From a virus (Duplodnaviria; Caudoviricetes), in IMG/VR virus record IMGVR_UViG_3300020045_018139, positions 1 through 27,078 of that record: a stretch of 27,078 nt of DNA. One strand, 5' to 3'. This document shows positions 1-27,078 of the stretch, one piece after another. Under the pieces are notes generated by a model. That model searched no databases. It was not told the DNA's origin and was given only the letters and a program-made list of their open reading frames with translations. A program made the translations under genes and the position numbers. The first letter of the stretch is position 1, and each line of letters begins with the position of its first letter.

Positions 1-201
1 GATTAATAGCCAGTTATGGTATTAACCGGGGACCGTTACCCCGGCTGGCACAATAGGTTGTAACACAAATTTTAACCAATTAACACAAATTACCATGAAA
101 TATGTAATAACTTTTCAGGACGTCAAAGAACTTTCTATCTGAGAAACTAAACCGGGAAACATAGCCGGGAAAGAAAGAATGTTACCACTGTGATAACGAT
201 G

Positions 202-209
202 CAAAGATA
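202..209 (-). promoter_or_regulatory. Bacteroidetes-type -7 promoter element (TATCTTTG), leftward
   Basis: CAAAGATA on + is TATCTTTG on -, matching the TAnnTTTG consensus seen repeatedly on + elsewhere in the window; its target gene is not evident. Confidence 0.45.
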
Positions 210-1360
210 TAATCGTTGAAATACCAATGTCAAATTTCTATAACTTCCTGATACACAATTAGTTATCCGCATTTTTTCGAAGGTAACATATTGATACACA
301 ATACGTTACGCTCAAAATAACTGTTTGAAAATAAATATTTTTTAATTGCTGTTGCATACGATAACTACCTATATATAAGATAGTTACCTGATAAAATATT
401 TTTAATAAATTCTGTAAATAACGGATATCGCCAGCTAACAGAAATAAAAATACCAATAAAAGTGCATTATATTGCACGTAACAAGTTAGCCCACAATAGC
501 AGTGCACAGCTACACGACCAGCTAAGGGAAATAAGGCTATTTGATGCCATTTATAGTAAGAAGTAATAAAGAGAAGTAAGCAAATAGGTTAAACAGAATG
601 TTTTTCGTCCGACAAATGGACGGCAAACAGGCGGAATGTTCACATAATCAGGACGTTAACACATAAACAGGGGTGTAATAGGAAAAGTTGCCTGTTATAA
701 GGGGTAAATGTACCCTTTGAGTTCACACGTCACAACGTCCTGATACTCAGCACGTTATCCTCGATTTTTCGGCTTTTCCCTCCATATATAGGAGTCTGGC
801 AAAAATACCCCAAAAAATTGGTATTGATAATCAGATACTTATCATTAAAGGAACTGTTCGTTTAGGTTAATTGGCTTTCTTATGACCGATCAACTTATAG
901 GAATACTTATCTGCCGTCCTGATTGATAGGTAGTTATGACCGGGGCCGGGTAAGTAGAATCGAATCGGGGGAAGCAACCACGCCCCGCGATATATATCAT
1001 TAAGTCCCCCTATCCCGAACCCGGCATACACAACTACTTATACATCAGATATTTATCACAACAACATCTTGTTCTTACAAGATCTTGTTACACTATTACC
1101 TTGATCACTCATAAAACCATATAATTACTGGATTTACCAACTCACGAATAGAATATCCCCTTTTCGCCCACCCCCGCCTATGTAAAACCGCATTTGTATG
1201 CAGTATAAGTGCATATAGCAACATACTGATTATCAGCAATAATTTTTTGGTTTGTCTCCAAAATCACGGGGAAAACACTTTTATTGGCCACAGGTACCTG
1301 TTGGGTAAAAAAGTAGGGCAAATACTTGACAGATTCTCTGCCGATGCAGGTGAAATCGAA

Positions 1361-1430
1361 AGTAATGTTAAATAAACCGCATTTTATTTAACATTACTGC
1401 ATTGATTTCGGATAAAATGGTGTATCTTTG
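1361..1430 (+). promoter_or_regulatory. Operator-like inverted repeat plus -7 promoter upstream of thyA
   Basis: Perfect 16-bp IR AGTAATGTTAAATAAA-N6-TTTATTTAACATTACT (1361-1398); TATCTTTG at 1423-1430; ATG at 1448. Confidence 0.75.
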
Positions 1431-1447
1431 CAGCTAAAATTAAAGTT

Positions 1448-2479
1448 ATGAAAAACTACTTGTCACTTTTACGGTCTGTGTTGACCGATGGCGTACAAAA
1501 ACCGAGTGGGCGCAAGAACATGCCGGATGTCTTGGGGTTGACTCACGGGACAATAGAAATGGATTTAAGGGATGGGTTCCCGCTACTCACAACAAAGAAG
1601 ATGTTCTATCGTGGGATCATCGAGGAGTTGTTGTGGATTGTAAGGGGAGAAACTAATATAAAATCGCTGGTCGATGCTGATTGCAATTTCTGGAACAAGG
1701 ATGCCTACGGATATTATCTGAAGCAATGTAAGATGGCCGGGTTATCCACAACTAACTCAACGATGGAGGACTTTGTAAGTTTCATTAAGGGTCACGATGT
1801 ACTTGGGGAGCTATTTATACCGGAAGCTAATTATCGGATGGGTGATCTTGGACCTGTATATGGGCATCAGTGGCGCAACCAGAACGGTGTAGATCAGCTG
1901 AGGGATGTGTATGATGCGATTATGCAAAATCCTTATGGCCGGTATAAAATCATCGATGCGTGGAACAAAAAGGATTTCCCGTCCATGGCTCTCCCTCCGT
2001 GCCATATACTGTACCAATTCCTGGTTGAACCAATACCTATCGATGTTCGAAAAGCTATATATAGCCAAACTGCCAAATCTGAGGTATTTCACCTCAGCCT
2101 ATCTCATGAAGATTTGGACGATTTGCTTGTTCCTAGATACTATCTTGATCTGAACATGTATCAACGGTCTTGCGATATGGTTCTTGGGGTTCCGTTCAAT
2201 ATCGCTTCCATGGCTTTTTTATTGAAGATAATGGCTAAGGCTACAAATGCCGTGGCTAGGAATTGTTTCTGGGTTGGGGGTCATTGCGATATATATATGG
2301 AGCATATACCTGCTGTGGAGGAGCAATTGTCAAGGGAGTGCTCGGATTTGCCCAGTGTTAGGATAACTAAGAATATTTCTTCGTTCGAGGATATCCTTAG
2401 CTTGCAGTTTGATGATTTCGAAGTTTTAGGGTACAGTCCTGCACCTGCAATAAAAGCTGAACTATTTACCGGGTTGTAG
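1448..2479 (+). CDS. thyA: Thymidylate synthase (ThyA family) with insertions
   Basis: Motifs GFPLLTTKK, ELLW, GDLGPVYGHQWR, catalytic LPPCH, YQRSCD.LGVPFNIAS. Confidence 0.95.
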   Translation: MKNYLSLLRSVLTDGVQKPSGRKNMPDVLGLTHGTIEMDLRDGFPLLTTKKMFYRGIIEELLWIVRGETNIKSLVDADCNFWNKDAYGYYLKQCKMAGLSTTNSTMEDFVSFIKGHDVLGELFIPEANYRMGDLGPVYGHQWRNQNGVDQLRDVYDAIMQNPYGRYKIIDAWNKKDFPSMALPPCHILYQFLVEPIPIDVRKAIYSQTAKSEVFHLSLSHEDLDDLLVPRYYLDLNMYQRSCDMVLGVPFNIASMAFLLKIMAKATNAVARNCFWVGGHCDIYMEHIPAVEEQLSRECSDLPSVRITKNISSFEDILSLQFDDFEVLGYSPAPAIKAELFTGL

Positions 2480-2480
2480 T

Positions 2481-2858
2481 ATGGAGAAAGTGGAAAGAAG
2501 TCAATTTGTGAAAAACCTCTGGTTGTGGAAGTGTGGACAACCAGAGGTGGAGTTGTCTGCCAAAAAAGATAACATACTTGATATGCCTACAACGGAGTGG
2601 TCGCAAAGGTTCGAGATGTTGATGCGAAACAGGTTGTGGATGGGGGCTATTAGGTATGGGGTTATAAATGAACCTGGCAAGCCAAAATATGATTACATGA
2701 CATCCATCGTTTCCAGGGCCAAACTATATAGGCAGACCGGAAACCAAGAGCTGCTTGTGGATATAGCTAACTTATGTCTGGTTGAGTTCGAGCAAAAGGG
2801 TCATCCGCTAGCCCATTTTGAGTCTATTGATGACGGAGATCATGTTCGTGTAAAATAA
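2481..2858 (+). CDS. Hypothetical phage protein (helical; possibly MazG-like fold)
   Basis: Tightly packed after thyA; TGNQELLVDIANLCLVEF resembles the acidic helix of all-alpha NTP pyrophosphatase-like proteins; function weakly supported. Confidence 0.6.
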   Translation: MEKVERSQFVKNLWLWKCGQPEVELSAKKDNILDMPTTEWSQRFEMLMRNRLWMGAIRYGVINEPGKPKYDYMTSIVSRAKLYRQTGNQELLVDIANLCLVEFEQKGHPLAHFESIDDGDHVRVK

Positions 2859-2888
2859 TTTTATCATTTAGCTAACAATCAGAATACG

Positions 2889-3356
2889 ATGTTCGAAAAA
2901 TTCGTGACAACAAAAAATGGCGGACCGGCCATGCTTTTTTCTGACGGAACAATAGTCGGTAAAGGTGAATATTGCTATCTGGTACATCAAAACAATACGA
3001 AGGTTGCTATATTCCTTATCAGATGGGATCGCAAACTACCCATCAAGTGTAGAAGGCATCCTGACGGGCTGTGCTGGTGGACGAGCCATGAGGATCTCAC
3101 TCCGATCAAGCTTGTTACCCAAGGTGAGCGCCCGGTTAAACCCCCGGTCAAGCCCACATTGGGACTTCTTCCCAGGACTATCTACGAGGATAACGAACGT
3201 GCTGCAAGGTTTATGGCTGTGCGTGGGGCTATTGTTAATCGTATGGAGATGTTGATGGAGATTGATCCTATGTGGGTGGATGAGTATAATTCATTACTTC
3301 CTAAACTTAATAAGGAGCACGTTATGGGATTTAGGAGGGAGTTGGATAATATTTAA
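2889..3356 (+). CDS. Hypothetical protein
   Basis: 155-aa ORF in operon-like packing. Confidence 0.7.
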   Translation: MFEKFVTTKNGGPAMLFSDGTIVGKGEYCYLVHQNNTKVAIFLIRWDRKLPIKCRRHPDGLCWWTSHEDLTPIKLVTQGERPVKPPVKPTLGLLPRTIYEDNERAARFMAVRGAIVNRMEMLMEIDPMWVDEYNSLLPKLNKEHVMGFRRELDNI

Positions 3357-3377
3357 TAGTTCTTAGCTGGCAGTAAA

Positions 3378-3602
3378 ATGAGAAATTACAAATCACTAAT
3401 CAATGGTGCGTACAAGGACAGCGAGAACCTACAATCGAAGTGTTCAGTTATGGCAGAAATGCTGCAACCTTACTTTCCCGAGGATATATCGGTATTCATA
3501 CAACCCTCTGATGGCCTGGTAGTTCTTCACGGAGATATGACGAACTCCCCAATTTGCGATGTTTTGTATAACATAGCTACTAACCCTAATTATTATCTTT
3601 AA
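3378..3602 (+). CDS. Hypothetical protein
   Basis: 74-aa ORF, A-rich region before ATG, co-oriented. Confidence 0.65.
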   Translation: MRNYKSLINGAYKDSENLQSKCSVMAEMLQPYFPEDISVFIQPSDGLVVLHGDMTNSPICDVLYNIATNPNYYL

Positions 3603-3604
3603 CC

Positions 3605-3853
3605 ATGAAAACAGCAGAACGAATTTATAAAGAAGAACGCAAAAAGTGGTTTTTGGATAAACCTCCATACAGCTTGGGTATGCTTGCTTCATCATTCCAT
3701 ATCGAAGCTATGCACATATACGGGCGACAGTGTTTTGAGGCGGGGCGTGAAACCAAAATGGACCCCGATTTTGATCCTGCGTTATCCGACGAAATGGATA
3801 TGTTTATAAGCAAATACGATAATTACGAACAGTGTAAAAACGAACTGAAATGA
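3605..3853 (+). CDS. Hypothetical protein
   Basis: 82-aa ORF; ATGA overlap with the next gene. Confidence 0.7.
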   Translation: MKTAERIYKEERKKWFLDKPPYSLGMLASSFHIEAMHIYGRQCFEAGRETKMDPDFDPALSDEMDMFISKYDNYEQCKNELK

Positions 3854-4254
3854 GATCAATTAAATTCAGAGGCAAGCGCCCAAATTCAGGCAAATGGATA
3901 TACGGACATTTATTTGCAGATGGGATGTTTGCATACATTTTGAATGCAGAATATTTCAAAGCACCGGAATGCTCATGCGAAGTATTACGCGAAACGGTCG
4001 GGCAATTCACAGGTCTGCACGATATGGCCGGGAACGAAATATACGAGGGTGATATTCTGTACTATTCGGAGCATCCGAAATACATTTTGCCGTCCTGCAA
4101 TATGATAGTTTGCTGGGATGATGATAACGCCTGTTTTGGTTACAAAATGGATAGTTTGAATGATTTTTTCAGGTCATTCAATGACCATGACGAATTGAAA
4201 TATGATGTATTAGATCACTGCGAACTAACAGGAAATATTCACGATAATAAATAA
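3850..4254 (+). CDS. YopX family protein (copy 1)
   Basis: MRSIKFRGK..W.YG; TVGQFTGLHD..G.EIYEGDI; C-terminal GNIHD. Confidence 0.9.
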   Translation: MRSIKFRGKRPNSGKWIYGHLFADGMFAYILNAEYFKAPECSCEVLRETVGQFTGLHDMAGNEIYEGDILYYSEHPKYILPSCNMIVCWDDDNACFGYKMDSLNDFFRSFNDHDELKYDVLDHCELTGNIHDNK

Positions 4255-4259
4255 CCCCA

Positions 4260-4583
4260 ATGAACAAACAACAATTTACCACAATCACCGACTGGCAGAA
4301 CAAGACCTTCCCAACCGCTACGGCAAGATCCGCGACCGAACACCTGCGCGAAGAAGTCGAAGAACTAGCCGACGATTTACGGTGCAAGTCGGGCAGCGTA
4401 GCAAAAGAGATTGCCGACTGTTTTATACTGCTTTACGCTATCGCCCACAAGTGCGGGTTGGATTACGAAACGCTAACCCAGGCGATTGATGAGAAAATGA
4501 ATATCAACTACGCAAGGAAATGGCAAAAGCCAGCGGGGAACGGAGTTATTAACCATGTAAGAAACGAAGATGAAAACATTTAA
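4260..4583 (+). CDS. DUF550/MazG-like dNTP pyrophosphohydrolase (copy 1)
   Basis: W..KTF; HLREEVEEL; EIADCFILL; KM.IN..RKW. Confidence 0.8.
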   Translation: MNKQQFTTITDWQNKTFPTATARSATEHLREEVEELADDLRCKSGSVAKEIADCFILLYAIAHKCGLDYETLTQAIDEKMNINYARKWQKPAGNGVINHVRNEDENI

Positions 4584-4959
4584 AGAAGTCGCACACCTGT
4601 ATGTGGGGTGCAAGGTAATGCGGCCAGACAATAAAACGGTATTGCAGTACATTGGGGTTCAAGGGAACGTGCTAATATTTCAAGAAAAGGATAATATTGA
4701 GCAAACATATGGCAATGTTAATAAATGTAAACCCATGCTTTACCCTTTGTCCTCGATGAGTAAAGAGCAGATGAAAGATATAATTGATATTGGTGAGCAT
4801 GTTTGCAATTTATGCGGATCAATCGAGGCCTTTGTTGCAGGATGGCGAGCATTCGGCCCATCCACATTCGATTACCTCCTATCACAATCATTCGATTTAT
4901 TCCAGTTGATCGAAAACGGGGAGGCAATAGACGGGAGTAAGGAGGTGAACAATGGATAA
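4570..4959 (+). CDS. Hypothetical phage protein
   Basis: 129-aa ORF overlapping both neighbours; KP.LYPLSSM and FDLF.LIE.G.AI resemble Bacteroidetes phage hypotheticals. Confidence 0.75.
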   Translation: MKTFKEVAHLYVGCKVMRPDNKTVLQYIGVQGNVLIFQEKDNIEQTYGNVNKCKPMLYPLSSMSKEQMKDIIDIGEHVCNLCGSIEAFVAGWRAFGPSTFDYLLSQSFDLFQLIENGEAIDGSKEVNNG

Positions 4960-5170
4960 GAAGAACTACCAACTCGAAAGCCTGACAGCCGTATATATTC
5001 AGGATGCCGACTGTCAGGCAGAACACGATGCACAAAACACGATTGAAATACATTCAGAGGCGATTAGTTTTGAAATGGATTTTCTAACGATCAAGACAGA
5101 CCGATGGAGTTTCGATTCACCGGAAGAATTTACAGAACTATTAAACGATTTTAAAAGCAAGTTGAAATGA
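4952..5170 (+). CDS. Hypothetical protein
   Basis: 72-aa acidic ORF with coupled overlaps. Confidence 0.7.
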   Translation: MDKKNYQLESLTAVYIQDADCQAEHDAQNTIEIHSEAISFEMDFLTIKTDRWSFDSPEEFTELLNDFKSKLK

Positions 5171-5424
5171 CCGAAACCCCACTACACGACCTCCTGCAAG
5201 ACATCCACACCTTACTCGCTGCACTACCGATCACGATGGAAAAGTATTCGCCTATTTCCGCGCTGCTACTGGATGCTAAAAAGATGGCCCGTAACCACAT
5301 TGAGCTGGAGGGCAAGATAGAAGATTGGATCGAAGAAGTGGAATTCGACTCCGAGTTCTACCCGCAAAAGTGTGCCGGTAAAATGGAAATAATAAATAAA
5401 GTGAGAACAATTCTAACTCAGTAA
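5167..5424 (+). CDS. Hypothetical protein
   Basis: 85-aa ORF, ATGA overlap. Confidence 0.7.
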   Translation: MTETPLHDLLQDIHTLLAALPITMEKYSPISALLLDAKKMARNHIELEGKIEDWIEEVEFDSEFYPQKCAGKMEIINKVRTILTQ

Positions 5425-5430
5425 ACCATC

Positions 5431-5682
5431 ATGACACAAAAAGAAATTGAAAGCATTAGCTTAGATATTACACTACTAATGCAGACCATACTGGACGTAT
5501 CCGCAACATCCGAAGAGACGGCAAATAAAGCCATAACATTTGCTATGCAATTTTTGAAAAATAATCCAAAAATAAAAGAGCATGTCGGAGAACTGATTGG
5601 GTCTTATAGCGCGGATGACCCAAACATGGATTTCTTGTGGGACATACATATAGAATGGCTTAAAAACTGGGACAAATCATGA
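5431..5682 (+). CDS. Hypothetical protein
   Basis: 83-aa ORF, ATGA overlap with the next gene. Confidence 0.7.
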   Translation: MTQKEIESISLDITLLMQTILDVSATSEETANKAITFAMQFLKNNPKIKEHVGELIGSYSADDPNMDFLWDIHIEWLKNWDKS

Positions 5683-6029
5683 GAGACATAAAATTCAGGG
5701 GCCGACGAATAGATGGCGGGCAGTGGGTGTATGGGTACTACGTAGTGGACCCGTTGGGTCGTAGCAGGATTTATTGCAAGCCTTTCCCTAAAGCTTCGAG
5801 CAATACCTATTATATGGTGGACCCGGAGACGGTGGGGCAATTTATCGGACTGAAGGACCAGGTTGAATCCGACATATACGAAGGAGACAGGTGCATGACA
5901 GATGCAGGTAATATTGTTTCATTTGAGTATAAAAACGGAATGTTTGTAGTTGTACACAATGAACACTGGTACGAGTCTGCAGCAAAGATGGCCTATTGGT
6001 GTAAAGTAATTGGAAACATTCACGAATAA
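5679..6029 (+). CDS. YopX family protein (copy 2)
   Basis: MRDIKFRGR..WVYG; VDPETVGQFIGLKD..IYEGD; C-terminal VIGNIHE. Confidence 0.9.
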   Translation: MRDIKFRGRRIDGGQWVYGYYVVDPLGRSRIYCKPFPKASSNTYYMVDPETVGQFIGLKDQVESDIYEGDRCMTDAGNIVSFEYKNGMFVVVHNEHWYESAAKMAYWCKVIGNIHE

Positions 6030-6039
6030 TTTAAAATCA

Positions 6040-6471
6040 ATGAACAAAAAACAATTTGAAGAAGTAACCAAGTGGCAGGACAAGACTTTCACTCATACTA
6101 CGGCTACATCGTTGCTGGAGCATTTAAAACAGGAGGTGGACGAACTGTTGGAGTCTGTCGAAAGGGTGGACGGGATGCATGAATCGGAGATGTCCGATTG
6201 CCTTATTCTTCTATTCGGGGTGGCAAACAAGCTGGGTATGGATTATGGGGCATTAGCTCGCAGTGTGGATGGCAAGATGGTCATCAACAAGGGTAGAACC
6301 TGGCAGAAACCAAAAGAAAACGGAGTTGTGAACCATGTAAAAGAAGCCTTGGATTGTATCTCCTGCAGTGTTTGTTTTAGGTCCTATCCATCAAGTGGGA
6401 GATTAATGTGCGGCATACGCCAAGCAACTGTGGCCGAAAACGGACTTTGCGCTTTATTCCTCAAACGATGA
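6040..6471 (+). CDS. DUF550/MazG-like pyrophosphohydrolase (copy 2) with Cys-rich C-terminal extension
   Basis: Start reassigned to ATG 6040 (MNKKQF) by homology to copy 1; HLKQEVDEL, EMSDCLILL; tail CISCSVC..C..C. Confidence 0.8.
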   Translation: MNKKQFEEVTKWQDKTFTHTTATSLLEHLKQEVDELLESVERVDGMHESEMSDCLILLFGVANKLGMDYGALARSVDGKMVINKGRTWQKPKENGVVNHVKEALDCISCSVCFRSYPSSGRLMCGIRQATVAENGLCALFLKR

Positions 6472-6608
6472 GCTTCTACGTACCGTTTATCTTCTTCGCT
6501 ATCGGATACGCGACGTGCATGATCGCCATGCGCAAAATGATCCGGGAAATTACCCTTAAAGAAAAACATATCAAACGCCTAATCGACAAACAAAATGAAG
6601 GACATTAA
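6468..6608 (+). CDS. Small membrane protein
   Basis: Start reassigned to ATG 6468 (ATGA overlap); N-terminal hydrophobic helix, basic tail; 46 aa. Confidence 0.6.
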   Translation: MSFYVPFIFFAIGYATCMIAMRKMIREITLKEKHIKRLIDKQNEGH

Positions 6609-6777
6609 TTATTGCGAGTCGTGCTCAAACGACAAATCGTGCCATCGCTGCAACGATAACAGCGAGTTCGTGGATAAGCCCGAACCGATCATATTGGTAA
6701 TAATATATGTATGCGCCGCCATATTCGCCGTATCCGTAATCGTCCACTTCACCTTATCCCTGATGTATGAAAAATAA
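6595..6777 (+). CDS. Small Cys-rich membrane protein
   Basis: CxxC..CxxC followed by a hydrophobic helix. Confidence 0.6.
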   Translation: MKDINYCESCSNDKSCHRCNDNSEFVDKPEPIILVIIYVCAAIFAVSVIVHFTLSLMYEK

Positions 6778-7342
6778 GATATTCATGTTCGATGTTGAAA
6801 CCACTGGTTTGGATCCAAAAGTAAACGCTATCCACCAGCTGTCCGGGGCTATCATTGTCGATGGCAAAATAGAACACAGGTTCAATTATCATATTAAGCC
6901 ATTCCAGGGCGCTGTTGTAGAGCAGGTAGCTTTGGACGTATCTGGAGTAACAGCTCAACAGATCCAATCCTATGATGATCCCAGGGTCGTGTACCAGGAC
7001 CTGATAGCTGTCATCAGTAGATTTGTTGACAGGTACGACAAGAAGGACAAAATGTTCCTGGCCGGCTATAATAACGCGAGTTTCGACAATCAGTTCCTGC
7101 GCAGTATGTTTGAGCGTAACGGGGATAAATATTTCGGTAGTTATTTCTGGTCTTCTCCATTAGACGTGTTCATCCTGGCAAGTTTCAAGCTGATGAAAAT
7201 GCGCCACATCATGCCCGACTTCAAACTGAAAACTGTGGCAGAAGCGTTTGGCATAACCATAGAAGAGAATAAGCTACATTCGGCTGACTACGATATCGAT
7301 TTAACCATTCAGATCATGAACAGTATCGGTAATTTTGATTAA
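6767..7342 (+). CDS. DEDDh 3'-5' exonuclease (DNA pol III epsilon-like)
   Basis: Exo I FDVETTG, Exo II GYNNASFD, Exo III HSADYD. Confidence 0.92.
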   Translation: MKNKIFMFDVETTGLDPKVNAIHQLSGAIIVDGKIEHRFNYHIKPFQGAVVEQVALDVSGVTAQQIQSYDDPRVVYQDLIAVISRFVDRYDKKDKMFLAGYNNASFDNQFLRSMFERNGDKYFGSYFWSSPLDVFILASFKLMKMRHIMPDFKLKTVAEAFGITIEENKLHSADYDIDLTIQIMNSIGNFD

Positions 7343-7343
7343 A

Positions 7344-7408
7344 TGTTAAATAAATGCCACTTTATTTAACAATGGTAGTATCAATACAGAAATAATGTCG
7401 TATATTTG
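7344..7408 (+). promoter_or_regulatory. Operator-like IR plus -7 promoter (copy 2)
   Basis: TGTTAAATAAA-N6-TTTATTTAACA (7344-7371); TATATTTG at 7401-7408. Confidence 0.75.
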
Positions 7409-7426
7409 CACTTCTAAACTAACACT

Positions 7427-7588
7427 ATGGAAAAGACGTATTCATTATCGGAGCTGAGGGACATCGCCTGCAAGTTTGCCATGTACTACTCTGACGAGTG
7501 CCTTGAGGTAGTTGATGAGGAAATAGAGGACAGCACCGGATTCCCTATCGAAATGACTTTTGATAAATTCCTTAAAACAGAACTTTGA
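7427..7588 (+). CDS. Small acidic hypothetical protein (53 aa, not in ORF track)
   Basis: MEKTYSLSELRDIACK...FLKTEL*; directly after the promoter; TGATG coupling to the next ORF. Confidence 0.7.
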   Translation: MEKTYSLSELRDIACKFAMYYSDECLEVVDEEIEDSTGFPIEMTFDKFLKTEL

Positions 7589-7815
7589 TGGACGTATTTG
7601 AAATTCATGTTAAACAAACCTTATTCCGCCGGCCTATGCCAGACTATAAATACCTAAACCCCAAATCACAGGGCAAGCCAAAGTTGGGAATGCGGGATAT
7701 GGATCAACGGGTTTTCTTTGAAAGACCAAAAACAAGATCGACAGTAAAATCATTTGGATACAATTATAACCCATGGGTCGAACACACCCTGGGTGGCCGA
7801 AAATATCCAGGATAA
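7588..7815 (+). CDS. Basic hypothetical protein
   Basis: ATG at 7588 overlaps the previous stop; 75 aa. Confidence 0.55.
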   Translation: MDVFEIHVKQTLFRRPMPDYKYLNPKSQGKPKLGMRDMDQRVFFERPKTRSTVKSFGYNYNPWVEHTLGGRKYPG

Positions 7816-7828
7816 TTTTTAAAGATAA

Positions 7829-8114
7829 TGGGCAATCGATGATCTCATTTGCAAGAATGTTTGGACCTGGTTTCGAATACCAGCATCTCCACCAATCTGC
7901 GCTAAGTGCGTAATCACCGGAAGTTAGGTACTATAGATGTAGATGCAAACCTTCCGGAATTGTTACAAGGGGGTGAAAGGATTTGACAGCATATCGAGGG
8001 ATGAAGGAGAAAGCCCAGGCCACATAAATGGCAAATCAATACCAATGTATACTTCCCAGCGTAAAGCTGCGTAGTGTGCCGTCTTGCCGGGGGAACGAAA
8101 TCCCCCGGTTTTTT
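7829..8114 (+). ncRNA. ssrA: Circularly permuted (two-piece) tmRNA
   Basis: GGAC-CTGGT-TTCGAAT-ACCAG-CATCTCC-A-CCA (7863-7894) precedes GGGGGTG-AAAGGATTTGAC (7969-7987); the two ends pair as a 7-bp acceptor stem with G3.U70; resume context ATAAAT-GGC, tag GKSIPMYTSQRKAA* (8030-8074); 5' boundary approximate. Confidence 0.88.
8087..8114 (+). terminator. Rho-independent terminator ending the tmRNA coding piece
   Basis: CCGGGGGA-acgaaa-TCCCCCGG followed by T6. Confidence 0.9.
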
Positions 8115-8128
8115 AATAAAATATCATT

Positions 8129-8887
8129 ATGGAAGAGTTAGTTGTTAATCCTGGATCCACTATAGTTGTTTGGTTTTCATGTGGGGCTGCTTCAGCGGTA
8201 GCAGCCAAAAAGACTATCGAATTATACGGGGATACCTGTACTATCATAGTGGTAAACAACCCAGTAATCGAAGAGGACCAAGATAACAGGCGATTCTTGC
8301 TAGATGTCGAAAAATGGATAGGGCAGCCCATACTGGTATGTGGGAACAAAAACTTCCCGAACAATTCTGCTGTAGAGATCTGGAACAAGAGAAAATATAT
8401 GTCTGGCGTTAATGGAGCTCCATGCACTTCTGAGCTTAAAAAAGAGGCCAGATACCAATTTGAGCTTACGCATAAAATAGATTATCATGTTTTGGGGTTC
8501 ACCGCCGAGGAGCTCGGCAGGCACGATAACTTCGTCTTTGGAGAAAGGGAGAATTTACTCCCCGTGCTAATAACTCTCGGCATACATAAAAACGATTGTT
8601 ACAGCATAGTTGAACAGGCCGATATTCGCTTACCTATATCATACATACAGGGATACCCAAATGCTAATTGTAAGGGATGCGTAAAAGCTACATCTCCTAC
8701 ATATTGGAACCATGTAAGGAAAGTTGACCCTGAAGTTTTTATGGCCAGGGCTCTGCAAAGTAGAGAGATTGGGTGTAAGCTAACAAGATATAAGGGCAAG
8801 AGGTTATTCCTTGACGAACTGCCGCCTGATGCTAAGGGTCATAAAATGAAATCATATGAGTGCGGGATATTCTGTAATACAAAATAA
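8129..8887 (+). CDS. PP-loop / PAPS-reductase-like (adenine nucleotide alpha-hydrolase) protein, probable Fe-S
   Basis: VWFSCGAASA PP-loop variant; APCT.ELK; GY.NANCKGCVK; C-terminal ECGIFC. Confidence 0.75.
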   Translation: MEELVVNPGSTIVVWFSCGAASAVAAKKTIELYGDTCTIIVVNNPVIEEDQDNRRFLLDVEKWIGQPILVCGNKNFPNNSAVEIWNKRKYMSGVNGAPCTSELKKEARYQFELTHKIDYHVLGFTAEELGRHDNFVFGERENLLPVLITLGIHKNDCYSIVEQADIRLPISYIQGYPNANCKGCVKATSPTYWNHVRKVDPEVFMARALQSREIGCKLTRYKGKRLFLDELPPDAKGHKMKSYECGIFCNTK

Positions 8888-8890
8888 AAC

Positions 8891-8989
8891 ATGTCCACAT
8901 ACCCACTTAACAATAACGACGGCCTAAAGCTGATCATCCTACTATTGCTGATGTTTGTACTCATGGTACTGTTCAAACTTTCCCCGTAA
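8891..8989 (+). CDS. Small membrane peptide (32 aa, not in ORF track)
   Basis: MSTYPLNNNDGLKLIILLLLMFVLMVLFKLSP*; fills the intergenic gap. Confidence 0.5.
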   Translation: MSTYPLNNNDGLKLIILLLLMFVLMVLFKLSP

Positions 8990-9027
8990 GCCATCATGTT
9001 TATTTTGTACTTTTACAAAAAAAAGAC

Positions 9028-10053
9028 ATGTACAAAAAACTGAATTGGCTTAAGGTATTCAAATCCGATGTCGAAGGCGAAATGCCGAGCGAAGATATGT
9101 ATGAGCTTTCATATCTGTTTATTAATACCGCTGACAAAAAGATGTACAGCGTGTTTTTCGACGTTGACCTTCGGCAACTACAACTCTCAGCTGTGAGCAG
9201 CTCGCAATCCGGCCCTCAGGGCGTGGAGGGTCCACAAGGCGCAGAAGGGCCAGCAGGCGTGGCCGGAATAGACTACCTGGGTGACTGGGCTGTTGGCACT
9301 ACATATGAATTAAGGGATTGCGTTCGGTCTACCGAAGATGGCAATGCTTATTACTGCAAAGTGGCTTCGTCCATTGCTGAAGAGCCAAGTGCTTCGCCAA
9401 CCAAATGGTCATTGTTCGTAATGAAGGGGGCTCCTGGTATACAAGGAATTCAGGGCGTGCAGGGAATACCTGGGCAAAGCGCTTTGAGCGTGCCTAAAAC
9501 ATTCGGTGGAGTTACGGCAGGAATGAGTGTATCGCCCGTGTTGCTGCCATACGATTTTAACGATGTCAATTATTTGTACTACCAGTCGCACGACTATAAC
9601 TCTATCGTCCTTCCTACTGTCACTTCTGATAATTACGGCAAAGAAATCGTGGTTCGAATATCGAACCTACCATCAGGTAATTATATGTTGGTCACGTCTA
9701 TGAATGGGGGTATAAACTATGGTCCATCTAACTCTTCTGGATCTCCGTACTTTATATACCAAAACTGCACCGTCAGGTTTACGTACATGTCGGTAAACAA
9801 ATGGGTAGCAGAAGTCATAGACGGAGCAAAACTATCCATTAACGGGTTCCGTGATCCATTTATAGGTAACTCGTTTACGCTCGATGTGGTCAACAACACA
9901 TTGGTAGATCTGTCAGAATCTGATCTTAACACAGCTTACTCCAACACGTATACCCCAGTAGGATGCAACGTAATATGCCCAAGCATATACCGTATGTACA
10001 AAAAGACCGGTGCTGCCACATGGGTCACGATAGCACTTGTAGAACCGGTGTAG
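9028..10053 (+). CDS. Collagen-repeat-containing fibre/decoration protein
   Basis: Two Gly-X-Y runs flanking a YLGDW..GTTY...D.V..Y module; Mtd_N-like N-terminus (LFINTADKKMY). Confidence 0.75.
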   Translation: MYKKLNWLKVFKSDVEGEMPSEDMYELSYLFINTADKKMYSVFFDVDLRQLQLSAVSSSQSGPQGVEGPQGAEGPAGVAGIDYLGDWAVGTTYELRDCVRSTEDGNAYYCKVASSIAEEPSASPTKWSLFVMKGAPGIQGIQGVQGIPGQSALSVPKTFGGVTAGMSVSPVLLPYDFNDVNYLYYQSHDYNSIVLPTVTSDNYGKEIVVRISNLPSGNYMLVTSMNGGINYGPSNSSGSPYFIYQNCTVRFTYMSVNKWVAEVIDGAKLSINGFRDPFIGNSFTLDVVNNTLVDLSESDLNTAYSNTYTPVGCNVICPSIYRMYKKTGAATWVTIALVEPV

Positions 10054-10068
10054 AAAATCTGTTAATCT

Positions 10069-10094
10069 AAAAGCCCTCTATATGGGGGCTTTTT
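10069..10094 (+). terminator. Rho-independent terminator
   Basis: AAAAGCCCTC-tatat-GGGGGCTTTT(T). Confidence 0.75.
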
Positions 10095-10143
10095 GCTTTT
10101 AATTCCATAGCTATAAATTTCGTATTTTTACAAACAAAAAGAT

Positions 10144-10743
10144 ATGTCGTTCAAGAAGTCGAAACAACTAAGGGTTTATACCTCTACCGTCGCCGGAGAT
10201 AAACCGATATCTGCCACACTGGAGTACGATTGGCTGTATATTAACATCCCAGATAAACTCATGTGGGCTACCCAGCTTGATGAATCTACCGGGCTAATGG
10301 AGCCTATTCTTATCTCCTCTGGCGAAAACTTATTGGACGCTTCGCAGTACGCCGCTATAGATGGGGCTAATGCTCCTTCGGATACTAACGTGTTCGCTAC
10401 TATTGCCGATGCGTACGTTGCTCCATTCAAGTCCTACACGGCGTTTATCACGCAGGTAACTACCGGAGCTCCATCTGCCGCAGTAGTCGTGGACGAACTG
10501 GGATCGCCTGTATGGGCACGGACTGCGGTTGGAACATATACGTTGACCAAGGCGGGAGCTTTTACTAGCGGGAAGACTATTCCTGTTGATGACAATTATA
10601 CCGACCAGGATGGGAACTTGTACAAAATAAACCGCACCAGCGCTGATGTTATGACACTGCTTACCTATGCTGCTGCTAATACATCTGTATTAGCTGATTC
10701 TGTTTTGGCCGGCAGGTTATTGATGATCGAAGTTTACAATTAA
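10144..10743 (+). CDS. Putative structural (fibre/decoration) protein
   Basis: N-terminus paralogous to the 9028 protein; Thr/Ala-rich beta C-terminus ending IEVYN. Confidence 0.7.
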   Translation: MSFKKSKQLRVYTSTVAGDKPISATLEYDWLYINIPDKLMWATQLDESTGLMEPILISSGENLLDASQYAAIDGANAPSDTNVFATIADAYVAPFKSYTAFITQVTTGAPSAAVVVDELGSPVWARTAVGTYTLTKAGAFTSGKTIPVDDNYTDQDGNLYKINRTSADVMTLLTYAAANTSVLADSVLAGRLLMIEVYN

Positions 10744-10756
10744 CTAAGCTAAAGAG

Positions 10757-11044
10757 ATGAATGCACTAAATAATATTGCCAACATATTCGGAGGAATGCC
10801 TCTGGTGGCATCGACTACCGACAAGACTTTCGAGAAGCCAATTTACGGTGTAGAGATATGGGCGGCCACCACGTTCACTAAATTCTTCAATGAAAAAGGC
10901 GAAGAAATTATCACCGGATGGGAGGGCGTAGCTGTCACTGTCGATACCGGCATTAAATTAATTCTGTTTACCAGGCCTGTTTCCCGTATCACGTTCTCGG
11001 TATGTGGCGGAGGGCAATACCTATTAGCTAAGCCTGCGCAGTAA
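10757..11044 (+). CDS. Hypothetical (probably structural) protein
   Basis: 95 aa; TAATG coupling. Confidence 0.65.
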   Translation: MNALNNIANIFGGMPLVASTTDKTFEKPIYGVEIWAATTFTKFFNEKGEEIITGWEGVAVTVDTGIKLILFTRPVSRITFSVCGGGQYLLAKPAQ

Positions 11045-11364
11045 TGTACCCGGTTGCAACGAATTTCAAGGTAAGGATATCAGTTAAGGCCGGGGAGATA
11101 CCGGCCTTAACCGATTTACATTGGGATGAATTTGGGTACAACAAAACGGACGGAAAATTATACGCTAAAATAAACATAGATGGCCATGACCAGATAGTAG
11201 AAATCGGATCAACCGCAATCAGCGAAGCGCATGAGCGGGTACATGAGTTAGCGTCCTTGTTAGATCACGCCGCTGTCCCCATCGTTCATTGGGGAAAGTT
11301 GCTGACTATCGACGAAACCGGAGCCGTTAATTTCACGAACACCTTAGACGGAGGGGAGATATAA
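11044..11364 (+). CDS. Small fibre-associated protein with Mtd_N-like N-terminus
   Basis: AGEIP...L.WDEFGYNKTDGKLY; C-terminal LDGG. Confidence 0.7.
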   Translation: MYPVATNFKVRISVKAGEIPALTDLHWDEFGYNKTDGKLYAKINIDGHDQIVEIGSTAISEAHERVHELASLLDHAAVPIVHWGKLLTIDETGAVNFTNTLDGGEI

Positions 11365-13475
11365 TGAAAGAGTTTCAATTCAAACGTGCCAACGCCGACC
11401 GCTGGGCCTCACAGAATCCGATCCTTAAAAGGGGGGAACCTGGATTGGAAATGGAGAATGACGACTCCGGCGGTTCTGTTCCGGTTTTATCCGTCAAATA
11501 CGGTGCATTGTACAATTGGTATGCGGCAACAGATGAGATGGGGATAAGTTCAGGTGGTGGATGGGAAGTGCCTGAATGGACCGATTTTACTGAATTAAGA
11601 AATTATATTGACCCAACAGGAACTAACAATTCTAATATAGTTGGGTTAAAATTAAAAGATACTGATAATGTTTTTTGGGATGTTGTAACTGGCTCCCCCG
11701 TTAACGCATATTTATTTAATGCAAGAGGATGTGGAAACAGAGATAGTGCAGGTACTTTTTCAGGCATAAAGGAGATATATTTTTTATGGACAATTACGCC
11801 GTTGTTTCAGTATGAGTTCGATTCGAGGGTAACACATATGACATCATACTCGGATATTTTTAATGTAGGCACTGAATTGGGTTCATCTTCGCATATTTTA
11901 GCAACAGGAGATTCAATTCGCCTTTTTCGCCCTGCAACATTAACTGAACTATCACAAGACGACGGCACTCCCTGCGCTAACTACACAGGCAATGATGGTA
12001 AGATATACCGAACCGTCAAAATAGGCACTCAGGTTTGGCTTGCTGATAACCTATGCGAAACAAAGTACGCTGACGGCTCAACCATCCCGAACGTAACCGA
12101 CAACACAGCATGGGCCGCATTAACAACAGGTGGTATGTGTTATTACGATAACGACATCGCCAATGCCTATACTGACATTGCGCCGGTAGTGCCTCCACCC
12201 GTAAAAATGAAATACGGGGATGGTGTCCACACCTGGAACGAACTGCCGTATTTTGCAAACCAAACCGAGTTGATCCCGTCCGACAACATCCTTCATTGGG
12301 ACGGATCTGCGTACGCCGCTTACCTGGACAAAAAATCAGTGGATCCAGGATATGGATATTTTTATACCGAAGGGGACCCTCCTACGTTGTTTAATATTGT
12401 TTACTTCGATGGTTGGCTCAAACCATCGGCTGTACATGTTGTGGGAGGATACAACTCGGTTCACCTTACGGGTGTGGGGGATGTGTATCTGACTGGGATC
12501 AATGTTTCTTCCAGGATCCGTATCAACAATACTATGGATGGCCTACACCTGTTTGCCGCAATGCTGGCTGGCAACTATTCAGCTCCTGTCATAATAGGCA
12601 GCGAGTTCGACGTAGGAAATTACAACGGGGAGCATATAATCGTGGACGATTTCCTGCAGCTTCTAACTATCAACATGACCCATGTTATATGGCCTAAAAT
12701 AGAAACTAAAACTATCCCCGTAGATTTGGATTCGATATTGATTTTAGATTCTAACGATTCTGATTCGACAAAAAAATTACCATTCTCAAACTTTAAAGTT
12801 TGGTTGCAGAATTATGCCGACTCTATTTATGGGTTCTTCCAACGTGTCGGGACTACGATTAAAGCCTCAAGGTTATCTGACGACTTCCAGTTTGGGGACG
12901 ATACGAACAACGTAAAGATATCCAATTCAGGCGAAATAACCCTAAACGGGACCGCTACTGTTTTCGACGACCTTCAGATACCTGGGTTCTTAGCTTCCAG
13001 AATAGGCGCCAACCAGCCTAGCTCAAGCACGCTTGTCGGAGGATTGGTTATAACCACGTTTTCCCCTACGGTAATGAACGAAGTGTTCTTTACTGCCCAG
13101 TTACCACACTCGTACAAGGAGGGGTCTGACGTGTCGTTCCACATCCACTGGGAGCCCATGACTTCGCCGGCCACTACCAAGAGCATATACCTGGGGTTCG
13201 AGTACACGTGGGTAAATATAAACGGAGTTGACCCGGTATCCACTACGACGCTAAACTGGACCGACGACACGGGCACGGTTGGGTTTACGAACAAAATATC
13301 TGGTCCTGCCGCCATATCGGGCACTGGCAAAACTATAAGTTCCATATTTGTGTGCCGGTTTTACCGCGATCCAACGAATGCCGCCGACGATTACACCGGC
13401 GCTATGGGGCTTAAATCATTAGACTTCCACTTCGAAAAAGACACCATGGGCAGCAAGACTGCTACGGCAAAATAA
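11364..13475 (+). CDS. Tail fibre / receptor-binding-like protein: split Mtd_N-like domain with inserted Fib_succ_major domain
   Basis: FQFKR...W...NPILKRGEPGLE and KMKYGDGVHTWNELPY halves; YGALYNWYA and YRTVKIGTQVWLADNL motifs; C-terminal QLPHSYKEGS..HIHW domain. Confidence 0.8.
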   Translation: MKEFQFKRANADRWASQNPILKRGEPGLEMENDDSGGSVPVLSVKYGALYNWYAATDEMGISSGGGWEVPEWTDFTELRNYIDPTGTNNSNIVGLKLKDTDNVFWDVVTGSPVNAYLFNARGCGNRDSAGTFSGIKEIYFLWTITPLFQYEFDSRVTHMTSYSDIFNVGTELGSSSHILATGDSIRLFRPATLTELSQDDGTPCANYTGNDGKIYRTVKIGTQVWLADNLCETKYADGSTIPNVTDNTAWAALTTGGMCYYDNDIANAYTDIAPVVPPPVKMKYGDGVHTWNELPYFANQTELIPSDNILHWDGSAYAAYLDKKSVDPGYGYFYTEGDPPTLFNIVYFDGWLKPSAVHVVGGYNSVHLTGVGDVYLTGINVSSRIRINNTMDGLHLFAAMLAGNYSAPVIIGSEFDVGNYNGEHIIVDDFLQLLTINMTHVIWPKIETKTIPVDLDSILILDSNDSDSTKKLPFSNFKVWLQNYADSIYGFFQRVGTTIKASRLSDDFQFGDDTNNVKISNSGEITLNGTATVFDDLQIPGFLASRIGANQPSSSTLVGGLVITTFSPTVMNEVFFTAQLPHSYKEGSDVSFHIHWEPMTSPATTKSIYLGFEYTWVNINGVDPVSTTTLNWTDDTGTVGFTNKISGPAAISGTGKTISSIFVCRFYRDPTNAADDYTGAMGLKSLDFHFEKDTMGSKTATAK

Positions 13476-13520
13476 ACGTTATTTTCAACTTATTGATATA
13501 TAAATACTTACTATAAATTA

Positions 13521-13583
13521 GTTAAATAAACGGCACTTTTTTTAACAAATAGTTCCATATTGTCAGCTAATAGCTTATCTTTG
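13521..13583 (+). promoter_or_regulatory. Operator-like IR plus -7 promoter (copy 3)
   Basis: GTTAAATAAA-N6-TTTTTTTAAC (one mismatch); TATCTTTG at 13576-13583. Confidence 0.7.
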
Positions 13584-13616
13584 CAATCTTGTTTAGCGAA
13601 TAACAATATAAACTTT

Positions 13617-13880
13617 ATGGAGCGAACGATAAAAGAGGACATAGGTGAGGCTTATGTAAACCCCCGTCTTATCAAGCATGACCCGCTGATAATGCACAAG
13701 GTCAAGGAGGAAAACTACCAGTTCGGCGACGTTTCTAATAAGATCGAGGTAAAAATACCCGTTCTTCAAATGTCGTTTTTTGTGCCGATGGGGACCAGCG
13801 AGGACGAGATCAAGCGAAAGAAAAGAGCCTACATCAAATCGAGTGGAATTTATTACGAATTCAAGGAGGACGAGTTATGA
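13617..13880 (+). CDS. Hypothetical protein
   Basis: Start reassigned to ATG 13617, downstream of the promoter. Confidence 0.7.
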   Translation: MERTIKEDIGEAYVNPRLIKHDPLIMHKVKEENYQFGDVSNKIEVKIPVLQMSFFVPMGTSEDEIKRKKRAYIKSSGIYYEFKEDEL

Positions 13881-14332
13881 AAAACAAATTCATGCGGGTA
13901 TCCGAGTCAAAATACCGAAGATTAATAGACGCCCTAAAGAAGGTTTCTGCCCTACGGGATAAGCCTTCGTTAAAGCAGGTATTCCTGGCGGCCAACACGG
14001 CAGACAAGCTGCTGATGGCCATAAAAGAAGGGACCATTACCGAAGAGCCCACCGAAAGGTTGCTACCGACACACGGGTTGTACTTCATCATAATGAAGGA
14101 CCGCATAACCCATAGCGAGATCGCCGACGACAGGGCTCGCTTACCAATATTCAGGACGCTGCGCGAAGCCGCTGTATCCATGGAGCGCAACGGGTGGACG
14201 GAGGAGAACCGTTTTTACATTGAGCGTATCGACCTTGTTAAAATACTCAACAAGTTCTACGCGAAAAGTTTGATTCAAAAATTTAAAGATACGGCTGATG
14301 GGCTCGAAGCGGATTTATCTGGTGACTACTAA
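13877..14332 (+). CDS. Hypothetical protein
   Basis: 151 aa; ATGA overlap. Confidence 0.7.
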   Translation: MKNKFMRVSESKYRRLIDALKKVSALRDKPSLKQVFLAANTADKLLMAIKEGTITEEPTERLLPTHGLYFIIMKDRITHSEIADDRARLPIFRTLREAAVSMERNGWTEENRFYIERIDLVKILNKFYAKSLIQKFKDTADGLEADLSGDY

Positions 14333-14498
14333 TGGGGTGGAGGGAGTTAGTACTCCATACAAGAACATAAAGAGTATTTACAACGACCTTATTGAAGGCC
14401 GGCATGTGTACTCTTATTTTGCCATGGCCGCTATTTTGAGGCGTACTGGAAAATTTAACCGGTTTGGTATAACGATTGAAAAATCCGAGATAAAATGA
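14298..14498 (+). CDS. Small basic hypothetical protein
   Basis: 66 aa; ATGA coupling to the recombinase. Confidence 0.6.
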   Translation: MGSKRIYLVTTNGVEGVSTPYKNIKSIYNDLIEGRHVYSYFAMAAILRRTGKFNRFGITIEKSEIK

Positions 14499-15280
14499 AA
14501 TACGTTTCGTACCTAAGAGTATCCACCAAAAAACAGGGCGGAGACGGTCTTGGCATTAGCGCACAGCGAAGCATTGTGGAAAAACAGGCCGAGCACCATG
14601 AGATCATAATGGAGTTCATAGAGGTGGAAAGCGGTACCAAAGGAGATAGACCCGTGCTGGCCGAAGCTCTGTTATTGTGCAGGACTACCGGGGCTACTTT
14701 GCTGGTGGCCAAAATAGACCGGCTTTACCGTAATGTTTATTTTACGGCCAAGCTCATGGAATCGAACGTGAACTTCGTTTGTTGTGATATGCCGTTCGCG
14801 GACAAGATGACCATACAAATATTTGCCGTTCTGGCAGAATGGGAAGCTAAACGAATTTCCGAGCGTACCAAAGCCGCCCTGGCAGAAGTAAAGATCCACG
14901 GATCTAAATCAGGGTTGCCGGTAGGGACTACATATGGGTCGCGTAAATTCTCCCAGGTAGGCGTTGGGGCCAAGTATGCCAAAGCCAAAAGAAACCCTGT
15001 GAACCGTATGGCGTTCGCTTTCATAAAAGAACTGAAGGCCGGAAAAATGAGCTCTGAAAAGATCGCTCGCAAACTAAACGACGCCGGGTATCTTACCGAT
15101 CGGGAAAAACCGTTTACGGCGGTGATAGTAAACTACGTGTACCGGTTATTCGAGTCGGAAGTGATCGAGCGGAAGATAAACGATGGTATACGGTTGAAGC
15201 CTGTAATGATAGAAGAAATGTCTTCTCATGCAGCGTATAACAAAAGAGTGGAAGCGTATCAAAAAACTTTAGCGGATTAA
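14495..15280 (+). CDS. Serine recombinase (resolvase family)
   Basis: YLRVST..Q catalytic motif, ESG, KIDRLYR, E..RISERTK; C-terminal IARKLN..G helix-turn-helix-like region. Confidence 0.93.
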   Translation: MKYVSYLRVSTKKQGGDGLGISAQRSIVEKQAEHHEIIMEFIEVESGTKGDRPVLAEALLLCRTTGATLLVAKIDRLYRNVYFTAKLMESNVNFVCCDMPFADKMTIQIFAVLAEWEAKRISERTKAALAEVKIHGSKSGLPVGTTYGSRKFSQVGVGAKYAKAKRNPVNRMAFAFIKELKAGKMSSEKIARKLNDAGYLTDREKPFTAVIVNYVYRLFESEVIERKINDGIRLKPVMIEEMSSHAAYNKRVEAYQKTLAD

Positions 15281-15283
15281 GTT

Positions 15284-15877
15284 ATGATAGAACAGGAAAG
15301 AAGCGCCTATATCGAGCTTGATAAGCTTATGGCATCAAAAACAGTATTGTACTACGGGGCTATGAAAGTCCGCATCACGGGGCTGGATATTCGCGGTGGG
15401 CGCATGTTCATAAGCATGGAGGAACCTAATGGGCACCCGCACGACTTCGACAAGAAGATATCCGACGTCCCTTCGTTCCTTAGCCGGATCCGTTTGACTC
15501 CTTCTATAGAAGACCCCGAAAAGGTAGTTTTCTTCAACAACCAGAAAAAGGTTTGCAAGAAAGTCCTGGACTACGACATTGTTTCGGTATGGCGCGACAA
15601 GGGGACTTCCAAAGCATTGGTATTCTCTGTATCGTTTTCGGAATCGGACTTCCTTAAAAAGAACCAAAAAATGTCGTTTGCCAAACAGGAGGGCGGCAAT
15701 AAGGCCATCTACCTGTATCCGGACACTACTAACGGATTCGCTGTAAGCTCAAGGGCTAAGGGTAGGGTTGGGATATACCTGGGCACGTTCAACCCGTACG
15801 TTACGGCCAAGTCGTACACCATGGAGATGGTCATACTTAACGGGAAAGAAGCATTGAAACTTCTACCTAAAATCTGA
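15284..15877 (+). CDS. Hypothetical protein
   Basis: 197-aa co-oriented ORF. Confidence 0.7.
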   Translation: MIEQERSAYIELDKLMASKTVLYYGAMKVRITGLDIRGGRMFISMEEPNGHPHDFDKKISDVPSFLSRIRLTPSIEDPEKVVFFNNQKKVCKKVLDYDIVSVWRDKGTSKALVFSVSFSESDFLKKNQKMSFAKQEGGNKAIYLYPDTTNGFAVSSRAKGRVGIYLGTFNPYVTAKSYTMEMVILNGKEALKLLPKI

Positions 15878-15932
15878 TAGTACTTTAATATAGTTCTTTT
15901 ATTTGTCAAAAGCAAGTGTTTTAAAAAATAAT

Positions 15933-16655
15933 ATGAAAATATCTTCACTGAACAACTTTAAGCCACTTCCAAACCTGGTACTGGTAAAGATCGACAGCAA
16001 GTTCACCGACAGCATAAAGCTGACCGACGAGTTCGAACTTAAAATAGACACCAGCTTTGAGCCGGAAAAACACGCTACCACTTTCGGCACCGTATGCTCT
16101 TTTCCAGACCGATTGACGTATGGCCCAGAACAGCGCCACATGCCCTGGGAGACATCCATGGAGATCATGCATGGCGATGTTGTGTATTTTACCTGGGACG
16201 CCGTGGTGGTCGCGTTTGGTACGGCTAAACCTTCTGTGGTGCAGGTGGACGGCGACAATTCTATCTACATCATCATGAAGTACCAGCAGCTCACATTGGC
16301 GGTAAGGGGTGAGTCGATCATAATGCTGAACGGGTATACGTTGATTGAGGAGTTGAAAATTGTTGACCTGCCCGATGATCTTAAATCGAGCGATATGGTT
16401 AGCCGGCTGTTGATGCCAAACACCGTGTCAAAGAAGGTGTCTGCCAGGTATGGGCGTGTAGTGTCGGTTGGGTCGTGTAATACGGCCTACGATGGCGACA
16501 AGCACTACGACGACCCTTTAGTAAAAGTGGGAGACCTGGTAGCGTTCGAATCGTTTGCCAACATACCTATTCAGTACAATATGCATGCAAACCTTATCGG
16601 AGATAAAATACTGTACAAAATTCAGCGTAGACACTTAATAGCCGTTATATCATGA
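15933..16655 (+). CDS. Tandem GroES/Cpn10-like co-chaperonin
   Basis: Two repeats: FKPLPNLVLVK..GTV..GDVVYF and YTLIE..GRVVSVG..VKVGDLVAF; start reassigned to ATG 15933. Confidence 0.75.
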   Translation: MKISSLNNFKPLPNLVLVKIDSKFTDSIKLTDEFELKIDTSFEPEKHATTFGTVCSFPDRLTYGPEQRHMPWETSMEIMHGDVVYFTWDAVVVAFGTAKPSVVQVDGDNSIYIIMKYQQLTLAVRGESIIMLNGYTLIEELKIVDLPDDLKSSDMVSRLLMPNTVSKKVSARYGRVVSVGSCNTAYDGDKHYDDPLVKVGDLVAFESFANIPIQYNMHANLIGDKILYKIQRRHLIAVIS

Positions 16656-16882
16656 AAGAAATGAACGTTATTGAATTCTTAGAATTCGTAGGAAGCAGGC
16701 CATTTGACCAAGTGATTGAAGATGCAGATAAAGAAGAGCTTAAGCATCTTCTAAAAATATATGCACTTGAACAAGATTGTGAGTTTATGGACTTCAAACA
16801 AAGATTGTGGTACTATATAAAATATCATTTAGGCCTAATGAAACGACCTAATCCGATAGACTACAAGGACCATATGGAATAA
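16652..16882 (+). CDS. Hypothetical protein
   Basis: 76 aa; ATGA overlap. Confidence 0.65.
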   Translation: MKEMNVIEFLEFVGSRPFDQVIEDADKEELKHLLKIYALEQDCEFMDFKQRLWYYIKYHLGLMKRPNPIDYKDHME

Positions 16883-16887
16883 AAAAG

Positions 16888-17051
16888 TATCTTTGTAGTG
16901 TTGGATGTATCAGCTCCAACACAAGCGAGTAATGAGAACATACAATCCAAAAATATTTATCCCTAAGAGGGGAAATCAATGCACAGGTACTCTCGCGCCT
17001 TTGTATTGTGGGCTGATACCCGTCCTCTCTTAGGGATTAATCTTTTTAGTC
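16888..17051 (+). promoter_or_regulatory. Promoter plus structured 5' leader of the replication gene
   Basis: TATCTTTG 16888-16895; 8-bp hairpin 16898-16922; 15-bp stem 16959-16973/17023-17037; loop-loop complementarity. Confidence 0.65.
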
Positions 17052-18011
17052 ATGACTGGTCCAAACGGGTTCATTAAAGATTATGGGTACTTATACCAAA
17101 GCAAATGGTTTAAGATGAAAGACCCAAGTTGCCTGAAAGTTTATATGGTATTTATTCAAAACGCTAACTGGGCTCCTAGCTTTTTGAACGAAAAATACGC
17201 AAAAAAACTTATAGTAAGACGAGGCCAAGCGCTATACGGAATACCATTTCTGTGTAAAGAAACCGGGCTTACTGAGTGGGAGGTCAGGCTTGCAATAAAG
17301 TCACTAAAACAAGATCTTGAGATAACTACGACCCCTTACAATAAGTTTAGCATAGTCACTTTGCTAAAATATGAGGAGATAGTTGGAGGTAAAACGGAGC
17401 AGGAAAATACCGACGAGTTGGTTGAAACGAAATCGAAAATGTTACGTAACTCACTGATAATGGAAAAAACTCTCAGGCACCAAAATGACAAAAAAGACGA
17501 TTTTCTCTCAGGCACCGCAACCATTGATAATACTGGTGTTTCAGGGCATTTAGACCATATTTCTCTCAGGCACCAAAACGAGCCAAAAAACGATTTTCTC
17601 TCGACATCAAAGACATGTTTAACCGAAGGTAGTATTCCATCAACTGTAGATGTTTCTAACATTGATGGCTCTAACATTAAAGTTTCTAACCAAAGTTATA
17701 ACAATACGGCAAATTTGTCCCCGGCTACAAGATCTTGTAATATTGAGCTAAATTCACCCCCACAACAAGATCTTGTTTCTGCTAAAGAACTATCGATGTC
17801 CATCGATCCAAAATACGTCCCTACCCACGAAAACATGAAACCATATCCGATCAGGTGGAGGGAAGACCAAACTATCGGCGAGTCGTCGTCGGAACCTGTT
17901 GTCATGCTGGTGGAAGATATCACCGCAGAATTTATAGGCGAGCTTGTCCACAAAGAAGTCGCATACCTGATCACCTCCGCCACGGGCAAATCGCCGCTAC
18001 GAAAAGTGTAA
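17052..18011 (+). CDS. Putative replication initiator (replisome-organizer-like N-terminal wHTH)
   Basis: GFIK..W..DP..LKVY....AN..RGQ....L..ETGLT..EVR.A..L..KFSIVTL.KY; low-complexity linker with DNA repeats. Confidence 0.7.
   Translation: MTGPNGFIKDYGYLYQSKWFKMKDPSCLKVYMVFIQNANWAPSFLNEKYAKKLIVRRGQALYGIPFLCKETGLTEWEVRLAIKSLKQDLEITTTPYNKFSIVTLLKYEEIVGGKTEQENTDELVETKSKMLRNSLIMEKTLRHQNDKKDDFLSGTATIDNTGVSGHLDHISLRHQNEPKNDFLSTSKTCLTEGSIPSTVDVSNIDGSNIKVSNQSYNNTANLSPATRSCNIELNSPPQQDLVSAKELSMSIDPKYVPTHENMKPYPIRWREDQTIGESSSEPVVMLVEDITAEFIGELVHKEVAYLITSATGKSPLRKV
17470..17608 (+). repeat. Iteron-like direct repeats inside the replication gene
   Basis: CTCTCAGGCACC at 17470, 17505 and 17563; degenerate copy at 17598. 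Confidence 0.75.
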
Positions 18012-18021
18012 TAAATCTTTG

Positions 18022-18029
18022 TATCTTTG
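18022..18029 (+). promoter_or_regulatory. -7 promoter element
   Basis: Intergenic TATCTTTG upstream of ATG 18067. Confidence 0.65.
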
Positions 18030-18066
18030 TGTCATATAAAATTTACAAACAAACAACTAACTGAAG

Positions 18067-18966
18067 ATGGCCACACAAACAATTGCGATTATATACAACA
18101 GCGGGGTGGCAAACTCCCTGTGGGCTGCTATGATCCTTAAGTTGAAATATATCGCCCAAACCGTTACCATGGTCGATGTGATCGGAAAAGCCGAAGTGGC
18201 TATGACCTCAGCCATAAACACCATTACCGCCAATACCCAGGACAAGGTTTACGTGACCACGGTCGTGGACGCATCGTATGCCGCCAAGGGGCAGTTGTCA
18301 ACCGACGTGAACATCGTCGCCCTTGAACTGAAGATCAAGGCCGCTTCCGTTGCCCCATATAACGTACCTGTCGAACTGGGCGAGTACGATTCCAATAACG
18401 CTCCTCCTATGAGGGCCTGGCTGGAATGTTACCCGACTATTTCCTGGCCGAACGTGGTTCGTTACCTGAGCGACAATTATTTCCCAAGGATGTGGACGAC
18501 CGCAGATTCTGCCGCCAGCACGTCCATTACCGATGCCGGCACGTTTACCCCGTCCCTGTTTGACGGATGGTATGTTTACATCGTCAGCGCCACTACCGGT
18601 GCAGGACAGGTTCGCAAGATCGTCAGCTCTACCGTCAATGCACTGACCGTGGCTGCATGGGATGTAACCCCTACCGGTACTATCGTGTACGGTATCTGCG
18701 AGTACGAGGCCGAAGCGCTCCGTTTCGAAACCATTAAGTGCTACACCAAAGGGTTGCTGTGGGATCTCACAAAAGCAAAGACCCGCGAGGTGTACTACAG
18801 ACTGCTTGATTACGGCACGTTTGACCCGTCGTACAATTCGATCAACACTGGCGCCCTGGTATCGCCCATAACCGACAAAGACCTGTTGGAAACTGTGTGT
18901 GCCGAAGGCCTCAAAATATATGCTACCCAGATCAGGTATGCAGAAGTAACTACCTTGAACACGTAG
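18067..18966 (+). CDS. Hypothetical, probably virion structural protein
   Basis: 299 aa, Thr/Ala-rich with a GTGAGQVR.I-type beta module; own promoter and terminator. Confidence 0.7.
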   Translation: MATQTIAIIYNSGVANSLWAAMILKLKYIAQTVTMVDVIGKAEVAMTSAINTITANTQDKVYVTTVVDASYAAKGQLSTDVNIVALELKIKAASVAPYNVPVELGEYDSNNAPPMRAWLECYPTISWPNVVRYLSDNYFPRMWTTADSAASTSITDAGTFTPSLFDGWYVYIVSATTGAGQVRKIVSSTVNALTVAAWDVTPTGTIVYGICEYEAEALRFETIKCYTKGLLWDLTKAKTREVYYRLLDYGTFDPSYNSINTGALVSPITDKDLLETVCAEGLKIYATQIRYAEVTTLNT

Positions 18967-18997
18967 GCTCCACTTTTTCTTGGTCGTGTGATTGCGG

Positions 18998-19034
18998 TCC
19001 CGCTGGCGTATGTCGGCGGGATTTTTTATCTTTG
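18998..19034 (+). terminator. Terminator overlapping the next -7 promoter
   Basis: TCCCGCTGGC-gtat-GTCGGCGGGA plus T6; TATCTTTG at 19027-19034. Confidence 0.75.
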
Positions 19035-19049
19035 CCCCAAACAGGAGCA

Positions 19050-19748
19050 ATGGAGCAATACGATTTAAGGGGGTGCATGTTCGATGTGTTCGGGCTGCCT
19101 TCCGGGGTCATAATTTTAAACAAATTCCCCAAACTGGCTATTTTCCCGGAATTCATCGCGCCGGTTAAGTCCGACCGCAATAAAATCATCAGGTACATAG
19201 TTGCGGTGTACGACAAGCGAGGTTTAAGGGTGTACGAGCAGAATGTACCCAAACGCAAGCGCATAGCCGCAGAGATCGCCGGATGGGCTCCAAATGACAA
19301 GGGCGAATTTCCGGCAGCCGTCAGGGAGATAATCGAGGGCAAGAGCAAAACGGTAAACCGGATGATCGTCCGGTATTGCAAGATGCACAAATCTCCCCGG
19401 TACTCCGCTCTGGTCGGAATGGAAGAAACGTTTTATTCTATCCTGGACAGGATGGTGGATTCCGACACGGAAACAAAGTCTACCGAGTACACCATGTTCA
19501 AGCAGCTCGAAACCGAAATCGAGGACAGGGCGATAGAATTCCTTAACGGTGACACCAACAGGGAAATCATCCAACAGGTCTACGAGGATATCGAATTGGA
19601 ACGGTTAGAACTCCGTCCTGAGGATATCGCCAAGAAAGTGAAAGCAGGCAAAAACCCTGTGGACGTAAGCCCGTACAACGGGTATTCACCCGAAAAACTA
19701 AGGCTAATCATCGCCCAGGAAGAAGAAGATAGCGAGGGAGGATACTAA
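19050..19748 (+). CDS. Hypothetical protein; candidate small terminase by position only
   Basis: Start reassigned to ATG 19050 after terminator/promoter; TAATG coupling to the large terminase. Confidence 0.65.
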   Translation: MEQYDLRGCMFDVFGLPSGVIILNKFPKLAIFPEFIAPVKSDRNKIIRYIVAVYDKRGLRVYEQNVPKRKRIAAEIAGWAPNDKGEFPAAVREIIEGKSKTVNRMIVRYCKMHKSPRYSALVGMEETFYSILDRMVDSDTETKSTEYTMFKQLETEIEDRAIEFLNGDTNREIIQQVYEDIELERLELRPEDIAKKVKAGKNPVDVSPYNGYSPEKLRLIIAQEEEDSEGGY

Positions 19749-22700
19749 TGTTACGTAGCGAGGCAATAAAAGTATACGAAGATATAGTCGATAAATCTAT
19801 CCTGATACAATACCAGGATGCGGATACCCGGTTTTGCGTAAACGACAACGACCCCGACCTGGAGAAAATAACCATATCGCTTCCCAGTACCCCCGAGTGG
19901 CATCTGATCGCCAATTTTGGCAAACACAACAGACTGCAGAAGTTCGTTAAGGAGAAGATGCCCTCCAGGCTCGTAGAGCTCCAACGTGACGTAACCAACC
20001 GGCTAAGGGATACCCGTAAGACCGGGAAGAACGAAGTGCTCACTGTGCAGCGCATTTACGACGAGATGTGGGAAGTGTTGAATAAACGCCAGCGAGAATA
20101 CGTAAACGAGATAGAATGGATCAAGCTTCAAATATTCCACTGCATGAACGGGTACTGGGTTTTCATAAACGGGAAACCTACATACCTAGATGGATGGCAT
20201 TACAGGTTCCTTAACTTTTGGGACATGACCGATGCGGAGGTGGATTACAGGGACAGGGACCGGAGATGGTTTTTGTTTGCCAGGTACATCTACACTACCC
20301 GAGAAGACGCGAACGGAGTCGATATAGGCCACAGGACTTTCTTTGGGTTTATCTATCCGAAACATCGTCGCGATGGGGCTACGCATAAAAGCTTGAACAT
20401 CGGGTATGACATCATGAGCCGTACGCTCGGGAACGTGATCGGTGGTATTCAGAGTTTTGATGACGACAATGCTTCCGAACATTACAAGAACAAAGTTATA
20501 CCGGCATTCAAGAACATGCCGTTCTTCTTAAAACCGGTGTGGAAAGGGTCTCAGGCTCCCCAATCCGAACTCCATTTCACCAGGGTGGACAACACTATTG
20601 GTGATGAGCTTGGATCTAAGATAAATTATGCTACCACAGCTCATAGGAAATTCTATGATGGAAAGAAGCTATATTACTATCAATCAGAGGAATCTGGGAA
20701 ATGTCTAGGTTTTGGAACTTTGGTTAAAATGTATGATGGATCCAATAAGCCTGTACAAGATATTGTGAGTGGGGATATGTTGGCTGGGGATGATTTAACT
20801 TCAAGAACAGTTATGTCTACCACTATAGGCAGGGGCGACATGTACAAGATAACTCCCAAAAAGGGCGTAGAGTGGACATGTAACGGAGACCATATACTTG
20901 TACTTAAAGCCTGTGCCGGTAAAGGATATGACAATGGGGATACGGTAGAGGTTAGTGTTAATGATTTTGTTTCCTGGGCTCCAAGTAAAAAGAAAAATTT
21001 TAGTCTCTATAAAGCGGGTATTGATTTTAAAGAAAATAATCACTGTTTAGATCCATACTTTTTAGGGTTATGGCTAGGAGATGGAAGCGTTAACAAGGCG
21101 TCTATATCTAAGCCTGATATAGAAATAAGAAATTATGTTGATGATTTTGCTAAAAAAAGATGGCTGTTTACCCGGTATGATGGCATGACTACGCATATAT
21201 GCGGAAGCCAGGACCGACCAGTTATGGCAACTATGTCCAATGGTGACATACGGGTCTTCCCTACCATATTATCAGCCTCGATAGAAATGGGGACTACTAA
21301 GGCGAAGATATTGTGGGCTGATAAGAAGCGGTCAAAATCAGATGGAGTTGAATATACTATTGGAGAAAAGATAGATAATAGCGTTTTTAGAGACCTAAAC
21401 AGCCTGGGAGTTATTAATAATAAACATATTCCATCCGAGTATCTGAAGGACTCTAGGGCTAACAGATTGTTCTTATTAGCGGGGTTGTTAGATTCAGATG
21501 GGTATATGAAGCCAGGAGACAGAACCATGGCTTATGAGATAACTCAAAAGAACAAACAGCTATCCGATGATATTTTTGAACTATGTAGAAGCTTAGGATT
21601 TAGCATAAGTAGTGTTAATAAAACTGCTAGAATGAAGAGGCCTGATGGGTCTGTTTATGAGTGTCTGGTTTACAGGATGTCTATTTATGGGAATAACCTA
21701 TTCGAAGTGCCTTGTATAATACCCAGAAAAAAGGCAGCATTTATTAAAAATAAGGCCGGTAAAGACCCTATAAGGTCAGGGTTTACCATAGAGCCTATAG
21801 GGGTTGGAGATTATTACGGATTCACAATTGACGGGAACAGACGATTCTTGCTTGGCGATTACACTGTTACCCATAATACGTTACTAGAAAATATACTAGA
21901 AAGATGGGATGTTGTCAAGCAAACATTGGGGCAAGGTGCTGGGTCTATTATCAATGGATTCTCAATTCACCCTACCACTGTGGCCGACATGAAGGTGGGC
22001 GGCGGTAAGAATTTCTCCGACCTTTGTGACAATTCTAAGTTTTACGACAGGAACCCGGAAACCGGTCAGACCAAATCCGGACTGGCCAGGCTGTTTATTC
22101 CTGGGTATGATGGGCTGGAGGGGTTTATTGGCCCGTTCGGGGAATCGATCATCGAGGACCCGACTCCACTGCAGGCCGAGTTCATTGGTCGTAATATGGG
22201 GGCCAAAAAGTTTATCCAAAGCCAGTTGGACGAGTACCTGAAAAAAGGCGACCCAGAATCGATGAGGTCGTACAGGGAATTCCAAAGGCTGTATCCTACC
22301 CAGTATGTAGATTGTTTCAGGGATCAGGCCGGAGATGTCGGTTTCGATATAGAAAAGCTGGATACAGCCATAGCGAGATTAGGAAGAGAGGCACTTGATG
22401 AAAGTCGCCCACCAACTGCTACAGGTAATTTACTTTATATAGTTGACGGGGAGTCGAATCCGCTGAGCGCAAAAGAATTTTTATCCCTCAATTATGACCG
22501 TTCATCCAAGAACTGCAGAGTTGAGTGGTTCCCGGATAAATCGGGCAGATGGAAGTTATCAAAAGTGTTGGGTCCGCAGGAATCAAACCTTAGGTTCAAG
22601 GCTGACGGAACGTGGTTCCCAACACATCCGTTCAGGTTTACGCTGGGAGCCGACCCATTCCAGTTCTTGAAACATGGTGACGCAGAGAAGCGCGAAGATA

Positions 22701-23266
22701 AATCCAGGTTATCCAAAGGCGGGATATCTGTTTTTTGGGAAAGGGACTTCAGTATAGATCCCCCGGCTAAGGACGTAACGTTCTGGGAGTCGTACAGGTT
22801 TATCATGACGTACGACAACAGAGCGGACGAAGATGACGAGTATGCCGAGGAGGTGTTGATGACGGCTATCTATACCGGCGCCGAGGTTTATCCGGAGCAG
22901 AACATAAAGCTTATCTGGAAGCATTTTGTCAAAAGAGGTTTTGAGGGATATTTAAAGTATCAAATAGACGAAGCTACTGGAAAGAGAAAGGATCATCCTG
23001 GTTTTTATTCACTTACCGAATCCAAACAAGATCTTTTCAATGCTATAAAGCGGTACATATATCACCACTCTACCAGGGAGCGGCATATCGATTTCCTGAA
23101 ACAGTGCCGGCAGATAAAAGGGATGGATTACATGACGGACTATGACTTGTTGGTAGCCTGTGGGGGCGCATTACTTGGCTCTCAGATCGTGAGATACGAA
23201 ACGCAAGCTGCTGATAATCAAGAAGTAGAAGACCTAATGAAGGGGATGCCTATTTACACGTACTAA
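19748..23266 (+). CDS. Large terminase subunit (crAss-like) containing an intein
   Basis: GYWVFING..TY..G.HY.FL; Walker A-like KHRRDGAT; YDGKKL...EESGK; TKSGL..LFIP; RNase H-like LGADPF; upstream of portal. Confidence 0.9.
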   Translation: MLRSEAIKVYEDIVDKSILIQYQDADTRFCVNDNDPDLEKITISLPSTPEWHLIANFGKHNRLQKFVKEKMPSRLVELQRDVTNRLRDTRKTGKNEVLTVQRIYDEMWEVLNKRQREYVNEIEWIKLQIFHCMNGYWVFINGKPTYLDGWHYRFLNFWDMTDAEVDYRDRDRRWFLFARYIYTTREDANGVDIGHRTFFGFIYPKHRRDGATHKSLNIGYDIMSRTLGNVIGGIQSFDDDNASEHYKNKVIPAFKNMPFFLKPVWKGSQAPQSELHFTRVDNTIGDELGSKINYATTAHRKFYDGKKLYYYQSEESGKCLGFGTLVKMYDGSNKPVQDIVSGDMLAGDDLTSRTVMSTTIGRGDMYKITPKKGVEWTCNGDHILVLKACAGKGYDNGDTVEVSVNDFVSWAPSKKKNFSLYKAGIDFKENNHCLDPYFLGLWLGDGSVNKASISKPDIEIRNYVDDFAKKRWLFTRYDGMTTHICGSQDRPVMATMSNGDIRVFPTILSASIEMGTTKAKILWADKKRSKSDGVEYTIGEKIDNSVFRDLNSLGVINNKHIPSEYLKDSRANRLFLLAGLLDSDGYMKPGDRTMAYEITQKNKQLSDDIFELCRSLGFSISSVNKTARMKRPDGSVYECLVYRMSIYGNNLFEVPCIIPRKKAAFIKNKAGKDPIRSGFTIEPIGVGDYYGFTIDGNRRFLLGDYTVTHNTLLENILERWDVVKQTLGQGAGSIINGFSIHPTTVADMKVGGGKNFSDLCDNSKFYDRNPETGQTKSGLARLFIPGYDGLEGFIGPFGESIIEDPTPLQAEFIGRNMGAKKFIQSQLDEYLKKGDPESMRSYREFQRLYPTQYVDCFRDQAGDVGFDIEKLDTAIARLGREALDESRPPTATGNLLYIVDGESNPLSAKEFLSLNYDRSSKNCRVEWFPDKSGRWKLSKVLGPQESNLRFKADGTWFPTHPFRFTLGADPFQFLKHGDAEKREDKSRLSKGGISVFWERDFSIDPPAKDVTFWESYRFIMTYDNRADEDDEYAEEVLMTAIYTGAEVYPEQNIKLIWKHFVKRGFEGYLKYQIDEATGKRKDHPGFYSLTESKQDLFNAIKRYIYHHSTRERHIDFLKQCRQIKGMDYMTDYDLLVACGGALLGSQIVRYETQAADNQEVEDLMKGMPIYTY
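20702..21877 (+). mobile_element. Intein (392 aa) with LAGLIDADG homing endonuclease
   Basis: K|CLGFGTLVKMYDG start; block B CNGDH; LGLWLGDG and LAGLLDSDG; ends YYGFTIDG..FLL..TVTHN|T; visibly more AT-rich than the exteins. Confidence 0.95.
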
Positions 23267-23281
23267 TCTGGTCAAAAACCA

Positions 23282-23289
23282 TATCTTTG
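23282..23289 (+). promoter_or_regulatory. -7 promoter element
   Basis: Intergenic TATCTTTG upstream of the portal ATG. Confidence 0.65.
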
Positions 23290-23311
23290 TAACATACTAA
23301 AACATGCGTCC

Positions 23312-25639
23312 ATGTACGTCGATAACAGTTATAAAACAAAAGGAACAGCATACCCATCTCATGATATAGATCCTGCATCAAAGGATGCATTTTGGCATAT
23401 GAGTTTTGCTAAAGCATTATACTCCAACTATTTAAACGATAGGTGTGGAATACGATATTCGGAAGTGTCGCAGATGTTGATAAACAGAAGCTACGCAGCT
23501 GGAAACCAGGATGTAGAGCAGTACAAAGATATCCTTATCGGCGCCAAAGACCAGCAGGATGGAAAACGAAAGGGGTGGGCCAATATAAATTTCAGCAGGA
23601 TCATTTCTGTTGCCCCAAAATTCAGAAGGATTTTGATGGGCATATTCCTGGGTCAGGATCATGAAATAGCCTGCAACGCTATCGACGAAAGCGCCGGGGC
23701 CGACAGGGAAGACATGATGTGGCGTACATGGGTCACTAAAAAAGAAAAGCAACTCTCCCAGCTAATAGATGGAATAACCGGAACGGAGACTCCTGAAAGC
23801 GAGTACGAGCCGGCCTCCGTTGAAGAGCTTGAACTTTACGACAAAATGGGCGGGTTCAAACTAAAGCTGGAAGTGGCCATGGAAGGCGCTCTCGGGTTCA
23901 TCGATTATGACTCCGATTGGCGCAACATCAAGGGGAAGATTATAGGTGACGCCATTGACCTGGGCGTAATGATAGTCAAGGATTACGTGGACGTAGCTAC
24001 CCAAAAAGTAAAAAAGAGGTACGTTGATCCAATCGACTGTATTTTTACGCTCGACCAGGATGGGGCCGTATCCAAAGCTTGCGAGTTTAGGCTGTACACC
24101 ATTGAGTCTGTCCGCGAAGAAACGGGATTGCCAGAATCGTCCATATTGAAAATGGCCGAGGACGTAAGGGGTCTGTTCGGTAACTCTAATAACGTGATAA
24201 GGGAGTTCGACGAAAAGAACGGCATGTACAAGTACAACGATTTTGTAGTCCCTGTCCTGGAGTGCGAATTTGCATCCAATGACGTAAAGTACAAAACTGA
24301 ACGGAAGACTCGTAGTGGCGAAACAGTCATGTTCGACGAGCCTTGGCGTACCACGGCTTCCGGGAAACGAATCCCGCCCAAAGTGTGGAATTCTGATACC
24401 AAAAAAACCAAGGATATACCGGTTAAAGTTTACCGTAAATGCAAGTGGGTAGTCGGTACCGAAGTATGCTGGGATTATGGACTAAGCTTCGATATCCCAA
24501 GGCCAAAGCGTGACCAGGCATTATCGTCATACCACGTACACAGGCTTGATGGTATCCCATTGATGCAGGCCGGAATACCTAATTTTGACCAAATACAATT
24601 AGCTAACCTACGTATTCAAAACGCATTAGCTCTGGCGCCAAACTCCGGTATAGCGTATGAATTCTCATCGCTGCAGGGCATGTCTATTGGTGGCAAGGGA
24701 ATGGATCCCATGGACTTGGTAAAGATGCACAGGCAGAGCGGAAGTTTTTTTTATAAAGCTACGGTCCATCGCGGGGGCATGATATCGCCGTCTGCCGGTA
24801 AGCCTATCCAGGAGCTCTCAGGAGGTATAGGTCCTATCCTGAACGAGTGTATGGCCATTATATCCATGAATCTTGAAACTATCAGGGACGTCACGGGAAT
24901 AGGCCAGGGAATGGATGCTATGACACCTGGAGCAGAAACAGCTGTGGGCGTCATGAACCAAACAGTATCGGCCACTAACAATTCTCTCAGGCCTTTGTAC
25001 GATGGGTATATATCCATAAAAGAAAGCTGCGCCAGAAGCTGCGTTTTAAGAGTTCAGACGGTAGCTAAATATGCGAAAGGATACTGGGCGTACGACAAGG
25101 TTGTGGGCAAAGTAGCATGGTCTGTGATAGAACAGAGTGCAGACTTTACGTTCAGTGAAATGGGCATAAAGATCTCCGCATTGCCAACAGCACAGGACGT
25201 GGCCGAAATGGAAGCTACGCTAAGAGGCGCATTGCAGTCTGGACAAAACGGTAAGCCGACCATAACCATGTCGGAATACTTTGCTATAAAAAGAATAATC
25301 AGGTCTGGCGGCAGTCTTAAATTCGCACAGGTCTTACTCGCGCATAGGGAAGCCAAGGGCAAAGAATACGATGCCAAGATGCAGCAGCAGAACATGGAGA
25401 TTAACGCCAAGAGCGCACAGGATCTGCAGGCCCAGAAGGATCAGGCCGTACAAGCTTCGTTGACCATGGCCAACTCCATTAAAAAGGACGAGATAACCCA
25501 TCAGGTAAACGAAGACATCCGGCTAGAGGCGGAAAAGAGCATTAATAAAATCAAAGAAGAAACGATAAAGGCCAATATGCAGCTAAAGAACGCTTTGCTC
25601 ATATTGGACGCAACACCTGTTCCAAATGCAGCTAAATAA
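23312..25639 (+). CDS. Portal protein (crAss-like)
   Basis: 775 aa directly after the terminase; YA.G.Q..EQYK, W.NI....I...PKF, YVDP, IRDVTGI, C-terminal Gln-rich coil. Confidence 0.85.
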   Translation: MYVDNSYKTKGTAYPSHDIDPASKDAFWHMSFAKALYSNYLNDRCGIRYSEVSQMLINRSYAAGNQDVEQYKDILIGAKDQQDGKRKGWANINFSRIISVAPKFRRILMGIFLGQDHEIACNAIDESAGADREDMMWRTWVTKKEKQLSQLIDGITGTETPESEYEPASVEELELYDKMGGFKLKLEVAMEGALGFIDYDSDWRNIKGKIIGDAIDLGVMIVKDYVDVATQKVKKRYVDPIDCIFTLDQDGAVSKACEFRLYTIESVREETGLPESSILKMAEDVRGLFGNSNNVIREFDEKNGMYKYNDFVVPVLECEFASNDVKYKTERKTRSGETVMFDEPWRTTASGKRIPPKVWNSDTKKTKDIPVKVYRKCKWVVGTEVCWDYGLSFDIPRPKRDQALSSYHVHRLDGIPLMQAGIPNFDQIQLANLRIQNALALAPNSGIAYEFSSLQGMSIGGKGMDPMDLVKMHRQSGSFFYKATVHRGGMISPSAGKPIQELSGGIGPILNECMAIISMNLETIRDVTGIGQGMDAMTPGAETAVGVMNQTVSATNNSLRPLYDGYISIKESCARSCVLRVQTVAKYAKGYWAYDKVVGKVAWSVIEQSADFTFSEMGIKISALPTAQDVAEMEATLRGALQSGQNGKPTITMSEYFAIKRIIRSGGSLKFAQVLLAHREAKGKEYDAKMQQQNMEINAKSAQDLQAQKDQAVQASLTMANSIKKDEITHQVNEDIRLEAEKSINKIKEETIKANMQLKNALLILDATPVPNAAK

Positions 25640-26057
25640 GATTTCGGCAATACTGAAAGATTTAGCATTGTCCAACTACGGTGGGTACTATGGAGATGCG
25701 TTGGAGTCCATGCATTATGGAAATACCGGCGATCCGGCCATTGATGTAATAGCCACAAAACACCAGGCCGAAGGGGCTTTGGCAGGTGGCCCGGCTGAAC
25801 CTGCGCCAAAATCTGTTCCTGATCCTGCGAAAATAAAGGACTGGAACGATTTTTTGGTATCGTTCGGAAATTCGGTAAAGACTGACAACATAGACCCGGC
25901 CTCCCTTGACAAAGGCCCGGATACGTACGCCAGGAACAAGTTCGCCGAGTTCTCGAAACAGGCCGGCAAGAACTATGACTATGAATCCACGGCCAAAGAG
26001 ATGCAAACGTATTTTAACGACATTTATAATTGCATTTGCGACAACGCTGTTGTATGA
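25626..26057 (+). CDS. Hypothetical protein, probably truncated or chimeric at the 3' end
   Basis: Protein-like up to ~26020, where composition shifts abruptly to AT-rich. Confidence 0.5.
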   Translation: MQLNKISAILKDLALSNYGGYYGDALESMHYGNTGDPAIDVIATKHQAEGALAGGPAEPAPKSVPDPAKIKDWNDFLVSFGNSVKTDNIDPASLDKGPDTYARNKFAEFSKQAGKNYDYESTAKEMQTYFNDIYNCICDNAVV

Positions 26058-26254
26058 TCTGGAATTTGTGAGTAGGAATATTGCACGTATAATTTTGACT
26101 ACATTGCTATTATTGTTGGAATTGACTACAGGTTTTTTTTATATAAAATCCGAAATCACGAAAATGAATACTTAGAAAAAATCTAAATTACTATTAAAAT
26201 CTAGGGTATAAATTATAATTTTCTGCAAATAGAAAGGTATAATTTATACCCTAA

Positions 26255-26458
26255 ATCCGTTTAGGGGCAATCTACTTTTACATTGTTAAAAATAATAACA
26301 ATGTAATTACTGGGTATTATAATTTTTACAGGATTAACACCAACAACATAATGCTTCACGTATTTAATAACGCTTTTGCTGCACTTGAAATGTCATCATT
26401 AACAGGCGGTGGAGGCGTTACAACAAGTATTGTTGCAGAAATAAAAGTATATTATTAA
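26255..26458 (+). pseudogene. Startless C-terminal fragment of a structural gene
   Basis: Open frame ...YYNFYRINTNNIMLHVFN...SIVAEIKVYY*, with an ending like the 10144 protein (IEVYN); in-frame stops upstream. Confidence 0.4.
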
Positions 26459-26460
26459 TC

Positions 26461-27078
26461 ATGCAAGCAACCGTAACCCAATTTGCAGGTGGCATAAACG
26501 CAGACCCCGTTGAATATCCCTTTGATATTTGGGATGGGCAGGCAAAGACTATTGCCTTTAAGATAGGTAACGGTTTTGAACCCTTTTGGCAAGCGGCGTA
26601 CACATATTCACCCGAATGGTTATCAAGCCTTCAAAATGAACTGTATGTTTGGAAAAATGGGTTGCTGTATAGAATGAACAATAACGATGCACCTTGTAGT
26701 TTCTTTGGAGTTCAGCACAAGCCAAAGGTAATGTGCGTAAGCAATATGAACCCGTCCGAAGTTAAGGTGTATAATAGCATAAGTTTGGAATCGGGCAAAG
26801 TGCCTACATTGGCTTATTTTTTAGCGGATACGCCTTATTTACAGACAACCGATATTAAAGATTATGAATGGCGTAACTTTGAAGGGATGATATATGCGAA
26901 TATCAAGCGGAATAAACTAACACCAACATACAGCGGGTATAGCACAAGTGGGCTATTGACGGGGCAGAAAGTAAGGACAGTTGCGTTGTTTATGATGTTT
27001 GAATTTACGGCTTCAAATACTCCTTTGGAATTAAGATTTATCAACCTTATCTTTGAAGATAGCAGAGGTCAGGCAACA
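26461..27078 (+). CDS. Partial ORF resembling a crAss-like tail stabilization protein (not in ORF track)
   Basis: 206 open codons to the window end; W...YTYSPEW, LYVWKNG.LY, FFGVQ, PSEVKVYNSISLES, EG..YA. Confidence 0.65.
   Translation, partial: MQATVTQFAGGINADPVEYPFDIWDGQAKTIAFKIGNGFEPFWQAAYTYSPEWLSSLQNELYVWKNGLLYRMNNNDAPCSFFGVQHKPKVMCVSNMNPSEVKVYNSISLESGKVPTLAYFLADTPYLQTTDIKDYEWRNFEGMIYANIKRNKLTPTYSGYSTSGLLTGQKVRTVALFMMFEFTASNTPLELRFINLIFEDSRGQAT

Follow-up and report, generated by a model that had tools for sequence, protein, structure and literature searches.

The 27,078-nt stretch of viral DNA analysed here, hereafter the window, carries at 7829-8109 a gene that, by sequence inspection, encodes a half-sized, permuted tmRNA, the RNA that frees stalled ribosomes, with the 3' end of the RNA preceding its 5' end. 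The tmRNA 3' end (7863-7894) lies 74 nt 5' of the tmRNA 5' end at 7969 and comprises GGAC (7863-66), a T-stem CTGGT/ACCAG with its loop at 7872-78, CATCTCC (7884-90), A73 (7891) and CCA (7892-94), and the 5' end consists of GGGGGTG (7969-75) followed by GGATTTGAC up to 7987. Together they form an acceptor stem of 7 bp that carries G3.U70 and the discriminator A73, with a T-arm and a D-loop without a stem, and the helix-2 pairings AGCAT/ATGTT, GGATGA/TCATTT and GCCCA/TGGGC all form in the sequence. Each element to which an earlier note on this DNA had assigned coordinates or pairings was found at its place, and the miniature, permuted, two-piece gene proposed there is borne out by the gene order, acceptor stem, T-arm, helix 2 and tag frame; the predicted pieces measure 66 and 141 nt, where about 66 and 140 nt had been expected. 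The features of the locus are as follows.

7401-7408, + strand: promoter-like site TATATTTG, intergenic, 19 nt 5' of a small ORF; candidate precursor promoter (presumed use)
7788-7811, + strand: hairpin followed by an AU-rich stretch, 5' of the acceptor piece; candidate 5' processing site (presumed use)
7829-7894, + strand: acceptor piece, with helix-2 3' strand, GGAC, T-arm with U53-A61, acceptor 3' strand with U70, A73 and encoded CCA
7834-7843, + strand: bulged strand of a predicted kink-turn (C7837, bulge GAT at 7838-40, G7841-A7842), partner 8006-8010
7895-7968, + strand: intervening sequence of 74 nt with two hairpins, predicted to be removed in maturation
7969-8109, + strand: coding piece, with acceptor 5' strand carrying G3, D-loop, helix-2 5' strand, resume region, tag and 3' pseudoknot/terminator
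8006-8017, + strand: non-bulged strand of the predicted kink-turn (G8006, G8007-A8008, G8009) and distal helix-2 stem
8018-8032, + strand: 12-nt linker at the usual PK1 site, with a possible 4-bp hairpin GCCA/TGGC over the resume codon
8030-8074, + strand: tag frame GKSIPMYTSQRKAA and stop, with a helix-5-like stem over the stop codon
8080-8109, + strand: predicted H-type pseudoknot, CGT 8080-82 with ACG 8095-97 in the loop of a 9-bp hairpin (8086-94/8101-09)
8086-8115, + strand: intrinsic-terminator-like hairpin and T-run; near-strain contigs diverge at 8115

The site at 7401 is, as we assume, a Bacteroidota promoter motif of the TAnnTTTG type. Sites of this type stand before several genes of the window, and the related TATCTTTG likewise precedes several others. 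Folding gave no support for a structured RNA at 7600-7830 (z -0.5). The tag ORF expected after the 5' end is present as an open frame with a resume context and a stop, ends in Ala-Ala, and most closely resembles the tags GKSVEMYPTQRKAA and GKTVDMYPTQRKAA of the relatives L434 and L440.

The Rfam and ARAGORN check proposed in the earlier note gave a divided result. In a cmscan E-value search, the Rfam model RF04321 (tmRNA_permuted) matched 7831-8074 with 45.4 bits (E 1.1e-7; gathering score 47), and ARAGORN -ps95 called a permuted tmRNA with the same tag, whereas Rfam at the gathering score yielded no match at the locus and ARAGORN at default settings missed the tmRNA in the window. Three relatives score above the RF04321 cut-off (L434, 55.1; L413, 63.1; L347, 71.7 bits), and ARAGORN at default settings detects 38/48 members of the family described below; some family copies, the window's included, thus escape default ARAGORN and score below the Rfam cut-off. 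With the lineage model RF01850 the window reaches 25.4 against a cut-off of 84, and with RF01849 and RF01851 it scores lower still, while all 26 alphaproteobacterial genomes tested give 118-164 bits on RF04321; neither the model score nor the PK1 upstream of the tag that define the alpha, beta and cyanobacterial lineages is found here. A pattern of T-arm, acceptor strand and ACCA occurs once in the window and in none of 200 shuffles. The predicted fold of the precursor contains the acceptor stem, T-arm and nested helix 2 (z -2.7), and so does the cofold of the separate 66- and 141-nt pieces. When the gene was compared by blastn with 50,697 phage records, the only matches were 20-39 nt long.

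The viral record is a 27-kb fragment, 38% complete, with genes for thymidylate synthase, tail proteins, an intein-bearing terminase (PHROG 6681), a portal (PHROG 6547) and a Pfam match to the crAss muzzle domain. The portal matches 85 phage records, 84 of which belong to Flavobacterium, Cellulophaga or Maribacter phages; since it is only 24-27% identical to those of named phages, the host assignment is an indirect one. At this portal identity the terminase, portal and muzzle matches make a placement in Crassvirales or Pervagoviridae conceivable at most. The phage likely infects Bacteroidota, in agreement with the earlier note, and its tRNA domain and Gly resume codon are of the Bacteroidia type. 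The nearest named phages by portal, the Cellulophaga phages Calle and phi38:1, carry one-piece tmRNA, and none of four IMG/VR fragments with PAPS-reductase or portal relatives (20-80% complete) matches RF04321. Elsewhere in the window, a YopX and dATP/dGTP-pyrophosphohydrolase gene pair occurs twice (3850-4583 and 5679-6471), and the terminase large subunit with its Hint/LAGLIDADG intein spans 19748-23266.

Near strains and the wider family

Two near-strain contigs from two DNA runs, X1 and X2, cover the gene. X1 (7780-8115) differs at 4 of 336 positions, one of which alters the tag (S9P) and none of which breaks a pair; X2 (7770-8115) has 18 differences and 8 inserted letters. In X2, the T-stem pair U53-A61 becomes G53-C61 (7871 T>G with 7879 A>C), G5.U68 of the acceptor stem becomes G-C, a G.U pair in spacer hairpin 1 becomes A-U with the pairing retained, the inserted letters sit in the apex of hairpin 2, and the encoded CCA becomes CCT; G3.U70 and the tag are identical to the window's. 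Both contigs retain G3.U70, A73 and the T-arm features, and the single change that both show in the hairpin at 7788-7811 (7809 A>G) retains a G.U pair. X1 and X2 depart from the window at 8115, and X2 resumes at 8891, so that the PAPS-reductase-like gene (8129-8887) lying directly behind the tmRNA terminator is an insertion in the window (8116-8890). A 76-codon ORF upstream (7585-7815) has frame-breaking deletions in X2 and therefore may not code.

X2 also differs in the elbow, where D-loop G18>A occurs jointly with T-loop U55>G. We thus scanned IMG/VR for the G55 T-loop, which about 520 viral stretches match; permuted tmRNAs account for 104 of the 120 loci fetched. Among those fetched, 67 of 86 distinct phage permuted tmRNAs, chosen by the G55 T-loop only, have D-loop AG (A18), whereas all 138 permuted genes with the usual T-loop have GG, a count that the search patterns partly imposed. 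The A18/G55 elbow is also present in 20/20 chromosomal alpha genes. As this combination is common in other tmRNAs, the X2 change is a switch between two natural elbow types, and we regard it, from sequence comparison, as good evidence of selection on the folded RNA. Most of the 104 genes have A18 and the helix-2 kink-turn motif, and some have Gly-start tags such as GNSNFALAA; ARAGORN-based counts may overlook this large pool of G55 phage tmRNAs.

A search with the PK1-less coding piece alone as the pattern gave at least 119 IMG/VR loci (about 170 in all). The upstream acceptor piece is present at 106 of the 119 listed loci, 2 scored as one-piece and 11 as neither. In GTDB the same pattern gave 40 loci, of which 10 are permuted and most of the remainder are chance matches in coding DNA. 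Family statistics were drawn from 48 non-redundant members among the matches listed. All 7 acceptor positions are paired in 48/48 members, and positions 5-7 and the T-stem covary, but these counts are partly circular, since the search filters demanded most acceptor and T-stem pairs and G3.U70, besides partly imposing TTTGAC and a purine resume codon. Helix-2 duplexes with their own partners average -15.2 kcal/mol against -9.8 for swapped partners among the 48, and the own partner ranks first in 18/48, the window tying for first. The 53-61 pair is G-C in 46/48 members, and the window has the non-canonical U53-A61. The distance from the 5' end to the resume codon is 58-70 nt (61 in the window), in comparison with 95-98 nt in Bacteroidia one-piece genes. 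The tags are highly diverse with the terminal Ala retained: 46/48 end in Ala or are cut off by the end of the locus, and 33 end in AA. Conservation and covariation, on which the earlier note had made its reading depend, are thus found in both near strains and family, which hold the acceptor stem and the tag frame with compensatory changes.

Named members include Maribacter phage Panino, the crAssphages cr114_1 and cr60_1, and a Zeaxanthinibacter prophage, and crAss-like phages, like others of Bacteroidota, commonly carry the PK1-less form. A one-piece tmRNA is also present in all five bacterial genomes tested out of the ten GTDB genomes with a family member, which makes the family member an extra copy. 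The copy in Zeaxanthinibacter sp. PT1 sits in a prophage that also has genes for terminase, portal, capsid and integrase, and phage-like genes neighbour three further GTDB members. At the RF04321 cut-off, no chromosomal permuted tmRNA was found in the 151 Bacteroidota genomes searched, the one match being the PT1 prophage; weak RF04321 matches in Bacteroidota genomes overlap a one-piece gene in 11/11 cross-checked cases, and the locus L457 is also one-piece.

Several members show further features near or within the gene. In cr114_1 (L125:739-810) and L348 the tmRNA spacer contains whole tRNA genes, and in the cyanophage-type L061 it contains a tRNA-like sequence. The motif TTCTTTGA, which we take to be boxA-like, stands just 5' of the acceptor piece in 6/48 members (L313, L341, L342, L362, L367 and L406), a tRNA stands directly upstream in 9/48, and a TAnnTTTG site in 6/48. 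At a distance of a few hundred bases 5' of the tmRNA, cr114_1 and cr60_1 carry RAGATH-9 and RAGATH-20 RNAs (L125:215-382; L126:328-429). In the window, spacer positions 7916-7957 form a hairpin interrupted by a four-by-four internal loop, U(U/A)AG facing AAAC, which recurs with covarying flanking stems in L128, L129, L393 and L406, a minority of the family, and is possibly a processing signal; as a general family feature the UUAG/AAAC loop was rejected, a loose pattern matching only 11/95 family rows. An HDV-like ribozyme in the spacer (7895-7901 pairing with 7938-7944) was likewise rejected, because the X2 change at 7897 breaks the pairing and the L129 spacer is too short.

Helix 2, the missing PK1 and a predicted 3' pseudoknot

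PK1, the one tmRNA pseudoknot usually considered important, is absent, as had been anticipated: the stretch between helix 2 and the resume codon is only 12 nt long. The sole candidate for a PK1 substitute at this linker is the 4-bp hairpin overlapping the resume codon, which is possible in 21/48 members and in 12% of shuffles. In E. coli, according to the available text of PMC3968760 and PMC13692277, tagging is reported to need PK1 or a stable substitute, which speaks against a working RNA here; in favour of one, a hairpin was able to stand in for PK1 there, though at times with reduced activity.

Helix 2 of the window contains a kink-turn-type motif, AATC[GAT]GA with GGAG, in which C7837-G8009 is followed by the bulge GAT and the pairs G7841.A8008 and A7842.G8007; two A.A mismatches adjoin it. 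The consensus, which we take to be a stem, a 3-nt bulge, tandem G.A/A.G pairs and a second stem, was counted with an anchored test, as the unanchored version had a high background. The motif is found in 26/48 members of the family, namely in 22/31 members with xK tags, as compared with 180/930 swapped pairs, and in 4/17 other members. On this structural prediction, the helix-2 kink-turn would take the place of PK1 by folding the coding strand back in the direction of the ribosome. Full-text literature searches brought up no description of a tmRNA kink-turn or of a PK1-less permuted tmRNA in Bacteroidota phages.

The earlier note's statement that the gene leaves no room for PK2-4 goes too far, since positions 8080-8109 could form a compact pseudoknot, for which family covariation speaks. 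A strict test is passed by 14/38 members that have the hairpin, compared with 118/1406 swapped and 816/7600 shuffled sequences; 9 further members have no hairpin by the rule used and 2 are cut off. The second stem is only 3 bp, and its variants covary (CGT/ACG in 6 members, CGC/GCG in 4, AGC/GCT in 2, GGC/GCC in 1 and CGG/CCG in 1); a compensating pair change distinguishes the window from its nearest-tag relatives L434 and L440. A generic pseudoknot finder proved loose (32/46 members and 38/184 shuffles), and the 3' region aligned too poorly in MAFFT for pairs to be counted. The terminator of the earlier note is present as a hairpin with a T-run at 8086..8115, but its description requires amendment: as modelled, this hairpin likely also forms a compact H-type 3' pseudoknot, doubling as the terminator hairpin. 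By analogy, this would fit the post-tag pseudoknot of known two-piece tmRNAs as given in the available text of PMC3985003.

Predicted maturation and function

We consider it quite probable that the locus is a PK1-less permuted tmRNA gene of a likely Bacteroidota phage, whose two-piece RNA would be charged with alanine and would carry out rescue and tagging with host SmpB. By comparison with known two-piece tmRNAs, as presented in the accessible parts of PMC11915505 and PMC3985003, a single precursor RNA would be cut by RNase P at 7969 and trimmed at its 3' side to the CCA at 7894. The 5' end near 7829 would be produced by processing, since no promoter-like site lies directly upstream. The products, a 66-nt acceptor piece and a 141-nt coding piece, would be joined through the kinked helix 2, which plausibly gives the geometry that PK1 otherwise supplies. 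As for other two-piece tmRNAs, host AlaRS would then charge the RNA with alanine, and EF-Tu and host SmpB would bring it to stalled ribosomes; no SmpB gene was found in the viral record, which is 38% complete. Translation would resume at GGC 8030 and stop at TAG 8074, adding the tag (A)GKSIPMYTSQRKAA, whose C-terminal Ala-Ala would be recognized by a protease. ClpX recognizes the C-terminal LAA of the usual tag, according to the available text of PMC3968760, and by analogy likely recognizes the RKAA end in the same way.

The most likely purpose would be a cheap additional means of rescuing ribosomes in the infected cell, where host mRNA undergoes cleavage and host tmRNA may be in short supply or degraded; the other purposes considered here are less likely. 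A working RNA might instead direct tagged proteins to a different protease or adaptor, or delay their breakdown, to the advantage of the phage, with the longer, basic and hydrophobic tag changing host proteolysis. The family tags (GK..., GN...DYT..AA) are indeed unlike short Bacteroidia tags such as GENNYALAA, and the window's ends in RKAA instead of a hydrophobic residue and AA, but the great diversity of tags that keep their terminal Ala points more readily to weak constraint than to a new, specific address, and we consider re-routing unlikely. We give still less credence to a decoy role, in which the RNA would titrate SmpB and block trans-translation in the host, as described for the tRNA-domain-only RNA of phage DS6A in the available text of PMC4131195 and PMC11915505: the absence of PK1 would suit it, yet DS6A-type RNAs have no coding part, whereas the open tag frame, the Ala end and the resume context are retained in the family and in both near-strain contigs. 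That the gene is an inactive remnant or attachment-site copy for prophage integration is highly improbable, for although tmRNA genes are common integration sites (PMC11915505, available text) and the window encodes a serine recombinase (14495-15280), the gene is complete and permuted in an order unlike host genes, shows compensatory changes between near strains, and in the PT1 prophage lies about 11 kb from the integrase, with the host gene intact on another contig. The recombinase, also annotated as an invertase, follows the tail-fibre genes.

For the preferred reading, extra rescue by a working RNA, the locus offers a natural minimal tmRNA of about 207 nt, compared with 360-400 nt, and without PK1. 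It makes testable what positions the resume codon once PK1 is gone, and why phages carry tmRNA.

Relation to known tmRNAs and origin

The two-piece tmRNAs of Alphaproteobacteria, Betaproteobacteria and Cyanobacteria (RF01849, RF01850 and RF01851, merged in RF04321) share with the window the permutation at the end of helix 2, the tRNA-like domain, the tag and the post-tag pseudoknot. They typically retain PK1 and PK2, according to the available text of PMC3985003, and those of alphaproteobacteria differ from the window in resuming at about 85 nt, in an Ala start and in the A18/G55 elbow. The marine phage two-piece tmRNAs of the type of Methylophilales phage Melnitz are phage-borne and permuted, like the window's, and the available text of PMC9004378 relates them to alpha, beta/gamma or cyano forms. 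Phage genes of this general type fetched from IMG/VR have, unlike the window, tags that start with Ala, and in most of them a hairpin or pseudoknot precedes the tag. Among Bacteroidia one-piece tmRNAs (RF00023), the D-loop TTTGAC occurs in 19/26, AGC and GTTT of helix 2a in 20 and 19 of 26, and a Gly resume codon in 19/23, and CCA is rarely encoded; in contrast to the window, they are about 360-400 nt long, have PK1, resume at 95-98 nt and carry a GUAA/AGAA loop in place of the kink-turn. The window lacks the one-piece order and the pseudoknot ring of RF00023.

The closest known counterparts include annotated phage genes. The Panino tmRNA (PP540027.1, 27557-27889; RF04321 63.9 bits) is permuted and PK1-less, resumes at 60 nt, has a GK... 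tag and shares the kink-turn motif and the CGT/ACG 3' pseudoknot, but its spacer is 36 nt, its CCA is not fully encoded and it lies within a tRNA cluster. The SsrA RNAs of the Suoliviridae crAssphages cr114_1 (NC_055897.1; 50.9 bits on RF04321) and cr60_1 (NC_055891.1; 40.3 bits) are likewise permuted and miniature with a Gly resume codon; they differ in their GN...DYT..AA tags, longer spacers (with a tRNA inside in cr114_1), 3' pseudoknot geometry and, for the most part, helix-2 loop. The novelty entertained in the earlier note is overstated: two-piece tmRNAs of phages have been reported before, accounting for 53 of the 133 distinct phage tmRNAs in the available text of PMC9004378 (50 of the 53 are aquatic), and the genes of Panino, cr114_1 and cr60_1 are labelled tmRNA in GenBank/RefSeq. 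In the portions available, the Panino paper (PMC11590407) says only 'tmRNA', with the permutation unmentioned, and the Calle paper likewise mentions only 'tmRNA'. A 2025 database counts 79 RefSeq phage tmRNAs and three main bacterial permuted clades (PMC11915505, available text); its File S1 contains no 'Phage' or 'crAss' string, and the database or Table S2 may already hold genes of the cr114_1 type. PMC12386605 does not mention tmRNA.

As to the origin of the permutation, we lean toward a separate permutation of a Bacteroidia one-piece gene. The window carries the Bacteroidia tRNA-domain and resume signature (TTTGAC, AGC/GTTT and a Gly start). Its tRNA domain scores 71.2 bits on a Bacteroidia profile, 28.2 on a phage beta-like and 0.4 on an alpha profile (leave-one-out, 25/26 correct for Bacteroidia), an order that is kept when the pattern-selected positions are omitted (24.0, -4.6 and -23.9). 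Bacteroidia form the nearest non-family group for 29-30/48 members, and a 73-column FastTree places all 48 with 22/23 Bacteroidia genes and with no other phage permuted gene, at a support of 0.64. The window further shares 15/20 letters around the resume codon with L447, a Bacteroidota one-piece gene.

These data also have to be read against descent from one phage-borne permuted pool (beta-like and related genes) sharing the helix-2 kink-turn, in which PK1 was lost and Bacteroidia-type letters were gained by adaptation or host recombination, with no new permutation; we regard this as a real, if less favoured, possibility. The kink-turn is found not only in the 26 family members but also in 46/90 beta-like phage permuted tmRNAs of the Melnitz kind, in the same modal register, and in 68/86 G55-elbow phage tmRNAs among those fetched, compared with 1/26 Bacteroidia one-piece, 0/20 alpha and 0/20 gamma genes; of the Bacillota matches, 6/15 lie in other registers. 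GTT is the commonest bulge in both the family (12/26) and the G55 set (37/68), PK1-less forms with alpha-type tags exist (L058, L068 and L226), and outside the family another phage permuted gene is nearest by tRNA domain for 13/48 members. Moreover, a tRNA domain must fit the host enzymes, so that likeness to Bacteroidia can reflect adaptation as well as descent. On the other hand, a bulge at the helix-2 junction is general in tmRNA, according to the available text of PMC1168896, and 21/26 Bacteroidia genes already have purine-rich mismatches at this junction, so the kink-turn could arise twice. The independent permutation suggested in the earlier note is accordingly only slightly more likely than not: the Bacteroidia-type tRNA domain and Gly resume codon favour it, and a kink-turn that is common in phage permuted tmRNAs and rare in Bacteroidia one-piece genes tells against it. 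We offer only tentatively, as a rather doubtful extension, that phages have a two-piece architecture of their own, in which the helix-2 kink-turn replaces both the pseudoknot ring and PK1, with the Bacteroidota-phage family as its minimal form (about 200 nt); this would be a fourth bacterial-type permutation, confined to viruses, whose tags take over host rescue and proteolysis during infection.

Two members belong to cultured systems, Panino on Maribacter and the prophage in Zeaxanthinibacter PT1. The latter spans about 90 kb (G001:C1, about 907000-998000) and, along with the miniature tmRNA, encodes tRNAs, an integrase, a protein of 2877 aa, and a terminase and a portal of crAss-type families. 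Its portal could not be aligned to the window's (pairwise E 0.22; no tblastn matches), so that the PT1 prophage is only a distant relative. Apart from the family, a second one-piece tmRNA of 415 nt (95.8 bits) was observed in a gammaproteobacterial MAG (L449, G005:C68:4190-4604), where it is possibly misbinned or phage-borne.
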